Virus record (IMG/VR): IMGVR_UViG_2926471356_000005 | Coordinates: 1-64,000 of that record | DNA: 64,000 bases | Direction: 5' to 3' (one strand) | DNA from: a virus | Taxonomy: Duplodnaviria; Caudoviricetes | Made by a program: the position numbers and the translations under genes | In this document: positions 1-64,000 of the stretch, piece by piece | Layout of the letters: each line of letters starts with the position of its first letter | Numbering within the stretch: position 1 is the first letter of the stretch | Notes under the pieces: model-generated | What the model saw: the letters and a program-made list of their open reading frames with translations, nothing else | Told to the model about the DNA's origin: nothing | Database searches by the model: none

Positions 1-186
1 AGACCGCCCCGAAATGATACCGAAACCCTACAAAAATACAGGTATGATATGAACCCTTACCGCAATACTCCCCGACTTCCAAACGGGGCTTACAGGGCAG
101 AAAAAGCCCGAAAATGATACCGAGAACATACAGAAAATGCCCCCTATCCCGCTACACCGATAGGAACGGCAGAAAGGAGCTTACCA

Positions 187-378
187 TTGCCGAGAATGAG
201 CAAGAAGCGGCGGCTGGAATGGTCTTTCTTCCTCAACCACCGCAACCGTATCACTTACAACGACCTATGCCGGGGCTGCACCCGTGACTGCAAACAGAGC
301 TTCCGGGCGGTTATCATACTATGCCCTCGCTATTATTCCAAACGCTGGAAAAAGGAGGACGCAGCCTATGGCAGATAA
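187..378 (+). CDS. small hypothetical protein (CxxCxxxC) of the integrative element
   Basis: 63-aa ORF with AAGGAG RBS, overlapping the rep start. Confidence 0.5.
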   Translation: MPRMSKKRRLEWSFFLNHRNRITYNDLCRGCTRDCKQSFRAVIILCPRYYSKRWKKEDAAYGR

Positions 379-1126
379 CCGCAAATATTACTACCTCAAG
401 CTGAAAGAGAGCTATTTTGACGATGATGCAATCGTTCTGCTGGAAAGTATGCAGGACGGCGTTATCTATTCCAACATTCTCTTGAAGCTGTACTTGAAAT
501 CGCTGAAAAACGGCGGGAAATTGCAGCTTGACGAGAATATCCCCTACACCGCCCAGATGATTGCGACCATTACCCGCCAGCAGGTAGGTACCGTAGAGAG
601 AGCTTTGAAAATCTTTATGAAGCTGGGGCTTGTGGAGCCTTTGCCAAGCGGCGCACTCTACATGAGCAACATTGAGCTTTTAATCGGCCAGTCCTCTACC
701 GAGGGGGAGCGCAAGCGCAGGGCGCGGCTGGCTTTGCAGGAACAAAAAGCCCTGCCGCAGACAGGGGCGGACAAATGTCCACCATATCGAGCGGACATTT
801 GTCCACCAGAGATAGAGATAGAGAAAGAGATAGATATAGAAATAGAAAAAGAGAGAGAGTTAGAAACGGGACACCCCGCCCCCGCCGCCTATGGCAGATA
901 CCACAATGTCATTCTTTCCGATACGGAGCTTGACGGGCTGAAAACAGAGCTTCCCGGCAAGTGGGAGTATTACATTGACCGCCTATCCTGCCATATCGCT
1001 TCCAGCGGGAGGAAATACAAGAGCCATGCAGCCACGATTTTCAAGTGGGCGCAGGAGGACGCAGCCAAGAAAGCCCCGAAAAAGGGCATACCCGATTATA
1101 CCTGTAAGGAGGGCGAGAGCTTATGA
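368..1126 (+). CDS. replication initiator, phage replisome-organiser N-terminal family
   Basis: MADNRKYYYLKLKESYFDD N-terminus; GGAGG RBS before ATG 368; followed by DnaC-like gene. Confidence 0.8.
   Translation: MADNRKYYYLKLKESYFDDDAIVLLESMQDGVIYSNILLKLYLKSLKNGGKLQLDENIPYTAQMIATITRQQVGTVERALKIFMKLGLVEPLPSGALYMSNIELLIGQSSTEGERKRRARLALQEQKALPQTGADKCPPYRADICPPEIEIEKEIDIEIEKERELETGHPAPAAYGRYHNVILSDTELDGLKTELPGKWEYYIDRLSCHIASSGRKYKSHAATIFKWAQEDAAKKAPKKGIPDYTCKEGESL
767..865 (+). repeat. probable iterons/origin inside the initiator gene
   Basis: GCGGACA(A/T)(A/T)TGTCCACCA at 767-784 and 791-808, then a purine-rich GAGATA-like run. Confidence 0.5.
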
Positions 1127-1640
1127 CGAATGGATTTGATGAAATGATTTTGAATATGACCGACACCACGCCGGAGCCGGAGGACTACACCGGCGAGGAC
1201 GGGCTTTTATACTGCGGGAAGTGCCACAAGCCCAAAGAGGGCTATTTCCCCAAAGAAACCGCCGCATGGCTGGGGCGTGACCGCCACCCGGCAGAATGTG
1301 ACTGCCAGCGGGCAGAGCGTGAGGAACGGGAAGCCGCAGAGAAACAGCGCAGTCACCTTGAAACTGTCGAGCGGTTGAAGCGGCGGGGCTTTACAGACCC
1401 GGCTATGCAGGGCTGGACGTTTGAGAACGACAACGGCAAGTGCCCGCAAATGGAACACGCCCATTTCTATGTGGAGAACTGGGAAACCATGAAAGAGCGC
1501 AACATTGGCTATCTGCTATGGGGCGGCGTTGGCACAGGCAAGAGCTATTTTGCGGGCTGTATCGCAAATGCCCTTATGGAGCGTGAAATCCCCGTGTGCA
1601 TGACAAACTTTGCATTGATATTGGGTGACCTTGCCGCCAG
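1123..1640 (+). pseudogene. 5' half of DnaC/IstB-like ATPase, interrupted by the prophage
   Basis: Zn motif CGKC...CDC and Walker A GGVGTGKS; joins in frame to 45027-45366 once the prophage is removed. Confidence 0.9.
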
Positions 1641-1661
1641 GTATGAGTGCAAATCCAATAA
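1625..1661. other. prophage att junction (left end, core CCAG)
   Basis: GCAAATCCAATAA forms an imperfect inverted repeat with TTGTCGGATTTCGC at the other end, as expected for serine-integrase attP arms. Confidence 0.8.
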
Positions 1662-1731
1662 TCACAGGAAAACTGTTAATTCACACGTTTCACTGTAGAT
1701 TGAAGTCCCATTCCTGGAAGCGATTCTGGGA

Positions 1732-3144
1732 TTATGATACCTTTGTGGTGTAGCCCAGGGAAATCCACCCTGCGCCAGATTTCAGCTTACCCCACTTTGT
1801 TGCGCCCTGTCCTGTGCTTTCCTGCACGATTGTGTAAACTCCACCGTCACGAATAGCACCCGCCAGTGCGTAGTTCGTACCTGCACCCTTACGGATATTC
1901 AGAACCGAAGCCGTAACCTTCACTCTATAAGAAGAGAATGCAGGCTTGCTCTCCGCAGGGTACACAGCATTACCCGAACCATCAAACACCTTGTAGTCGG
2001 GGTTCTTGTCTGCACAGGCTTTCGCATTCGCCAGAGAAGAGAATGCACCCATCTGGGAAGTACTATCAGCCCAGGTCTTGCGGACACGGTAAAGCGTGGT
2101 GGTACTTGCGGGCTTCTCTTCGGCAGTATTGCCGCCAAGACGGGTAGTAACCTTTGCTGCCAGATCACCCATACGGGAATAGAGCCAATCACCAGGGCAA
2201 GACTTGTTTGCAAACCATCTATGTACAGTCAGAACCATCTCATCAGACTTCGGACTGTACGCCAGAGTCTTGTTCTTGTCACCGAACCAGAGCAGCTTCT
2301 TCTTGCCATTACGCTTGCATATATCCACGCAGAGGTTAATGAGGGAAGCGTACACAGCGTCCGTCATAGCGTAAGGATGGGTCTTGTCAGACGCACATTC
2401 GATGGTCACAGCACGATGGTCATTCACAGAACTGGAAGAACACCAGGAACGGTCTTTCTCTTCTACACACAGAGAGATTCTGCCGTCATAACCAATACCA
2501 TAGTTGCAGCTTGCCTGCCAGGAAGGACTGGTGAAGCAACCGCAGATACTCTCAGCAGAAAGCTGACCGACTACACAGTGCGGGGTAATACGGTCAATCG
2601 CATGATTGCGGGGGCTGTTTTTGTTAGGTGAAATTTTGGTGTAGGACACCTGAGAACTATTACTCATTTTCATTTCCTCCTTGTCATATCGGGTAAGGTC
2701 ATACCTCTCAATGACAGTCATAAGGTTGTCTACATATTTCAGAGAAGTTGCATACCCGTCAGCTTTGATATTCTCAAGGTACTGTCTGGGGTCAGTCACA
2801 CCCTTCAAGTTAGAATAGGTAGAAATGTTGGTGAAATCGAAATACCCGATGACACCATCTTCCATGCTCTCAAACTTGCACCATTCCATAGCGGAACTGG
2901 TGTAACTTCCATCCGAGTTCTGCTCACTGCCTACTTTGTGATAAATGCCCACGCAGGTCTTGCAGCGTCCTTTACGATACTTCAAGCCAAAGTAGTTATG
3001 AGCATTGACTGCCAGTTCAGACGTACCTTTGTTACTTTCAAGAATTGCCTGGGCAATAATTGGGCTGAACACGCATACATTGTAAGCAGCAGCATATTTC
3101 TTAATGTACCCGGTAATACTGTCAATAAACTCCTGGGTAGCCAT
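1732..3144 (-). CDS. endolysin: GH73-like glucosaminidase + amidase_2 + SH3b-like binding domain
   Basis: AQAILES/NYFGLK/GYAT; HCVVG, IECAS, HRWFANKSCPG; C-terminal LNIRKGAG...WGKLKSGAGWISL. Confidence 0.9.
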   Translation of the reverse strand: MATQEFIDSITGYIKKYAAAYNVCVFSPIIAQAILESNKGTSELAVNAHNYFGLKYRKGRCKTCVGIYHKVGSEQNSDGSYTSSAMEWCKFESMEDGVIGYFDFTNISTYSNLKGVTDPRQYLENIKADGYATSLKYVDNLMTVIERYDLTRYDKEEMKMSNSSQVSYTKISPNKNSPRNHAIDRITPHCVVGQLSAESICGCFTSPSWQASCNYGIGYDGRISLCVEEKDRSWCSSSSVNDHRAVTIECASDKTHPYAMTDAVYASLINLCVDICKRNGKKKLLWFGDKNKTLAYSPKSDEMVLTVHRWFANKSCPGDWLYSRMGDLAAKVTTRLGGNTAEEKPASTTTLYRVRKTWADSTSQMGAFSSLANAKACADKNPDYKVFDGSGNAVYPAESKPAFSSYRVKVTASVLNIRKGAGTNYALAGAIRDGGVYTIVQESTGQGATKWGKLKSGAGWISLGYTTKVS

Positions 3145-3191
3145 AGGTCATCACTCCTTTATAGGAGAAAGGGCGAACCCTCTCTCCCGCC

Positions 3192-3620
3192 TTAGTTTGT
3201 GCCGTTGTAGGTATCGGACTTCTTCTTGAGTACTTCGATTGCGGCGGTAATAGCCGGGGGAATGTTGATACCCATAAGTCCTGCGTTCTCCACGATAGAG
3301 ATAGTTTCGTTTGCCACGACTGCAATAACCACAGCGTCACGAATAAAATTAGTTCCAGTAATCAAATCCAGGCGGCAGGCAACCAGAACCACCAGAAGAG
3401 AAACACCCTTACGGCACAGCCCCTTCCAACCTGCACGGCTTTCAAGCGCACCATTCTCAGTCTTACCACTGTTATGAAACACACCTGCGACAATCAGACC
3501 TGTAACATAGTCAATCGCCATGAAGATAACCAGGGTTGCCAGAGCAGCGTCCCAACCGCCAAACAAGGAAGCCATGAAGCTACCCGCAACTCCGATTGCT
3601 GTACAAATCCATTCTTTCAT
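3192..3620 (-). CDS. holin (phage_holin_4_1-like)
   Basis: Hydrophobic; GGWD..DYVTG..NETISIVENAG; next to endolysin. Confidence 0.85.
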   Translation of the reverse strand: MKEWICTAIGVAGSFMASLFGGWDAALATLVIFMAIDYVTGLIVAGVFHNSGKTENGALESRAGWKGLCRKGVSLLVVLVACRLDLITGTNFIRDAVVIAVVANETISIVENAGLMGINIPPAITAAIEVLKKKSDTYNGTN

Positions 3621-3624
3621 AATC

Positions 3625-3774
3625 TTAGCCCTCCTTGCTGTAATCCTCCCTAGTAATTTCCTTGTACTCTTCTGGGGTAATCCACTTGCCTACTGCGTTC
3701 CACACCATCTTTTCAGACCAAATGCCCATCTTGTAGAACTTCTTTACCTTCTCATAATTCTTGCTATGTGCCAT
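3625..3774 (-). CDS. XkdX-family small protein (49 aa, not in ORF track)
   Basis: Hand translation MAHSKNYEKVKKFYKMGIWSEKMVWNAVGKWITPEEYKEITREDYSKEG; GGAGG RBS. Confidence 0.75.
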   Translation of the reverse strand: MAHSKNYEKVKKFYKMGIWSEKMVWNAVGKWITPEEYKEITREDYSKEG

Positions 3775-3777
3775 GAT

Positions 3778-4080
3778 TTACACCTCCATATCCACGCCAG
3801 TCATCATTGCCATGTACTCAAGTTTGCCCGTGAGTTCTGCATAGCGCATTTCCTGCTCAGTCTTTTCACGGAAGCAGAGATACCAACCGTCAGCATACTG
3901 AACCTGCTGAATCAGTTCAGCGTTGTGCATGATCATCTGAGTGTCACCATCCACAATCGTAAGAGTGGGCAGATTGTCCTCAAATACGGACACATCAACC
4001 TCAGTCTTGCTGACATAGTTGTTACCATTCTGCTTGAAGCCCTTGAGTTCCGTGCCGTCAGCTAAAATCAGTTTTACCAT
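3778..4080 (-). CDS. hypothetical phage protein
   Basis: 100-aa ORF with AAGGAGG RBS. Confidence 0.6.
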   Translation of the reverse strand: MVKLILADGTELKGFKQNGNNYVSKTEVDVSVFEDNLPTLTIVDGDTQMIMHNAELIQQVQYADGWYLCFREKTEQEMRYAELTGKLEYMAMMTGVDMEV

Positions 4081-4429
4081 AGTAGTGTTCCTCCTTTAAT
4101 TTCTTGCAAAGGTCTAACATATTTGACCTCTGTATCTTGCTCATGTAGTGGCAATGACCATTGAACCATGACCTAAACCAGTCATCGAAATCCTTCTCTG
4201 AGAGAATGAGTACCAGTTTCTTAGCCTTTCTTCTCATACCTGTAAGCCGCTTCGGATGAATCTTGTGAATCACCCGCCCGGTATCAGTAAGCGAATACTG
4301 AATCTGTAGAAACCTCCACATTTCAGACAGTTTGCATATTCTGGTTTTCCGAAGGTTCACGGTAATACCCAGGTCATGTGCGATTTCCACAATCTCTGTA
4401 AGCAGCTCTTTCAGAAACTCCTTATCTTT
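4058..4429 (-). pseudogene. C-terminal remnant of DGR reverse transcriptase
   Basis: KDKEFLKELLTEIVEIAHDLGITVNLRKTRICKLSEMWRFLQ resembles RT domains 6/7 and thumb; no YxDD or N-terminus; abuts avd. Confidence 0.75.
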
Positions 4430-4959
4430 GCAGAGATTGCCCCTTTGAACTTGTTATCAGATTTACGCCAACCTTTGATAAGGTCTATCTCTCTTTGAAT
4501 ATCCTCACCGAACCTCAAGAAAGAATTGACATCCACTGGGAGAGTTTCTATTGCATACTGTAGTTCCTGTACCAGTCGGTAGCACTGACCGATTGCCAGG
4601 TCTTGATGAACACGCCGCTCTACCAACTCTTCATAGTAGGTGGGGTAAATGCTGTTCGCAGTGTAGACGTGTTCACCGATAGACCTCAGACAATCAACTA
4701 CAGCTTTCCGCTCATCCTCAATGAACCAGGTATCAAAGGCTTCCTGCTGCTTGCGGAAATGGTCATAAATCTTTTTCTCAACGTCAGTAAGTTCTTCGTA
4801 GCTTCGCCCGCTGAATTTCTTTTCAAGGCGTTGTGCTGCCTTTCGTTTGCTGTAGCCGACGTCACGGAGCAGCAAATCAGTAACCTCTTTCCTAACTTTG
4901 TTGAGATGATGGAACACCTCAAACTGAGAGGGTTTCCGTTTGCTTTTCAATACTGACAT
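4411..4959 (-). CDS. avd: DGR accessory protein (Avd-like four-helix bundle)
   Basis: MSVLKSKRK...EIDLIKGWRKSD pattern; lies between target gene and RT remnant. Confidence 0.7.
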   Translation of the reverse strand: MSVLKSKRKPSQFEVFHHLNKVRKEVTDLLLRDVGYSKRKAAQRLEKKFSGRSYEELTDVEKKIYDHFRKQQEAFDTWFIEDERKAVVDCLRSIGEHVYTANSIYPTYYEELVERRVHQDLAIGQCYRLVQELQYAIETLPVDVNSFLRFGEDIQREIDLIKGWRKSDNKFKGAISAKIRSF

Positions 4960-4977
4960 TTCATTAGTTCCTTTCTA

Positions 4978-5000
4978 CTGCACCCCACAAGGGGGTGCAG
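4978..5000 (-). promoter_or_regulatory. GC-rich hairpin downstream of VR1 (DGR target-recognition hairpin)
   Basis: CTGCACCCC-acaag-GGGGTGCAG, 20 nt after VR1. Confidence 0.75.
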
Positions 5001-5008
5001 ATTTTAGA

Positions 5009-5872
5009 TTAACCGATACAGAAAGCGGGGCGAACGCCAAAAGAGGGAGAAGCGCCGTTGGCGTTCGCATTACCGTTGCCGCTGACAAAGGAGAAGGCAG
5101 TAGCGGAAGCTACATCTCTCAGCCAGTAGTCCTCTAGGTTATGCAGCTTAGTACGGTCAAACATGAAGAGCGGGAACTGACCGTCACCCGAAGCCACGTT
5201 GTAACCGTTACCATCATGTGCGCCCCACGCTACAGAACCATAAGCCTGCACTTCGTTCATCAACTCAACATCAGAGTCGAACCATGCCCAACCCGAAGGT
5301 GTGTTGCCGTTTACAGCATTGGTCAGAAGTTCTCTCTTTGTAAGAACATGAGCGGAACCAAACGCTGCCTTGATAGTAGTCTTAGCCTGCGCCAGATTCG
5401 ACTTATACATGGCAGAACCCGTGTAACCACCTGTAGTAACATTACTGGTATTCATCTGTGCTTTATAAAGAGAAGTATCGGGAACAACGACTACATGGTG
5501 CTTCTTAAAAGCAGTATCACCACAGTTATAGTAGTAATCAAATGCTGCAATACGATAAATCACGCCCCCGATAACCCAGTAGTCACCAATATACAGGTCT
5601 GTGAACTTACCACTTGAAATAGCGGCATACTGCTCTGCTGTAACAGAAGTACCCAGGTACTTACCACGATAAATACAGTTATGTGCCGCTGCACCATCAG
5701 CCAGTACATTTCTGACTGAATCAATGTCAGTCTGCAAACCCTTATGAAGATTCTCCACGGTAATGACCTTCACGCCGTTACCATCGTGAATCAACATCTG
5801 CTCAGTACCCGTAGCGGACAGAATCGCTTCCAGATCTGCAAACTTTTTTGTCTGAACACTAATAGTTGCCAT
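5009..5872 (-). CDS. DGR target 1: tail-module protein with C-terminal CLec/DUF6273-like domain
   Basis: Ends YWLRD...SATAFSFVSGNGNANANGASPSFGVRPAFCIG; last gene of the tail module. Confidence 0.8.
   Translation of the reverse strand: MATISVQTKKFADLEAILSATGTEQMLIHDGNGVKVITVENLHKGLQTDIDSVRNVLADGAAAHNCIYRGKYLGTSVTAEQYAAISSGKFTDLYIGDYWVIGGVIYRIAAFDYYYNCGDTAFKKHHVVVVPDTSLYKAQMNTSNVTTGGYTGSAMYKSNLAQAKTTIKAAFGSAHVLTKRELLTNAVNGNTPSGWAWFDSDVELMNEVQAYGSVAWGAHDGNGYNVASGDGQFPLFMFDRTKLHNLEDYWLRDVASATAFSFVSGNGNANANGASPSFGVRPAFCIG
5021..5107 (-). repeat. DGR variable region VR1
   Basis: 75/87 identical to 41989-42075 by hand alignment. Confidence 0.85.
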
Positions 5873-5875
5873 CTT

Positions 5876-6469
5876 CTATTCCTCCTTGTATTTCCAATCT
5901 GCCAGAATCGCATAGTCCAGGTCATCCACAATCAAGGTGATTGCTTCATCATCTGTAGCAAGCGGAGCAGAGAAGTCATTCTGCATTGTCATCTGCTCAA
6001 GCAGAGTCAAACGCTCATCCAGTTCGGTACACTGATGTTGCAGGTTGCCCGCAGCGTCCTTACTCAGCTGGTCTCTCATAGCCTGGAACCAGGCATTATA
6101 AATTTGCTGCTGCTGACTCTCAAAAGCCGCCATGCTTGCCTTGTATTCCTGTTCCAAATTATCCGTGTAGTTGTCAAACTCCGTTGCTTTGGAATCAGCT
6201 TCCTTTTCAAACAAAGTTTTCTGCTCTGCGAAATAATTCTGGAAAGCGGTATACAAGTCTGTGCCATTTTCCACCATGCTCATAATGGTGTTGAGGGCTT
6301 CGTTCATACGGTTAGCGTTTTTCGCACCGAAGAAAGATTTCTCTTTCCCGGTATAAGCCGTAATGTCCTGGAAGGATACTGAACCATCTTCGTTGCTAAC
6401 CTGGTTATATCGCTTCAAACCCGCCCACACAGCGTCCGTATAATCAACAGGTAAAAGTTCCCATGCCAT
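5876..6469 (-). CDS. tail-associated protein
   Basis: 197-aa ORF in tail operon. Confidence 0.6.
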   Translation of the reverse strand: MAWELLPVDYTDAVWAGLKRYNQVSNEDGSVSFQDITAYTGKEKSFFGAKNANRMNEALNTIMSMVENGTDLYTAFQNYFAEQKTLFEKEADSKATEFDNYTDNLEQEYKASMAAFESQQQQIYNAWFQAMRDQLSKDAAGNLQHQCTELDERLTLLEQMTMQNDFSAPLATDDEAITLIVDDLDYAILADWKYKEE

Positions 6470-6901
6470 TTACAAGTCCCCTCCCCTCATTCCGAAATTC
6501 CATACAAACATCCTCCTTCCTTCACTCTCATTCGTGAGTCTGTCATACAGGTCTAAAGTTGCACCCTCCAAACGATTCAGTTCATTGAAATCCATCGTAG
6601 TACCGTTATCGTTATAAACGGGTGCAGACCCGTAGGACATTCTGAGAGTGTTGGTGTTGAGGGTTTCCAAATTTTCTTCAAGCTGATTGATTTCATCAGC
6701 GTAGAAGTAATCACCTGGTACTCTGTCATCACCCAGGCTTACAAGGGAGAACTCCTTGTACAGCTTGATTGCCATGTCCCGGAGGAACATCAGATTGTTC
6801 TTGATACGGTTGAAATCCAAAGCATTGAATCTGTCACCTGTATAAACACCCTCTGAATTTGTACTTCCGTGCCAATCTGTTTTAGGTGTTTGCCATTCCA
6901 T
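6470..6901 (-). CDS. tail-associated protein
   Basis: WQTPKTDW...DFNRIKNN pattern seen in Firmicute phage tail modules. Confidence 0.6.
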   Translation of the reverse strand: MEWQTPKTDWHGSTNSEGVYTGDRFNALDFNRIKNNLMFLRDMAIKLYKEFSLVSLGDDRVPGDYFYADEINQLEENLETLNTNTLRMSYGSAPVYNDNGTTMDFNELNRLEGATLDLYDRLTNESEGRRMFVWNFGMRGGDL

Positions 6902-6914
6902 CTTCCGTCACCTC

Positions 6915-9140
6915 CTAACGGGATACACGTCTTGCGGTCACCTTGCCGCTGAACGCCTGGTCAAAGTTAATTGTGTACCGATAGATATTTACCTTCATTC
7001 CGTCATGGAACTCATTCTCCTGGTACACAATATCGTTTGCGTCAATCTCTGGGTTACCTCTGGTATCGTACTCATACTCAATACCTGCGGTATAATAGTT
7101 ACCAATCCATTCAGCCAGTTCCGTAGCAATCGCCATATCACTGATAAGCGGGTTCGCCCATTTTACAGACTTACCTCTACTGTTCAGTGACTTCACGGCA
7201 TATCTCTCCACGATTTTGTACCGATAGCCCAGGATTTCCAGACGAAAGGTTCCTGTCTTAGAGAACTTGACCGTTACATAGTAGTTGCCCCATGCAGTGA
7301 TACTCACACCACTGGCACTTTCGTCCAGTGTTGCCCGGAAGTTGTAGGACGGTTCGCCCACATAGAAGGTTTCCACATCACCAGACTTCACGGTAATATC
7401 TTCACTGACAAGACTCTCTTCGGCATTACCCGGCTGATAACTGTAGCAAGGTACGATGACCTCTTTGACCAACTCCTGCTTAATAGCTTTCGGAGAAGAA
7501 GAAGTCATGTCCTGCCGCTCCATGGTGAAGTCAGTCACATCACCGAAAGCGAAGTTGTTAAGCACAATACGGTTGTACGGCTCTGCCGTTCCCGTGAACT
7601 CAATCTTCATGGTGTCGAAATCGTCAAAGTCCCGAAGGATAACCAGGGTCTTTGTAATTTCTTCCTCCACTTCATACTCCGTAACCAGTTCGTTATTGTT
7701 GTAGGTACGAATGACCATTCCCGAAGGAAGGGCATTACCGAACACGAACTTCACACCGTAGTACATACAGGCGGCTTCCTGCACGATGGTCACCACAGGG
7801 TTTGTGGTGAACTTACCGTCAGCGTCAGACTGCTGTTCTGAAATAAAGCCTGTGTTCAGCGTCCTCTTACTTGCCGCCCGTGGCAGGAAGAACATTGTCC
7901 CATCTGCCGTGGTGTAGTTACTTGCCAGTGTTGCGTACTCATCTTTGGTGTCATCCGTCAAAATCTTCGCAACGTGGGAGTAATCGGTTTCACCATTGCT
8001 GCTTGCCACAGCTTCCGGGACGAAAGAGGATTTAATCTGAATCGTACCGACTCTGGACTGTGACAGAACACAGCGGCAGGCATTGGCTATAATCTGTAAT
8101 GCTTCCTTGCAGGAAACACGGGGGATAGGATTCTTCGTGTACAGCTTTTTGAGCCGTGGGTCAACATAGTAGTCTTTCTCCCCGGCAGCTTTCAGAACCT
8201 CAATCGCCAGGTCATAGTAGCTTTTGCCGTTCGGGGCATACAGTCCTTTGTAATACTCCGTGTCCATGTTGCGGAACACGTCCTGGCAACGGATTGTTGC
8301 CGTATAGTCATCAGACTCCCACTCTGAACAGAGCAGGTGATTTCCTCTGACCCATTCGATTTCATCAGAGTTCGGAAGCTGATACCCATAGTAAATGTCC
8401 ATCTCCTGTCCCGTTTCCAGGAAGTTGATAGCCGACTTCGGGTTGTCCACGTTGAAATACTTGTCATAGTTTTTCAGCGTTACTGAGAAATCAATCTGAG
8501 GAATGTCAGCACCAATCGGACTGACATAACTCTCAAGCGAAGAACTCATAACAGAATCGTTGTAGTACACCAGTCCGTAACCGAAACGGAAGGAGTAAAT
8601 ACGCAGCCTGCTTCGGAGGTTCTTCATTTTATGAATTACCAGAGTCAGTGTGGTTACATTCTCAAGCACTTCCTCCGTAGTAAAAACAGCTTTGTCATTA
8701 TCCCGGAACTCAACCTTTTGCCCGGTATTCGTGACAAAATCGAAATCAGTAGGATAGTTCTCACCGAAGTTAATCGTGATACCTCTGAAATCAGTCGGAG
8801 CCGCATGAAGGTTTATGGTCACTTCATACAGTCCGTCTGATACTAGGTTCTTTCCTACCAACCCTGTGTTGTAGAACATTGCCCCCGGCTTGTTCCGCGG
8901 GAGAAAATACATGGAACCGTCAACCCTGGTAAAGTTCTCTTCCAGAGTGGCGTACACCACATCGTCAGTTCCCTCATTGAACAGGTTGCCCGAGTTGGAG
9001 AAGTAGGCAAACTCTCCGTTGTCTACTCTGGCTTTCACCTGCGCTTCCTGGTTGACAACTCCGAAAGAAATCATTATGTATGCTCTCTTACGGAGGGAGT
9101 CTTTCATGCTTGCCTTATACTCTTTGGATACCTTTTGCAT
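6915..9140 (-). CDS. tail/baseplate protein with internal duplication
   Basis: Follows Dit-like gene; YATLEENFTRVDGSMYFLPR vs YATLASNYTTADGTMFFLPR. Confidence 0.65.
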   Translation of the reverse strand: MQKVSKEYKASMKDSLRKRAYIMISFGVVNQEAQVKARVDNGEFAYFSNSGNLFNEGTDDVVYATLEENFTRVDGSMYFLPRNKPGAMFYNTGLVGKNLVSDGLYEVTINLHAAPTDFRGITINFGENYPTDFDFVTNTGQKVEFRDNDKAVFTTEEVLENVTTLTLVIHKMKNLRSRLRIYSFRFGYGLVYYNDSVMSSSLESYVSPIGADIPQIDFSVTLKNYDKYFNVDNPKSAINFLETGQEMDIYYGYQLPNSDEIEWVRGNHLLCSEWESDDYTATIRCQDVFRNMDTEYYKGLYAPNGKSYYDLAIEVLKAAGEKDYYVDPRLKKLYTKNPIPRVSCKEALQIIANACRCVLSQSRVGTIQIKSSFVPEAVASSNGETDYSHVAKILTDDTKDEYATLASNYTTADGTMFFLPRAASKRTLNTGFISEQQSDADGKFTTNPVVTIVQEAACMYYGVKFVFGNALPSGMVIRTYNNNELVTEYEVEEEITKTLVILRDFDDFDTMKIEFTGTAEPYNRIVLNNFAFGDVTDFTMERQDMTSSSPKAIKQELVKEVIVPCYSYQPGNAEESLVSEDITVKSGDVETFYVGEPSYNFRATLDESASGVSITAWGNYYVTVKFSKTGTFRLEILGYRYKIVERYAVKSLNSRGKSVKWANPLISDMAIATELAEWIGNYYTAGIEYEYDTRGNPEIDANDIVYQENEFHDGMKVNIYRYTINFDQAFSGKVTARRVSR

Positions 9141-9144
9141 AAAA

Positions 9145-9516
9145 TCACTCTCCTACGTCAATCAGATTCACCTTGCAATTCCTGTAGTGTGTCGGGTGAC
9201 CGTCCTCATCTACCCAGTAGGGTTCAGCCGTTCGGTTACCGCAGTACATTTTGATGGTCTTAGGTGCATTACTTACAGGGTCGATAAAAGTTACATTTAC
9301 AAAGAAGTTATTAAGGATACTCAATATCTTTGACCACTGTTGGGCAGTGAGCCATGACCATTCCAGATTGTCAATCTTATACTGATCACGTCCGATACGC
9401 TGACCCACCACCGTACCGTTTGCGTTACGCCCGGAGTCTACAAGAGTGGTCACCGTAGGGGTGACACCTCTCTTGCAGGGAGGTAACGCATAACCGTTGA
9501 TTGCCAGATAAGCCAT
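9145..9516 (-). CDS. distal tail-like protein
   Basis: Directly after tape measure; DSGRNANG motif. Confidence 0.6.
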   Translation of the reverse strand: MAYLAINGYALPPCKRGVTPTVTTLVDSGRNANGTVVGQRIGRDQYKIDNLEWSWLTAQQWSKILSILNNFFVNVTFIDPVSNAPKTIKMYCGNRTAEPYWVDEDGHPTHYRNCKVNLIDVGE

Positions 9517-9530
9517 TACACATTACCTCC

Positions 9531-12500
9531 TTATCCTGTAAAACTATAACCATTGGCTTTCTTCTGAGTGGTCACAGCGTCAGTCACCACACGGTTACCA
9601 ACCTGCACCACGGTTTTCTCTTCCTTATCAGCCTGCCTACGCATATCATCAGCCATCTGAACCATGGTCGGTTCAACGTACTCATGGTAGAAATCCTCCA
9701 TGGCTTCACGGAAGCCCATTGCGGAAACCTCCGTGCTGCTCTGTACGTTAGAAGAAATAGACCGGGAGAATGCGGCAGAGTCATAATATTTCAAAGCAGA
9801 AGTATCAACTGCCAGTGCCATTGTCGGACTGAAATTCGTGAAGGAATCAGCCCATGTGCCGACTACAGATTTCGTACTCTTACCAACCTGGGCAATCGCA
9901 TTGTTGAAACCTGCAACGGCAAAACCACCAATCTCATAAAAGACCTTAGACGGGGAGTTTACGTCCAACTTATCCTTGAACCAAGAAATGATTGAACTAC
10001 CCCAGGAAGAGATTGTGCTTTTGCAAGTATGGTACAATTCACCGATACCGTTCTTAAAACCACTCACTACGTCAGAAGCTACATTGTAGAAACCGTTGTA
10101 GGAGCAATGTGCTGTGAACCAACTCTTCACGCTGCTACCGAAGGTACTCATGTTACCCTGTGCCGTAGTATAGTACCCGCCGATTCTGTTCTTGAATCCA
10201 TCAACTACACTGGTTGCAAATCCAGAGAATGCAGAAGCGGAAGCGATACCAGAGAACCAGTTCTTCACATTGGTTGCCCAGGTGGTTATATTGCTCTTTG
10301 TATTCACATACGCAGAACCAATCTTATCCTTAAACCCAGTCACCACATTATTCGCAAAGGTCTGGAAGTTTGTAGAGTTCACACCGCCGAAGCCGCTGTT
10401 CGTAAACCACTCCTTCACATTCGTAGCCCAGGTAATCATGTTGGACTTCGTAGTGGTGTAGGTGGAGCCTACCTTTGTACGGAAGCCCTCAATGACATTC
10501 CCGGCAAACGTCTGGAAGTTCGTGGAGTTTACGCCACCGAAGGAACTATTGGTGAACCATTCCTTGACCTTACTTGCCCAGGTAGTCACGTTCGTTTTGG
10601 TATTGGTGTAGGCACTACCGACTTTGGTTCGGAAACCTTCAATCGTGTTGTTCGCAAAAGTACTGAAAGTGTCGCTGTTCACTCCACCAAAAGAGTTGTT
10701 GCTGAACCAGTCTTTCACTTTGCCTGCCCAAGTGGTCACGTTAGACTTAACCGTGGTATAAGTACCGCCAACTTTGTCTTTGAAGCCGCTTACGATATTG
10801 CCGCCTGTTTCCTTGAAATGCTCAACAATACCCTTGCCGTCCTCACCCTTCGTGAACCACTCAATGACCTTGCCTGCCCATTCCTTAACCTTACCTGCAA
10901 TTTCGCTGAACTTATTAAGTCCCTGTAAGAAACCTTCGACAACATAACCGCCCATCTCCTTCATTACTGTAGAAGGAGAGTGAATACCGAAGCACTCTTT
11001 GAATCCGTCAATGAACGGGTCAAATACGTTCTCCTTAATCCATTTACCGATGTTCTTAATGCCATCCCAAATACCCTCAAGCAGACCTGCTACCCAGTCC
11101 AGACCGCACTTCTTCGTGCCGTCATCGTTGGTAAGGTACTTCTGGAAATACCCAGTAATGTCCTCCCAGATACCCTGCACGAAACCTGCGATAACACTAA
11201 CTGCCGCCCCCAGAGCAGAACCAAGTAACTTAAAGAAGCTCTGTGCCACACCTGCAAAGTCAATTCCCTTGATACAATCCTTTAGATTCTTCCACAGGTC
11301 TTTGCCCATTTTGTTCCAGTTATAGCTTGCAATCCACTCCTGGGCTTCATTGAATGCACCCTTCAAGAAATCGCCAATGCTCTTCCCCACAAGGCTCCAA
11401 TTCAAACCGCCAAGCAAGCCAATCATAAAATCAAGGTCTACCGTGACACCACGAACCAGAAGTCTGCCCAGGTATGTGAAGTCAATTTCCTCCATTGCAC
11501 CATTCAGCAGTTCTGCTATATGGTTACCCAGGTTCTTGAAGTCCGCTGTCTTTAAGAACCAGTATGCTGTCTGTATTGCACCATTCAGTCCGTATCCAAT
11601 CTTGTGACCGATACCAGACCAGTCAATGCTATCCACAATCTCATTGAACTTTTCGCCCAGTAAAGTACCAAGGCTCTCCCAATCACCTGCGTCCAGTGCT
11701 GCTTTCAACTTGTCGGTAAATTCGGAAATGCTACTGTCAATCGGCACGGTTTCAAACATATCACCATAGTTCTTACCACCAGAGCCGCTTCCGCTATTGG
11801 AATCGTTCTTACTGATAATGTTCAGTTCATCAATGCCAACCGTAGCGTCTTTAATATCCTTCGCTGCTTTCTTCGCAGACTTACCCGCTCCAGAGATAGA
11901 ATCACCGTAGGAAGCTGCCGCTTTCTTCGCTTTCGTGAAGGTGGTTGCACCAGACAGTCGGGCGAAAAACTGATTGACGATATTCAGCAGTGCTGCAAAC
12001 TTATCAATCAGAGCGTCTACCGCAGGAGCAATCATGTTGATAAGCGGAGCCACCATAGCACCCATGCTATTTTTGAGGTATTGGAAACTGGTTGCCAGAC
12101 TGTCCATGCTTCCTTTGAACGTACCGCCCATGAGGGAACTGTACATATACAAATTCTGAATACCTTCCTTCATTGCAGCCGTAAGCTGTGCAAAGAAGAA
12201 TCGAATTGCACGGTACATTGCAATACGCTTTAAGGAAGAGAACAAATGACCCATACCCGAGGTTGTTTGTTTCACCTTACTACTCAGTTTGGAACCGATA
12301 GTGCTTCCCAGTTTCTTGCAGGCATTCACTGCTGATTTTGCCGCAGTGCTTACCCCCTTCAAGGTGGCTTGAAATGCTTTCAGAGCAACACCGCCTACAG
12401 CAGAGAATGCTCTTGAGAACACGCCACCTACACCTTGCAGAACACCAAGGAATCCCCTGGTCTGCGTAGCGGCAGCGGTTATCTGGGAAGTATACTGAGT

Positions 12501-12986
12501 AATACCAGAGGTTGCCGCCGTAGCTGCCGCACCTGCGCTTGTAGCACCCGCAGAGTCAGCAGGAGCCGCAGTCCCAGTAGGCGTTGCCGTCTGGTTACCA
12601 GTAATATTTCTCATATTCGGAATCTGAATGCCCTGCATATTCTGTAGAGCAGTGCTGAGTGCTTCAACCTTTTCCACACCAGACCAGTCCAGACTATCCA
12701 GAGAAGCACCGATTTCAGTTATTCTCTTAGAGATTGTGGAGGAAATCTTGACATTGCTCAGAGAGTTAAGGCTTTTCGTCAAATCTTCAATCTTCTCAAT
12801 CCCGGACATACTCAGCTTTGCATTGCTGATTGCGTCCAATTTCTTGCTGATATTGTTCAGACCTGCACCGCCTTTGGTTGCTGCTTTCAGCTTATTGAAG
12901 CTGTTAATCAGAGCGTCCACACCTTTAGCGGCATTTTCGGACTTCGCTTCAATTTGAAACTCAAGACCTTCAATCTCAACTGCCAT
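9531..12986 (-). CDS. tape measure protein
   Basis: 1151 aa, Ala/Gly-rich, ~50-aa W/F-spaced repeats, after chaperones. Confidence 0.9.
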   Translation of the reverse strand: MAVEIEGLEFQIEAKSENAAKGVDALINSFNKLKAATKGGAGLNNISKKLDAISNAKLSMSGIEKIEDLTKSLNSLSNVKISSTISKRITEIGASLDSLDWSGVEKVEALSTALQNMQGIQIPNMRNITGNQTATPTGTAAPADSAGATSAGAAATAATSGITQYTSQITAAATQTRGFLGVLQGVGGVFSRAFSAVGGVALKAFQATLKGVSTAAKSAVNACKKLGSTIGSKLSSKVKQTTSGMGHLFSSLKRIAMYRAIRFFFAQLTAAMKEGIQNLYMYSSLMGGTFKGSMDSLATSFQYLKNSMGAMVAPLINMIAPAVDALIDKFAALLNIVNQFFARLSGATTFTKAKKAAASYGDSISGAGKSAKKAAKDIKDATVGIDELNIISKNDSNSGSGSGGKNYGDMFETVPIDSSISEFTDKLKAALDAGDWESLGTLLGEKFNEIVDSIDWSGIGHKIGYGLNGAIQTAYWFLKTADFKNLGNHIAELLNGAMEEIDFTYLGRLLVRGVTVDLDFMIGLLGGLNWSLVGKSIGDFLKGAFNEAQEWIASYNWNKMGKDLWKNLKDCIKGIDFAGVAQSFFKLLGSALGAAVSVIAGFVQGIWEDITGYFQKYLTNDDGTKKCGLDWVAGLLEGIWDGIKNIGKWIKENVFDPFIDGFKECFGIHSPSTVMKEMGGYVVEGFLQGLNKFSEIAGKVKEWAGKVIEWFTKGEDGKGIVEHFKETGGNIVSGFKDKVGGTYTTVKSNVTTWAGKVKDWFSNNSFGGVNSDTFSTFANNTIEGFRTKVGSAYTNTKTNVTTWASKVKEWFTNSSFGGVNSTNFQTFAGNVIEGFRTKVGSTYTTTKSNMITWATNVKEWFTNSGFGGVNSTNFQTFANNVVTGFKDKIGSAYVNTKSNITTWATNVKNWFSGIASASAFSGFATSVVDGFKNRIGGYYTTAQGNMSTFGSSVKSWFTAHCSYNGFYNVASDVVSGFKNGIGELYHTCKSTISSWGSSIISWFKDKLDVNSPSKVFYEIGGFAVAGFNNAIAQVGKSTKSVVGTWADSFTNFSPTMALAVDTSALKYYDSAAFSRSISSNVQSSTEVSAMGFREAMEDFYHEYVEPTMVQMADDMRRQADKEEKTVVQVGNRVVTDAVTTQKKANGYSFTG

Positions 12987-12989
12987 GAT

Positions 12990-13460
12990 TTATTCCTCCT
13001 TCCGTTTGAATTTTGAATTAACCCCTGCCATTATCTGCTTCATGGCTTCCTTACCTGCATTCATCTTTTTGTAATTCTCTTCCTCTTGCTGCTGTCTATG
13101 ACGTGCTTCTGTAAGAGGAATCGGAGCCTGCCTATAAGGAATCGGCTTGTGCTTTTTGCTCATAGCGTTCAGTACTGGGGAAGCGTCAACCAACGCTTCA
13201 TAGAAATACAGACCTTGTAGCCAAAGGGCTTCATTCTGCCGTTCTTTGACCTTTTCATCCATATCCCTGTAGTACTGTGCCATCTCACAATCACCATCCC
13301 AGTAATCGTGATAACCCATTCCCAGACTCATGTAATAACCGCAGAGTTCTTCAAAAGTTTCCCCGTAACGATAAACAACGGGCAAGCGGCGGTTGCCGCC
13401 GCCCGTTGCAGCATGGGAGTCCGAACCCGTTACCAGTTCGCTTCCCAACTCACGTTTTTT
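12990..13460 (-). CDS. tail assembly chaperone GT, -1 frameshift extension
   Basis: Frame entered through A-AAA-AAC at 13460-13454. Confidence 0.75.
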   Translation of the reverse strand, partial: KKRELGSELVTGSDSHAATGGGNRRLPVVYRYGETFEELCGYYMSLGMGYHDYWDGDCEMAQYYRDMDEKVKERQNEALWLQGLYFYEALVDASPVLNAMSKKHKPIPYRQAPIPLTEARHRQQQEEENYKKMNAGKEAMKQIMAGVNSKFKRKEE

Positions 13461-13762
13461 ACCGCTTTCTCATCGGGTTCCTCCATTAGGGTCACTATCG
13501 GGTCATTGTACATCTCTGCCAACTTACCAATCAGTTCATCCTTATGAGGCATACCCTCATAAATCTTGTCAATCACATCCTGCTTCACGAAACGATGATG
13601 CGCCTTAAATGCACCTGCAAAAAGAGCAGGAAGCAGAGTCATAGGCTTACGGTCAATGTCCTGTGCGACAAAGCCCTCATCCTCCATCTGCTTGACAGTA
13701 CGCCTGGTAAACTCAAGCGTGTATTCCTTATCTTCATAGGTAAAAACAATCTGTTTAGCCAT
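13430..13762 (-). CDS. tail assembly chaperone G
   Basis: Between major tail protein and tape measure; slippery heptamer near its end. Confidence 0.8.
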   Translation of the reverse strand: MAKQIVFTYEDKEYTLEFTRRTVKQMEDEGFVAQDIDRKPMTLLPALFAGAFKAHHRFVKQDVIDKIYEGMPHKDELIGKLAEMYNDPIVTLMEEPDEKAVKNVSWEANW

Positions 13763-13801
13763 TGCTTAACTCTCCTTTAATTCTCAAAATTAAATGTAAT
13801 C

Positions 13802-14227
13802 TTACTCTTCGTTCTCAGTGATAGGAGTGGACGGGGCAATCGTAATCGCCATACCACGAACCTCATTAACGCCGCCGCCAGTAACGTAGACGGACAGTTC
13901 GCCTGCAAACTTGAACTTGCCCTCAGAACCCGTAGGAGTCGGGGAACTTGCAGTCTCAGTGCCACCAAACCATACTGCGTATTCCTCGTTCTTACCCTCA
14001 AGGGCTTTCAGAGCCTTGTACTCAGTGTGATCATAGTTGGCATTAAAGGTCATGCCGTCATTACTCTGGACACCATTCACATAGGTCTGCATTTTGTCAG
14101 ACAGAGTGGTGGTTTCAAGCAGTTCCGGGTCACCGCCCAGGTCGGGGAACTCAGTAATGTTAAGCAGCTTCTCCCATGCCGTTTCCTTCTTGTGCATGAG
14201 GAAAGTCATATAAGTACTTGTAGCCAT
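13802..14227 (-). CDS. major tail protein
   Basis: FPDLGGDPELLETTTLSD motif; position. Confidence 0.8.
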   Translation of the reverse strand: MATSTYMTFLMHKKETAWEKLLNITEFPDLGGDPELLETTTLSDKMQTYVNGVQSNDGMTFNANYDHTEYKALKALEGKNEEYAVWFGGTETASSPTPTGSEGKFKFAGELSVYVTGGGVNEVRGMAITIAPSTPITENEE

Positions 14228-14232
14228 TTCAC

Positions 14233-14643
14233 TTACCTCCTGTAAAAGTGTTTTCCATCGGTAGCCACACGGAAGCGGGCTGTAATCCGATAGATTGTTG
14301 CGTCCTCCATGTTCGGCACCGGGGTCATAGCCGTGCGCCTAAAATTCATGAAGTACAATGCGTCATTGATTTCTTTGATAATCTTCTTGCATTCTGTTTT
14401 CTTACCATCTGCCTTATTGGAGTAGACATTGATTTCAAACATGGCAATAACCGTGTTCTCTTTCGTGCTGCTGTCCTGCCACTCCGTAGGGATATAGCAG
14501 TCACTCTGGGTAATACTCACATGAGGAAAAGAAGAAGGTGATTTCACATATTCACTGGCAATATCAATCTTAGGAAATTTCTCTCTCAAGATTTTTGCAA
14601 GCCTTGTATAGACTTCGTTTTCGCAGTCAATCATGTGTAACAC
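14233..14643 (-). CDS. tail terminator/completion protein
   Basis: SFPHVSI, EINVYSN; position. Confidence 0.65.
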   Translation of the reverse strand: MLHMIDCENEVYTRLAKILREKFPKIDIASEYVKSPSSFPHVSITQSDCYIPTEWQDSSTKENTVIAMFEINVYSNKADGKKTECKKIIKEINDALYFMNFRRTAMTPVPNMEDATIYRITARFRVATDGKHFYRR

Positions 14644-15164
14644 CTCCTTGCTATCTCTTCAAACTTCTCTTCCAACTCTCTGACTGTTTCGTACATACTC
14701 ATGTTTGCAGGGTTACCGTAGGTGTGAACTTCACCTGCGTGTTTTCCCGTGGTAATAACTTCACCGTTAGAACCAGGGTCACCAGTGTATCGCCATCCCT
14801 TTTCAAGCCGTCCCAGTTTATAACCATAACCACCACGGGTGAAACCGTTCTTGCCTGCTTCCGGGTGATTGTCTGGGTACTTGATACCTGTGCCAAACTC
14901 AATAAAGAGGACTGAACTTCCTACAGCTACCACGGCTATTTTGTTGTTGTTATCCCGGCTCTCTACAGACACGCTCACATCATTCGTACCGTCATAGACG
15001 GCTGTCTGGAACTTTGCCGTAGCTACCTGGACTCCGTCTTCGCCGAGGGCTTGTATGAATTTTTCAGTACACTCTTTCAACCACGTCTTGTAGTTCTTGA
15101 GTTCTTTAATGGCATTGTCAATGCTCTTTTCGGATAACGTAACTTTGATAACACGCTTGTTCAC
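14631..15164 (-). CDS. HK97 gp10-like neck/tail-completion protein
   Basis: FIEFGTG motif; position. Confidence 0.7.
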   Translation of the reverse strand: MNKRVIKVTLSEKSIDNAIKELKNYKTWLKECTEKFIQALGEDGVQVATAKFQTAVYDGTNDVSVSVESRDNNNKIAVVAVGSSVLFIEFGTGIKYPDNHPEAGKNGFTRGGYGYKLGRLEKGWRYTGDPGSNGEVITTGKHAGEVHTYGNPANMSMYETVRELEEKFEEIARRCYT

Positions 15165-15535
15165 GATACGGTCACCTTGCTAATAGCGTAAGAGATACTG
15201 GTAAGGGACTTTGCAACACGCCGTACCCTATAGTCACAGAGAGGATTGCCGTCATTTCCGAACTCTGGCTCTTTATCCACAAAGAGCAGGGTGTTTTCGT
15301 CAATGGGACAATTTATATCATCGGTAATGAGTACCTTGTCATAGGACTCTAAGTTACCGAACATATTCACCTGGGCATATCCAGTCGCAGGTGAAACACT
15401 GCATTGCAGTTCAACAGGGCTTTCATAACCCACCTGGTATTCACCAGTTTCATTCCCGTCATCATCCAGAAGCGGCTCCCTGCCTTTATACAGGCAGTAA
15501 TGCACGGGCTTGAGATTACGCTTCATCAGCTTCAT
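15161..15535 (-). CDS. head closure protein
   Basis: Position after connector; coupled ORF. Confidence 0.6.
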   Translation of the reverse strand: MKLMKRNLKPVHYCLYKGREPLLDDDGNETGEYQVGYESPVELQCSVSPATGYAQVNMFGNLESYDKVLITDDINCPIDENTLLFVDKEPEFGNDGNPLCDYRVRRVAKSLTSISYAISKVTVS

Positions 15536-15852
15536 AGAATCACCCCCGCCATAGGAAGGATTCGCCGCAGCAGGGTAGGGGGAATGTCACCATCTTCATA
15601 AGAACGGGAAACGCCGTTTTCGCTGTGTGCTGTTTCACCCTCTGCCCCACGCTTATTCAGCATATAAGCGGTAATCTCAACATGAACCGTGTCATATTTT
15701 ACAGGAACCGTATCTTCTTCCGTATAAGGGTAGGCACGGGAAAGCACTACCCCTTTCGCTAAAGTGAGGTAAGTGGACAACACATCGTTATCCGTTTCCT
15801 CTGTCATGCTTTTCAGCATGGTCAGCTTCTCTTCATCGGTCATGTTGTCCAC
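15532..15852 (-). CDS. head-tail connector (gp6/gp15-like)
   Basis: NKRGAEGETAHSENGVSRSYE motif. Confidence 0.8.
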   Translation of the reverse strand: MDNMTDEEKLTMLKSMTEETDNDVLSTYLTLAKGVVLSRAYPYTEEDTVPVKYDTVHVEITAYMLNKRGAEGETAHSENGVSRSYEDGDIPPTLLRRILPMAGVIL

Positions 15853-15868
15853 CTCCTTCTAATTTCCA

Positions 15869-16885
15869 TTAGCCCGTAGTCTTGCCAATGTCAGCGGCAT
15901 TCGCCACATAAACAGAACGGCTGTAGGTCGGCTTCTCAAAGGTAGTAGAAATACCAGTGAACTTGCCGTGATACCATTCGGGACCATGGTCAAGACCAAT
16001 CTGACCGAAAAGCTGATACTTCTCACCCGCACCCGTCTTAGCAAGCGGCTCCAGGAAGAAGTTACCCTTACCCGGAACAGGCTGATAAACAGGAGCCAGA
16101 ACATCAAGGTTCAGAAGCATTGCCGTACCCGCAGACAGGCACTCACCCAGATACAGGTAAACAACACCGATAGGGGTTACCACACTGGAAAGAGCAATAC
16201 CGTTAATCTCGCGGGCAGCAGGAACCACAGTCAGACCATTCTGAACAGCGTCAGCGTTGACCTGGAACAGAGTCACAGCGTCACACCACAGCACCAGACC
16301 GTCAGTCGGAGCATTCGCACCGTAAATCTTCTTCACCATGTCGGCAATGTCCCACAGACCCAGGGGCTTCTTAGCCATTGCCATGGTGTTAGAGGTGATA
16401 GCATTCACCAGACCACGGGTCTTGTTTACCGCAGAGTCAGAAGTAGCCTTGTTGTACTCACCGTTGATAAAGGTGTACTCAATATCACGGTTGACCTTCT
16501 GAATCTTAGCGGCAACCTGGAAGTCCAGTTCGCTCATCGGGTTTGCCTGCTGCTCTGCGACATTGATACCGCTCAGTGTACCCATGTTACTCTGCTTACC
16601 GTAAGAAATACCAACAGACTCCTGGAAAATCTGAGTGACGTTCGTTTTCTGAGAACGGGTCACAACATCAGCGTCCGGGGCAGTCAGAGAAGCACTCTCA
16701 CTGATTGCAGGCTGAGATCCGCTACCATTAGAGGTGTACTCCTGTCCAGTAACGAACTCTACATGATTCGTGGTTTTCGCCTTACTACCGATAATGGAAG
16801 AAAGCGGGGTACGCACGTTACCCTTGTTAAACAGCATTCCGGAATAGTTCAGAACGCCTAAACTGGTTGCAAACGTATCTGCCAT
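15869..16885 (-). CDS. major capsid protein
   Basis: 338 aa after scaffold; NVTQIFQESVGIS motif (DUF5309/SU10-like). Confidence 0.8.
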   Translation of the reverse strand: MADTFATSLGVLNYSGMLFNKGNVRTPLSSIIGSKAKTTNHVEFVTGQEYTSNGSGSQPAISESASLTAPDADVVTRSQKTNVTQIFQESVGISYGKQSNMGTLSGINVAEQQANPMSELDFQVAAKIQKVNRDIEYTFINGEYNKATSDSAVNKTRGLVNAITSNTMAMAKKPLGLWDIADMVKKIYGANAPTDGLVLWCDAVTLFQVNADAVQNGLTVVPAAREINGIALSSVVTPIGVVYLYLGECLSAGTAMLLNLDVLAPVYQPVPGKGNFFLEPLAKTGAGEKYQLFGQIGLDHGPEWYHGKFTGISTTFEKPTYSRSVYVANAADIGKTTG

Positions 16886-16904
16886 TGTCTTTTACCTCCG
16901 ATTT

Positions 16905-17495
16905 TTACTCTTTCATCTGATTCGCTTCATCCTGCGCTTTCAGACGTGTATAGTAGGCAACTGCGGTCAAATCGCCGCTTGCCTGCGCTTCTTCGATTTT
17001 CTTAGCGTAATCCATGCCGCCCGTCCCATCAGAACCCGCAGCAGGTCTGGGAGTTTTCTTCATCTGTTCAGCACGAATTGCCTTTTCACGGGACTCATTG
17101 AACGTAACCTGGTTCTTCATAACCGTGTCCATATCGCCGTCAACCATTGCGATAGCAGTACTGTCAGCAAGTTTCTCATCGTAGCCCATAGCTACCAGTT
17201 TGGTCTTTTTGTCTGCCAGAGCGATAGAACGCTTCAAATCGGTATTCTCCTGGGTCAGCTTGTCCATGGTTGCTTTCTGTTCAGCGGCAGCGGCTTCATC
17301 AGCAGTCTGCTTACCTCTTAACTGCTTTTTGTAATCAGCAGCTTCGGAATTGGCTTTAGAAAGCTGTGCTTTCAGACGATTGATTTCAGCGTCATTATTC
17401 TGACCTGCACCCGCAGCCTGTAAAGCAGTAGAAATCTCTTCCTCAGTCATACCTTCCTTGTAGGAATCCCCAAGCAAATCACTTAAATAACTCAT
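16905..17495 (-). CDS. capsid scaffolding protein
   Basis: Coiled-coil, A/E/K-rich, before capsid gene. Confidence 0.75.
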   Translation of the reverse strand: MSYLSDLLGDSYKEGMTEEEISTALQAAGAGQNNDAEINRLKAQLSKANSEAADYKKQLRGKQTADEAAAAEQKATMDKLTQENTDLKRSIALADKKTKLVAMGYDEKLADSTAIAMVDGDMDTVMKNQVTFNESREKAIRAEQMKKTPRPAAGSDGTGGMDYAKKIEEAQASGDLTAVAYYTRLKAQDEANQMKE

Positions 17496-17509
17496 TATAA
17501 AGTCCTCCT

Positions 17510-17589
17510 TGCGTTTTAAGGTGTTCCCTCACCGTGTTCTTCTGTTTTATCCTCTTGTCTGAGTGTGCGTTTTAAGGTGTTCCCTCACC
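17510..17589 (-). repeat. 24-bp direct repeat pair in scaffold leader
   Basis: TGCGTTTTAAGGTGTTCCCTCACC at 17510-17533 and 17566-17589. Confidence 0.9.
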
Positions 17590-17600
17590 ATACAAGCAGG

Positions 17601-18203
17601 TCAATCCTGCGAAGTATCAGTTTCAAGTTTCAATACACAGCGGCAGTTCACATTATTCTCTGCCTTAGTGAACTCACCAGGTCTGGAAGCATGGTCACCA
17701 TCAAAGGTATAAAACTCTTCGTCCAGAGCCACACTTACACCTTCCAGGTATTTGTGAGTATCCCGAACGGCTTCATCCCGGACAGTTACCCATTTCTTTG
17801 AGACTCCCAGTCCTCTTGTAGACTGAAACTCATAGGCTCCATCCTCTTCCGCTGCATTGAATACCCGGTGATATTCGGATTCGACTAACGTCTGTAAGCC
17901 CGACAAATCCCCGGCTATCACATGGTCAGCGATTCTATCCTCAAAGGTTTTACCGTCTATCACCTCATAAATAGCTTCCTCCATGGAATCCACGTCTACG
18001 GTCAAATCGTAGGCAAGCATATCTGCCGTGGCTGTAATGCCCTGCTGATAAGCCCGAATGAGGAGTGATAAAATGTCATCCGCAATCTGAGCAACCTTTG
18101 AGGTCATATCCTTCCCGGAAGCGGAGTAATAACTGGTGGAAGTCAGAATGTTAAGTTCATCAAACGCAGCAATATAAGCTAAAAATGTATTATTCATAGG
18201 CAA
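17601..18203 (-). CDS. minor head protein (Phage_Mu_F/SPP1 gp7-like)
   Basis: KKWVTVRDEAVRDTH...NCRC. Confidence 0.8.
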   Translation of the reverse strand: MPMNNTFLAYIAAFDELNILTSTSYYSASGKDMTSKVAQIADDILSLLIRAYQQGITATADMLAYDLTVDVDSMEEAIYEVIDGKTFEDRIADHVIAGDLSGLQTLVESEYHRVFNAAEEDGAYEFQSTRGLGVSKKWVTVRDEAVRDTHKYLEGVSVALDEEFYTFDGDHASRPGEFTKAENNVNCRCVLKLETDTSQD

Positions 18204-18247
18204 AATAAAAAGGGACTATGAGTTCGTCACTCACAGTCCCATTGGAC
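18202..18247 (-). terminator. intrinsic terminator with conserved 15-mer
   Basis: Stem 18212-18222/18230-18240 plus U-tract; 15-mer shared with 21611-21625. Confidence 0.6.
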
Positions 18248-18270
18248 TCACCAGAACCTCTGCCCTGGTG

Positions 18271-18408
18271 TTACTCTTTCATTCTCATCTTGCGTTTGAT
18301 TTCAACAATCGTAACCTTGCCCTGCTCAATCAGCACTTCCACTCTGCTGCCGTGCTTGAGCAGCGTTTCCACCTGCTGCACCATTTCCTTTGTCAGTATT
18401 GGAGTCAT
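18271..18408 (-). CDS. small hypothetical protein overlapping portal end
   Basis: AAAGGAGG RBS; MTPILTKEMVQQVETLLKHG... Confidence 0.5.
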   Translation of the reverse strand: MTPILTKEMVQQVETLLKHGSRVEVLIEQGKVTIVEIKRKMRMKE

Positions 18409-19801
18409 CGGTTTCATCCTCCTTTTCCGTATTCTGCTTTTCAAGCAACTCCTGTGCTTTCTTCTCCTGTTCCTCTGCATATTCCGCACTTAATGTGTAT
18501 GCCAGGTCAGAATCAACAAACAATCCGCAATGCTCAAAAGCAAGCCGTGGATGAATCTTACTGTTCTTCAACATAAGGTCAAGCACCTGCGCTTTTTGCA
18601 GAATGTTTTCGTAATTTCTTCGGGTAAAGCGAATTTCAATATTGCAAACCTTCAAGTCCATACCTTTCAGAGTTTTGCAGATATTCAGAATCAGTTTAAG
18701 GAAAATCCTCTCACTCTTCTTGAACATCAATTCGCTGTCCTTTGCTCTCGCTTCCGCAGCAGACCAACCATCTCTCATAATAACCGCAGACCCGGTATCA
18801 CTGGTAGACGTACCGCCGTTGCGGTTCGGCATACCACAGATAGTTAATACCGTCTGGTACATATGGTCAATCAGAGTTTGCGTTTCGCCCTGGTTCAGAG
18901 TACTGGTCAGATAAGATACTTCGGCTTTCAACTGAGGGTCAATATCCCGGAACTTAATAGCCCCGTCCTCTCTCAGCTTCTCATAATCGTCAGACGAAAT
19001 ATCTACGTTATGGAAAAGCATGAGTGCCTGGATGAACTGTTCAACACCATCCTGGCGGTTACTGTCCGTAAGGTTAATAGCGTCCAGAAGAGGAATAACC
19101 AACTCAAACGCACCGATACGGGCAATGTTCAGAGGATATTCAATAATTGGAATATCACCCAGAATGTGCGGCTCTGCCTTGATGATATGAGATTCTACAA
19201 TCTCAAAATACTCATGGTCAGAGTAGCAACTATAGTGAACTATGCCGTTGTCATCCACCACATACTTGACACCCAGAAGCGGCTTGTTTCCAAGACCGTT
19301 GTTGTACACCACAAAGGCGTTTCGTGGGTCAAGCGTATAAATTTCAAACGGGGAGTCATCATCCTCACCTACGTCCTCATCTGGAAGAACCATTCTGAAA
19401 GACGTACCGCAGATATGGAACCAGTCAGCAAGTTCCTTATCTTTTGCAGGCTTCTCTTCGGCAAACACAAATTCGTTAAGCTGATTGATTGCGTCAGATA
19501 AGTTATCACCGTTACCACGGGAAACATACTGTAGAGGTTCGCCCATCAAGTAGCCAGACTTGAAGGACACAATCTCATTCGCCCGGTTCTCTACGATTTT
19601 ATTACAAATCTCTGGACGAACCTGTTTCTCACGGTTGAGAATCGGCTGTAATCCTCTGTAGTAGTACCACAGATATTGAATTTCACTGCGATTCTCCCAG
19701 TGATAAGGAAGTGCCTTATTGAGAATCGCAACCACGTTCTCAACGGTCACTTCGGTTTCATCAGACTTTATCATGCGTCTACCGTATAAACCGAAAGACA
19801 C
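18326..19801 (-). CDS. portal protein (SPP1-like)
   Basis: NKIVENRANEIVSFKSGYLMGEP; IPIIEYP; probable GTG start after GGAGG. Confidence 0.9.
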   Translation of the reverse strand: MSFGLYGRRMIKSDETEVTVENVVAILNKALPYHWENRSEIQYLWYYYRGLQPILNREKQVRPEICNKIVENRANEIVSFKSGYLMGEPLQYVSRGNGDNLSDAINQLNEFVFAEEKPAKDKELADWFHICGTSFRMVLPDEDVGEDDDSPFEIYTLDPRNAFVVYNNGLGNKPLLGVKYVVDDNGIVHYSCYSDHEYFEIVESHIIKAEPHILGDIPIIEYPLNIARIGAFELVIPLLDAINLTDSNRQDGVEQFIQALMLFHNVDISSDDYEKLREDGAIKFRDIDPQLKAEVSYLTSTLNQGETQTLIDHMYQTVLTICGMPNRNGGTSTSDTGSAVIMRDGWSAAEARAKDSELMFKKSERIFLKLILNICKTLKGMDLKVCNIEIRFTRRNYENILQKAQVLDLMLKNSKIHPRLAFEHCGLFVDSDLAYTLSAEYAEEQEKKAQELLEKQNTEKEDETDDSNTDKGNGAAGGNAAQARQQSGSAD

Positions 19802-19903
19802 GCAAGCCACCTCCAATCCTAATATTTCTATTGTAATTATAGTACTCTCCAATTGTTATTTCAAGAGGTTTCTTGATAATAGGTTTGGAGAGTTTCACAT
19901 AAA

Positions 19904-21571
19904 TTAACACGGTCTTTTGAACACCTCAACCTTCGCTCCTACCAGTCCACGCAGTTCATTCTCAAGCAGAGAAAGAGAGTCTGGTGCGTCATCGTGCGGC
20001 ACTTTACCAGACCGGGTGTAGGTTGTAACCTGCTTCATAAACATGGCATACTGACTGTTCCGTGCATAGAGTGACGGGTCTTTGAAGTAAAAGTGCTTGA
20101 TTATATTATCAGAAGCAAACTCAATACGGGTCTGCTTATTACTAATAGTCCTCTTCGTTCGAATATTACAGACATACTTTCGGTCGATCAAAATCTGCTG
20201 TACATCCCTGGCAAAATATGTACCTGCATTATTCGACTCAAAGGTTCCTGCCACCACAAGATTGTCCATCAGAGCCTTTGCACACTCTGGCTTCGTAACC
20301 TCTGGCGGGGAGTCATCGAACACTACATCCACTATGTAGACCTCATCTCCGTACACCGCAGCAATCGGCATAGAACAATAGTCAGCACCCTTGTCCGCAG
20401 TATCGCAGACGGCAATAATACTGTCTGGCTCACGGTCTACAGGGAGTTCAAAGTATCGGTTCAAGGACGCTTCCGGGAAAAGAATGCCCTTCGCTTCAAA
20501 CGGCTGCTGCTGAAACTCAGACTCAAACTGCTCTGCCGAAAGCATTTCTCTCTGGTCACGGAAATACTGCGTGGTGAAAACCTTCCTACCCTCACGAATG
20601 TATTCAAAGTTACTCTCATCCGTTACAGGGTCAAGAGCCGGGGTTTCAATAATCTTGCACCGCTTACCCTGCTTCTGCATTTCCTCCTGCAAATGACCGA
20701 TAGGGTCATACAGTGAATATCGTGTACCGCAGATAACGATAGGCGTACCCTCAATGGCACGTCCTATAATATCACCAGAAATGACCTCCCACTTATCATC
20801 AAGCCGCTGTCTATTTTTCGCTTCTTCACGTCCTTCAACGCAGTCATCCAGGTAGAGAAGGTTAGTTGCTTCCGAAAGACCTACCTGCCGTGCGTCAATA
20901 GAACGGCACATGACCGTAGGGAATCGGGACTTATGCAGAAGGTTGATGACTTTCGTATCGGCATTGGTCTGTACCAGTTTGCTCTCCGGGAAAATATCAT
21001 AAAAATGATAATCGTTCGGCTGCTGAATGTACTCAAGACAACCTTTATAGAAAGACTGAACAAGATCATCACCTGTACCCTCCATCAGCGTAGAGCGGTC
21101 TGGGAACTTTCCAGAAAGCATATTCGTAAAGTTAATACCAAGCTGAGACTTGCCACATCGTTTCGGCATGGAGATGGACAAGAAGTCCAGTTTTCCCTCA
21201 AGAACTTCCTGGTATCCTTCCACATACCGTCTAAGGTAATGACGGCGAGGAAGATAGAACTTCTTGTCAAGCGGCTTACCGTACTCTACCGCCTGTAAGT
21301 ATGCGTCAAAATAGTGGGGCGCACAAAACAGCAAGGAACGAAACAGCAGATTGTCAAATTCCTCTGCCGTCTTGAAATCTCTGGTATCTACTGCCAGTTT
21401 CAGTCCTGCTCTGATTTCCTCCTGCAAAGCCTGGTTCCATTCGTGAGCCAGTCGGAACTCTGTCCCCTCATAATCACGGCACAGCGCGAACTTATCATCA
21501 TAGGCTGCAACATCAAGCGGACTCTTTAGGATAGCCCGGTCAATGCTACTTTTCATCTTACTATAATCCAT
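19904..21571 (-). CDS. terL: terminase large subunit
   Basis: SMPKRCGKS Walker A, LYLDD, GTRY, HDDAPDS nuclease motif. Confidence 0.9.
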   Translation of the reverse strand: MDYSKMKSSIDRAILKSPLDVAAYDDKFALCRDYEGTEFRLAHEWNQALQEEIRAGLKLAVDTRDFKTAEEFDNLLFRSLLFCAPHYFDAYLQAVEYGKPLDKKFYLPRRHYLRRYVEGYQEVLEGKLDFLSISMPKRCGKSQLGINFTNMLSGKFPDRSTLMEGTGDDLVQSFYKGCLEYIQQPNDYHFYDIFPESKLVQTNADTKVINLLHKSRFPTVMCRSIDARQVGLSEATNLLYLDDCVEGREEAKNRQRLDDKWEVISGDIIGRAIEGTPIVICGTRYSLYDPIGHLQEEMQKQGKRCKIIETPALDPVTDESNFEYIREGRKVFTTQYFRDQREMLSAEQFESEFQQQPFEAKGILFPEASLNRYFELPVDREPDSIIAVCDTADKGADYCSMPIAAVYGDEVYIVDVVFDDSPPEVTKPECAKALMDNLVVAGTFESNNAGTYFARDVQQILIDRKYVCNIRTKRTISNKQTRIEFASDNIIKHFYFKDPSLYARNSQYAMFMKQVTTYTRSGKVPHDDAPDSLSLLENELRGLVGAKVEVFKRPC

Positions 21572-21584
21572 ACATACCTCCGTA

Positions 21585-21625
21585 AACAAAAAATGGAACC
21601 GTCAATTAAGACAGTCCCATTGGAC
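21585..21625 (-). terminator. intrinsic terminator before terL with conserved 15-mer
   Basis: Imperfect stem 21593-21603/21610-21620 plus U-tract. Confidence 0.55.
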
Positions 21626-21637
21626 AAAAACCGCAAC

Positions 21638-21790
21638 TTACTTGCAGTTATATATTAACTTAAAAGGCAGGCTCAAGCACCATACCACAGGTCTGATTAC
21701 AATGTTCCAGGTGACCCATGCACAAAGCCAGAAAAAGGATTTAATGCACCACCACAGGAACCACAGACAGCAGAACAAAATATAGAACAT
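21638..21790 (-). CDS. 50-aa Trp/Cys-rich hydrophobic peptide (not in ORF track)
   Basis: Hand translation MFYILFCCLWFLWWCIKSFFWLCAWVTWNIVIRPVVWCLSLPFKLIYNCK; AAAGGA upstream. Confidence 0.55.
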   Translation of the reverse strand: MFYILFCCLWFLWWCIKSFFWLCAWVTWNIVIRPVVWCLSLPFKLIYNCK

Positions 21791-21815
21791 GGTTTCACCA
21801 TCCTTTCTCTTAGCG

Positions 21816-21904
21816 TGGTAGGGTAAATCAGAAAATCTGTATAAGTTTTCTTAGTAGAGTCTTTACTATAAAAACTTAGTGAAAAACTCGATTTTACCCT
21901 ACCA
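21816..21904. repeat. 89-bp imperfect palindrome, copy A
   Basis: TGGTAGGGTAAA...TTTACCCTACCA; aligns without gaps to reverse complement of 25424-25512. Confidence 0.85.
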
Positions 21905-22145
21905 TGTCTGTCTGACCAACCTCATATCCACCTTCGGGGGTAGGCGTTTCATCGGGAACAACCACGATTTTATATCCCATAACGCTCAACATATTACCCA
22001 GTTTTGCGACTGTAGTGTTATCGCTCTTCTTTGGATTCAGTCTATCCCAGAGAGCCGCCTGCGTAATTCCAAGGGTCTTTGCCATCTCAGCATTCGTTAT
22101 ATCATGCTCTACCATCAGAGTCTTAATCAGTTCTTTTGAAGTCAT
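21894..22145 (-). CDS. XRE-type HTH regulator
   Basis: ITNAEMAKTLGITQAALWDRL. Confidence 0.8.
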   Translation of the reverse strand: MTSKELIKTLMVEHDITNAEMAKTLGITQAALWDRLNPKKSDNTTVAKLGNMLSVMGYKIVVVPDETPTPEGGYEVGQTDMVG

Positions 22146-22160
22146 ACGTTTTCCTCCTGT

Positions 22161-22421
22161 TCAAGATAAGGATAGCATTAAAGTTTTATCTTGTCAAGTT
22201 ATATCTTGATTCTTTTTTATTTTTGCGGGATTTTCCAGGCTCACCCACCCAGGCTGCCTGGGGTCTGTATCCCCCGCCGGGGGTCTGTCCCTGGGATGAT
22301 CTGGACAGCCTGCACCACAGGCAGAACGGCGGGACGTGGTGAAAAAGTTTAAAAGCTTTTCAAGAAATATCTTGACAATAAAGATATATCTTGATATACT
22401 TGCATCAAGATAAAACTTGAT
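22161..22421. promoter_or_regulatory. divergent sigma-A promoters with TATCTTG/CAAGATA operator-like repeats
   Basis: + TTGACA(22372)-17-TATACT(22395); - TTGACA(22197)-17-TATCCT(22174). Confidence 0.7.
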
Positions 22422-22482
22422 AAACAAGTTTGAAATCACAGCCGCCCGCCAGGGCAGCACCAACAAATTGGAGGTTAATATT

Positions 22483-22875
22483 ATGTATGATTATTTAGAG
22501 CATGTGATCGCAGACGTTAAGGACTATGTAGAAGAAGAAATTGACTTGACAGAATGGGCAGGTAACCGGGACGGATTAGAAGAAGAATTAAACGATGATC
22601 TTTGGACGTGCGACAGCGTCACGGGCAACGCTTCCGGGTCTTACTATTATAACGCCTGGAAAGCTGAGGAAGCATTAGCGCACAATTGGGATTTATTAGC
22701 GGAAGCCCTGGAAGAGTTCGGACAGGACGGAACGGACGTATTAAGAGAAGGCGCGGAAGCTATGGACGTAACAATTAGATGTTATCTGTTAGGGCAGGCT
22801 GTAGCCGCTGTACTTGATGACCTGGAAGAAGATGGAGCGTTTGAAGAAGAGGAAGAAGAGGAAGAAGAGAACTAA
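22483..22875 (+). CDS. very acidic protein, candidate Ocr-like DNA mimic
   Basis: 130 aa, about 41 D/E vs 5 K/R, poly-E tail; GGAGG RBS. Confidence 0.55.
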   Translation: MYDYLEHVIADVKDYVEEEIDLTEWAGNRDGLEEELNDDLWTCDSVTGNASGSYYYNAWKAEEALAHNWDLLAEALEEFGQDGTDVLREGAEAMDVTIRCYLLGQAVAAVLDDLEEDGAFEEEEEEEEEN

Positions 22876-23012
22876 TAAACACGTTGCGCCGTGTATAAAT
22901 AGCCAGTTAAGGCGCAAGCGTCCCGGCACTTTGCCGGGGGTCTGGAAAGTGTAGGCTTTCAAACCTGCACCACAGAAAAAGAACCGATAAATAGCAAAAT
23001 GCACAAAGGAGG

Positions 23013-23291
23013 GTGCAAGCTGGGATGAAATACGATAATTGCAAAATGACGGACAACGAAAACACTGTATATAATTATTTTAATACGGTTATTGTCAACG
23101 GGTGGACGTGGCAACGTCTAACCCCGGAAGAGCGGGAACGCTTCAAAACTTGCGTTGATTTTAGCAGAATTAAAGGAAACGCAAGGCAGCGGGTCGAAGT
23201 GCTTAATATGCTTTATAGTGCATTCTTGCACGGTATAGGCTACAAGCCTATAGGGTGGAGAGAATCAGACCCCGAAGCCCCAAATTTTTAA
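23013..23291 (+). CDS. hypothetical protein
   Basis: ORF with AAGGAGG upstream; exact start uncertain. Confidence 0.6.
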   Translation: MQAGMKYDNCKMTDNENTVYNYFNTVIVNGWTWQRLTPEERERFKTCVDFSRIKGNARQRVEVLNMLYSAFLHGIGYKPIGWRESDPEAPNF

Positions 23292-23312
23292 CAGAAAGAA
23301 GGTTATAAAGCT

Positions 23313-23582
23313 ATGACTAAATTAGATCGCTTGTTTTTACGTCTTGAAAAAGACGGCTTTACCGTCAAAAAAAGTGAGCTTTGCAATATTGATTGTACAG
23401 GGCTCAACGCCCCGGTTTTAATTATTGATACCAATTATGAAGGGCTGTACCCGCCTAAATCGGTATTCGATAAACTGGGAATGATCAGGCATATTTGTAA
23501 AAACCGTTTTTCAGTGCAGGCACGCGGCTATTATACAGCCGTATTTATTCGCGAATGGTTACCCGATGAAAAGCACTTATAA
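23313..23582 (+). CDS. hypothetical protein
   Basis: 89-aa ORF in same operon. Confidence 0.6.
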   Translation: MTKLDRLFLRLEKDGFTVKKSELCNIDCTGLNAPVLIIDTNYEGLYPPKSVFDKLGMIRHICKNRFSVQARGYYTAVFIREWLPDEKHL

Positions 23583-23632
23583 AACAGCCCCGCCGCCGTG
23601 CGGGGTATTCTTATATAAGGAGGCGTAAAACA

Positions 23633-24367
23633 TTGTTTAGAAAGACCTGGGAAACACCACAGGGGCACTATTATAACCTGTATGCCGATATGCTACAACA
23701 ACCGCATTTACTTGTAGCGGGGGCAACGGGTAGCGGAAAAAGCGTGATCATAAACGGCATAATAACAACGGCATTAAAGGACAGCCCCGCCGCCGTGCAA
23801 TTTATATTTATAGACCCTAAACGGGTTGAACTTGTAGACTTTAGACCGTTGCCGCATACGCTTAATTATGCAAGTGAACCGGGGGGCATGGTACAGGCTT
23901 TACAGCTTGCCATAGATACCACAGAACGCCGCTATAAAGAAATGCAACGGCAACACCTTAAACAATACCCGGGTGGGGCGGTATACGTTGTTATAGATGA
24001 GCTTGCGGACTTAATGACCACAGCCCGCCGCCAGGTGCAGCCGCTTATACAACGCCTTGCGCAAATAGGCAGAGCCGCAAACGTCCACGTTATAGCCGCC
24101 ACACAATGCCCATTATCCGCTGTCATCCCTACCCCGATAAAAGTAAACTTTGATAGCCGGATAGGACTTAGAACCCGTAGCAGGCAGGACAGCCGCAATA
24201 TTTTAGGCGTTCCCGGTTGTGAGTGCCTGCCCCGTTACGGACAGGGGTATTATATGACCCCGGCAGGCTTGACGCTGTACAATATACCCATGTACAGCCC
24301 CGCCGAGGTACAGCGGCTTATAAACTATTGGAAGCACCACAGCCGCCCTAACTTGCGTTGGTTATAA
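23633..24367 (+). CDS. stand-alone FtsK/SpoIIIE ATPase domain
   Basis: PHLLVAGATGSGKS, FIDPKRVEL, VVIDELADLM, GRAA..HVIAATQ. Confidence 0.9.
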   Translation: MFRKTWETPQGHYYNLYADMLQQPHLLVAGATGSGKSVIINGIITTALKDSPAAVQFIFIDPKRVELVDFRPLPHTLNYASEPGGMVQALQLAIDTTERRYKEMQRQHLKQYPGGAVYVVIDELADLMTTARRQVQPLIQRLAQIGRAANVHVIAATQCPLSAVIPTPIKVNFDSRIGLRTRSRQDSRNILGVPGCECLPRYGQGYYMTPAGLTLYNIPMYSPAEVQRLINYWKHHSRPNLRWL

Positions 24368-24673
24368 CGCACGAAATCCCGGACAGGTTCACAGCCTGCC
24401 GGGGTTCTTTTATGTCTATTTATATGCCCTCACAGCCCCACAGAGCCGCCCAGGACGGGCGCAAGCCATGCGGGGCTATACACTTATACTATAACAGGAT
24501 AAAAAGCCGTCAAAAGGGCGCAGAGCGTCCACGGCAGCACCCCGGGCGGCGGGTGGTCTGTCCCTGTCCCACGCCTTGAACGCATGGTAAACCCCCGCAG
24601 CCTGGGCGGGTGGGTCTGCCGCAGGGTAGGCAGCAGGCGGGCAGGGGTTGCCGCTCTTCTGCGACTTTTGAAA

Positions 24674-25339
24674 TTAGTCTTTCTGCCCTTCTGCCCCTTC
24701 TGGGCTTTCTGTGATTTCTGTAAAAGTCCCTTCTGCGACTTCTGAGCCGTCATAGGCACTTTCAAGATATTTCTGCTCAAGGGCTTTCATGTCCTTCTGC
24801 TCTCCAAGAGGATTGTTCGGGGTAAGTACCATTTCTGTCTGATCTTTCATGCCGTCATAGTTCTTCTGCCAGAAGATACCAGTGACGGGGTTTACCTTGC
24901 CGTCCTGCATAAGACCTTCGCGAAAAACGCCGCAAAACTGGCGAACTTTTTTGATAAAGTCAGCGCGGGCGGGGTTCCCCTTCGTGACATTCTCCCACTC
25001 CCATGCCTGTTCCTTCGTGATACCAATAGCCATATACGCAGCCTGGTTGCCTACCTTCATATCCCACTCAGAACACTTCTGCACATAATTCAAGAACCGT
25101 CTTTCCATTTCTGGCACATCCTGCAAGTCCAGAGGTTCCTTCGGCATGATCTCCATCATAAAGGCAGTCACTTTCGCATTGTACCCTTCTGGCATTTCTA
25201 TCTTCTGAGCCTGCATAATAGGACTGTTCTCCCTGGCTTTCACCAGATTCTTAGGACTGCTTTCTTGATACCCTTCTGTTCTTCTGGGCTTTCTGTCCCG
25301 GCTTCCCTTCGGTCTGCCCATCTTCTTTTCTTCTGCCAT
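24674..25339 (-). CDS. terS: terminase small subunit (gp3-like)
   Basis: MGRPKG N-terminus, VTGIFWQKNYDGMKDQ; position. Confidence 0.7.
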   Translation of the reverse strand: MAEEKKMGRPKGSRDRKPRRTEGYQESSPKNLVKARENSPIMQAQKIEMPEGYNAKVTAFMMEIMPKEPLDLQDVPEMERRFLNYVQKCSEWDMKVGNQAAYMAIGITKEQAWEWENVTKGNPARADFIKKVRQFCGVFREGLMQDGKVNPVTGIFWQKNYDGMKDQTEMVLTPNNPLGEQKDMKALEQKYLESAYDGSEVAEGTFTEITESPEGAEGQKD

Positions 25340-25423
25340 TGTCCTTCTGCACCTCCTTCTGCTCACGCTTCCATCTTTCTACATAAGACTCCATGTTTGT
25401 CTCCTTTCTGTCGGACATGAGGT

Positions 25424-25512
25424 TGGTAGGGCAAATTCAATTTTTACAGTAAGTTTTTATAGATACGCGCGTACTAAGAAAACTTATAGTAAAATCTTAT
25501 TTTACCCTACCA
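25424..25512. repeat. 89-bp imperfect palindrome, copy B
   Basis: Immediately 3' of D5 helicase gene; inverted relative to copy A. Confidence 0.85.
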
Positions 25513-25518
25513 ACCCTA

Positions 25519-26997
25519 CTAATTTTGCCTTAAAGCTACTCCATAATAGAACAAAACGCCCTGGGTAACTGCCTTATCTGCATACCATTCCGGGTGTGCT
25601 GTCAGTTCTGCATTGAATTTCTTCATGCTGCACACATAATACCCATTGCCCTTGCACCACATTTTGTAGTTATCATAGAGGGACTTCGCACGGGTCTTAC
25701 CTTCTGCATTCCGCTCACACTTCTCTTCCAGGAATTGCTGTACCAGGTCATTGTCCTTTTCATACTGCTTAATGACCTTCTGCATACCCTGGGACATTTT
25801 CAGCCCGAAGCGGATATACTTGAAGTAGCCTGCTACCAACCATGTGAATATACCCCGCATTGCTTCTGGGGTTTCAAAGTAGTCCTTGAGTCCCTTGTCC
25901 TGTTCGTCATCGTTGAAGTGGCGGTTGAACTCAATCACTCGCACACGGTCAGATGCAAACAGGCTCTTGTCCTTTACGGACGGCAGGTCATTACAGGACA
26001 ACCACATGGTAAACTGCGGCTTGAAGGTAATTGCAGACTGGTAAAGTTCACGGGCGGTAATGTCCTCACCACCTGTGTACTGTTTAATCGTGGCTTCGTC
26101 CAGTTTGCCTGCGGTATCTGACTCACTCATGGTGACCATGCGCTTACCTTTCAGCTTTGCCAGTACCGGGTTCGCTGCTTCTGCGTTCTTCTGGCGGTCA
26201 CCACGGCAGATAAGTTCCACAGGAGCCACGGTTGAGTAGTCACCAAGCAAGTGCTGAATAGCGTCAAGCATGGTACTTTTACCGTTGCGGGTGGTCTTAC
26301 CGTGGAGGATGAACATACATTCTTCCTTGCTTGTACCTAAGATTGAATAACCCAAAGCCCTCTGCAAGTAGTCTGCCTTGTCCGCTTCGTTCTGGGTAAC
26401 TTCCTTGATGAACTGTTCCCATCGTGGGCAGGTAACTTCCTGCAAGGTGTATTCAAAATTGGTCTGCATGGTCAAGAAATCATCCCATCTATGCTCACGG
26501 AACTTCATGTGTTCCAGGTCATAAGTACCGTTCAGACAGTTAATCAGATAAGGGTGAGTGTCAAACTGTGCTGCCGCAATCTTCATGCTGTCCGCAGCGT
26601 CCTTCATAAGACGGTCACGGAAACGGCGGTCACCCATCTTTCCAACAAAAGCCATGTACTGCTTGCGCTTTTCCTCATCGGTGATTTCTCCGCAGTACAA
26701 AGCCATGAGTCGCACAAACTCCTTAATCTTTGCAGAAACCAGAAGCGCACCCACATCCTTGTGCCACTTGCCAGTTTCATATGTGTACCAGGACTTTGCT
26801 TCTGGGCAGTAGCGGGTGTCATTCTGATAGCACTCAGAGAAGAGGTCAGCCATGCCCGCTTCATCCCAGGAGTACCCCGTGGAATCATCCTGGTAGGCGG
26901 TTTCCGGGTGGTGGTCTTTAATGTAATACAGCTTTCTGCTTATGTCCTCAGAGGTAATGTACCTGCCATTGGACAACTGAAATAACTCATCACTCAC
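25519..26997 (-). CDS. D5/P4-type SF3 primase-associated helicase
   Basis: INCLNGTYDL (D5_N), GKTTRNGKST, TGGEDITARELY. Confidence 0.9.
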   Translation of the reverse strand: MSDELFQLSNGRYITSEDISRKLYYIKDHHPETAYQDDSTGYSWDEAGMADLFSECYQNDTRYCPEAKSWYTYETGKWHKDVGALLVSAKIKEFVRLMALYCGEITDEEKRKQYMAFVGKMGDRRFRDRLMKDAADSMKIAAAQFDTHPYLINCLNGTYDLEHMKFREHRWDDFLTMQTNFEYTLQEVTCPRWEQFIKEVTQNEADKADYLQRALGYSILGTSKEECMFILHGKTTRNGKSTMLDAIQHLLGDYSTVAPVELICRGDRQKNAEAANPVLAKLKGKRMVTMSESDTAGKLDEATIKQYTGGEDITARELYQSAITFKPQFTMWLSCNDLPSVKDKSLFASDRVRVIEFNRHFNDDEQDKGLKDYFETPEAMRGIFTWLVAGYFKYIRFGLKMSQGMQKVIKQYEKDNDLVQQFLEEKCERNAEGKTRAKSLYDNYKMWCKGNGYYVCSMKKFNAELTAHPEWYADKAVTQGVLFYYGVALRQN

Positions 26998-27425
26998 TCT
27001 CCTGTACCTCCTTCCAGGTGGGCTTCAAACCACTCTTTCTGCTTCTTTGCCTGCAATGCAGTACGCTTGCAAGCCCTGGCAGAAGCAGCACAATCTTTTG
27101 CATACTTCTTCCAGTCTTTCTTCTGCTCTTTCGTCAGTGGGAGTCCCGCCGGGGTCTTGCCATCGGCAAGTTGATGTTCATAGTCAGCGGCTCTGTCCTG
27201 GTAATCCCAGTAGGCTTTACCCTCACGCTGAAAAACTTCTTCACATTCGGAAATACGCTTCCGGAAGAATGCCTGCATTTGCTTGAACAGGGCTTCTGCG
27301 TGTTCTACGTCCATCGCAATATACTTTTTCAGCTTATTGAGTTTCCCGGCAGTACAAGGGAAGAAAGCGAGCATATAGATTGCCATGTGTCCAGAACTCC
27401 ACTGGATACTCAGTATATTATCCAT
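26994..27425 (-). CDS. hypothetical protein
   Basis: Coupled ORF in replication operon. Confidence 0.6.
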   Translation of the reverse strand: MDNILSIQWSSGHMAIYMLAFFPCTAGKLNKLKKYIAMDVEHAEALFKQMQAFFRKRISECEEVFQREGKAYWDYQDRAADYEHQLADGKTPAGLPLTKEQKKDWKKYAKDCAASARACKRTALQAKKQKEWFEAHLEGGTGE

Positions 27426-27625
27426 TGTGCCTTTCCTCCTTTTTTTTTCTTTTTCCTTTGCTCGATTTTTTCAACTCTGTGCGGAAGTCCGTTGTACATC
27501 TTCGCATATTCTCTTGCGTCAGACTTTTTCTCACAGAAACTACCCATACAGGGAATGTAGGGAAAACCTTCTGCGTGGCAGTACCACATACCTGTTGACT
27601 TTTCCTGCGATATGGTATAAGCCAT
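27410..27625 (-). CDS. hypothetical protein
   Basis: GGAGG RBS before MAYTISQ. Confidence 0.55.
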   Translation of the reverse strand: MAYTISQEKSTGMWYCHAEGFPYIPCMGSFCEKKSDAREYAKMYNGLPHRVEKIEQRKKKKKGGKAQWIIY

Positions 27626-27632
27626 TCTTAAA

Positions 27633-28424
27633 TCACCTCCTGTACCTGCTGATACTTTCTGCAATGATCTGTAGTTCTCTATCCGGTAACGGTGGCTTAC
27701 ACACTTCTACGTTGACTCTCTGTAATTCCTGATAAATCTGTATCGGCGTGTATCCTGTGTTGTGCAACGCTCCTGCCAGACTGGTAAGAGATATGTTTCT
27801 GCCGCCGTCCGGGATTTCCGGGTAGTCCGGTCTTACGAATATCTTTCCGTTTGCAGGTTTCGGAAATTTAGGAGAATAGATACGCTGTACCATACCTGAG
27901 TTGTTCCCGGTCTTTTCTGTCTCTTTGAAGTACTTCTCTACCACATAATCAATGGCTTCCTGGTTCTCAATGATGGTCGGAAAGATAAGCTGCTTCCCGG
28001 TCATTATAAAGAACCTGCGGGCTTTATAAATCTCAACCCCCGCAAGGTTGTTCTTGCCGTGGAATGGAAGTGTACCCCGCAGCAGGATATGTACGCCACG
28101 TCCACTTCTGGACTTCTCTGTGTAGGACTTGCAGGCGGTCATAATATCGGCGCAAAGAGGGGTCATAAGACCATCCTCAAAGCCTGCGTCAATATCAATA
28201 CCAACCAGTCCATTGTCTGCGAACACAAATCCAAGGTTATCATAGTAGCCGTTCTCTACTGCCCACTCTGCCTGCTCAAAGGAACTCCATGTATCTGGGG
28301 CAGTAGAGGAAGCGGCTTTCTTCTCAAAGGCTTTCATGGGAATTTTGGAGTTATCCCAGGCACACACCCACTGATTCATTTTCTTTAATTCCTCTGGTAT
28401 TTTGGAATAATCCTTCATTCCCAC
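27633..28424 (-). CDS. AEP-family primase with PriCT-1 domain
   Basis: GIDID, SRSGRGVH, GGRNISLTSLAG...PPLPDREL. Confidence 0.85.
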   Translation of the reverse strand: MGMKDYSKIPEELKKMNQWVCAWDNSKIPMKAFEKKAASSTAPDTWSSFEQAEWAVENGYYDNLGFVFADNGLVGIDIDAGFEDGLMTPLCADIMTACKSYTEKSRSGRGVHILLRGTLPFHGKNNLAGVEIYKARRFFIMTGKQLIFPTIIENQEAIDYVVEKYFKETEKTGNNSGMVQRIYSPKFPKPANGKIFVRPDYPEIPDGGRNISLTSLAGALHNTGYTPIQIYQELQRVNVEVCKPPLPDRELQIIAESISRYRR

Positions 28425-28431
28425 ACTCTCC

Positions 28432-29046
28432 TTATCCTGTGATTAACTGACTGTACGGCAGGGTTTCCACCCACTTGCAGAACTCACGCCACTCATCCAG
28501 TTTGTGATTCTGGCGGGAATGGTACATATTCTTGAGAACAGCATAGTTAAGCTGTACGGTTCTCTTCTGGTTGTAACAGGTTGGTAACATTTGAATCATC
28601 TGCCACCAGTCCTTCTTGTCCTTTCTCTGCAAGAAATCCAGTCGGGCATTATTCATAGCGTCAATAATCGTGCAGAACACAATGAGGTTCGTAACGGAGA
28701 GGTGTTCCGTGCTGAAATCGCTCAGAACGAACTCCTTTGCCTGGATTTTGTGCATGGTGGAACAGGAGTTTGCTACAGTGCCTACCTTGTAGGTATCGTA
28801 TTCCTTCCACCAATACAGGGGAGCGGTAATGTCTGCGGTCACGGTAATCATACGCAGGTACTTACCGTGATCAGTTCCCGCAGCACCCAGGGTTTCCATC
28901 AGCTTTAAGTCATTGTCACCTACTGCGTACTTCCCACAATCTACAGCAGGATAGCTGTCTGACTTTTCCCAGGAGTTCTTCGGGTTTCTCATACCACGGA
29001 TAGCCGCCTGCCATCCGTAGGTTTCGACTTCGTCAATCTTTATCAC
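28432..29046 (-). CDS. ThyX-related phage protein
   Basis: AAIRGMRNP, APLYWWKEYDTY, YHSRQNHKLDEW; canonical RHR motif not seen. Confidence 0.5.
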   Translation of the reverse strand: MIKIDEVETYGWQAAIRGMRNPKNSWEKSDSYPAVDCGKYAVGDNDLKLMETLGAAGTDHGKYLRMITVTADITAPLYWWKEYDTYKVGTVANSCSTMHKIQAKEFVLSDFSTEHLSVTNLIVFCTIIDAMNNARLDFLQRKDKKDWWQMIQMLPTCYNQKRTVQLNYAVLKNMYHSRQNHKLDEWREFCKWVETLPYSQLITG

Positions 29047-29455
29047 AACTTACACCATCCCTTCTGCGGACTCTCATGTAGTTCTTATAGTCCAGGTTAT
29101 TCATCTTCGCTGCTCTATGCAAAGCCTGCTTCTTAGTTCCCAGTGTGCCGGGGATAGGCTCTTTACTGCCTACTTCATGCACATAATAACGGCTGCTGCC
29201 TTTCTGCTTTGATACGGTATATTTCAGAATCATCTTCTTCGCCTTTCTTTTCAGATTCTCTATAATGTAATCTGGTTCTAACTTGCATAAAACACTGAAC
29301 CAGTCAGAATAAAAGAACCGTTCCAGTTCTGTGATATTGCAGTTTTTTTTTGTCGGGGTAATAAACCCTGCTAATAAGCTGATATAATCATCTACAGCCT
29401 GTTTCACGATTGCGAATCTGAGATTTTCCAGTCCGATATCATTCAAATCTCCCAT
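29033..29455 (-). CDS. hypothetical phage protein
   Basis: AIVKQAVDDY...ERFFYSDWF pattern; coupled ORF. Confidence 0.55.
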   Translation of the reverse strand: MGDLNDIGLENLRFAIVKQAVDDYISLLAGFITPTKKNCNITELERFFYSDWFSVLCKLEPDYIIENLKRKAKKMILKYTVSKQKGSSRYYVHEVGSKEPIPGTLGTKKQALHRAAKMNNLDYKNYMRVRRRDGVSCDKD

Positions 29456-31581
29456 TACATCGACTTCCTTTCTGCAATCTCAGCCATCTTCGCAGCGTTC
29501 AGACGGGTATCACCGTGAACTCTGCTGTAGGACAGATAGCCGTTCATGCGGTCAATCTTCGTGAGGTTCTTGCTACCGCAGACCGGGCAAACATCCATCT
29601 CAAGTTCCTGATGTCCGCAGTCATCACAGTAAGCAAGGGAGAGATTCACACCCTCGTAGAAACCAAGTTGCATTGCTCTTCGAACCAGGGTCTTGACTGC
29701 TTTCCGATTGTAGGAAATAGGATAGCGAACGTACTGAATCTTGCCACCGTTGAACATATTCCAGAAACGTCCTTCAAGATTTTGCTTTTCAATAGGGGTT
29801 AAGTCCTCTGTTACATGACAATGGAAGGAATTACTCACATACGGGCGATCAGACACATTTTCTATAATGCCGTACTTCTTACGGAACTGCTCAATCTGCA
29901 AACCACACAAGCTTTCAGCCGGGGTTCCGTAGATTGCATACAGCCAACCGTCCTCATTCTTGAACTCCGTAACCTTCCGGTTGATATGCTGCATAACTTC
30001 CAGGGCAAACTCTCCGTCCTCTGCAATGGACTTGCCGTTGTAGAGCCGCTGCAACTCATTCAGTGCTGTGATACCGAAGGAAGCCGTCATGGGTTTCAGC
30101 AAGGGCTTGATTTTGTCAGACGGTTTGAGGTGTCCACCGTATACACCGCCCTCACAGTACATGATAGGATTGGTACTGGCTTTCATCTCACCTAGATATT
30201 CATAGGTACGCTTGTGAACCCCTCTAATCATTTCCAGGTAGTAGTCCAGGACTTCATAGAAGTCACGACTTTCGGCTCTGGCTTTTGCCAGAATCATAGG
30301 TAGGTGCAGAGAAACTGCACCGACATTGAAGCGTCCCACAAATACAGGCTTGTCATCTGCGTCCGCAGGCTTCATGCCGCCACGCTCAAACCACGGGGAG
30401 AGGAATGCACGGCAACCCATAGGGCTTATTACTCTACCGTACTTTTTGTACATCTCAGCCACATAGCCGTCACCTGTGAGGGATAGCCAGTCGGGATACA
30501 TGGTCTTGCTACTGCAATCAATACCTGCTTCAAACACATCCTCACTGAAACCGCCCTTACCGTGAAGATTTTCGTCATAGAGGAAAACCAGTTTCGGGAA
30601 CAGTACAGGTTTTTTGAATCCCGGCTTGCCCTCACCCTCCATGTGAACCTTGAAGAAAGTCTTACTTGCCATTTTGCCGAACACATCGGTAGCCAATCCG
30701 AAGGTCATAGTGATGAACGGATAATCGCCACGGGAAGAACCCACAGTGTTTAGCTTCATCTCAATACCCTGGAAGCCCTGTTCAAAATCGCGCTGCACTT
30801 TGCTCATAGCCCAGTCCTTTACGTCCTGGGAGAAGGTCTGTTGATTGCGGATTTCCATGTATTCAGCACAGTACTTCTTGTAGGACTTCTCTGCATATGG
30901 AGCCAGAATCTTGTCCACCTCTGGGACTGTGAAGCCACCGTACTGCTGTGACGCTGTAGCCAGGATAATATCTCCCAGAACGTCAAAAGCGGTATCAAGG
31001 GTTTTCGGCTCATTGTACCAGACATTGCCCATCTCAAAGCCGCCGCTCATAATAGAGGAAATGTCACACAGGCAGCAGTTCATAGTATCAAGGCGGGCTG
31101 ACTGGTCATGGATATAAATGTATCCGTCCTTGCAAGCCTGCAACTCATCATTGGTCATAAAGAACTTGCGGTACAGTCGCTTATTCAGTTCGTTGAAAAT
31201 CAGACATCTCTTCGTAGCAACTAAGGTGGAGTCCGTGTTTGCATTTTCCTTATCACCCAGAAAACGAATGGACTGAGATTTCTGATAGACCTCATCCATA
31301 ATGTGAACGAAATCTTTCTTGAAGTTTCGGTAATCCCTGTAAGATTTTGCAATCTTCGGGTTGACCTCATCAAGAACCTGCTCCACAATGTTGTGCATAT
31401 CCGCAACGTGAACCTGTTCCGGGAAACGCTCAGTAACAATAGCCATAACCTTAGATACAATTTCATGGTACTGTGTATCGTCCAATTCAATCATTGCACG
31501 GGCGGCAGACTTACTGACTGCATTGACGATCTTCTGACCGTCAAACTGCTCAATCGTACCGTCCTTCTTAATTACTTTCAT
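29455..31581 (-). CDS. nrdD: anaerobic ribonucleoside-triphosphate reductase
   Basis: ATP cone, NCCL, MGCR, TPAESL, CxxC...CPVCGS, RMNGY glycyl-radical loop. Confidence 0.95.
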   Translation of the reverse strand: MKVIKKDGTIEQFDGQKIVNAVSKSAARAMIELDDTQYHEIVSKVMAIVTERFPEQVHVADMHNIVEQVLDEVNPKIAKSYRDYRNFKKDFVHIMDEVYQKSQSIRFLGDKENANTDSTLVATKRCLIFNELNKRLYRKFFMTNDELQACKDGYIYIHDQSARLDTMNCCLCDISSIMSGGFEMGNVWYNEPKTLDTAFDVLGDIILATASQQYGGFTVPEVDKILAPYAEKSYKKYCAEYMEIRNQQTFSQDVKDWAMSKVQRDFEQGFQGIEMKLNTVGSSRGDYPFITMTFGLATDVFGKMASKTFFKVHMEGEGKPGFKKPVLFPKLVFLYDENLHGKGGFSEDVFEAGIDCSSKTMYPDWLSLTGDGYVAEMYKKYGRVISPMGCRAFLSPWFERGGMKPADADDKPVFVGRFNVGAVSLHLPMILAKARAESRDFYEVLDYYLEMIRGVHKRTYEYLGEMKASTNPIMYCEGGVYGGHLKPSDKIKPLLKPMTASFGITALNELQRLYNGKSIAEDGEFALEVMQHINRKVTEFKNEDGWLYAIYGTPAESLCGLQIEQFRKKYGIIENVSDRPYVSNSFHCHVTEDLTPIEKQNLEGRFWNMFNGGKIQYVRYPISYNRKAVKTLVRRAMQLGFYEGVNLSLAYCDDCGHQELEMDVCPVCGSKNLTKIDRMNGYLSYSRVHGDTRLNAAKMAEIAERKSM

Positions 31582-32077
31582 GGAGTATAACCCTCCCTTC
31601 CTTTAAGGACTTCGAAACATTGATAACTCTCTGGTTGGTAGAACCTGCCCAGTGATAACCCACGTCCTTTAATGCTTCTTCAAAACGTCCATCTACCAGA
31701 ACGTCAATGTAATTCAGAATCTCTCTGCCGTAAAAGTTCTCAGCCGTTACCTCTTCCCAGGTGTACCCTGTATAGAGCCAGATAGTTTTGTGCGGGAAGA
31801 ACTGTTTGATCTTTTTTACAAGCCATAAAATCTGACAACGATTGACGGGGTGCAGCGGGTCACCCCCAGAGAGGGTAAGACCGCTGATATAAGGCTTGCT
31901 CAATTCCGTGCAGATTTCGTGGAAAGCTGCTTTGTCAAACTCAACCCCGTCTGTGAAATCCCAGGTGATAGGGTTCTGACAGTTCTTACAGTGGTGTTCG
32001 CACCCTGCAACCCAGAGAACTACCCGTAACCCGTCACCGTTGTTCATATCATCGTGTGTGATATTGTGGAAGTTCAT
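31568..32077 (-). CDS. nrdG: anaerobic RNR activase
   Basis: GCEHHCKNCQNP, LSGGDP, DVLVDG, GSTNQR. Confidence 0.95.
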   Translation of the reverse strand: MNFHNITHDDMNNGDGLRVVLWVAGCEHHCKNCQNPITWDFTDGVEFDKAAFHEICTELSKPYISGLTLSGGDPLHPVNRCQILWLVKKIKQFFPHKTIWLYTGYTWEEVTAENFYGREILNYIDVLVDGRFEEALKDVGYHWAGSTNQRVINVSKSLKEGRVILHESN

Positions 32078-32412
32078 TAAATATCGCCTACCTTACGATG
32101 AAGAGAGTTCTCCACCGTAAAGCCCTCTGGGTAACGGACTTTCAGTTTGTCAATGTTCATCTGCATGACCGTATCAATGTCCGTACCCAGTGCGTCACAC
32201 GCTTCCGCAATCATCCAGAGACAATCTCCCAGTTCCTTTTCCATGTGTTCAAGGTTCACTTCATGCCCCTGGTACTTCTTCTGTAAGATACCTGCAACTT
32301 CTCCTGCTTCGCTGTTCAGACCGAACACTGCATGATACAGACGGTCAGCCTTACAATCGTATGGAATGCTGCAAGTTCTAATGGCTAATGCCTGGTATTC
32401 CTTGCCTGTCAT
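32077..32412 (-). CDS. MazG-like nucleotide pyrophosphohydrolase
   Basis: EAGEV...KELGDCLW...NIDKLKVRYP. Confidence 0.85.
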   Translation of the reverse strand: MTGKEYQALAIRTCSIPYDCKADRLYHAVFGLNSEAGEVAGILQKKYQGHEVNLEHMEKELGDCLWMIAEACDALGTDIDTVMQMNIDKLKVRYPEGFTVENSLHRKVGDI

Positions 32413-32428
32413 ATCAATCTACCTCTTT

Positions 32429-32560
32429 CTATTCTTCCTTACTTTTAGGGGTATCGCTCATTGAGTCATGTGCTGCAAGAATTGCTATCGCCGCAAGCAG
32501 TACTGCACCACCAATGACTCCAATGATGAAAGCCAGAATTGCAATCAATACTGTTACCAT
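32429..32560 (-). CDS. small membrane protein (43 aa, not in ORF track)
   Basis: MVTVLIAILAFIIGVIGGAVLLAAIAILAA...; AAGGAGG RBS. Confidence 0.55.
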   Translation of the reverse strand: MVTVLIAILAFIIGVIGGAVLLAAIAILAAHDSMSDTPKSKEE

Positions 32561-32574
32561 GACTGGAATCCTCC

Positions 32575-32766
32575 TTAGAACTCATCGAAATGTTTCTTGA
32601 TACTCTTGTGGGTCTTATGAATTACCACCAACTGTGCCACTACGATAACAACGTAGAGAACACCTGCCAGAATCTCCGGGAGCAGGCATACCCACCATGC
32701 CCAGGTGATAACTCCCAGTAACTTTAAGACGATGAAAATAATCGTCAGAATCTCAGTAAATCCCAT
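32575..32766 (-). CDS. small membrane protein
   Basis: LTIIFIVLKLLGVITWAWWVCLLP. Confidence 0.65.
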   Translation of the reverse strand: MGFTEILTIIFIVLKLLGVITWAWWVCLLPEILAGVLYVVIVVAQLVVIHKTHKSIKKHFDEF

Positions 32767-33772
32767 TATTTTGTCCTCTCTTTCTCTTCGTTCTTCCGTT
32801 TCTGAACGTATTCTCTGAACATTCTGGTATATTCGTAACTGTCTTTGAATACATGAGAAACGGCTTTGAGCATTTTAGGTTCATGCTCTTCGATTATGCT
32901 CAATTCATCCAGTAATTTTCGATTGAACGGACAACCTACACACCCCGTTCGGGTCATACCGTACTTTGTATAGCAATCGCTGTGCTGAATGCCGAAAAGT
33001 TCATCATAGTAAACTTCGTCTTTATCGCTATACCAAAATAACGGTCTGTACTGGTCGCATTCATCTTCTCTTGCTGTAAAGCAGGTTTTGTAGCTTGCAG
33101 ACCTTATACCTTTTTCAGCTTTTCTGACTCCAATAATCATAAGGTCTATGTAGTTGTCCTTTATAAATTGAGCAGAAACTTCTTTCTTAGCATAAGTGCA
33201 GCACTTACTTGAAATTTTGAACCACGGGGGATTCTCAATCATAAATTCTTTCAGATACTTATGATAGTTAATGTTGAACATTGAGGTTTTGAAACCCGGT
33301 TTGTTTCTGCCATTACACCACCAATTTATTGCTCCCTGTGCTTTTGGGTATTCAGCCAATAGCTGCTCTACGGGTTTATCCTCCCATGTGAAGCCATGGC
33401 GTTGTAGCCGGGAAATCATATCTGATACAAACTTTGATAAGAAAGGTTGCCCGTATTCACTACACGAAAGAGGGATAGGCTTGATTGCTTTGATTCTTTC
33501 GATTTCAATATGATATTTCTCTTCAAGGTATTTCAGATGGTCTTTGGTTGCCTGGTACTCTAACCCAGTGTCGAACCAGATATATCTAACCTTTCGGTCT
33601 TTATCAATCTTTGAAATCAAATCAAGCATTATATCACTATCCTTCCCCCCCCCGATATAGAGCAAGCTATGCTGTCATAACGGGAAAGAACGGAATGTGC
33701 TTTTGCTACAGAATCAAAGATTGCAAAATTGCCATCTGCCTTTTCTAAAAGTTTCTGTACTTCCAAGTCCAC
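32766..33772 (-). pseudogene. PAPS-reductase-family (PP-loop) protein frameshifted at a G9 tract
   Basis: Upstream frame ...IACSISG, downstream GKDS..DTGLE..CC..GVRKAE..RTGCVGCP; +2 offset at 33645-33653. Confidence 0.75.
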
Positions 33773-33788
33773 GCCGTTTTCTTCCTCC

Positions 33789-34337
33789 TTAAATTTTGAA
33801 AATTCGTGCCGCCATCATGTCAGCGGTATGAGTCCACAGGACGTTCGGGTATTTCTCAATGGACTTTCCGTACTTATCCCAATTCTCTTTGTCATCAAAG
33901 GCTCCCATGTGCCAACGGATACAAGCCATTTCCTCATCTGTGAGATCAACAATCTTCTGTGCCAGAATCACGGACTTGTCACCGTGTCCTGGCAAAAGAA
34001 TGTTGGGGTTGTAGCTGTATGTTCCATCCGGGTTGTGAATGTACGAATCACACTTACAGAGGTCATGGAGCATACCCACAATGTAGGGGCTTGCCTTGCG
34101 CTTCCAGTTCAGCCCCATTCGCTTTGTCAGAGAAAGCAGAGAAGAGGTTACTGTAAAGCTATGGTCAAACAGCCCGCCCTCATAGTTCCCGTGGTACTTC
34201 GTAGAAGCAGGAGCCGTAAAGAACCCCGCAGCCATCAACTGATTTTTCAGAAAGAAAACATCCGTACTGGACATTCCACCGCTCATCAGCTTCTCAAAAG
34301 CCTTGACACGCTTATCTCGTTCACTCATATTCTTCAA
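33789..34337 (-). CDS. HD-domain phosphohydrolase
   Basis: APASTKYHG..GGLFDHS, LHDLCK, WHMG, TAD. Confidence 0.85.
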   Translation of the reverse strand: MKNMSERDKRVKAFEKLMSGGMSSTDVFFLKNQLMAAGFFTAPASTKYHGNYEGGLFDHSFTVTSSLLSLTKRMGLNWKRKASPYIVGMLHDLCKCDSYIHNPDGTYSYNPNILLPGHGDKSVILAQKIVDLTDEEMACIRWHMGAFDDKENWDKYGKSIEKYPNVLWTHTADMMAARIFKI

Positions 34338-34415
34338 TCCTTTCGTTTAACTTTATTAAATATAAACCATTGGAGAGTTCAAAGCTACACTTCTCCCTCT
34401 CCGCAGGTCATTTGA

Positions 34416-34913
34416 TTAACCCAGAATCCTATCCAGGTCGAACTTCTTACCGCTTGCCTTTTCAGCAGGTGCAGCAGCCGGGGCAGTAGCCGCAGGCTTG
34501 CTTTCCTTCTTCGATGCAGGGGCTTCCGCTTCGTCAAAACCATCCGCAGGCTCCTTATCGCCCAGACGAACGAACTTGAGCATTTTACCCGGAGTCTTGT
34601 TAGACTCAACCTCTTCGTGGTCTACCTCACAGCGGATATAGTGACCGACAAGTTCCTCATGGTCAATTTCCGTCAGAGTGTAGTCATTCAATGCAGTCTT
34701 TGCGAAGTAACTGAAAGCGTTCAGACCTCCCTGGTTCGGCTCACCGTCTGCATTCAGCAGAGAGAAGCGTTCTGTGTGCTTCTGACCCGAAACAAGCTGC
34801 ATAACAATCTCCATCTTGCCGAAGTCCTCTTTGTACTTGACCTCAACAATCTTAAAAACGTGGGTTCCCTTCGGAATAAGCGTGAACCCCTCACTCAGTC
34901 CAATCTTTGCCAT
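34416..34913 (-). CDS. putative ssDNA-binding protein (DUF669-like)
   Basis: FTLIPKGTHVFKIVEV; in recombination module. Confidence 0.55.
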   Translation of the reverse strand: MAKIGLSEGFTLIPKGTHVFKIVEVKYKEDFGKMEIVMQLVSGQKHTERFSLLNADGEPNQGGLNAFSYFAKTALNDYTLTEIDHEELVGHYIRCEVDHEEVESNKTPGKMLKFVRLGDKEPADGFDEAEAPASKKESKPAATAPAAAPAEKASGKKFDLDRILG

Positions 34914-34927
34914 TTTAAGTATCCTCC

Positions 34928-35170
34928 TTATAAGGTGTTTAATATATCCAGAGATTTCTTCTTGAGAGAATCAATACTCTGAGTACCAGGTGTATAAATC
35001 TGCTTGAACAGGTGTTCCAGAACTGTAACCACGATGGAGTTTCCTGCCATCTTGTAAATCTGTGTTTTGGAGATACCATTCATTGCAAGCAGTTCATAGG
35101 GAATACCCAGATTATCCAGTGCTTTCTCAAACGCTCCAATTCCGCTAAAAAGACTGAGGTATCTTATCAT
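34928..35170 (-). pseudogene. C5 cytosine methyltransferase with in-frame internal deletion
   Basis: Motif I (LSLFSGIGA) fused to motif X (QIYKMAGNSI); no PC catalytic motif. Confidence 0.8.
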
Positions 35171-36219
35171 GCGGACTCCTTTCTGGCTTTCGGAGTAAAG
35201 CGGTACTGCGGTTCGGGTGTGCCATGATACTTCTCAATATCAATGCCGTCCTCCTGCATTTTCACCATATCGTAGCCAGGGTCTTTCATGGTCTTAGAGG
35301 TAACCCAGTCGAAGGAAGCACCGCTGATAGTAACGGTCTTATCGCCCTCCTTGAACTGGCTGATAGCTTCCTTCTTGAGTATATCGGTAATCGTCTTATA
35401 CCTCTTCTCATCGTCAGCTACAGTACCCTTGACCTCATCAATGTGTTTCTTCAACTGCTCTGCTTCGGCAACCAGAGCAGCAATGTCAGTGTCCGGGGAC
35501 AGGTTGTTATCACGCAGGACTTTCAGAATGTCTGCGTCCGCTTTCTCATCGAACTTCGGAGAAACACCGCTCTCAACATGAGTTTTCCACCACTTCTCAA
35601 CCTTCTTGACGGTCTTTTTCAGTTCGGGATAACGCTCAGACAGCTTGAAAGGACGAACGATGGTGTTTTCAGTGCTACACTGATATGCGTCCGGGTTCTC
35701 ATAGTCCTTGTCACCCAGGAAGCTACACACCATAATCACGTCATCTACACCCAGAAGGTACGCATAGAGCGCAGCCTGCAAAGCGTAGTACTCCGGAATA
35801 TCCTCAACCCAATCCTCAGACCTCTTCGTGGTTTTCATCTCAAGAACCGTAGTAGGCTTGCCGTCCTTGTCAACCAGAAGATAGTCCCACATACCACCGA
35901 AGATAGGACTCTCTTTGAAGAAGTCACCCCAGGTTTTCTGGAAGTAGTCAGCCCCGTACACATCCGTAGGTGTGATGAGGTTGGTCATGAAATAAGACTT
36001 CTTCATAAACTCAGCCTGCTTCGGCTCAATCGTCTTACCTGCAACGGTATAGATTGTGTCCTCAAACGGCTCTTCGTAGGTTCTGGTGATTGCACACCAG
36101 GCATTGAACGGGGTTGTCCACTTGTTCAGCCCCATAATCGCCGCAAAGCGTGTACCCGTAATTTTCTTAGGACGCTTCGGCGGGGTGATAGTAATGGTCT
36201 TATCATCATTCCACTTCAT
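35167..36219 (-). CDS. YqaJ-like exonuclease
   Basis: ITGTRFAAIMGLNKW, WDY...EMKT, YYALQ. Confidence 0.85.
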   Translation of the reverse strand: MKWNDDKTITITPPKRPKKITGTRFAAIMGLNKWTTPFNAWCAITRTYEEPFEDTIYTVAGKTIEPKQAEFMKKSYFMTNLITPTDVYGADYFQKTWGDFFKESPIFGGMWDYLLVDKDGKPTTVLEMKTTKRSEDWVEDIPEYYALQAALYAYLLGVDDVIMVCSFLGDKDYENPDAYQCSTENTIVRPFKLSERYPELKKTVKKVEKWWKTHVESGVSPKFDEKADADILKVLRDNNLSPDTDIAALVAEAEQLKKHIDEVKGTVADDEKRYKTITDILKKEAISQFKEGDKTVTISGASFDWVTSKTMKDPGYDMVKMQEDGIDIEKYHGTPEPQYRFTPKARKESA

Positions 36220-36784
36220 TTTTCTTACCTCCTATGAACAGAAATCGTGTATCCACTTTCACGGACAACGCCGTGGTCACAGGGTTTTCATCGGCTTTTA
36301 CCAGGTCACTCAAGTCAAACCCAAGGCTCTTGAGATATTCCATTGCCAGTTTTGCATTCTTCATATTGCTTACATTGGCAATCACATTCCTGTAGTTATC
36401 GGTAATACCCTTAATCATTTCATTCTTTCGGGCTTTGATACCCTTTCTGATTTCCGTTCTTCCGTCCTCAAACTCTTTAAGCAAACAGGAACGGATTTCA
36501 GCTTGAGAACTCATATTTGCCAGTTTATAAGAGATAGAACCGTAGTAACCACAGAGGGTATCAACCCCCGGATATTCCGCTTTCACCTTCTCTTTGAAGG
36601 ATTCAGTCAGACTGTAAGCCTGCTGCATAAGAGCAGCAATACTGGTTGCCGTATCTTCCAGACCGATTCTCCCATTTCTCTCTGCATAGTAAGTGTTGAG
36701 AGCCTTTTCACTCTGGGTTTCTACTTCGGCTAATGCCTTTTCGCTCTGCGACTCCAACCACTTAATGATTTGTCGTTTTGTCAT
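36206..36784 (-). CDS. hypothetical protein
   Basis: Coupled ORF with GGAGG RBS. Confidence 0.6.
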   Translation of the reverse strand: MTKRQIIKWLESQSEKALAEVETQSEKALNTYYAERNGRIGLEDTATSIAALMQQAYSLTESFKEKVKAEYPGVDTLCGYYGSISYKLANMSSQAEIRSCLLKEFEDGRTEIRKGIKARKNEMIKGITDNYRNVIANVSNMKNAKLAMEYLKSLGFDLSDLVKADENPVTTALSVKVDTRFLFIGGKKNEVE

Positions 36785-37001
36785 TCTTTGCTTCCTCCAA
36801 CTCAACGGCTTTGTTCAGATACCAGATTGCTTTCTGCAAATCTTCCATACCGTTTTTCTTCTTGTGCCTATACACGTACTTGAGAGCGTTGCACACGCAA
36901 AAGTTCTGCGTGGCTTCTACTCCCTGGGTTTCCACCATAACGTCAATGCACTCAAACTTCCCGGTTTCGTAATGAGCGGGATGGTTTACATTGTCAGCCA
37001 T
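36762..37001 (-). CDS. DUF3310 protein
   Basis: DNVNHPAHY..ECID..NALKYVYR..K..EDLQKAIWYL. Confidence 0.85.
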   Translation of the reverse strand: MADNVNHPAHYETGKFECIDVMVETQGVEATQNFCVCNALKYVYRHKKKNGMEDLQKAIWYLNKAVELEEAKNDKTTNH

Positions 37002-37014
37002 GACTCAGCCCTCC

Positions 37015-37764
37015 TTACTCACCGTAGGCGGCAATCATCTCACCAAGGTTCTGAATAAGCTGCTCACACGCTGCACGGGTGACATGGGTGAAGCCATTGG
37101 TTTTCATGGCAATCTGCTGAACAAACTCTTCCTGGTCGGAATCCTTGTCCATCAGAGTCTTGCAGGCTTCTTTGAGTGCCTTAATCTGCAACTCATCAGC
37201 CTGTCCATCAGTACCCGTCATTTCCTTCTTAGCTTCCTCACGCTCCTTCGGAGTAGCAGGTGCAGCAGACTTCTTTTTCTTCTCCTTCTTAGCCGTTTCC
37301 GGGTTCGGAGCAGGAATCTCTTCTTCCTCTACCTGGTCATCAGAACCAAGGTTTGCGTCAATGTCATCGGGTTCAGTAATATCCAGAACTGCCATCCAGA
37401 GGTAACGGCGCAGGTAGGTAATGGAAGAGCCAAGAGCTTGCATAGGGTTGGTGACTTCCTTGCCCTGGTTACTGATAATGGGCTTGACCTCACGATAGGG
37501 AACGGTGAAGGTCATCGGGGCTTCCTCAATGTTGTCAGCGTTGAACACGCTCATAACAGCCTTGTCATCGGTGAACTCAATATTGGTGGTCAGACCGACA
37601 CGGGCGAAGATACGGATTGCCGGGGGAACAATATCCTCTAACTCAAAATACTTGAACTCAAGGTGCATATTCTTACCCGACTTCTGTACCTTCTGGTTCA
37701 GAAAGTACAGTCTTGCTTTCGCCAACTTCTGGCGCACGTTCATTGCTTCATAAATATTAGCCAT
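37015..37764 (-). CDS. ERF-family ssDNA annealing protein
   Basis: KSGKN..KYFELEDI; QALGSSITYLRRY. Confidence 0.85.
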   Translation of the reverse strand: MANIYEAMNVRQKLAKARLYFLNQKVQKSGKNMHLEFKYFELEDIVPPAIRIFARVGLTTNIEFTDDKAVMSVFNADNIEEAPMTFTVPYREVKPIISNQGKEVTNPMQALGSSITYLRRYLWMAVLDITEPDDIDANLGSDDQVEEEEIPAPNPETAKKEKKKKSAAPATPKEREEAKKEMTGTDGQADELQIKALKEACKTLMDKDSDQEEFVQQIAMKTNGFTHVTRAACEQLIQNLGEMIAAYGE

Positions 37765-37778
37765 TGCTAATGTCCTCC

Positions 37779-39752
37779 TTAATCGAATAATGCTAAAGAT
37801 TTCTTTTTCAAGGAATTGATTCTCCTTGTATTCCTCCGAGGCGGTTTCACACCCAGGAACTCACGGATATTCTTCTGTGCCAGTTTCAGATACCAGTTAC
37901 GGTCTACCACATCAATAGACAACTCATTATTGTTGTCTACCATGCAGTGAACTGGCAGACTGGGAACTTTTGCAGCCTTGCCTGTTACAGCGTGGGTCTT
38001 GTAGATAGTTCCATACCGTCTGTCTGCCGTTGCATAGACCCGGTTGACCTTTTGGACAGGAACCTGTTCATCACCTACCATCTGATAGCACCCGGAATAC
38101 TTACCTCCAACCTTTGCGATAATCTGAAAGTCCAGGATATTCTTACTTGCCATTATCGTTTCTTCTGGGTCTACACCCTTTACAAAGTAATCCTGTATGG
38201 CTTTTGCCACTATCACAGCGTTGTTGTTGATATTCCATGCGCCACCACTCATGTTCTCCCAGGCAGGGAGTCCCATTTTGGTAAAGTCAATGTTTGCATT
38301 GGTCAGAATACCTCTCACCAGTGCGCCACCCTTGACCTTCGGCTTACCGTCACCCACAGGAACCTCAACGTAGTTGTTTACATCTCTCTGCACAATTTTC
38401 TGAATGAAATCCTCTTCCAGTTCAAACCCGGTTCTGTCCTGCCATTCCTGGGTAATTTCCTGCCATTTTGCTTCATCGGAGTTGTCGAAACTTACCATGA
38501 TACCATCCGTGTTAAGCTGAATGATTTTCAAAGTCGGACACTCACTGACCAAGTGCATTGACAGTTCCAGTAGGAGAAGCTGTCCTGTGATACAAACTGA
38601 ACGTCCCATCAGAGGGTCATACAGGTCATTGAAAGCCACGCCATCTTTACCGTTAAGCATGGTTCCGTAGGTGGTGTTCAGTACCAGTTTCAGAGCGTTT
38701 GCTGTGACCTTATCCCCGGCTTTCTTCGCCTGTACTCTCTCTTCCAAGGTATCTACATACACCTGCGGGGACGGGATATTGCGACTACAGAAGCCGTATT
38801 TCTGTCCCTTTGAGAGAGGAATGGTCATCAAGTGCGGGTAATAACTTGCCACGTCCTTGTTTCGGATTGACCTACCCTCAGTAGCTTCTTCCACATAAGT
38901 AGGAATTGCACCGTGGATACCTCCGTAGGCTATCGTACATTTGCACTCACCAATGGAAAAATCCAGGGCGGCTCCCTTGTGCTTTACACCCTGTTCATCG
39001 TAGCCACCAAACAGAAGGTAGTTCGGAATGTTCGGGTCATGCAGCTTGTCAAAGAAGTCAAATACTTCCTGCGGAATATACTGCCGAAGCAGCTTATCTG
39101 GATACTGATAATCTCTTTCGTCTGTCCATGGCTTCTCTGGTTTCTGGGCTTGCAGGTACACGCTTGTCAGTTTGGCATTGGTCATATACATAGCCTGCCT
39201 GTCTGTCAAACCACGCTTCCTGCCTACAGCCACTTTGTTATCCAGATAACCTTGCCGCAACTTGAAAAGAATCTCTGTTGCGTCCACATCGTACTTACAG
39301 TAGTAAGTAGTCTGTGCCTTTTCTGATTCAGAGAGAACATGGTCAACATTGAAATCAACCTCTGTTTCCTCAATCGGGATACCCAGGTGGGCTTCAATCC
39401 CTTTAAGGGATACCCCGTCCTGGCAATCATCCTTGAGGTCGAAACTGTCAAAATAGACCCGGTACTCTCTCAGAGCGGGAATGTCCCACCCGTTTAATTC
39501 GTGAACAATGATGAGGTCATTTATCTCCTTCACCTGTTCCGGGGTGAACCCACACATAACTGCCTTGAGTATGTGGTTATCGTAGTGCTTGTTATTGAAG
39601 CCACCCAGATACGGGTTACGCTCCATGAAAGCCAGAACTTCATCATTGTCATTCCAGATAACCGTGTACTCTCCCGTGGCTACTTCTTTGAACACAAACA
39701 GCCAGTCATGGGCAAATACCTCACAGTCGAATATGTAGGTTCCCTCAACCAT
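37779..39752 (-). CDS. family B DNA polymerase
   Basis: Exo FDCE, FNNKHYD, YCKYDV; DVASYYP; KLVLNTTYG; NTDG. Confidence 0.85.
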   Translation of the reverse strand: MVEGTYIFDCEVFAHDWLFVFKEVATGEYTVIWNDNDEVLAFMERNPYLGGFNNKHYDNHILKAVMCGFTPEQVKEINDLIIVHELNGWDIPALREYRVYFDSFDLKDDCQDGVSLKGIEAHLGIPIEETEVDFNVDHVLSESEKAQTTYYCKYDVDATEILFKLRQGYLDNKVAVGRKRGLTDRQAMYMTNAKLTSVYLQAQKPEKPWTDERDYQYPDKLLRQYIPQEVFDFFDKLHDPNIPNYLLFGGYDEQGVKHKGAALDFSIGECKCTIAYGGIHGAIPTYVEEATEGRSIRNKDVASYYPHLMTIPLSKGQKYGFCSRNIPSPQVYVDTLEERVQAKKAGDKVTANALKLVLNTTYGTMLNGKDGVAFNDLYDPLMGRSVCITGQLLLLELSMHLVSECPTLKIIQLNTDGIMVSFDNSDEAKWQEITQEWQDRTGFELEEDFIQKIVQRDVNNYVEVPVGDGKPKVKGGALVRGILTNANIDFTKMGLPAWENMSGGAWNINNNAVIVAKAIQDYFVKGVDPEETIMASKNILDFQIIAKVGGKYSGCYQMVGDEQVPVQKVNRVYATADRRYGTIYKTHAVTGKAAKVPSLPVHCMVDNNNELSIDVVDRNWYLKLAQKNIREFLGVKPPRRNTRRINSLKKKSLALFD

Positions 39753-39957
39753 CGTTATACCGCCCTTCTTCCAGAGCCTTTTGTACCTGCAAGAGTTCTT
39801 GCCTTGCCTGTACGCAACGGCGAATTATTGACGCTTTGGAGTGTTCGGGAGGAATTACGCCCCACTTGCCGGGTTCGACTCCCATACTCTCTTCTACGCC
39901 TGCCAGAAGAATTTGAGCCGTAGTGAAGTGGTTCTTCACATTCTTCGTCATCTTCAT
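39745..39957 (-). CDS. hypothetical protein (70 aa) overlapping upstream gene
   Basis: GGAGG 9 nt before ATG 39957; ends at polymerase start. Confidence 0.45.
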   Translation of the reverse strand: MKMTKNVKNHFTTAQILLAGVEESMGVEPGKWGVIPPEHSKASIIRRCVQARQELLQVQKALEEGRYNDG

Positions 39958-40141
39958 CTTCGTAGTCCTCCAAGTCATACCACCAGTTATTTGCCCAGGA
40001 GAACAGTGCCAGGTATGCCATACACAGAACATTGATGAAGAGCATTGTCATCCCGTAGACTTCATCATCCAGAGCGCAGGCAGTGAACAGCCACGTTATG
40101 CCTACGATATATCCGACTGTTTTCAGAACTTTATTCTTCAT
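39755..40141 (-). CDS. membrane protein
   Basis: Two hydrophobic segments then acidic stretch. Confidence 0.55.
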   Translation of the reverse strand: MKNKVLKTVGYIVGITWLFTACALDDEVYGMTMLFINVLCMAYLALFSWANNWWYDLEDYEDEDDEECEEPLHYGSNSSGRRRREYGSRTRQVGRNSSRTLQSVNNSPLRTGKARTLAGTKGSGRRAV

Positions 40142-40142
40142 G

Positions 40143-41528
40143 TCAATCTCCTATAAATTCGCACCCGCACTTCCTGTAACTGGTACATCGTTGTTTGAAA
40201 GATTTTTGCAATGACCGTATGCAGTCCACATAGTCATAAGCTATTGGCTGCTCCTTACCGTCAAAGGTTCGGGCAATACGTCCTACACTCTGAACTATTA
40301 CTGCGTAGTCTTTCTGGGGGGTTGTTAAGTACAATCTGTCCAGTCTGGGAATGTCCAGACCTTCTTTTGCCAGGGAATATGTTGCAAACAGATACCGTTT
40401 CTTGCCAATCCTCATATCCTCAATAGCCTGTTCCCGTTCAGCTTTCCGCTTCTTACTGGTCATCTTTCCATCTATCACCGCTGCCTGCGCCCTTAACTTC
40501 AAAGGTAACTGCTCATATAGGTATTTGAGATGGTCAACTCTTTCTGATAGAATCAGATTGAAATGCTCACGGTTCTCAATTAAGTCATCAAGAATAATCT
40601 TGTTTCGGCTCTCACATTCTGTGAGGTAGGTAATCATTTTGCAGTAGTTAATTGTGCCGTCACTGTTCAGATAAGCAGGACTCAGTTTCACGTCCGTACC
40701 TTTCGGCAGAACACTTACTGTCATAACCCTGGACTTCACTGCTTCATCTGGAACAGTCCATACTACTTGACCTAACATTGCGTAGGTTGCTTTTATCATG
40801 CCGTCCGAACGATGGACGGTTGCTGACAGCCCGAACTTATGTCTGGCACACAGCGTATTCAGCACCTTTGAGAACTGGGTTACCGCTGTAGGTGTACCGC
40901 TTACTCTGTGACACTCATCCACAATCACGCAGTCCCACTCATCTCTATATTGGTCTAAGTCCAATTTGCACATGGTCTGGATTGTGGCGAAGGTCATAGC
41001 CTCGCCGATATTGACCTTTCCTTCGGTTATCGTTCCCAGTAGTTTCGAATCAACGTACTGTTCTGCACGGCTCTTGCTCTGCGTCAGCAGGTCTTTGGTA
41101 TGTGTCAGCCAGAGGGTTTTTACCCCTAACGCACACGCCAGGGCAATTCCCATCTGAGTCTTACCAGACCCGGCAGGGGATTGTAGAATGCCGTAGTGGT
41201 TTATCAGCATTGCCGCAACTGCTTCTTCCTGGTAGTCATACAGCGGAACCTTACCGCCGTAGTCAACCTTCTTCGGCTCTTTGAACAGCTTCTTCACATC
41301 TCCTTCCAGAAGCGGCAGAATTGCTCTCAGACACCCGAATGGGAGAATCAAGCTATTACCGTTCACCTCATAGAGATAAAGCGTTCGTGGGGTATTCCCA
41401 AGCCACAGGTGCATTCGTGCTTTTTGCTGATACTCTGGGTTTGTCATTTCCAGATTCTCTTTGCACCACTTAATCAGTTCGGGTGAGGGGTCAAGGATTT
41501 TCAATCGGCTCCCGATTTCTATAAACAT
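40143..41528 (-). CDS. SF2 DEAD/DEAH helicase
   Basis: SPAGSGKT, DECH, SAT, QSVGRIAR. Confidence 0.9.
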   Translation of the reverse strand: MFIEIGSRLKILDPSPELIKWCKENLEMTNPEYQQKARMHLWLGNTPRTLYLYEVNGNSLILPFGCLRAILPLLEGDVKKLFKEPKKVDYGGKVPLYDYQEEAVAAMLINHYGILQSPAGSGKTQMGIALACALGVKTLWLTHTKDLLTQSKSRAEQYVDSKLLGTITEGKVNIGEAMTFATIQTMCKLDLDQYRDEWDCVIVDECHRVSGTPTAVTQFSKVLNTLCARHKFGLSATVHRSDGMIKATYAMLGQVVWTVPDEAVKSRVMTVSVLPKGTDVKLSPAYLNSDGTINYCKMITYLTECESRNKIILDDLIENREHFNLILSERVDHLKYLYEQLPLKLRAQAAVIDGKMTSKKRKAEREQAIEDMRIGKKRYLFATYSLAKEGLDIPRLDRLYLTTPQKDYAVIVQSVGRIARTFDGKEQPIAYDYVDCIRSLQKSFKQRCTSYRKCGCEFIGD

Positions 41529-41931
41529 CCATTTCCTCCAACCACTCTTGAAAGGTCTTGTACTCTGGAAACTCTGACTCTGTAATGCTACCCTGTCCGT
41601 AAAGCTGCCGCAGACATAACTCATCGAAGTGAATCATATAAATCTGTCCGTCATTCAGCTTCATAGCAAAGTAACAATGCTCATTGCCCTGGGCTTCCCA
41701 CATGGTCATAGCCGCTTCCTGGTTCGGCTCAATCCGGGATAACGGAAAGCGGTTGTTAGAACATACCTTGCAGTCAATCAAGACTGCTATGTTATCCCGA
41801 ACCGCAAGCACGTCTGCGGGTTGTCCTACCTGGTTTTGTGCCAGATTGTGCGCCCAGAAACCTTGCTCTGCCAGAAGTTCACACAGTTCCTCTTCAAAGT
41901 GGTTTCCCATTGTTTTGTTCACTTGCTTCAT
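41491..41931 (-). CDS. PD-(D/E)xK nuclease, Holliday-junction-resolvase-like
   Basis: GNHFEEE..QPADVL..IDCK. Confidence 0.7.
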   Translation of the reverse strand: MKQVNKTMGNHFEEELCELLAEQGFWAHNLAQNQVGQPADVLAVRDNIAVLIDCKVCSNNRFPLSRIEPNQEAAMTMWEAQGNEHCYFAMKLNDGQIYMIHFDELCLRQLYGQGSITESEFPEYKTFQEWLEEMDVYRNREPIENP

Positions 41932-41947
41932 AGGCTTCTGCTCCCAT

Positions 41948-41969
41948 TGCACCTCACAAGGAGGTGCAG
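41948..41969 (-). promoter_or_regulatory. hairpin downstream of VR2
   Basis: TGCACCTC-acaag-GAGGTGCA; same loop as VR1 hairpin with a compensatory pair. Confidence 0.75.
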
Positions 41970-41970
41970 A

Positions 41971-42543
41971 TTAACGATTCTTGATTTTGAAAGCGGGGCG
42001 AACGCCAAAAGAGTACGAAGCGCCGTCGTTGTCCGCATAACCGCTGCCGTTGACAAAGGAGAAGTAAGTAGCGGATTCTCTGACCTTGTTCATCAGCCAG
42101 TACCACTGTAAGTTCTCATACTTGCTGCCATCGAACGCCATACGGTTTCTGCGCTTCTTCATAGGCTCCCACTGCTTCACATACGGGCTTTCGTACTCAC
42201 CATAGTAGTTCTCTCCGAAAATCTCTTTCTCAGTCGGCAGACGGAGCAGATCACCGTTGTCAAACGGAGCCATCATAGCCTTGAGTTCTGCCGGGAAGAG
42301 ATTCAGAATCTCACCATTCAGCTTCTTATGCAGGTCACTCTCTTCGTAACCTCCTTCGTTGGTACGGGTGCTGTTCATTGGGCACTCACCAGGCAGGCAA
42401 TCAACCAGGCAGAAAATCATGCCGTCCTCTTCCTGCTGCATAGCCATAGCCTGCGCCTTCACACCGTCCGTGAGTTTGACCTCGATAATATCTCCAACCT
42501 TAAAAGTATCAACGTCAGACTTAATCATTCTTTTTACTTTCAT
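41971..42543 (-). CDS. DGR target 2: stand-alone DUF6273/CLec-like protein in early operon
   Basis: FKVGDII..LRLPTEKEIFG..WYWL..SATYFSFVNGSGYADNDGASYSFGVRPAF; ATGA-coupled start at 42543. Confidence 0.8.
   Translation of the reverse strand: MKVKRMIKSDVDTFKVGDIIEVKLTDGVKAQAMAMQQEEDGMIFCLVDCLPGECPMNSTRTNEGGYEESDLHKKLNGEILNLFPAELKAMMAPFDNGDLLRLPTEKEIFGENYYGEYESPYVKQWEPMKKRRNRMAFDGSKYENLQWYWLMNKVRESATYFSFVNGSGYADNDGASYSFGVRPAFKIKNR
41989..42075 (-). repeat. DGR variable region VR2
   Basis: 75/87 identical to VR1. Confidence 0.85.
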
Positions 42544-42689
42544 TGTGTTTTCCTCCACTTGTACGGCTTACCGTATTTTTCTTGATACCAGATTTCAAAC
42601 TTCTTGCGGTTTTCCTCATCTTTGAAGTATTCCTTTACCCTGTCAGCAAGGACAGAACAAAGTGCGCTTCCTTCTAATGTGCGAAGCAT
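42540..42689 (-). CDS. small hypothetical protein (49 aa, not in ORF track)
   Basis: MLRTLEGSALCSVLADRVKEYFKDEENRKKFEIWYQEKYGKPYKWRKTQ, coupled at both ends. Confidence 0.6.
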   Translation of the reverse strand: MLRTLEGSALCSVLADRVKEYFKDEENRKKFEIWYQEKYGKPYKWRKTQ

Positions 42690-42913
42690 TAAGCCCCATC
42701 AACGAGGACGGAACCATTTTCATACTTGTCCAGAATATCTATGGACAATTCAATGATTGCGTCCGCTTTAGTACCGTTTCTGGTTCCCGAAATTACTGAA
42801 CTCATCTCTGTCTTATCAGTCACAATACCCCGCAAGGCAAGCTGACCAATCAACCAGACGTAAGACAGCTTGTGCTTTTTAAGCCGCTCACGAATGTTTT
42901 CACGTTCCTCCAC
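42689..42913 (-). CDS. Cro-like regulator
   Basis: Divergent from repressor; AAAGGAGG before GTG; HTH-like. Confidence 0.65.
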   Translation of the reverse strand: MEERENIRERLKKHKLSYVWLIGQLALRGIVTDKTEMSSVISGTRNGTKADAIIELSIDILDKYENGSVLVDGA

Positions 42914-42956
42914 GTTTTCGCTTCCTCCTTTCATATTAGAATCTTGTAAACTAAAG

Positions 42957-43117
42957 TTGACAACAGAATCTCCAAAGGTTATAATGAAGCTACCACACCC
43001 ATATACCATTGAAAACTCTGCGGGGTAAAATTTACAGCCCGGAGGGGCTATTTCTTATACCCTGTAAACAACTTTTGTTGACATATTCAATATAGTAGAG
43101 ATTTCCCAAATTGTCAA
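42957..43117. promoter_or_regulatory. face-to-face lysogenic/lytic promoters
   Basis: + TTGACA(42957)-17-TATAAT(42980); - TTGACA(43117)-17-TATATT(43094). Confidence 0.75.
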
Positions 43118-43162
43118 CAGGTATTTTAGAGTTTTCCCAAATTTATTTTTAGGAGGGTTCTT

Positions 43163-43510
43163 ATGGATACCTTAGAACGCATTTTGGAGTTACAAAAACA
43201 GTCGGGATTAACAGTAAAAGCCCTTGAAGCTGCTACAGGTATATCTAATGGCAGTTTTAGCAAATGGAAAAAGGGAACATATGCGCCCAGTGCCGAAGCT
43301 GTACTAAGACTGGCTAAATATTTTCACGTTTCTACTGACTATCTATTCTGTTTATCCGATTCACCTTATCCGAAAGTAGAGATTTCCCTAACCGAAGAAG
43401 AGCAATTACTGCTTGACGCATTTCGTTCCGCTTCCACGCAAGGCAGATTCAATATTATTACCACCTGTATGTGCGAGAAGCGAAAAGGGGGCAACGAAAG
43501 TGCCGGGTAA
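43163..43510 (+). CDS. CI-like XRE repressor
   Basis: LTVKALEAATGISNGSFSKWKKG..LAKYFHVSTDYL. Confidence 0.85.
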   Translation: MDTLERILELQKQSGLTVKALEAATGISNGSFSKWKKGTYAPSAEAVLRLAKYFHVSTDYLFCLSDSPYPKVEISLTEEEQLLLDAFRSASTQGRFNIITTCMCEKRKGGNESAG

Positions 43511-43537
43511 TTGATTTTATAGAATGGAGGAAGAACC

Positions 43538-45124
43538 ATGTATGAGGATATAAAAACAGCCTGCCTATACGTTAGATTCTCAAGCCATAATCAGACTGAG
43601 CAATCTATTGAAGGGCAGACCCGTGTTTGCCGTGATTTCTGCAAGCGGCATAATATTAGAATTGTAGAGATATATGCTGACAGAGCCACGTCTGCCAGTA
43701 AAGACATTGAGAAGAGAGTCCAGTTCCTCAAGATGATAAAATACTCTGAGAAGGGCTTGTTTGACGCTGTAATCGTATACAAACTTGACCGCTTCGCCCG
43801 TTCCCGGTATGACTCAGCCACCTACAAATATCGCTTGAAGCGTAACGGGGTACAGCTTATTTCAGCCACAGAAAATATCAGCAATGACCCAGAAGGTATC
43901 ATTCTGGAATCAGTGCTTGAAGGTATGGCTGAGTTCTACAGTGCCGAACTCTCCCAGAAAATTAACCGTGGTATGAGAGAGTCAGCCTATAAGCATAACT
44001 CTATAGGAGGGGCAGTCCCTCTGGGATACAAGATTGAAGATAAAAAACTGGTGATAGACCCTAAAACGGCTCCCCTTGTGAAAGAAGCCTTTGAGAAATA
44101 TGCGGGCGGAGAAACGGTTGCTGAAATCTGCCGTCAATTTAATGCCCGTGGGTACAAGACCTCAAAGGGTACAGCTTTCGGAAAGAGTTCTTTCACCAAA
44201 ATATTTCGTAATGAGAGATACATCGGAGTCTACACCTTCCATGACTACCGAGCAGAGAACGCCATACCTGCTATTATCGACAAAGAACTCTGGGATAGGG
44301 TGCAACTTAGAGTCGGTAAGATTAAAAATGCACCTGCCCGGAACAAAGCAAAAGTGGTCTACTTACTTAGTGGTAAAATCTTCTGCGGACATTGTGGTAG
44401 TAAAATGAACGGAAATTGCAATGCGGGAAATTACTATTACTATCAGTGTTACGGAAAGAAGAACGGCAATGTTGATTGCAATAAAAAGAATATCCGTAAG
44501 GAGTTCATAGAAAGACTGGTTGCCCAAGACGCACTATCGCTCCTTACAGATGAATATATAGAACAGATTGCTTCTATTGCCTGTGAAAAGAATCAAAATG
44601 AGATTGAACTGGATTCAGCCCTTCCAACTATTCGTGACCGTATCCACCAGGTAGACGTATCCCTCAACAACCTTCTGAAAGCTATTGAGTCGGGATCAGC
44701 CCCAGATATGCTTGTAAAGCGTATGGGTGAATTAGAGAAAGAAAAGAAAGACCTGCAAGCACAGGCTAAGAAAGAATCTGAGGATATTGTTGAACTGGAC
44801 AAAGCCCAGGTTATTTATTGGTTAGAACAGTTTCGGGGCGGCAGTATTGAAGATGAAGAGTTTTGCCGTATGCTCATTGACCTTTTCGTAAACTCCGTCA
44901 CTGTATGGGATGAAGATGACGATACCTATAAGGTCACAGTGGCTTATAATCTAACCTCTTTACCGACAAAAACGTACCGCCTAAATAAAGACGGCACGTT
45001 GTCGGATTTCGCTTCCAATGCACCAGCTTTGAGGGCAGGAATGAATATATCTCCCGACTTTGCAGCTTCCCGCTGCTTATCCTTGACGATTTTGGAATGG
45101 AACGGGGAACGGAATACGGCTTAG
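43538..45124 (+). CDS. large serine integrase, reading through the att junction
   Basis: YVRFSS, DRFAR, FCGHCG/YQC zinc ribbon; last 32 aa encoded by flanking DNA. Confidence 0.92.
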   Translation: MYEDIKTACLYVRFSSHNQTEQSIEGQTRVCRDFCKRHNIRIVEIYADRATSASKDIEKRVQFLKMIKYSEKGLFDAVIVYKLDRFARSRYDSATYKYRLKRNGVQLISATENISNDPEGIILESVLEGMAEFYSAELSQKINRGMRESAYKHNSIGGAVPLGYKIEDKKLVIDPKTAPLVKEAFEKYAGGETVAEICRQFNARGYKTSKGTAFGKSSFTKIFRNERYIGVYTFHDYRAENAIPAIIDKELWDRVQLRVGKIKNAPARNKAKVVYLLSGKIFCGHCGSKMNGNCNAGNYYYYQCYGKKNGNVDCNKKNIRKEFIERLVAQDALSLLTDEYIEQIASIACEKNQNEIELDSALPTIRDRIHQVDVSLNNLLKAIESGSAPDMLVKRMGELEKEKKDLQAQAKKESEDIVELDKAQVIYWLEQFRGGSIEDEEFCRMLIDLFVNSVTVWDEDDDTYKVTVAYNLTSLPTKTYRLNKDGTLSDFASNAPALRAGMNISPDFAASRCLSLTILEWNGERNTA

Positions 45125-45366
45125 AGCAGGTCTACAACGTGATTGACAGCCGTTACCGCAGCGGCAGGCCGCTGATCGTCACGACTAATCTCACGCTGGA
45201 GGACTTGCAGCACCCGGAGGACACCGCCCACGCCCGCATTTATGACCGTCTGATTGAAATGTGTTCTCCTGTCCGCTTTACCGGGAGCAACTTCCGAAAA
45301 GCCACGGCGCAGGAGAAAATGGGACAACTGAAAAAGCTGATGAACAGAAAGGAGAGCCGCCTATGA
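45027..45366 (+). pseudogene. 3' half of DnaC/IstB-like ATPase
   Basis: FEGRNEYISRLCSFPLLILDDFGMER..IVTTN..RIYDRL. Confidence 0.9.
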
Positions 45367-45545
45367 CCAACACCCCAAAGAATGACCGCAGCACCCGCCG
45401 CCCGGATTGCGTGACGGAAATCCGCATAGGTAATTCTGTCCTTGTCGTTTCCGGCTATTTCAAGCAGGACACCACCGCCACCGCCGCCGATAAAATGCTG
45501 AAAGTGCTGGAAGCGGAAGCTGCTACACAAAAATCGGCAATTTGA
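45363..45545 (+). CDS. TnpW-family protein
   Basis: VTEIRIGNSVLVVSGYF..TAADKM; precedes recombinase. Confidence 0.65.
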   Translation: MTNTPKNDRSTRRPDCVTEIRIGNSVLVVSGYFKQDTTATAADKMLKVLEAEAATQKSAI

Positions 45546-45615
45546 CGGGACGTAAAGAAGCAGAAAGGACTGTACAGCCAGCCCCGGCGTGTGGTATGAT
45601 AGTCATACGGAATAG

Positions 45616-45886
<271 letters not shown>

Positions 45887-45894
45887 GATGTATG

Positions 45895-47616
<1,722 letters not shown>

Positions 47617-47671
47617 CTATATTATACCACATACCGCTGCCTGTGTCATGTATAAAATGTGAAGAAACGCC

Positions 47672-47839
47672 CTATTTCCGGGCGTTTGCGGGGTTCAGTT
47701 CCATGTCTTTGCGAATGAGTTTTTTTATCTTTTTATCCAGTGTGTCCGTTGCGCGTTCACTTGCGGACGAACATACAAGGTAAGTAACTTTTCCTATTTT
47801 ATGCTCCGTTGTGGTAACGGGCGTTTGGTTTTGCGTCAA
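47672..47839 (-). CDS. TnpW-family protein
   Basis: EHKIGKVTYLVCS..DKKIKKLI; TTG start after AAAGGGG. Confidence 0.65.
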   Translation of the reverse strand: MTQNQTPVTTTEHKIGKVTYLVCSSASERATDTLDKKIKKLIRKDMELNPANARK

Positions 47840-48316
47840 AGAAAATCCCCCTTTCTTTCGCAAACATATAATACAGTCTATGAATAGCAGCAAGTCCACT
47901 ATTCAATAAAACAAAGGCTTTAATCGGACGGTTATTAGCATAACCTCATGGGAATTTCACCCCGGCATGGTTCTCATGCAGCCCTACCCATTGCCTGCGA
48001 CGCTCTTAACGCTCGGACTGTGGCTGTAAGGAAGTATCATTGTATATTCTGCGTGTCGTCGCCCGCAAGCCGCTACACTTGCTTTCCGGCGCGGTGTTGG
48101 TCGCTCGGCTGTCCGGGCGGGGATAACCTCACCCGGATAGCGTCATGGCGCACCCGCCGTATGGCTCGGCGCAAAAGGAACGTATCCGATTTGCCCTATG
48201 CTGCGCCGCCGTTATCTTGCGCCGCTTTCTTTGTCAAGGTTCAGAATGGCTTTGCTGCCGCGTCAGCAGCGGAACGGAAAAGGGGGAGAGAGAAAGCGTC
48301 CCGCCGCCGCTGCGGT

Positions 48317-48583
48317 TTATTCCTCTGCCTTAAAGGTGAGGACAGCCATCATCAGTTTTGCTTGCAGCCGTTCCCGAATGTCGTGGTCTACGCCGAAATA
48401 GACATTCCCGCGCTCGTCGTACAGCTTCCGCATGGAGAGGCGGGCTATGTAGCCGCTGAAATGCTGCAAGACAATCTTCATAGCGTCCGGGTCGCCCTTT
48501 GTCGCTACCACAATGACAGGATAGGGAACAAGGGCATTTTCCGGGTAGCCGGGTTCGTTACCATTCGTCCCATTCATCAGCAT
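48317..48583 (-). CDS. HTH_16 (Tn916 Orf8-like) protein
   Basis: PYPVIVVATKGD..YDERGN. Confidence 0.75.
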   Translation of the reverse strand: MLMNGTNGNEPGYPENALVPYPVIVVATKGDPDAMKIVLQHFSGYIARLSMRKLYDERGNVYFGVDHDIRERLQAKLMMAVLTFKAEE

Positions 48584-48998
48584 TTTCCTCCAGATATTTT
48601 CTTAATCTCTCAAAAGAGCTTGTCCGCCTGTACTGTATCGTGCTTCTCGACGTATTGAACAGTTCCGCAATCTCGGTATCGTTCATTCCCTCGAAGTAAT
48701 ACAGCAGTATGGCTTTGCGCTTTTCTTCCGGCAAAGTACGGATTGCTTCAAGAAGCAGCTTTGGCGTGATTTTCTTCCCGGCTTTCTCAAAGACGGTTTC
48801 AACAGTTTCCCGTTTGAAATATTCATCAAACGTATGAAGCTGTCGCGCTTCGTCTAAGGTCATGTCGGAAAAGGTCACTTCCTTTGCCCTGTGTCTGCGA
48901 AGCTCTCTATGAGTGTCGCACGCTTCATTGTGAAGTACCGTATTACAAAACTTCTGAAAAGCACACTGTTTGTAAAACTCCCTGCTGTTAGGTTCCAC
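48558..48998 (-). CDS. sigma-70 region 4 protein (Tn916 Orf7-like)
   Basis: ILLYYFEGMNDTEIAELFNTSRSTIQYRR. Confidence 0.8.
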   Translation of the reverse strand: MEPNSREFYKQCAFQKFCNTVLHNEACDTHRELRRHRAKEVTFSDMTLDEARQLHTFDEYFKRETVETVFEKAGKKITPKLLLEAIRTLPEEKRKAILLYYFEGMNDTEIAELFNTSRSTIQYRRTSSFERLRKYLEENADEWDEW

Positions 48999-49121
48999 AT
49001 TCTCACCTCCTTTCTCGTTGGAAAGTTGGTGGTGCTTCCCCCTTTTCGCGGGGCAATACGGCGGTTTTCAAAAACGCCGAAGATTTTTTGAAATTTCTTC
49101 AAAAAATTTTTTGAGCAGCAA

Positions 49122-49156
49122 AATGCGCCTGTCCGAAAAGCCCGGACAGGCGCATT
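49122..49156. repeat. 14-bp perfect inverted repeat
   Basis: AATGCGCCTGTCCG/CGGACAGGCGCATT. Confidence 0.7.
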
Positions 49157-49454
49157 GGTATTGTGAGTAGTATTTAGATGATTAGACAGTTCATATATAC
49201 AAGCGTAATTTCCCCCGGTGGTGGTCGGGCTTTTTTTGATGTGTCAATGACCGTCGGATTTTGTCGATATGGTATGTGCTTCATGGCGGCTACCTCCTTT
49301 AGCCGCCGCTTTTAACAGTGATACCGCGTCATTTCTTGAGAAGATAAAAAGAAACGGCGGCTTTGATTTTTCAAAGCTGCTGCGGAAATCAAAGAACGAC
49401 AAGCAACAGTTCTGATTTTGCTCCAATATGGTTATTGGGGGCACAAATTAAATC

Positions 49455-49502
49455 AAAAAAGAGCCGATAACAGCAGTATTTCAAACTGCATATTATCGGC
49501 TC
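49455..49502 (-). terminator. terminator after methyltransferase
   Basis: GAGCCGATAA...TTATCGGCTC plus U-tract. Confidence 0.7.
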
Positions 49503-49533
49503 TGCGTCTGTGCGTCTGGCTCTTTTAATTAAA

Positions 49534-50523
49534 TTATTTTTGTTGTTTTTTGGCTTTATTATATGTATTAGCTAACTGTCCACAAGCTGCTTTAATCTCT
49601 CTACCATGAGAAACTCTCATGGTAACTTCAAGTCCTGTTTGCTCTAATTGATGTTTGAACGCAACCATTTCTTGTTTTTGTGGTGCTCTAATTTTTGAAT
49701 TACTCGTCGGGTTGTATTGCAGCACGTTAATCATAACATTTTTGCCCTTAAACCATTTTGCAAGTTGCCTTATATCTGAGGAACGGTCATTTATACCTGG
49801 TAAAAGCAAATACGCAAATACCACTTTTCGATTATGCCTTTGTGAATAGGACAATGCTTGCTTAACAACATCTTCAATAGCGTACATGTGCATATGAGGA
49901 ATGATACAGTTTCTCACAGCCTGTGTTGCTGCATGTAAAGATATTGTCAACTGAATTTTTAGATGTTCTTCGCGCAATTTTTTTAATTGATTAACTGGAC
50001 CAACTGTTGATATGGTAATGCCGTCGGTTGGAAAGTTAAGTCCATTTCTATCTCGAAGAATATGGATTGCTGCAATCAAGTTGTCGTAATTGAATAAAGG
50101 TTCTCCCATTCCCATAAAAACGATACGATTTACTTTTTGACGTATCAATATGACCTGCTGCACAATTTCAGACGGTGTTAGATTACGAACGAAACCATTG
50201 CGTCCGGACTCACAAAAAATACAGCCAACAGAACAACCAACTTGCGTACTTACGCAAACAGTCCCACCATCTCGCCGTTTAATAAAAACCGTTTCGATAT
50301 ACCTGTTGTCTTTCAATTCATAAACATACTTTTCAGTATCGCTACTTTTATAGACTTTTTTTGTTGATATTGATAGATTTTTTTTGTGAAATGGCTGTTT
50401 ATACAATTTCGCATATAAGGCTCTTGCTTTATCCTCTCCAATTACTTCCGACATTTCTTTGTAAGTAAATCCGTATGGGTCATTCAATATTTCCGTAGGT
50501 GTACTTTTAGGTAAGTGTTTCAT
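49534..50523 (-). CDS. RlmN/Cfr-family radical SAM RNA methyltransferase
   Basis: CVSTQVGCSVGCIFC, MGMGEP, SLH, AACGQL; AT-rich cargo. Confidence 0.9.
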   Translation of the reverse strand: MKHLPKSTPTEILNDPYGFTYKEMSEVIGEDKARALYAKLYKQPFHKKNLSISTKKVYKSSDTEKYVYELKDNRYIETVFIKRRDGGTVCVSTQVGCSVGCIFCESGRNGFVRNLTPSEIVQQVILIRQKVNRIVFMGMGEPLFNYDNLIAAIHILRDRNGLNFPTDGITISTVGPVNQLKKLREEHLKIQLTISLHAATQAVRNCIIPHMHMYAIEDVVKQALSYSQRHNRKVVFAYLLLPGINDRSSDIRQLAKWFKGKNVMINVLQYNPTSNSKIRAPQKQEMVAFKHQLEQTGLEVTMRVSHGREIKAACGQLANTYNKAKKQQK

Positions 50524-50545
50524 TTAATATCCTTCCTTTTCAAAA

Positions 50546-50725
50546 TTAAAAAGTTTGTTTTTCAGAGTTTTTGATTATGATTTCTAATTTTTCAACATCA
50601 ACGATATGTGTTAATTTACATTTAGGGCAGAAAAGAGGAAAATTTCTTAATACCGTATTATAAAATACTTGAACCCTCGTCTTTCCGTTACAAATTGGAC
50701 ATTTTATCCAATATTTTTCAAGCAT
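50546..50725 (-). CDS. cysteine-rich KTR domain protein
   Basis: WIKCPICNGKTR..NFPLFCPKCK. Confidence 0.85.
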   Translation of the reverse strand: MLEKYWIKCPICNGKTRVQVFYNTVLRNFPLFCPKCKLTHIVDVEKLEIIIKNSEKQTF

Positions 50726-50744
50726 AATATTTCTCCTTTTGCGC

Positions 50745-50787
50745 AAAAAAATACAGGTCAATTCTCAACATGAGCATTGACCTGCAT
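50745..50787 (-). terminator. leader terminator (attenuator)
   Basis: ATGCAGGTCAAT...ATTGACCTGTAT then T-tract just before KTR RBS. Confidence 0.75.
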
Positions 50788-50933
50788 TTATACATATAAC
50801 ACTACAACAAAATTAAGGCATAGTTTTTATACTATGTCTATACATCGTTAGTTTTGTTGTATAGCATACGCAAAATAAGCATGACAAAAAAGCCCATATT
50901 GAAAATGGGAAAAATCTTTTTTAATTTCAATGC

Positions 50934-50960
50934 TTATCGAATACGCATGCTATGTAACAT
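50934..50960 (-). CDS. leader peptide MLHSMRIR
   Basis: AAGGGGGG 8 nt upstream; resembles ErmDL MTHSMRLR. Confidence 0.7.
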   Translation of the reverse strand: MLHSMRIR

Positions 50961-50984
50961 AAACATTTCCCCCCTTTTAATAAT

Positions 50985-51013
50985 ACTATACAAAAAAAGC
51001 GGCTAGTTGTCAA
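50985..51013 (-). promoter_or_regulatory. sigma-A promoter of the leader-KTR-methyltransferase operon
   Basis: TTGACA-17-TATAGT. Confidence 0.75.
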
Positions 51014-51107
51014 CATATACATATGAATTATTTTAGTCAACTGATAGAACAGTGTAGACATATCCAAGAGGAAAGGTGAACAGTAAAATGTAATAGGATG
51101 AATAATT

Positions 51108-51461
51108 ATGGCAAAAAGACCAGTACCGAAATACGACTTCAAGGCTTTTGGGGCAGCGATAAAGGCGGCGCGGACAGGGCGCAAGGAGAGCCGCAAGAAA
51201 GTAAGCGACGAAATGTTTATCTCGCCGCGTTACCTTGCGAACATTGAGAACAAGGGGCAGCACCCAAGTTTACAGATTTTCTTTGAGCTTATGCTCCGCT
51301 ACAATATATCCGTAGACCAGTTCCTTTTGGAAACGCCGCCGGAGAAGAACACGCAGCGGCGGCAGCTCGACGCGCTTCTTGACGGTATGAGCGATACAGG
51401 CATACGGATTGTGACCGCAACGGCAAAAGAGATTTCCGAAGTCGAAAAAGAGGGCGAATAG
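51108..51461 (+). CDS. XRE HTH regulator (Tn916 Orf9-like)
   Basis: YDFKAFGAAIK..ISPRYLANIENKGQHPS. Confidence 0.8.
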   Translation: MAKRPVPKYDFKAFGAAIKAARTGRKESRKKVSDEMFISPRYLANIENKGQHPSLQIFFELMLRYNISVDQFLLETPPEKNTQRRQLDALLDGMSDTGIRIVTATAKEISEVEKEGE

Positions 51462-51602
51462 GAATGTCCGGCTTAAAACTGAACAGGATTTAGAAAGCGT
51501 TGCAATCTTTTTTGAATTGCAGCGTTTTTCTTTTGCGGAAGTTTGGCAAAATAGCTTTTTCTCCGTAGTAAGGGATAAGGGCATAAGGGATAAAAACATT
51601 CG

Positions 51603-51702
51603 TAGCAAGCATAGGAAGCGGGTACCCACTTCCGTATTTTCGCCCTCCCGCGCTGCGGCGCGTCGGTTGAAAATGGCTTGTTGGGAAGTGTCCCAAACCC
51701 TC
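51603..51702 (+). repeat. 100-nt structured element, copy 1 (expected oriT region)
   Basis: Matches reverse complement of 58888-58987. Confidence 0.8.
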
Positions 51703-51728
51703 GGAACGGAAAGGAAAGGAGCGAAGCA

Positions 51729-52058
51729 ATGGACGGACGGAAAAGGACGGTGCAAATCAAATTCAGAGTGACGGAAGCGGAACGGGATTTAATACTGGAA
51801 AAAATGAAGCTCGTACCCACCCGGAACATGGCGGCGTATCTGCGGAAGATTGCCATTGACGGGTATATCATTCAGATAGACCACGCCGATATAAAGGCAA
51901 TGACCGCAGAGATACAGAAAATCGGTGTCAACGTCAACCAGATAGCCCGCCGCGTGAACGCGGCGGGGAACGCATACCAAGAGGACATAGAGGAAATAAA
52001 GGGGGTGCTTGCGGAGATATGGCGGTTACAAAGATTAAGCCTGTTAAAAGCACCCTAA
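51729..52058 (+). CDS. mobC: relaxosome accessory protein
   Basis: IKFRVTEAE..IGVNVNQIARRVN. Confidence 0.85.
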   Translation: MDGRKRTVQIKFRVTEAERDLILEKMKLVPTRNMAAYLRKIAIDGYIIQIDHADIKAMTAEIQKIGVNVNQIARRVNAAGNAYQEDIEEIKGVLAEIWRLQRLSLLKAP

Positions 52059-53365
52059 GCAAAGCCCTTGACTATATCGAAAACCCGGACAAGACGGACG
52101 GGAAAATGCTCATATCCTCTTTCGGCTGCTCCTATGAAACGGCAGACATTGAGTTCGGCTATACCCTCTCGCAAGCACTGGATAAGGGCAGCAATTTAGC
52201 CTTTCACTTGATACAGTCCTTTGCGCCGGGGGAAGTGGACTATGAGAAAGCCCACGAAATCGGGAAGCAGCTTGCCGACGCGGTGACAAAGGGGCAGCAT
52301 GAATATGTTGTGACGACGCACATTGACAAGGGGCATATCCATAACCACGTCATTTTTTGCGCGGTGAATTTTGTAGACCATCACAAATACAATTCCAACA
52401 AAAGGAGCTATTACGGCATACGGAACATGAGCGACAAGCTGTGCCGGGAAAATGGCTTGTCCGTCGTCGTCCCCGGCAAGGGCAGCAAGGGAAAGAGCTA
52501 TGCGGAGTACCAGGCAGAAAAGACGGGTACAAGTTGGAAAGGCAAGCTAAAGATTGCCGTTGACGCGCTTATCCCCCAAGTTTCCAGTTTTGAGGAATTG
52601 CTAACGCGGTTACAGGCGGCGGGCTATGAGATAAAGCCGGGGAAATATGTTTCATGCCGCGCCCCCGGACAGGAACGCTTCACCCGCCTAAAAACCCTCG
52701 GCGCAGACTATACAGAGGAAGCCATAAGGGAACGGATAGCGGGCAGACGGGCAAAGGCGGCGAAAGCCCCCAGAGAGCAGCGCGACGTTTCGCTGCTTAT
52801 CGACATTGAGAACAGTATCAAGGCGGCGCAGAGTAAGGGCTATGAACAGTGGGCGAAAATCCACAATCTGAAACAGGCAGCTAAAACCATGAATTTCTTG
52901 ACGGAACACAAGATTGAACAGTACGCGGATTTAGTCAGCCGGATTGAGGAAATGTCAGCGGAAAGCGGACAGGCGGCAGACGCATTGAAGAACGCGGAAA
53001 AGCGGCTTGCGGACATGGCGGTGCTTATCAAGAATGTTTCCACCTACCAAAAGACAAAGCCCGTCTATGACGCATACCGCAAGGCAAGGAACAGGGAGAA
53101 GTACCGCGCCGGACAGGAACAGGCGATTATCCTACATGAAGCCGCCGCAAGGTCGTTGAAAGCGGCGGGCATTGCAAAGCTCCCGAACCTTGCCGCGCTG
53201 CAATCGGAGTATGAAGCCCTCCAAGCGCAGAAAGAAGCCCTTTACGCCGACTATGGGAAGCTGAAAAAGAAAGTCCGGGAATATGATATTATCAAGCAGA
53301 ACATTGACAGCATTTTACAGGCAGACAGGCAGCCGGAACGTGAAAAGGGAACAGAGCGCGGATAA
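52019..53365 (+). CDS. MOBP-family relaxase
   Basis: LDYIENPDKT, HLIQSF, THIDKGHIHNH. Confidence 0.9.
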   Translation: MAVTKIKPVKSTLSKALDYIENPDKTDGKMLISSFGCSYETADIEFGYTLSQALDKGSNLAFHLIQSFAPGEVDYEKAHEIGKQLADAVTKGQHEYVVTTHIDKGHIHNHVIFCAVNFVDHHKYNSNKRSYYGIRNMSDKLCRENGLSVVVPGKGSKGKSYAEYQAEKTGTSWKGKLKIAVDALIPQVSSFEELLTRLQAAGYEIKPGKYVSCRAPGQERFTRLKTLGADYTEEAIRERIAGRRAKAAKAPREQRDVSLLIDIENSIKAAQSKGYEQWAKIHNLKQAAKTMNFLTEHKIEQYADLVSRIEEMSAESGQAADALKNAEKRLADMAVLIKNVSTYQKTKPVYDAYRKARNREKYRAGQEQAIILHEAAARSLKAAGIAKLPNLAALQSEYEALQAQKEALYADYGKLKKKVREYDIIKQNIDSILQADRQPEREKGTERG

Positions 53366-53430
53366 GGATAGCAAAATCCCCGCCGCTGTGCTATGATAAG
53401 GCTATCAAATACAGACAGGAGCGTTGAAGC

Positions 53431-53682
53431 ATGGAAAACCAGAAAATGCCGGAATATGAAACCATACGCGCCGCCGTTGCCGGGGAAAAATGGGCGGTGG
53501 AGAAAGTCGTGGAGTGCTACAAGGACGAAATCGACAGGCTATCGACGGTAGCGGTCAGACAGCCGGACGGAAGCACGAAACAGGAAATCAACGAAGATAT
53601 GCGCCAGTCTATCACAAAGAAGCTGATAGAAGCCCTCCCGCAGTTCCCACTTGAAGAAATGGAAAAGGGAAATGTCAGATAG
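53431..53682 (+). CDS. HTH_16-like protein
   Basis: YETIRAAVAGEKWAVEKV. Confidence 0.65.
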   Translation: MENQKMPEYETIRAAVAGEKWAVEKVVECYKDEIDRLSTVAVRQPDGSTKQEINEDMRQSITKKLIEALPQFPLEEMEKGNVR

Positions 53683-53685
53683 GCA

Positions 53686-53740
53686 AAAAAAGAACAGGAC
53701 GCGGAAGCCGGTATATGACTTCCGCGCCCTGTCTTTTTAT
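53686..53740. terminator. bidirectional terminator
   Basis: ACAGGACGCGGAAG...CTTCCGCGCCCTGT flanked by A/T tracts between convergent genes. Confidence 0.65.
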
Positions 53741-53859
53741 GGGTGCTGTTTTCGTGAATGTTACGCAGTAGAACGCCATTTTCGGGGATAAAGGTATAAA
53801 GTATCGCCTATCCGATTTTCACGCCCGGAAAGCCCTGTAAATCAAGGGATTTTCCGCGC

Positions 53860-54225
53860 CTACTGCGTAACAGGGGTGCGTCTTTTCCTCATGCGCTCGG
53901 CGGCTTGTCTGCGGGTGATACGCTTCCGGCAGACGGGGCAGTATTTGACACTGTTAGAGGTTGACGCAAAGAACGCGCCGCACTCGGTACATTTCTTCTT
54001 ATCCCCTGTCTGGTAAAGCTCCGCATAGAGCAGCCTGTCGGCGGGAAGCACCGCAACCCGGAACCACTTGCAGAGAAGCGAATAGGAAATGAGCTGCGGA
54101 CATACGCATTCGTCTCCGTCGTCCAGTAAGATACAGTTCCCGTTATCATAGTTGCAGCACGTCCGGCGCACAAGGGCGTTGACTTTCCGGCTCTGGGGCG
54201 GCGTCAGCCGCTTAACCCCGTTCAT
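53860..54225 (-). CDS. cysteine-rich VLP domain protein
   Basis: CCNYDNGNC..CKWFRVAVLP. Confidence 0.8.
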   Translation of the reverse strand: MNGVKRLTPPQSRKVNALVRRTCCNYDNGNCILLDDGDECVCPQLISYSLLCKWFRVAVLPADRLLYAELYQTGDKKKCTECGAFFASTSNSVKYCPVCRKRITRRQAAERMRKRRTPVTQ

Positions 54226-54434
54226 ACTTCATCAGCGGCGTAAATGGGAAGCTCTGCAAATTCCGCTTCGGTCAAAGCGTCCACTTTGGAAAGGGTGCGC
54301 TTTGCAAGCTCCCGCATATCCGCGTCCATGTAGGGCAGCGCGGCGTTGACATTCTCAATCAAAGCCCGCTTGCCGCCCTCGTTGTAAATGCTCAAAAGGT
54401 TTGTTTCTTCAACAGTCAGTCTAATCATGCTCAT
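54222..54434 (-). CDS. transposon-transfer assisting (TTRAP-like) protein
   Basis: LTVEETNLLSIY..LTEAEF. Confidence 0.7.
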   Translation of the reverse strand: MSMIRLTVEETNLLSIYNEGGKRALIENVNAALPYMDADMRELAKRTLSKVDALTEAEFAELPIYAADEV

Positions 54435-55384
54435 ACCTCCATATCGTGATTTTTTGTTTTTGCCGCCGCCTTTTTCGGGGCGGTCTTTGCCTTGTCTGCT
54501 TTAAGCTGCGCCCGGATAGAGGGGCGGGGCTTCCTTATCTCCCTGTCCCGGTTCTCCCCCTTGTCAATCAGCGCATACGTCCCATGTCTGCCCTCGATTT
54601 TGGAAAAGGAAAGAGTCTTATAGGGCAGCATGGAGAAAAGGCGGTCAGTGTCCTTTGTGGCTGCAAGCCGCATGAACGCCGGGGAAAGCTCTGCCATGAA
54701 ATGGGTCTTGTTCGGGCTATTCGGCTCATAGTGCCGCTTCATTTCCCGCACAATGCGCCGCGCTTCCGTTTCAATCAGCCCGTCCCGCAAGGCTGTGATA
54801 TGCGCCTTGAAGTCCCCCGGTGGAAGCTGCTCCCGGCTGCGCCGTTCTTCCTGTAAGAGTGATTGCAGCGCGTCCGGGTCGTCGGGTAGGGCTTCAAAGC
54901 GTTCAAACTTCCCAAGCTGCGGGTCTGGGTTGCCGTTGAAGAACCGTCCGGCGGGTATCTCCCTTTCCCCTCGCTCATAAATCAGCTTCACCGTATCGGC
55001 GGGCAGTTCCTTTTCCTTGACGCGCTCATAATGTTTAGCGTAGTCCAGTTCGTACAGATTGCCCTTAATTTTCCCGCGCTCCTTTCCCGTCAGCTCGATT
55101 GCATAGGCAAGGACGCGGTCGCTTGTCTGCTCCATGTAGAAACGCCATGTGTTGTGGGGCGCGGTGTCTTTGAGGAAAACGTCGCGCTCCCGGAAACAGT
55201 GCGTCCCGGACGGGCGGCAGAACCACAAAAGGGTCTTGTCCTCCCTGTTGGGGCTTGCCGCCGCCTTTGCGATAATCTCTTTGTCAATGTCTAAGTCGCT
55301 CTGGTAAAAGCCTGTGTTCTGCTTCATAATCGCTTCAAGGGAAGCGAACAAATCCACGTTTTCAAATTTACTCTGTTCCGGCAT
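54431..55384 (-). CDS. hypothetical ICE protein
   Basis: 317-aa coupled ORF. Confidence 0.65.
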   Translation of the reverse strand: MPEQSKFENVDLFASLEAIMKQNTGFYQSDLDIDKEIIAKAAASPNREDKTLLWFCRPSGTHCFRERDVFLKDTAPHNTWRFYMEQTSDRVLAYAIELTGKERGKIKGNLYELDYAKHYERVKEKELPADTVKLIYERGEREIPAGRFFNGNPDPQLGKFERFEALPDDPDALQSLLQEERRSREQLPPGDFKAHITALRDGLIETEARRIVREMKRHYEPNSPNKTHFMAELSPAFMRLAATKDTDRLFSMLPYKTLSFSKIEGRHGTYALIDKGENRDREIRKPRPSIRAQLKADKAKTAPKKAAAKTKNHDMEV

Positions 55385-55387
55385 GGG

Positions 55388-58300
55388 TCAGCTCCTTTCC
55401 AAGTCCTGTGACTTCTGCTTTGCGTTTTTCTTCTGCGCCTTTTCCTTGTCGGCTCTAAGCTGCGCCCGGATAGAGGGCTTTTTTTCCGGCTTCGCTCCCT
55501 TGCCGCGCTCCTTGTCGGCTTTGACAGCGTTAGCCAGGTCAACAAGGGAAATCTGCTCGCCCGCCTTTACCTTTGCTTCCAGTTCGTCAACGGTGGGGGT
55601 GTTGTTGATGATACCGTCAATCATGTTTCCGTTCTGCTCTATGGTCTGCTCGGCGGTTTTCAAGGGATTGTCCCGCTGCGCCTGTTCTGCGGCAACGGCA
55701 AACGCCCGCGTCCCATTCCCCATAATCAGATACTTTCCGTCGTCCGACTGGTGGTGAAAGCCATATCCGGCGGCTTCTATCTGCTCCCGGCTCATAGCGG
55801 TTACATGGAAAGTCCCTCTCGGTGTTTTGACAGTTTCGCCCGTTTCCAAGTCGTCCGGGGTAAGCTGCTTCTGCTCCTGTAAAAACTCCGGCACTTCCCG
55901 GAAACCTACACTGTCAACGAAATGCGCCGCGTCCTGTCCGTCCTGATGAAGCACTACCACGTCCGAAACGGAAAGGCTGTGTCCCTTAAAATCTTTGGGG
56001 TGGTCGATATTGAAACGGGTGTAAATATCTTCAAGGGAAGTTTCCGGCGCAAGGGGCGCGGAATAGACAAGCTCATAGTTCGCCCTGTCAACCACATTTC
56101 CCGCCGCCTGCAGGCGGTCGTATGGCTCAAAGCGGAAATCCCTTGTTTCGTCCCCGCCTTTTATCTGGTAAATGGAAAAGGTGTCTTTGTCCTGTCCGGC
56201 GGTCTGCGCCGTTTCCTGTGCCTTTGCGTAAAGCTGCTTTACGTCGCCCTCGGTCAGCCCGCCGCTTTTGAGCTGCCCCATAAGCTCGCGGCATTTCTCC
56301 GGCGTTCCCGTATAAAGCACGTCGCCCATTTTCGCCCGCCCGTTCTCCTGTGTCACATAGGCTTGCAAGAGGTGGCTGTTTTCCGGGCTGTCGCCGTAAG
56401 GGTTCCGGCGCATCTTGTAAATCGTTTCCGGGGTAAAGGCTTCTTTCGGGGCTGCGCCCGCCTTTTCCTGTGCGCCGGATTTTCCCGGTGCGGCTGCTTC
56501 CGGCTTCTCTTTCCCGGCTGTATCTGCCTTTGCCGGGGCTTCCGGCTGCGGCTGTTCTTTCGGGGCTGCCTTTTCCTCTCTGGTGGGCTGCTCCTGTCCG
56601 GCGGTCTGCTCCTTGTCCTGTGCCTTTTGCAGCTCCGCAAGATTTTCGTCTATGGAATTGATAATCTCGGCGGCTGCGCTGCGTATCGTTTCAAGGGAGC
56701 TTTTCAGCTCGGACAGCTCCCGCCCGCTGCTCCACCCGGCGACATAGCCGAAAGAGTAGTCCGACGTGTCAAGCCCGTAATGTTGGCAGACAGTATAGGC
56801 GACGCTTTCCGCTTCGACTTCGCGGGTGCGGCGGTCAACGTGGGGCTGCTGCTCGTCCTTTGGCGCGTTGAGGTCAATGTCGTGCAGCTTCGCATGGGCG
56901 ATTTCGTGAATGGCGGTCTTTAAGGTCTGTAATTCGCTCATGCCCTCGTTGATAGCAATGCGCTTGTCCTCCAAGTGGTAGTAGCCATGAGAGCCGCCCT
57001 CGATATTCTCAAAGGCGATAGGAACGGGGGAAGTCTTTTCAAGGGCTGCGAAAAAATCCTTGTAGCGGTCAACGTCGCCCGTCAGCTCGTCAACGGCAAT
57101 ATCCGGCAGCTCCTTTCCCTCGGTCTGGGAAACGTCAAAGACGGATACCACCTTGTAGGCGGGTATGGTGACTTCCTTTTCCTCGGTGACGGGCTTTCCA
57201 TCCTTGCCGATTATGGGCTTCTGTGTGTGCGGGTCGATTTTCTGCATTTCCTGTTTGATTTTATAGGGCGACGGGGCAATGATTTTAATTCCCTTTTGCC
57301 CTTTCATCACGTTTCGCTCAAAGTTATTCTTCCAAGCGGAAAAGCCCGCCACAAGGGAAGCGTCCGGCTTCTGCATGGCGATAAGGACGGTGTTTCGGAA
57401 GCTGTAATTATGGAATTTTGACATGACTTTCAGATATTCCTTGTAACGCTCGCTGTCAAAGAGTTCCGCAATACCCTGTTCCAGACGGTCGGTAATCTCT
57501 TTTAATTTCTCGGCGGGCTTCTCGCTCGTCAGCACGATAGGGATAACCGGGCGCGGCTCCTGTGGCTGCTCTGCGGTCTGCGCGGTTCTCTGCCCCGGCG
57601 CGGCTGCGTCAAAATCTGCTTTTTCCGGGTCGGGGCGTGACCGCTGCGGGGGCTGCGGCGTTACCCGGTATTCCTGTGGAACGTCGCGCCCGTCGTACCA
57701 TTCTGTAAAGGTGTTGCGGTTGTTGTAGATATAGCCCTTTTCGGTAAACATACCGTCGTCGTTAATGGAAGCGTCGCGCCCGTATTCCTCATACATGAAA
57801 TACTTTTTCGCTTCTTCGGGCAGTTCGGGTTCTTCCAGTTCATCAACCAGATAACGCCCGTATTCTTCTTCATTGTGGACGGACGGATAAATCCAGTAGC
57901 AGTCAAGGTTTTGTGCAAGGTTGATGATGTCCTGTAAGCTGTCGGCATGGTCGCCGTATTCAATGGCTGCAATGAATTTCTCCCGGTCGTCGTCAAACTG
58001 CATTTCCAAGAGCTTCCCTAAATAGTTCAGCTCGTCGGGGTGGGAATACTCGCTTAAATGTTCCGCCAAGCCGGGGATAGGGGATTGAAATTCTGTGAAA
58101 TGCCATTCCTCGTAATGCTTGAAGTCAATCCCGATACGGTCAAAGACTTCTTTCAGATGTTCGGCAGTCGTGGGGAACGTCACCCATTCGCCCGCGGGTC
58201 TGCCCTCGGTGTACTTCCCAAGATTGGAAAGATAGCCGCTTAAAATCGGTTCTGCCATTTGTTCGCTCCTTTCTTTTTCAATCATGCGGTGCATAAGCTC

Positions 58301-58756
58301 AAAATCCTCAATGCTCATGCTCCCGTCAAATACATAGGGGTTAAAATCCTCTCCGTCCCGGTAGGGCTTTTCGGAAAAGGGAAGCCCCGCTTCATGGGCG
58401 GCTGCCCTCGCTTCCTCGATAACCTCCGGGGGAAGCCTGTCGTCATGCGCCCCGATAAAACCGTCAATGTCGTTCATGCTGTTTTCGTAGTGGTAGCGCA
58501 CTCCGGCGGTCAGCTCGTCAAGGCTCATGTCCTCGCCTAAATGCCCGCAGTAATAGCCGTTTAGGATAACGGCGGCGGGGTCGGTGCTTTTGATTTCCTC
58601 TAACCGGCTCCTGTCCTCCGGGTAGAGGGTGTCGTCCATATCAAGATGAAAATATTCCGCGTTCCATGAACGCCCCTGTTTCCAGAACGCCACCCATGCG
58701 ATACCGTCCCTAAGCTCGTCTTGATAGTCCTTTACGGTGTCCCGTAAACTTGCCAT
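55388..58756 (-). CDS. polyvalent antirestriction protein (ArdA + ArdC-N + metallopeptidase + YodL + DUF4316)
   Basis: NLGKYTEG..GEWVTFP; FHNYSFRN; HEIAH; HSLSVSDVV; NMIDGIINN. Confidence 0.8.
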   Translation of the reverse strand: MASLRDTVKDYQDELRDGIAWVAFWKQGRSWNAEYFHLDMDDTLYPEDRSRLEEIKSTDPAAVILNGYYCGHLGEDMSLDELTAGVRYHYENSMNDIDGFIGAHDDRLPPEVIEEARAAAHEAGLPFSEKPYRDGEDFNPYVFDGSMSIEDFELMHRMIEKERSEQMAEPILSGYLSNLGKYTEGRPAGEWVTFPTTAEHLKEVFDRIGIDFKHYEEWHFTEFQSPIPGLAEHLSEYSHPDELNYLGKLLEMQFDDDREKFIAAIEYGDHADSLQDIINLAQNLDCYWIYPSVHNEEEYGRYLVDELEEPELPEEAKKYFMYEEYGRDASINDDGMFTEKGYIYNNRNTFTEWYDGRDVPQEYRVTPQPPQRSRPDPEKADFDAAAPGQRTAQTAEQPQEPRPVIPIVLTSEKPAEKLKEITDRLEQGIAELFDSERYKEYLKVMSKFHNYSFRNTVLIAMQKPDASLVAGFSAWKNNFERNVMKGQKGIKIIAPSPYKIKQEMQKIDPHTQKPIIGKDGKPVTEEKEVTIPAYKVVSVFDVSQTEGKELPDIAVDELTGDVDRYKDFFAALEKTSPVPIAFENIEGGSHGYYHLEDKRIAINEGMSELQTLKTAIHEIAHAKLHDIDLNAPKDEQQPHVDRRTREVEAESVAYTVCQHYGLDTSDYSFGYVAGWSSGRELSELKSSLETIRSAAAEIINSIDENLAELQKAQDKEQTAGQEQPTREEKAAPKEQPQPEAPAKADTAGKEKPEAAAPGKSGAQEKAGAAPKEAFTPETIYKMRRNPYGDSPENSHLLQAYVTQENGRAKMGDVLYTGTPEKCRELMGQLKSGGLTEGDVKQLYAKAQETAQTAGQDKDTFSIYQIKGGDETRDFRFEPYDRLQAAGNVVDRANYELVYSAPLAPETSLEDIYTRFNIDHPKDFKGHSLSVSDVVVLHQDGQDAAHFVDSVGFREVPEFLQEQKQLTPDDLETGETVKTPRGTFHVTAMSREQIEAAGYGFHHQSDDGKYLIMGNGTRAFAVAAEQAQRDNPLKTAEQTIEQNGNMIDGIINNTPTVDELEAKVKAGEQISLVDLANAVKADKERGKGAKPEKKPSIRAQLRADKEKAQKKNAKQKSQDLERS

Positions 58757-58887
58757 AGTGAAAAACCTCCTTTCTTTGGGGCAGCGTCACAAGCTGCATT
58801 TTTGGGCTGCATGGTCTACTACGGGTACGCCCGCATTTCTGCCAAAGATTTCTCAAAAATTTTTAGAGGGTGAAGCCCTCCGCAAAA

Positions 58888-58987
58888 GAGGGTTTGGGAA
58901 ACTTCCCAACAAGCAAAATCCCCGTCCGGCGCGTCAGCGTCGCAACGGGGATTTACGGAAGTGGGTACCCGCTTCCTATGCTTGCTA
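58888..58987 (-). repeat. 100-nt structured element, copy 2
   Basis: Upstream of the ArdA fusion gene, same sense relative to its gene as copy 1. Confidence 0.8.
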
Positions 58988-58996
58988 TTCAAGTTT

Positions 58997-61087
58997 TTAG
59001 TTCTTCTGTACTTCGATACGGTAGTTGACGTATTTCCCGCCAGTGTCAGCCAGAACGATAGTTCCGTCATAGGTCTTGCCTGTTTTCGGGGAATAGAGCT
59101 TCTTCACATTCACTTTGCCGGATTTAAGGAGCGCGGCGGCAATCTTCGCGGAAAAAGCGGTCTTGCGTTCCTCGAAAAAGCGGTCATTCTTCCACATGAC
59201 AAAGGCACATTCTTTGTTGCTGCAATAATAGTTTTTCTTCCCCTCATGGACGGGGGAACCGCAACGGGGGCATTTGCCGACAGAGGGCTTTTCCTCCCGG
59301 AACAAATCCTTTTTCCCGTCCAGTGCTGCGGCGTGTGTCTGCACAAGCTCCCGCGCCATAGCTTCAATGCCGGACAGAAATTCGCCGGGGTCTGCGGCTC
59401 CCTTTGCTATCTGCGTCAGATTGTTTTCCCATTCTGCGGTAAGCTGCGGGGAAGTGAGCATATCCGGCAAGACTGATATAAGGGCGGCTCCGTTCTGCGT
59501 GGGGATAAGCTGCTTCCCCTTGCGCTCTGCAAAGCCGCCCTTTACCAGTTTTTCAATGACGGCGGCGCGGGTGGCGGGAGTGCCAAGCCCCCGGCGTTCC
59601 GCGTCCGGGTCGGTGTCCCCGTTCCCGGCTCGCTCCATAGCAGAGAGAAGCGACGCTTCGCTGTGGGGCTTCGGCGGCGTTGTGGTATGCTCCGTTACTT
59701 TTGCGGCGGGGTTAGGAAAGTTCTGTCCCTCGGAAAGCTCCGGCAGCGTCACGCCCTCATTTTCCCCGTCCTCTGCTTCGGGCTTATCTTTCAGCGTCGC
59801 CCGGTATCTGCGTTCAAGCTCTTTCCAACCCTCCGCAAGTACGGTCTTTCCCCTTGCGGTGAAGTCTGTCCCGGCGCATGAGAAAACCGCCGTAACCGCT
59901 TCATAAATATGCGGCTCGGCGGTGGCAAAAAGCAGACGCGCCCCCGCAAGGGTAAGGATATTCTTCTCGCTTTCCGGCAGCGCGTCCGGGTCAGCCTTTG
60001 CAAGCTCCATAGTGGGAATGATTGCGTGGTGGTCTGATACTTTCTTGCTGTCTAATACCTTTGCAATCTCCGGCGTGAAGTCCGCGCCCGCCATAAAGGG
60101 GAGCTTTTCGCAAAGCAGCGCGATAATGTCCGCTGCGGTGCCGCCCATGTCGTCAGTAAGAAAGCTGCTGTCCGTCCTCGGATAAGTAAGGAGCCGCTTT
60201 TCATAAAGGGATTGTGCAAGGTCAAGGGTCTGCTTTGCGGTGTAACCGAAAATGCGGTTCGTTTCCCGCTGCAAAGAGGTAAGGTCAAAGAGCTTTGGCG
60301 GGGCTGCGGTTTTCTTCTCTCTGGTAAGGGAAACGCATACCGCCTTTCCCGCTTCGCAAGCCCCTTTCAGCGCGTCGGCTTCTGCCTTGTCCGAAATCCT
60401 TTCGCTTGCCGCGTCCGCGCCGGATAAATCAAGGCGAACATGATAATATTTTTCTTTCTGGAAATGGGAGATAGCCGCGTCCCGGTCGGTGAGCATTTTT
60501 AAGGTCGGGGTCTGGACGCGCCCCACGTTCAAGGTCTTTCCATACAGGCAGGAGAAAAGCCGGGTGGCGTTAATGCCGATAAGCCAGTCAGCCTTTGCGC
60601 GGCAGAGGGCGGACGCAAAGAGCGCGCCATAGTCCCGCCCGTCTTTGAGGGAAGCAAAGCCCGCCTTAATCGCCCCGTCCTCCATTGAAGAAATCCACAA
60701 GCGGCGCATGGGCTTCTTGCAGCCCGCCACTTCGTAGACAAAGCGGAAAATCAATTCACCCTCGCGCCCCGCGTCACACGCATTTACCACTTCGGAAACG
60801 TCGGCGCGGTGCATAAGCTCTTTAATGGTTTTGAATTGCTTCCCCTTGTCCGGGTCAACGGCGTACTGCCATTCCTCCGGCAGAATGGGTAAGCTGTCAA
60901 AACTCCATTTTTTATATTGCTCCCCGTAGGCGGCAGCTTCCGCAAGCTGTACCAAATGCCCGACGCACCATGAAATGAGGTAGCCGCCGCCCTCGATATA
61001 CCCGTCCTGTTTCCCCTTAATGCCAAGCGCGGCGGCGATAGTCTGCGCCATGCTCGGCTTTTCTGCAATCACAAGTCTAAATGCCAT
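58997..61087 (-). CDS. topB: DNA topoisomerase III
   Basis: IAEKPS, DAGREGE, GRVQTPT, TYPRTD, GLGTPATR. Confidence 0.92.
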   Translation of the reverse strand: MAFRLVIAEKPSMAQTIAAALGIKGKQDGYIEGGGYLISWCVGHLVQLAEAAAYGEQYKKWSFDSLPILPEEWQYAVDPDKGKQFKTIKELMHRADVSEVVNACDAGREGELIFRFVYEVAGCKKPMRRLWISSMEDGAIKAGFASLKDGRDYGALFASALCRAKADWLIGINATRLFSCLYGKTLNVGRVQTPTLKMLTDRDAAISHFQKEKYYHVRLDLSGADAASERISDKAEADALKGACEAGKAVCVSLTREKKTAAPPKLFDLTSLQRETNRIFGYTAKQTLDLAQSLYEKRLLTYPRTDSSFLTDDMGGTAADIIALLCEKLPFMAGADFTPEIAKVLDSKKVSDHHAIIPTMELAKADPDALPESEKNILTLAGARLLFATAEPHIYEAVTAVFSCAGTDFTARGKTVLAEGWKELERRYRATLKDKPEAEDGENEGVTLPELSEGQNFPNPAAKVTEHTTTPPKPHSEASLLSAMERAGNGDTDPDAERRGLGTPATRAAVIEKLVKGGFAERKGKQLIPTQNGAALISVLPDMLTSPQLTAEWENNLTQIAKGAADPGEFLSGIEAMARELVQTHAAALDGKKDLFREEKPSVGKCPRCGSPVHEGKKNYYCSNKECAFVMWKNDRFFEERKTAFSAKIAAALLKSGKVNVKKLYSPKTGKTYDGTIVLADTGGKYVNYRIEVQKN

Positions 61088-61102
61088 GAAAAAATCCTCC
61101 TT

Positions 61103-61291
61103 TCAGCGTTCCGGCGCGGTGTGCTTCTTCTCCTGTGCCTGTTTCAGACAATAGCCGATACAGGGGGATTGCGCCTTATAAGGGCAACGCATACACGCCG
61201 GGGATTTTGGAACGGGCGGCGCACTGTCACGCCGCCCGGTGGGTCTTTGTACCATCATTTTTTCTAAAGGGTTTTCGGTGAAAAGCGTCAT
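61103..61291 (-). CDS. small Cys-rich hypothetical protein
   Basis: NPLEKMM..CMRCPY..CIGYC; coupled ORF. Confidence 0.55.
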   Translation of the reverse strand: MTLFTENPLEKMMVQRPTGRRDSAPPVPKSPACMRCPYKAQSPCIGYCLKQAQEKKHTAPER

Positions 61292-61989
61292 GCTTCCTCG
61301 TCCTCCTGTTCTTCATCAGAAAGCCCGTCCCCCTCGTCCTCGTCGTAATCGTCAAAATCGAAATCTTCAAGGTCGGTGTCGCCCTTGACGTTCTGCTTTG
61401 GCTTCATAAACTTAAAATAATAGAACGCGCCCCCGCCGCCAAGAAGTGCCACGACAAGGAAAAGCACAAGCCCGCCTGTATTGCCTTTCTCTTTGGGCTG
61501 CTCTGTTGGTTTCTCGGTTTCCGGCTCCGCTTCCTTGCCGCTGCAAGCGGTCATGTTGTCCTTGCAGACAGGGCAGCTCACATTTACCTTTCCGGCTTCG
61601 CATTTATCGGTGCAACTGCAAACGGCGGGCGGGGCTGCTTCGGTGCTTCCGTCCTCCATAAGTGCTAAGAGGTCGGCTTCGTCCACTTGATTAAGGAAAT
61701 GTACGGTGTCCTCGCCCTCGTCGTCCCGGTCAATGAGGATATAAAAGTAATTGCCGTTTTTGGTCGTTACGGTGATAAGCTGCTTGTTGCCGCCGAAATC
61801 GTCTACAAGGGTCGCGTTCCCGTCCGGGGTAAGGGGTTCTTCCTTTTGGGGTTCCTCGTAGACAACGCCGCTGTCGTTGGTGTCGTCCTCTCCCTCCGGG
61901 GTCTGTGCAAAAGCGGTGACGGAAAAGCCGCCCATAAGTACAAGGGCGGCGCAAAGTGCGGTCAAGGTTCTAAGGATTTTCTTATTCAT
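61288..61989 (-). CDS. DUF4366-like membrane-anchored conjugation protein
   Basis: Signal peptide, LTPDGNATLVDD, VHFLNQVDEADL, C-terminal TM. Confidence 0.75.
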   Translation of the reverse strand: MNKKILRTLTALCAALVLMGGFSVTAFAQTPEGEDDTNDSGVVYEEPQKEEPLTPDGNATLVDDFGGNKQLITVTTKNGNYFYILIDRDDEGEDTVHFLNQVDEADLLALMEDGSTEAAPPAVCSCTDKCEAGKVNVSCPVCKDNMTACSGKEAEPETEKPTEQPKEKGNTGGLVLFLVVALLGGGGAFYYFKFMKPKQNVKGDTDLEDFDFDDYDEDEGDGLSDEEQEDEEA

Positions 61990-62263
61990 TCTCGGTGTCC
62001 TCCATTTCTTCGGTGTCATGGTCTGCGGGTTCTGCGGGGTAGCCCGGCGCGGCTTCCATACCCGGAATACCGCCCCCGGAAAGCATAGCGGAAAGCTCAT
62101 GCGGGGAAAGGCGCATGGAGCGCACAAGCTGTACGATTTGCAGGTTTTCCGCTTCGGTTTTCTGCGCTTCAAGCCCCCTTAATCTGTTCTGGTACTCGGT
62201 GATTTTCTCGCGGGTCTTTGCAATCTCTTTGTCGATACGTTCAATTTTGTTCATAGCCATCAA
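61982..62263 (-). CDS. DUF4315-like protein
   Basis: KIERIDKEIAKTREKI..KTEAENLQIV. Confidence 0.7.
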   Translation of the reverse strand: MMAMNKIERIDKEIAKTREKITEYQNRLRGLEAQKTEAENLQIVQLVRSMRLSPHELSAMLSGGGIPGMEAAPGYPAEPADHDTEEMEDTENE

Positions 62264-62298
62264 TAAATTTCTCCTTTCAGATTTTCATTTTTTTGTTG

Positions 62299-64000
62299 TC
62301 AGTTCCAATTCATTAAGCCGTAGCCCTTGATACAGGAGTAATTGACGGGGTAGCTCTTTATCTTGCAGGCGTCGCCGGAATTGCCCTCGACGGTATAGAC
62401 GCGCTCCCCGTCCGTTCCGATAACAAGCCCCACATGGTCTGCGCTCCCGTCCCCGTCCCAGTCGAAAAAGATAGCGTCGCCGGGGGCGATATTCTCATAG
62501 CCCCTCGCGCCCCATTGCCCGCGTGACTGGAACCAGGGTACGCCCTGTGACTGGCACCCGGCAAAGCGCGGCTCGCTCTTTCCGGCTTGATTGTAGCACC
62601 ATGAAACGAAACAGGCGCACCATTCCACGCGGCTGTTAAATCCGTACCAGCTCCAAAAGGGTCGCCCGCCCACGTTGCCGACTTGCCGCTTCGCAAGGTC
62701 TACAACGGCGGTGTTGCCGGGGCGTGTGCCGTTTACAAGCTGTACGCCGCTTAAATCCTCGGACGCGCCCATATCGGGGGAGCCGCCGCCGAAAATCAGC
62801 GGTTTGTTTCCGCTTGTTTCCAGATAGACGCGGTACATTTCAAGCTGCTGTGGCGTTAGAAGTTCCTCCGCAATCTCGGAAATGGGCTTGTTCGTCAGCT
62901 TCACGTTGAGGATATGGTACTCGTAGGGTACTTCCTCGGTGGTCGTTTCCCCTGTTTCCGGGTCTGTGCTTGTTTCTGTGCGGTAGCGGATTTCCGTTTC
63001 TTCTGTCAGCGTCAAAGTGTACTGCATGGCAAAGACGCGATTTAGCTCTGCCTGTGCGCTCTGCGGGGTGTAGGTCTGCAAAAGGGCGGTGAGGTAGGAC
63101 GCTAACTCATGGGGGTTATGCCCGATACTGTCAAGGTCATAGCGGTATTCGTCATAGCCGGGGTGGGTGCTTTCGATATTGTCAATCTGCTGCTGAAGCT
63201 CGTTTTCCTTTGCGGCGTAATTGTTCTCCGTCGCCACAAGGTCGCTGTCCTCCGACGTGTAGGAAGTCCCAAGTATGCCGTTCATCAAGCCGGAGAACAT
63301 GGAACCGCAAGAGGAAAGCCCCGCCGATACCATGATGAATAAGAGCAGCGCGGCAACGGCGATACATACGCCCGCCGGGTGCCGCCCTACAAAAGCGATT
63401 GCCTTTTTTGTTTCCTCGGCGGTCTTTTTTGCCGCCTTGCGGGTGTTCTCTGCGGCTTTCTGCGCCGTTTTTGCGCCGCCTTTCCTTGCCGACTTTGCAT
63501 ACTGCCGCTTGATTTGCTGCTTCTGCATGAAGCGGGAAAGGGGATTGCCCGCAATCTGCGGATTGTCATGCAGGGCTTTATGGTACTGGAAATCCACATT
63601 CGCCTTGAACGCCGCTTTCTCTGCCTTTGCCGCCGCCCGGTAGGGTTTGAGCTTGTGGCTGTGGTAGCCCTCCTTGACTTTCCGCGCCCCGTACTTTGCG
63701 CCGCGCTCTGCCAGTTCTTCGGATTTGTGCGCCCCCTCAACGCCGGAATTGTCCTTTTCAACGGAATGTATCTTGTTGTGGACGAAAATACCCGCTTCCT
63801 GTGCGGGGCGGGATAGCGGGTTATTGTGGGGCTTATTCTTTCCTATGGGCTTTTCCTGTTCCTCAAAATGTAGGCGGGTCTTGCCTTTCCCGGTGGCTTC
63901 ATCAAAGGTGCGCTCCCGTACAAGTTTCTTTTCTTTGGGGATAGCCGCCTTTGCCGCGTCCAGACGGTCGGCTGCTTTGTCCGATTTTCGGATATACCTT
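62299..64000 (-). CDS. conjugation cell-wall hydrolase (CHAP/NlpC-P60), 5' end probably outside window
   Basis: WCACFVSW, DHVG, TVEGN; frame stays open upstream of 63597. Confidence 0.8.
   Translation of the reverse strand, partial: RYIRKSDKAADRLDAAKAAIPKEKKLVRERTFDEATGKGKTRLHFEEQEKPIGKNKPHNNPLSRPAQEAGIFVHNKIHSVEKDNSGVEGAHKSEELAERGAKYGARKVKEGYHSHKLKPYRAAAKAEKAAFKANVDFQYHKALHDNPQIAGNPLSRFMQKQQIKRQYAKSARKGGAKTAQKAAENTRKAAKKTAEETKKAIAFVGRHPAGVCIAVAALLLFIMVSAGLSSCGSMFSGLMNGILGTSYTSEDSDLVATENNYAAKENELQQQIDNIESTHPGYDEYRYDLDSIGHNPHELASYLTALLQTYTPQSAQAELNRVFAMQYTLTLTEETEIRYRTETSTDPETGETTTEEVPYEYHILNVKLTNKPISEIAEELLTPQQLEMYRVYLETSGNKPLIFGGGSPDMGASEDLSGVQLVNGTRPGNTAVVDLAKRQVGNVGGRPFWSWYGFNSRVEWCACFVSWCYNQAGKSEPRFAGCQSQGVPWFQSRGQWGARGYENIAPGDAIFFDWDGDGSADHVGLVIGTDGERVYTVEGNSGDACKIKSYPVNYSCIKGYGLMNWN

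Follow-up and report, generated by a model that had tools for sequence, protein, structure and literature searches.

The targets of phage diversity-generating retroelements (DGRs) are usually read as receptor-binding tail proteins. From work on BPP-1, whose DGR comprises Mtd, Avd, a template repeat (TR) and bRT, a hairpin downstream of the variable repeat (VR) is reportedly known as a requirement for homing. The lineage described here shares with BPP-1 the adenine-specific transfer from TR to VR, a GC-rich 3' block that differs between the two, a hairpin after the VR and a variable protein of lectin fold (Mtd, Z 5.7), whereas BPP-1 possesses a single target that adjoins the cassette and forms a tail-fibre-tip trimer with anchoring domains.

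An organization with two targets has already been published for related gut phages. In the Roseburia phage Shimadzu (Cornuault et al., bioRxiv 10.1101/575076), VR1 lies in a tail gene before the reverse transcriptase (RT) gene and VR2 in orf43, and about 2% of the reads over both VRs carry 10-15 mismatches of DGR type; in the main-text passages the function of orf43 is termed 'unknown' and its early position goes undiscussed, and the supplement may hold details of VR2. The Faecalibacterium phages Lelie and CP11 are described with a 'large' and a 'small' DUF6273 target, whose function is termed unclear (PMC11792537), and for Toutatisvirus a core second DUF6273 target is reported, with receptor binding suggested (iLund4u, bioRxiv 10.1101/2024.10.15.618418). 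According to the passages concerned in these two accounts, the small target is core and the DGR accessory, and targets persist in some phages without a DGR; as here, a large and a small DUF6273 target, both with C-terminal VRs, share one TR. The second DGR target tgt2 of the gut phages nd4 and nd12 is likewise described as a DUF6273 C-lec protein of one domain that carries its VR at the C-terminus (Baykov et al., PMC10743442); the likeness to our protein is one of descriptions, and tgt2 differs in its length of 234-294 aa and its flanking helices, its authors proposing a Mtd-like action. Roux et al. (PMC8144416) state that their own survey was unable to detect remote targets. A position in an early operon is not discussed in the main-text passages on such small targets (PMC11792537, PMC10743442 and both preprints, whose supplements may add details of VR2). 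What is new is that several unrelated phages have the small gene in their early or replication module.

The window studied, i.e., the whole stretch of 64,000 nucleotides that was analysed (positions 1 to 64,000 of IMG/VR record IMGVR_UViG_2926471356_000005; Duplodnaviria; Caudoviricetes), contains a gene for a protein of 190 aa that we consider, with high confidence in the explanation as a whole, a genuine second DGR target of its lineage. The window itself is ordinary, being a decayed copy of the published arrangement. Both targets, their repeats and the adjoining hairpins (with DNA fold energies) are situated as follows:

41971-42543, minus strand: 190-aa stand-alone DUF6273 (CLec-fold) protein, second DGR target (ORF, Pfam DUF6273, phrog_21980)
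41989-42075, minus strand: VR2, variable repeat of 87 nt, identical to VR1 at 75 of 87 positions
41989-42006, minus strand: GC-rich IMH-like block GGCGTTCGCCCCGCTTTC, the 3' end of VR2
41948-41968, minus strand: VR2 hairpin, 8-bp stem and 5-nt loop (-8.5 kcal/mol, z -4.1)
5009-5872, minus strand: 287-aa VR1 protein, whose gene ends the tail module (ORF, DUF6273 C-terminus, phrog_27494 N-terminus)
5021-5107, minus strand: VR1, identical to VR2 at 75 of 87 positions
4978-5000, minus strand: VR1 hairpin, 9-bp stem and 5-nt loop (-11.7 kcal/mol, z -5.9)

When the window is compared with itself by blastn, 41989-42075 matches 5021-5107 with 86.2% identity (75/87 nt, E 5.5e-17), and a third copy of the repeat, i.e., a TR, is found neither in this comparison nor in the whole genome. 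The 3'-terminal 25-mer is common to VR1 and VR2 and absent elsewhere (0 matches in 100 shuffles). The 12 differences between the repeats are those listed in the first-pass annotation, 11 of them at positions 1-2 of NNC/NNT codons and the remaining one being tct/tcg. That annotation had also seen no other DNA match between the two genes, which holds within the genes outside the repeat, whereas directly behind them a second short match (41948-41972 versus 4979-5003, 23/25 by blastn) had gone unreported: it is a GC-rich hairpin following each of the two stop codons, with a compensatory change of C-G to T-A between the VR1 and VR2 copies. The VR2 hairpin begins 19 nt past the repeat, at the position of the cis element used in DGR homing. 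At the protein level, too, the two targets can be aligned solely at their C-termini (residues 238-286 of one with 137-187 of the other).

To find relatives whose cassette is intact, viral contigs were scanned with the small protein as query, which yielded 45 loci, and the cassettes of G001 and G003 were located by a search of the whole record. Among the 45 loci, L014 is a contig in excised form with the cassette intact, and L054 has the same gene order. In L014, the VR1 gene is followed by an accessory ORF, the TR, an RT of 400 aa, an ORF of 100 aa, holin and endolysin; then come integrase and repressor on the other strand, a cro-like ORF, an ORF of 49 aa and finally the small gene with VR2. 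The 400-aa RT is intact in L014, L054, G001 and G003 and matches PF00078, its best solved relative being the entries 8ub7-8ube labelled 'Reverse transcriptase', which we take to be the bRT of BPP-1. Counted over TR positions 14-92 (79 nt) in eight TR-VR comparisons, the differences of these four relatives at TR adenines and at other letters are:

L014: VR1 11 at adenines and 1 elsewhere, VR2 13 and 0
G003: VR1 17 and 0, VR2 15 and 0
G001: VR1 14 and 0, VR2 17 and 0
L054: VR1 17 and 0, VR2 7 and 1

Altogether, 111 of 113 differences fall on TR adenines and 2 elsewhere (VR2 52 and 1, VR1 59 and 1), 8 of the 111 being a fixed change of A to C that separates the 3' end of the VRs from that of the TR. 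The single TR of each relative matches both repeats, which bears out the proposal that one TR had diversified both genes, and the mapping to adenines expected of intact relatives is found. In the closest intact TR, that of G001, the non-adenine letters are the same as in the repeats of the window: within the 87-nt repeat, the VR1 of the window differs from it at 16 adenines and at no other letter, and VR2 at 15 adenines and one other letter, the synonymous tct-to-tcg. In all four relatives, the VRs end in ...GGCGTTCGCCCCGCTTTC (IMH) and the TRs in ...GGCGTTCGCCCCGATTTC (IMH*), so that this GC-rich 3' block, which differs between VR and TR, is a candidate homing block.

Concerning the cassette, the window contains a decayed DGR, of which the following parts are left:

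4431-4959, minus strand: cassette accessory gene at the avd position, its ORF extending to 4411 across the deletion junction
4428-4430: deletion junction (blastn of the window versus L014)
4058-4427, minus strand: RT remnant, C-terminal part only (identity to the L014 RT, weak TIGR04416 match)

The product of the accessory gene is 96% identical to the L014 ORF between VR1 and TR, and its ORF of 182 aa has no match as Avd in Pfam, NCBIfam or the PDB sequences. By comparison with L014 (blastn), around 980 bp are missing, corresponding to L014 3746-4725, i.e., the entire TR and RT residues 1 to about 277. The RT remnant of 110 aa shares 99% identity with residues 291-400 of the L014 RT (400 aa), in which the catalytic YMDD (residues 269-272) falls inside the deleted part; a DGR-type RT with catalytic YxDD is consequently lacking in the window. 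Since the deletion took the TR and the catalytic core of the RT, VR1 and VR2 are frozen in the window, and both repeats are records of past diversification, which for this particular copy we infer from the relatives. Diversification in trans by another DGR of the same genome was considered and rejected, as the sole RT there is of group II intron type, on contig C38 (1.6 kb).

The distance of 37 kb between target and cassette, on which the first-pass annotation had remarked, is correct for the integrated prophage. In the excised genome it shrinks to about 6.6 kb, with attP lying between the two. The prophage is delimited as follows:

1637-45037: prophage, bounded by the break of synteny versus the excised-form contig L014

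An att core of about 15 nt is present at both prophage ends, and the synteny break exhibits an overlap of 15 nt; attP thus lies between the endolysin (lysis) genes and the integrase. Measured through attP, about 5.8 kb separate the cassette remnant of the window from its VR2. In L014, where VR2 is downstream of the TR on the same strand, 6.6 kb lie between the end of the TR (3831) and the start of VR2 (10470). The '37 kb' thus arises from integration of the prophage.

A word-indexed search found 2131 homologues of the small protein, and one cluster at 90% identity comprises 7495 distinct sequences, which by their C-terminal type probably derive from DGR-bearing phages. Among 39 aligned homologues with 85-92% identity to the query, the columns have a mean entropy of 0.16 bits over residues 1-157 and of 1.61 bits over residues 158-180. 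Twelve columns reach at least 1.5 bits (160, 163, 165-167, 169, 171-174, 177 and 179), and they coincide with the 12 Asn codons of the TR, whose translation is SATNFSNVNNNGNANNNNASNSNGVRPDF. VR2 is thus hypervariable, not invariant, among these relatives, and its variation sits in the 12 Asn-templated columns; a second cluster with the same C-terminal type gives the same picture. Of 200 other genomes, one per genus, a family-wide search (E 1e-10) detected the small protein in 5.

The 190-aa protein matches Pfam DUF6273 (PF19789) with 38 bits at a gathering cut-off of 23.5, and phrog_21980 over residues 1-186 (E 2.3e-26). For the VR1 protein, the C-terminus scores 23.3 bits against DUF6273, just below the same cut-off, and the N-terminus matches phrog_27494 'virion structural protein' (E 1.4e-6). 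The model of the VR1 protein, built from an alignment of three sequences, has a pLDDT of 36.3; that of the small protein, built with 64 diverse homologues, reaches a pLDDT of 95.7 and a pTM of 0.90 and consists of a single domain, residues 10-190. Structurally, it most closely matches the N-terminal domain of an IgA peptidase of Thomasclavelia ramosa (Z 16.3, rmsd 2.1 over 162 residues), which is named DUF6273 in the part of PMC12402451 concerned. Further matches are the DGR variable protein TvpA (Z 8.9) and the C-terminal domain of Legionella Lcl (Z 8.7), followed more weakly by many C-type lectin domains (Z 6-7) and by Mtd (Z 5.7). As modelled, the small protein is a variable protein of C-type-lectin fold with the VR at its C-terminus. 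Neither an extra domain nor a hydrophobic leader is present according to model, fold matches and sequence, in agreement with its earlier description as a stand-alone CLec-like protein with no obvious anchor.

In the prophage, the small gene is preceded by two ORFs and faces a divergent repressor gene across a promoter-like site:

43163-43510, plus strand: HTH repressor (cI-like; Pfam HTH_19/HTH_3, phrog_8)
43089-43117, minus strand: promoter-like site TTGACA-17-TATATT facing the early operon, a consensus match
42689-43009, minus strand: cro-like first ORF, its role taken from its position opposite the repressor, its real start probably the ATG at 42934
42540-42689, minus strand: 49-aa second ORF, its stop overlapping the start of the small gene (ATGA)

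The cro-like ORF has no family match in Pfam or PHROG. The small gene (42543-41971, minus strand) is the third ORF of this series, after the cro-like and the 49-aa ORF, stop codons overlapping with the next start, and the operon diverges from the repressor gene; its assignment as the third gene of an early (cro) operon is therefore supported by gene order, by the overlapping ORFs and by the divergent repressor. Promoter-like sites are no commoner than in shuffled sequences (3 found, 3.0 expected), and a terminator-like site on the minus strand is absent down to 41400. Judged from gene order and from a consensus promoter match that occurs at chance frequency, early timing of expression appears plausible, and the small protein would be a variable binder made from the early transcript, with neither leader nor anchor. 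The metagenomic data compared comprise three contig runs, one of them RNA, and one raw-read run, which yielded 4 reads. Coverage in the one metatranscriptome, which may contain DNA, is even across the whole phage and so gives no word on timing. In one metagenome, the phage contig breaks within VR1 and continues through VR2, for which reason VR2 may perhaps be less variable than VR1 in some populations.

A comparison of both regions with the phage collection by blastn (distant mode) gave no match, and relatives in this collection were found by protein-level search only (tblastn, E 1e-3). As no Faecalibacterium phage appeared in this search, the targets of Lelie, CP11 and Toutatisvirus are to be regarded as more distant members of the family. 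Orf43 of Shimadzu (LR596903.1) is homologous to the small protein of the window (32.5% identity over 96% of the query), and Shimadzu possesses, like the window lineage, a tail gene with VR1, Avd, TR, RT, lysis genes, integrase, repressor and early genes with the small target. The 3' end of orf43 matches the TR at 96/111 positions, all 15 mismatches lying at adenines, and a hairpin follows the stop codon. Despite this general similarity, the small gene of Shimadzu stands further into the early region, with a DNA methyltransferase and the Erf recombinase as its neighbours and around 13.8 kb from the TR, and its DGR is active, whereas that of the window is deleted. The closest named homologue (44.5% identity) belongs to the Acutalibacter phage Fontainebleau (ON453893.1), where the small gene is flanked by DNA polymerase I and a helicase and matches the TR upstream of the RT at 73/88 positions, again with 15 of 15 mismatches at adenines. 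As in the window lineage, a VR1 with a hairpin ends a tail-module gene of Fontainebleau, whose cassette is intact, unlike that of the window; the main text of the Fontainebleau paper (PMC10197239) contains neither DGR nor diversity-generating nor reverse transcriptase.

In three further phages, the small gene is the second ORF opposite the repressor, beside a tyrosine integrase (G223), immediately precedes a transcriptional regulator, the large terminase gene following around 1.9 kb beyond (G203), or follows a ParA-like and a further ORF, both read from their N-termini (G179). An early or replication context is found in the window, L014, Shimadzu, Fontainebleau, G223 and G203. With homology over its full length, a single domain, a TR-templated VR and an early position, the small protein belongs to the small stand-alone early-module DGR targets (orf43-like, phrog_21980), a class that is a grouping made in this analysis and no curated family.

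Among carriers of the small gene, most are without a DGR. In a survey of 30 viral records from the 45 loci (short contigs and the weakest matches being left out), an RT of any kind, with the L014 RT or PF00078 as query, is present in 2 of 30 records and in 1 of the 26 that are at least 90% complete; a search of the 30 records with the TR DNA found TR and VR1 solely in the two RT-bearing ones. Within the DGR-less group with the KLKNH tail, the same VR occurs in L022-L025, L028 and L029, and a few other members exhibit single changes. The repeat is invariant in all 14 members read of a cluster of 528, two exact sequences of which were found on 95 and 65 contigs, respectively. The GC-rich 3' block is kept in 8/8 DGR-less loci of KLKNH type, with three point changes in L041. 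The GC-rich hairpin at VR2 is present in the window and in 3/3 DGR-bearing loci (L014, L016, L018), whereas it is absent in the same 8/8 DGR-less loci, which have a different, weaker AT-rich sequence instead. That DGR-less lineages keep the small gene and have lost both hairpin and variability is a further new finding.

In some phages without a DGR, the small gene occurs two or three times in the early region. Further paralogues in the genome of the window itself, with about 53% identity, number two and are found on contigs C19 and C23, where they lie upstream of genes that by size and order are probably those of the terminase. A weak third match of the repeat on C23 was tried as a TR and rejected, being part of the paralogous small gene.

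The mechanism that we propose would begin with cDNA from a single TR, in which adenines are misread and which would replace the last 87 nt of either gene. Homing would be guided by the common GC-rich 3' block and by the hairpin behind each repeat, and 12 Asn-templated codons would thereby be randomised on the surface of a domain of C-type-lectin fold. In the prophage of the window, the deletion of 980 bp has since frozen both repeats.

One could instead attribute the match of 87 nt to plain paralogy of the two DUF6273 genes, or to gene conversion between them, with no retroelement ever acting on the early gene, since both genes carry the same domain family and the window is devoid of a TR. Similarity is, however, limited to the repeat and the hairpin, variation is confined to Asn-templated codons, VR2 differs from the TR at 52 adenines and one other letter in the four relatives, and mutagenesis of VR2 has been reported experimentally for the homologous gene of Shimadzu (bioRxiv 10.1101/575076, in the passages concerned), which together render this explanation extremely improbable. 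Somewhat less remote, and still very unlikely, is that VR2 represents an unselected by-stander, i.e., a duplicate of the domain with homing signals that is struck by the DGR without benefit to the phage. The many lineages in which the gene persists although its repeat is frozen and a DGR is lacking (28 of the 30 viral records are without RT) and the invariance of the repeat in the 14 members read of one cluster would fit such an explanation, but the scaffold is strongly conserved, the frame is intact in almost all homologues inspected (exceptions being L055, where it is broken, and three fragments), the two-target design recurs in phages only 32-44% identical, and the gene persists without a DGR, sometimes in two or three copies.

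Two targets of one DGR, the decay of the cassette, the predicted fold and the early-operon position are established by these comparisons; concerning the role of the small protein, our conclusions are more tentative. Action inside the infected cell or at lysis is a possibility that we hold somewhat short of probable and nevertheless likelier than a part in the virion or an extracellular role, other functions making up the rest. It is compatible with the conserved position of the gene among non-structural genes and with the lack of leader and anchor. To our knowledge, however, all characterised lectin-fold targets of DGRs are surface-exposed binders, which counts against it, as does the receptor-binding role assumed in the accounts of such small targets. 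Mtd and TvpA are surface binders as well, and they favour the rather unlikely alternative that the small protein is a virion-associated or extracellular accessory that binds receptors or glycans and is merely encoded away from the structural genes. The same alternative gains from the TR and the DUF6273 lectin fold that the small protein has in common with the tail-end protein, and from the receptor binding proposed for small targets in the passages concerned (bioRxiv 10.1101/2024.10.15.618418; PMC10743442). It is weakened by the lack of any anchoring domain or leader in a protein that consists of one domain (residues 10-190), by the coupling of the small gene to early ORFs through overlapping stop and start codons, and by its early, replication or partition contexts in phages with differently annotated structural modules, which are probably phages of different virion types (the morphotype being taken from the literature for Shimadzu alone).

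A lectin-fold target among the early or replication genes of several unrelated temperate phages of gut Clostridia is a misfit with the receptor-binding reading of DGR targets, and it may be that phages subject to diversification a further protein, one acting within the cell or at lysis. It is conceivable, albeit doubtful, that the small DUF6273 proteins of the orf43 kind constitute a conserved cytoplasmic, early-expressed and DGR-diversified 'antibody' against variable host factors, e.g., defence proteins. If this were true, selection would take place at the next infection, when a variant genome expresses its own variant binder, and lineages that lose the DGR and the hairpin would keep one or several fixed specificities. 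Independently of the function, the lineages provide a natural control: with cassette and hairpin the 12 templated codons are scrambled, whereas in lineages without either they are fixed across many assemblies, and this contrast constitutes a clean system for asking for the ligand of the small protein.

The Acutalibacter phage Fontainebleau (ON453893.1; loci L064 and L073 of the homologue searches) carries a complete two-target DGR, in which the TR is located upstream of the annotated RT, VR1 is situated at the end of a tail-module gene, and VR2 lies within the small gene, which follows DNA polymerase I. In the main text of the paper describing this phage, a term search yielded no mention of the two-target DGR (PMC10197239). 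Concerning variability within a single sample, the phage of L014, the relative of the window's prophage with an intact DGR cassette, is represented in run X1, a mouse-gut metagenome, by one contig of 44,288 nt, both ends of which are situated inside VR1 (positions 3073-3134 of L014), and which is continuous through VR2. This suggests heterogeneity within the sample at VR1 that is absent or lower at VR2.

The genome to which the window belongs (G000) contains two further paralogues of the small gene, at loci L070, L071, and L003:

Small DUF6273 paralogues in G000
Contig C19, 29410-29979: small DUF6273 paralogue
Contig C23, 22975-23541: small DUF6273 paralogue

Both are around 53% identical to the small DUF6273 gene and are situated close to a contig end in other prophage-like regions of G000. 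Each of them possesses its own VR-like tail, a short hairpin, and a different GC-rich 3' block, and the same Cys-rich ORF of 72-76 aa is found downstream of both. A DGR for either paralogue is not present in G000. A HicA/HicB-like pair (L003, 634-1257), recognizable by size and sequence pattern only, is encoded next to the C23 paralogue but on the other strand. Another contig of G000, C38 (L009; 1.66 kb), encodes an RT of the group II intron type followed by an HNH-like ORF, and it probably represents a multi-copy element that interrupted the assembly.

Concerning the early region of the window, a perfect TTGACA-17-TATAAT site (42957-42985, + strand), directed toward the repressor gene, falls within the annotated 106-aa cro-like ORF, in its 5' portion; the ATG at 42934 is the probable start of the cro-like protein. 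The serine integrase gene (43538-45124) contains the att core (1637 and 45037; about 15 nt) at its 3' end, such that the C-terminal tail of the integrase differs between the integrated and the excised form, and the enzyme comprises 528 aa in the window (integrated) as compared to 533 aa in the excised arrangement of L014. The same is reported in a legend of the Shimadzu preprint for the integrase of that phage (bioRxiv 10.1101/575076).

In several viral records lacking a DGR, the small gene is present in two (L020, L029, L035, L042, and L046) or three copies (L034, L036, and L039), which are clustered in the early region at distances of no more than a few kb. The hairpin following VR2 in the window (41948-41968) exhibits one base change (GCAAT vs. 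GCAGT in intact relatives), by which its stem is shortened from 9 to 8 pairs, possibly a decay following DGR loss. The DGR-less loci examined (L020, L022, L026, L034, L035, L038, L041, and L043) retain the repeat's GC-rich 3' block, which in L041 carries three point changes, and, directly downstream of the small gene's stop codon, possess an AT-rich stretch with TTGAC in place of the GC-rich hairpin. Across the DGR-less lineages, loss of the homing signal accompanies the loss of variability.

Follow-up and report, generated by a model that had tools for sequence, protein, structure and literature searches.

MrmA (macrolide resistance methyltransferase A) is an RlmN-type enzyme of Clostridioides difficile, in which its gene is carried by Tn6105 within Tn6110/Tn7806 (PMC11983580, 2025), Tn6105 being itself a mobilisable element of 15.8 kb (PMC3158075). 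In E. coli, MrmA raises the erythromycin MIC 512-fold, a delta-tolC strain with MrmA going from 2 to 512-1024 ug/mL, and the phenotype comprises resistance to 14-membered macrolides and streptogramin B (moderate), with chloramphenicol, linezolid, clindamycin, tiamulin and tylosin left unchanged (PMC11983580). In the isolates of PMC12409861, mrmA was missed by AMRFinderPlus. As to how the gene is controlled, neither leader nor attenuation occurs in the text of PMC11983580 and PMC12409861.

Leader peptides that respond to macrolides have been described upstream of other resistance genes. ErmDL (MTHSMRLR) stalls the ribosome at codon 7, with Ser4 and Met5 critical for stalling by erythromycin (PMC8298421). 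For the mef(E)/mel leader, which encodes Mef(E)L (MTASMRLR), leader-dependent and macrolide-induced attenuation of transcription has been demonstrated experimentally, and erm(K) is likewise controlled by transcription attenuation, with two terminators (PMC4335068).

Organization of the locus

The window (the whole stretch of DNA analysed, 64,000 nucleotides) carries a minus-strand operon that most likely consists of a leader with regulatory function, a small ORF for a KTR zinc-ribbon protein and an mrmA allele, the whole forming cargo of an integrative conjugative element (ICE) of a gut bacterium (Table 1). With a probability of about 0.75, we read it as a three-part ICE-borne operon in which a methyltransferase of the MrmA lineage is controlled by ribosome-mediated transcription attenuation. 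Both the gene and the attenuator family are known, and their combination was not found in print; drug-inducible control of mrmA is probable and without earlier description.

All the elements that the original prediction had named were recovered on the minus strand where it had placed them, i.e., the promoter, the SD and the uORF, a segment complementary to the uORF (which pairs with codons 3-9 in the MFE fold), the terminator, the Cys-rich KTR ORF and the radical SAM ORF. The surrounding cargo is AT-rich as had been claimed, GC being 0.28-0.37 across 49500-50999 and 0.43-0.58 on either flank, and the assignment as a mobile gene is borne out by the location of the methyltransferase gene in the cargo slot of a relaxase-bearing ICE.

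Table 1. Features of the operon and of the adjoining ICE genes, with positions in the window.
Feature	Position	Strand	Basis or remark
Divergent HTH (XRE-type) regulator, ICE backbone	51108..51461	+	Pfam HTH_3 and DBD_HTH; upstream edge of cargo slot
Sigma-70-type promoter, TTGACA-17-TATAGT	50985..51013	-	11/12 consensus positions
G-rich SD	50974-50969	-	Precedes uORF
Leader uORF MLHSMRIR*, 8 codons + stop	50934..50960	-	ATG TTA CAT AGC ATG CGT ATT CGA TAA
Helix A, uORF codons 3-9 (50953-50929) with segment 2 (50885-50861)	50861..50953	-	MFE fold
T1, small hairpin, then U tract	50909-50893	-	Terminator scan; tip of helix A
Proposed antiterminator	50764..50902	-	50902-50878 with T2 5' arm and loop (50785-50764)
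Helix C	50872-50852 with 50814-50791	-	Enclosed by antiterminator
Central hairpin	50838-50819	-	Enclosed by antiterminator
Intrinsic terminator T2 (candidate attenuator), 14-bp stem, then U tract	50743..50789	-	-22.1 kcal/mol
Cys-rich KTR zinc-ribbon ORF, 59 aa	50546..50725	-	PF14205, E 5.4e-21
mrmA-like radical SAM RNA methyltransferase, 329 aa	49534..50523	-	ORF, profiles, tree
Operon terminator downstream of methyltransferase gene	49455..49502	-	Hairpin + U tract
ICE regulatory/integration module, downstream of cargo	45895..48998	-	Pfam + NCBIfam
Sigma-70 region 4 protein	48998-48558	-	ICE module
HTH_16 protein	48583-48317	-	ICE module
Large serine recombinase	47607-45895	-	ICE module

The leader peptide

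Of 12 promoter-like sites found in 49300-51300, the operon promoter scores best (shuffles have 7.0 +/- 2.6 sites at >=9/12), and the same -35/-10 arrangement is present in the related loci L005 and L165-167. [quoted passage not shown] The two leaders differ in length and in their target: ErmDL has 14 codons whereas the window uORF stops directly after Arg8, and erm(D) encodes an N6-dimethylase of A2058 where a radical SAM enzyme is found here. The ErmDL-like character proposed for the peptide hence stands, while the closest type of leader is the 8-codon Mef(E)L/Msr one (RF02862, see below) and not ermD's own.

The same peptide, MLHSMRIR*, is encoded in mrmA-type loci, and MLHSIRIRK* in a lineage at 75% identity; the differences between lineages at uORF codons 2, 6, 7 and 8 are all synonymous. 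This 75%-identity lineage has an Ile at position 5, which counts against stalling, as Met5 matters for ErmDL with erythromycin.

Leader RNA structure and the proposed switch

The 266-nt leader folds at -74.3 kcal/mol, compared with -51.9 +/- 4.4 for shuffles (z = -5.08), none of the 200 shuffles being as stable. Helix A (-34.8 kcal/mol) has 94.2% of its alignment cells paired, against 36-49% when the partners are slid. The candidate antiterminator, whose 5' strand is made of the T1 loop and 3' arm, the U tract and the start of segment 2, is paired in 93.9% of the cells (35-46% when slid). When the nascent transcript is truncated ahead of the 3' arm of T2 and the uORF is masked, the antiterminator is its MFE structure in all three leader lineages; the same topology appears in the nascent-transcript fold of the mef(A) leader. 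The "alternative partner" predicted at 50812-50780 is present and corresponds to the 3' strand of helix C together with the start of the terminator.

Across these three lineages, which constitute the covariation sample, helix A contains one double compensatory pair (columns 42:120, G-U to U-A) and the antiterminator has pairs changed on both sides at columns 91:230, 120:202 and 124:197, column 120 covarying with both of its alternative partners (42 and 202); the counts of such pairs are not above those of shuffles, 258/500 and 391/500 of which reach them.

In the mechanism that we propose, the eight-codon uORF would be translated in the absence of drug and the ribosome released, the uORF RNA would pair with segment 2 into helix A, and T2 would form, stopping transcription before the KTR ORF. 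A macrolide-bound ribosome would stall when Ile7 occupies the P site and Arg8 the A site, by an R-x-R stall as in ErmDL and Mef(E)L, and would block helix A. The 3' side of T1, the U tract and the start of segment 2 would then be free to base-pair with T2 (5' arm and loop), and this antiterminator would allow RNA polymerase to read through into KTR and mrmA. For the window leader, we infer both stalling and the switch, as well as its inducer spectrum.

The energies put constraints on such a switch. T2 persists in both the window type and the mrmA type when the uORF is masked in the full-length equilibrium fold, and, at -18.9 kcal/mol, the outer pairing of the antiterminator falls slightly short of T2 in stability; the switch therefore has to depend on co-transcriptional kinetics. 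Moreover, the MFE of the unmasked nascent transcript of the window type already contains the antiterminator; the "off" state would therefore depend on helix A forming first.

T1, which was absent from the original prediction, resembles a terminator, so that this leader, like that of erm(K), has two terminator-like hairpins. T1 was rejected as the regulated terminator: a ribosome stalled at codon 7 would stop short of it, and the 75%-identity lineage has lost the U tract. We take T1 instead to form the tip of helix A, or perhaps to act as a pause site.

In two transcriptomic libraries (X1 and X7), the unit is covered by RNA contigs at 50968-49550 and 50965-49500; they start downstream of the promoter, shortly before the uORF, and reach the operon terminator. 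Depth in X1 is nil over 50974-51097 and 49300-49547. A run of raw RNA reads (X23), with 0 reads for the stretch, carries no weight either way. As the contigs run through T2 in both X1 and X7, read-through transcripts exist, whatever the drug exposure may have been; contigs by their nature cannot show terminated leader RNA.

Natural variants bear on the role of T2. Among the best 80 loci, of which 71 were assessable, the full leader (promoter, uORF, T1, segment 2 and T2) is kept in 55, and T2 and/or the leader is lost by deletion or replacement in 16, T2 itself being deleted or replaced in 15 of these 16; two additional T2-less variants were met (L251 and L333). About a fifth of natural copies are thus without the attenuator, and attenuator loss is the pattern of constitutive erm variants.

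An alternative is that the leader acts mainly on translation or mRNA stability, in the manner of ermC or ermB, stalling exposing a ribosome-binding site or stabilising the transcript. Most erm leaders are indeed translational and mef(E)L also influences mRNA stability (PMC4335068), and the spanning of T2 by the RNA contigs would suit this possibility as well. We nevertheless consider it unlikely, since T2, a canonical hairpin and U tract, lies wholly upstream of a KTR SD left unpaired in the MFE, since it is T2 itself that has been repeatedly deleted in nature, and since the homologous mef(E)/mel leader attenuates transcription (PMC4335068). Under transcription attenuation, the mrmA-like gene probably stays off as long as there is no macrolide, and phenotypic screens performed without induction may hence under-call it.

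Relationship to the mef leaders

The Rfam family RF02862 (Enterococcus sRNA_1300) matches the window at 50744-50955 over model positions 1-231 (44.3 bits, E 6e-9), a score 4.5 bits under the gathering score of 48.8, which two sister copies exceed (49.5 bits in L005 and 50.1 bits in G134); L165 and L167 score 41.9 and 43.5 bits. The model consensus opens with the codons TASMRLR-stop, that is, the Mef(E)L peptide, and T2 aligns with the terminal stem and U tract of the model. One copy, in G063, scores 80.8 bits; the gene immediately downstream of it encodes Mef(A) (771.5 bits, compared with a cut-off of 675), and the uORF of this copy encodes MYSVRLR*. Like members of this family, the window leader has a uORF ending in R-x-R-stop, then a long helix, central hairpin and terminator, and a macrolide-resistance gene lies directly downstream.

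Judged by covariance model and layout, the leader is a member of the RNA family of the macrolide-inducible mef/msr attenuator. It shares with the mef(E)/mel and mef(A)/msr(D) leaders the SD-preceded R-x-R-stop uORF; it differs from them in its peptide (MLHSMRIR instead of MTASMRLR) and in what it would control, i.e., a radical SAM methyltransferase and a KTR protein in place of an MFS pump and an ABC-F protein. A single leader RNA family is reused before an efflux pump and a radical SAM methyltransferase. Searching plasmids with the leader by blastn in its "distant" setting returned two records, from Monoglobus and Subdoligranulum, which look like further copies of the window leader (only the Monoglobus locus having been inspected); beyond these two, no other plasmid-borne leader with blastn-level similarity and no other linked gene were found. 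A scan of the viral collection for the uORF pattern gave six loci, all of the two known leader types.

The name of the Rfam family points to another reading, in which the leader transcript of about 235 nt would be chiefly a trans-acting sRNA and its place before mrmA secondary. In E. faecium Aus0004, sRNA_1300 occurs in abundance as an RNA of 230 nt (PMC5593968), and it has been suggested that premature termination products of this kind may act in trans (PMC13613805). This reading appears improbable, as the RNA contains a conserved, SD-preceded uORF of the arrest type under purifying selection, has no known target, and lies in every copy inspected directly upstream of mrmA or mef(A) (3/3 among 151 genomes and 6/6 in the viral collection). 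The roles of leader and of trans-acting sRNA are compatible with each other, and the name "sRNA_1300" hides what this RNA most likely is, namely an attenuator.

Identity of the methyltransferase

MLS resistance genes are named with an identity line at 80%, and the window protein lies above it, with 85.6% identity over 327 aa to the product of L005 and 85-86% to the cluster representative P0013. Both of the primers published for cloning mrmA match the L005 gene exactly in their gene-specific parts (PMC11983580). On this sequence basis, the window gene is an allele of mrmA, about 86% identical. The original prediction of an rRNA modifier distinct from classical Cfr was right on the distinction, and the gene is by now a known one, mrmA having been published in 2025 (PMC11983580). 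The resemblance extends beyond the protein (same family and subclade, 327-329 aa), as both genes are mobile and coexist with a chromosomal rlmN, and the mrmA-type loci that were fetched have the same upstream KTR ORF and MLHSMRIR leader; the carrier differs, being here the cargo slot of a relaxase-bearing ICE and not Tn6105.

Profile searches place the protein apart from the better-known members of its superfamily. Against TIGR00048 (RlmN), it scores 273 bits for a cut-off of 290, with profile positions 62-347 of 355 matched and the 60 N-terminal positions without match; against the three Cfr profiles, it reaches 197.2 (NF000424, cut-off 530), 194 (NF011024, cut-off 468) and 190.5 bits (TIGR04432, cut-off 550). 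In a tree of 38 rows, for which 18 RlmN loci were hand-picked from 80, the 15 MrmA-family rows form a single clade (SH-aLRT 100, stem length 1.99), apart from the Cfr/Cfr(C)/Cfr(D) clade (SH-aLRT 100) and from the RlmNs. The window protein belongs to nested subclades of three rows (SH-aLRT 98) and six rows (SH-aLRT 96), the mrmA type grouping with it at 98. By profiles and phylogeny, the window protein is thus neither a housekeeping RlmN nor a Cfr, and the separation from both that had been expected is what the tree returned.

RlmN contains a CX3CX2C cluster and two conserved cysteines of the methyl-transfer mechanism, and all of these residues are present in the window protein. C90, C97, C101, C104 and C314 are invariant in 14/14 family members and align with the same cysteines of the solved RlmN and Cfr chains. 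The window protein has QVGC and MGMGEP, which the original prediction cited as RlmN-type; these are indeed the motifs of the aligned RlmN chain, the Cfr chain having QCGC and MGMGEA. With Cfr, Cfr(C), Cfr(D) and housekeeping RlmN, the protein shares 32-35% identity and the radical SAM fold in addition to these cysteines; its N-terminal region is divergent and shortened, and its homologue MrmA has a different resistance spectrum. In the window's own genome, a canonical RlmN (399.7 bits) is encoded on another contig, and a canonical RlmN above the TIGR00048 cut-off is found beside the mrmA-type gene in 5/5 carrier genomes checked (this one and 4/4 others).

It is very improbable that this protein methylates A2503 at C8 as Cfr does, or acts as a redundant RlmN, with PhLOPSA-type resistance or none as the outcome and the macrolide-type leader as a leftover: its membership in the RlmN/Cfr superfamily, its full set of catalytic cysteines and the "RlmN" label given by PGAP to close copies are outweighed by scores under the RlmN (273 vs 290) and all Cfr cut-offs (190-197 vs 468-550), by the separate long-branch clade and unmatched RlmN N-terminus, by the canonical RlmN already present in the genome, and by the 86%-identical MrmA shifting the MIC of erythromycin 512-fold and not those of phenicols, oxazolidinones, lincosamides or pleuromutilins (PMC11983580). 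From this published phenotype, the A2503/Cfr-like spectrum implied by the original prediction is unlikely. The window enzyme presumably C-methylates an adenine of 23S rRNA other than the Cfr site. The window allele, with about 14% of its residues different from those of the tested MrmA, would by analogy confer macrolide resistance.

The mrmA gene was recognised only in 2025; close copies are annotated by PGAP as the housekeeping enzyme. PADLOC gave no match for the methyltransferase, and a genome scan with P0075 returned no close relative of the P0075 type, being swamped by a generic radical SAM peptide pattern.

The carrier element and its possible activation

The cargo slot is bordered by the ICE genes listed in Table 1, and the annotation of locus L084 shows the same divergent HTH neighbour and likewise the order sigma, HTH_16 and serine recombinase. 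The operon ends at a strong terminator (-30.7 kcal/mol over a 96-nt stretch, z = -6.18).

This arrangement recalls tet(M) in Tn916, which is controlled by a leader-peptide attenuator and followed by the orf7/orf8 regulatory module, tetracycline being held to mobilise the element as well as to induce resistance. In both, a leader-attenuated resistance gene would lie upstream of, and co-oriented with, sigma-like, HTH and recombinase genes. The drug, the resistance gene and the type of recombinase (serine here) all differ, and here a strong terminator separates the resistance gene from the sigma gene. Since the operon points into the sigma/HTH/serine-recombinase module in the same orientation, the attenuator could conceivably also gate excision and transfer of the ICE, macrolide-induced transcription leaking past the operon terminator into this module. 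We regard this as a speculative and rather unlikely extension; if true, resistance would be induced and the ICE mobilised across gut communities by one and the same exposure to the drug.

The KTR ORF

The KTR ORF is single-copy in the genome and lies within the unit spanned by the RNA contigs, i.e., it is co-transcribed with the methyltransferase gene. In L165-167, it is missing from the interval that separates leader and gene, several relatives have lost part of it, and cloned mrmA functions without it (PMC11983580). Within the portions of the literature covered by our search, no function was found for the KTR domain, and PADLOC gave only a marginal match. The co-transcribed protein may help the N-terminally shortened methyltransferase.

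Relatives and distribution

More distant members of the family, at 62-72% identity (L245, L247, L250, L256, L261 and L008), are without an RF02862 leader, so the leader is a feature of the subclade at >=75% identity. The window allele itself is 97-100% identical in all of the best 80 species-representative loci, which range from Lachnospiraceae and Oscillospiraceae to Collinsella and Megasphaera, and at least 1000 contigs carry it, which makes gut commensals a large reservoir.

A known resistance gene behind a known type of leader

The novelty of the present locus lies in the combination of a known gene, mrmA, which encodes a macrolide-resistance methyltransferase, with a leader of a known attenuator type. 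A leader or attenuation is not mentioned in the main text of PMC11983580 or PMC12409861, and the combination was not found in the openly accessible literature searched. Surveillance of resistance and annotation can profit from it, and it makes a neat example of a leader being reused, the mechanism itself not being surprising.

All elements proposed in the original prediction are present on the minus strand (48000-51400 read; see table). The promoter ranks best among 12 promoter-like sites in a 2-kb scan (shuffles 7.0 +/- 2.6), and a G-rich Shine-Dalgarno sequence precedes the leader ORF (uORF). A fold energy of -74.3 kcal/mol is obtained for the 266-nt leader, compared with -51.9 +/- 4.4 for shuffled sequences (z = -5.08), and none of 200 dinucleotide shuffles folds as well as the real sequence. 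GC content is 0.28-0.37 across 49500-50999 and 0.43-0.58 in the flanks.

Features of the operon, its leader and its flanks, with predicted pairings
Feature	Position	Strand	Remark
XRE-type HTH gene	51108-51461	+	one flank of the cargo
MobC/NikA, relaxase, Cys-rich VLP, TTRAP, ArdA polyprotein, topoisomerase III, CD1107-like and CHAP proteins			same flank as the XRE-type HTH gene
Promoter TTGACA-17-TATAGT	51013..50985	-	11/12 consensus positions
uORF MLHSMRIR*	50960-50934	-	ATG TTA CAT AGC ATG CGT ATT CGA TAA
T1, first small hairpin	50909-50893		caps the tip of predicted helix A
Segment 2	50885-50861	-	pairs with uORF codons 3-9
Predicted helix A	50953-50929 with 50885-50861		-34.8 kcal/mol
Predicted antiterminator	50902-50878 with 50785-50764		outer pairing -18.9 kcal/mol
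Predicted helix C	50872-50852 with 50814-50791		inside the antiterminator, with a central hairpin
T2, predicted intrinsic terminator	50789-50743	-	hairpin and U tract; -22.1 kcal/mol
Cys_rich_KTR ORF	50725-50546	-	59 aa; PF14205, E 5.4e-21
Radical SAM ORF	50523-49534	-	329 aa
Operon terminator	49502-49455		hairpin and U tract; -30.7 kcal/mol for a 96-nt stretch, z = -6.18
Sigma-70 region 4 protein, HTH_16 protein			opposite flank
Large serine recombinase	45895-47607		opposite flank

The operon is cargo with ICE backbone on both sides, and a Monoglobus record holds a 98.8%-identical copy with identical annotated gene order, in which PGAP names the gene rlmN. Tn6105 of C. difficile is a mobilisable element of 15.8 kb (PMC3158075). 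In the same ICE, a polyvalent protein of 1122 aa (55388-58756) combines LPD15, ArdA, ArdC-N, M78-like peptidase, YodL and DUF4316 domains. Just beyond the recombinase end, a second HTH gene and large serine recombinase (+) and a DUF6273 protein (43163-45124, 41971-42558) may represent another integrated element abutting the ICE.

Identity of the enzyme

By NCBIfam, the window protein belongs to the RlmN/Cfr superfamily, below every curated cut-off: the RlmN model TIGR00048 gives 273 bits (cut-off 290) over profile positions 62-347 of 355, and the three Cfr models give 190-197 bits (cut-offs 468-550). The contrast first noticed between its QVGC and MGMGEP motifs and the QCGC and MGMGEA of Cfr was borne out by alignment to chains from the solved structures of RlmN (6fz6) and Cfr (9p0p), and the five cysteines required by the RlmN/Cfr mechanism are invariant across all 14 aligned family members. 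A separate, full-length canonical RlmN (399.7 bits) is encoded on another contig of the window's genome, and a canonical RlmN above cut-off is also found in 4/4 further genomes carrying a family member.

From sequence comparison, the window gene is an allele of the known mrmA. The gene-specific parts of the published mrmA cloning primers match both gene ends exactly in three loci (L005, L006, L007) and also in several loci from metagenomes, and the window protein is 85.6% identical over 327 aa to the product of a primer-matching gene. In a tree of 38 proteins (15 family members; Cfr, Cfr(C) and Cfr(D) from plasmid records; 20 RlmNs, namely the genome's own, one from a Bacillaceae and 18 hand-picked out of 80 loci), the MrmA family forms a single clade (SH-aLRT 100, stem of 1.99 changes per site) with the Cfr clade (SH-aLRT 100) elsewhere, and the window protein groups with the mrmA type (SH-aLRT 98). 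MrmA is an RlmN-type radical SAM methyltransferase of a lineage separate from RlmN and Cfr, carried by Tn6105 within Tn6110/Tn7806 in C. difficile ribotype 176; in E. coli delta-tolC it raises the MIC of erythromycin from 2 to 512-1024 ug/mL and that of pristinamycin IA from 64-128 to 1024, the MICs of tylosin, pristinamycin IIA, clindamycin, tiamulin, chloramphenicol and linezolid staying the same (Emerg Microbes Infect 2025, PMC11983580).

Locus L007 (Segatella copri, Bacteroidota) carries an mrmA-type gene (3001-3981; protein cluster P0012) with neither leader nor KTR ORF: a kinase N-terminal coding stretch replaces all sequence upstream of its ribosome-binding site, and the gene is called as a 418-aa fusion of a kinase fragment with a radical SAM part (PF00069 + PF04055). 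One member of P0012 was seen on 75 contigs. In L005 (Merdibacter), a pemK RNA motif (RF02913, 49 bits, gathering score 34.8) lies at 5421-5501, ~1.4 kb downstream of mrmA.

Leader family and conservation

The stretch 50744-50955 (-) matches RF02862 ('Enterococcus sRNA_1300'), the Rfam family of mef/msr-type leaders, across the whole model (1-231) with 44.3 bits (E 6e-9), just below the gathering score of 48.8. One leader of the mrmA type (L005, 49.5 bits) and another copy of the window type (genome G134, 50.1 bits) exceed this score, and those of the 75%-identity lineage (L165-L167) reach 41.9-43.5 bits. The RF02862 consensus opens with codons T-A-S-M-R-L-R-stop, corresponding to the Mef(E)L/Msr(A)L peptide MTASMRLR of PMC4335068; there, a leader-peptide-dependent, macrolide-inducible Rho-independent attenuator is demonstrated for mef(E)/mel, and transcription attenuation with two terminators is recounted for erm(K), whose leader begins MTHSMRLR. 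RF02862 matches are also reported in regions upstream of mef(A) (PMC13613805), and sRNA_1300, from which the family takes its name, is an abundant 230-nt RNA of an E. faecium genomic island (PMC5593968). Among 151 genomes from the window's order, three contain RF02862: the window's own, one with a second copy of the leader-KTR-mrmA operon, and one with a mef(A)-type locus, where an 80.8-bit copy with the uORF MYSVRLR* immediately precedes the gene of a 406-aa protein passing the Mef(A) model (771.5 vs 675 bits). By its Rfam match, the window leader falls in, or close to, a known RNA family whose mechanism has experimental support.

The window peptide shares M1, H3, S4, M5, R6 and R8 with ErmDL (MTHSMRLR...), in which the ribosome stalls with its P site at Leu7 and its A site at Arg8; the response to erythromycin depends critically on Ser4 and Met5, and that to telithromycin on the R-x-R motif (PMC8298421). 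Three lineages of the leader were compared: the window type, which occurs as 17 distinct sequences in 57 full-length copies, the mrmA type (L005, L252 and others) and the 75% lineage. The window-type leader is taken as the reference here. Its uORF peptide recurs unchanged in the mrmA type and reads MLHSIRIRK* in the 75% lineage, and the lineage differences at codons 2 (TTA/TTG), 6 (CGT/CGC), 7 (ATT/ATC) and 8 (CGA/AGA) are all synonymous. One Coriobacteriaceae MAG (L163, 2038-2280) has the variant MLHSMHIR, in which Arg6 to His breaks R-x-R.

In the 75% lineage (Sedimentibacter, Aminipila and a Firmicutes MAG), T1 lacks a U tract and no KTR ORF separates the leader from the methyltransferase gene, which it directly precedes. 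It follows that leader and enzyme gene belong together, KTR being an insertion or optional passenger. No such leader was found at the distant family members (50-72% identity; L245, L247, L250, L256, L261, L008; proteins P0075 and P0114). A small XRE-like HTH gene precedes two types of these, and P0075 and P0114 proteins bear long Lys/Arg-rich C-terminal tails. The Acutalibacter copy sits in GC-rich chromosomal DNA, preceded by what we take to be a phospholipid-synthesis (pgsA-like) gene, in a genome that also has a canonical RlmN.

A predicted switch

In the proposed mechanism, without drug the ribosome would depart from the 8-codon uORF, helix A would form first, then T2, and transcription would halt. 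A macrolide-stalled ribosome would block helix A, the antiterminator would form before the T2 3' arm emerges, and the polymerase would continue. In the predicted antiterminator, the T2 5' arm and loop pair with a 5' strand that runs from the T1 loop through the T1 3' arm and its U tract into the first part of segment 2. This fold is the MFE structure in all three lineages when the nascent transcript ends just before the T2 3' arm and 31 nt are masked, representing a ribosome with codon 7 in the P site; the mef(A) leader is predicted to fold into the same topology. The masked full-length MFE still keeps T2 and, for the window type, the unmasked nascent MFE likewise favours the antiterminator; the model therefore depends on folding order.

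Pairing was counted in a 13-row alignment (A3), from one row of which the structures had been taken. For the antiterminator set, 93.9% of cells are paired, compared with 35-46% with partners slid, and double changes occur at columns 91:230 (A-U to G-C), 120:202 (U-A to A-U) and 124:197 (C-G to U-A); its covariation score exceeds 500/500 shuffles, a signal coming from only three lineages. For helix A and T2 together, 94.2% of cells are paired and a single double change is seen (columns 42:120, G-U to U-A). Column 120 changes jointly with each of the two partners that exclude one another. In number, double-change pairs do not exceed shuffles, of which 258/500 and 391/500 reach the observed count.

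Transcript evidence

Contigs covering the stretch occur in 14 RNA-labelled runs, which come from several studies and are of unknown drug exposure; such contigs are uninformative on strand, level or terminated leader. One raw-read RNA run has 0 reads on the stretch. In run X1, a single 1419-nt contig spans 50968-49550 and contains no other letters; at 50974-51097 and 49300-49547 the depth is zero, and a separate contig begins at 51104, the site of the divergent HTH gene. In run X7, a 1450-nt contig spans 50965-49500. These contig ends fit transcription that starts a few bases past the -10 box and ends at the 49502-49455 hairpin. The boldest reading, that induced transcription also feeds the ICE regulatory and recombinase module, seems improbable: the operon terminator is strong and, in X1, depth past it is zero, although both could look different under induction.

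Natural variants and distribution

At least 1000 contigs carry the exact window protein, which belongs to a 90% cluster of 2429 member sequences. An alignment-based scan of species-representative genomes gave 80 best loci, all 97-100% identical in protein, in Lachnospiraceae, Oscillospiraceae, Eubacterium, Megasphaera, Collinsella, Olsenella, Slackia and various MAGs. Promoter, uORF, T1, segment 2 and T2 are all kept in 55 of these; 16 are rearranged, 7 have too little upstream sequence and 2 have no recognisable gene start. Among the 55 intact-leader loci, 17 (L004 and L091 included) share a 16-nt deletion at the KTR/methyltransferase junction (window 50523-50545), also present in the RNA contig of X7 (place 50538). 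It removes the KTR stop codon, so that KTR ends at a TAA overlapping the methyltransferase ATG, an arrangement that may provide translational coupling.

The rearranged loci have lost T2 alone (L126), T2 with the KTR 5' end (L117, L159), or segment 2 through KTR with the -35 replaced (L160-L162); others show replacement from the promoter through the T2 5' arm (L156), of the promoter and uORF start (L152), or of the leader with breakpoints at various KTR points (L085, L089, L092, L097, L099, L135, L150, L157). Moreover, L251 has lost the uORF stop codon, with a deletion, and L333 has a ~212-nt insertion at the expected place of T2. Faecalicatena faecalis has one intact (L134) and one deleted (L159) copy. 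In constitutive erm genes, mutations of the 5' regulatory region prevent attenuator formation (PMC4335068), and the repeated independent terminator loss among mrmA-like loci fits the same pattern; some of the variants would also be expected if the cargo recombined frequently in the absence of selection. Four short contigs (L093, L095, L118, L123) each start 441-450 nt ahead of the gene, where the cargo has its promoter/uORF edge, which suggests that assemblies break at the junction of cargo and variable backbone.
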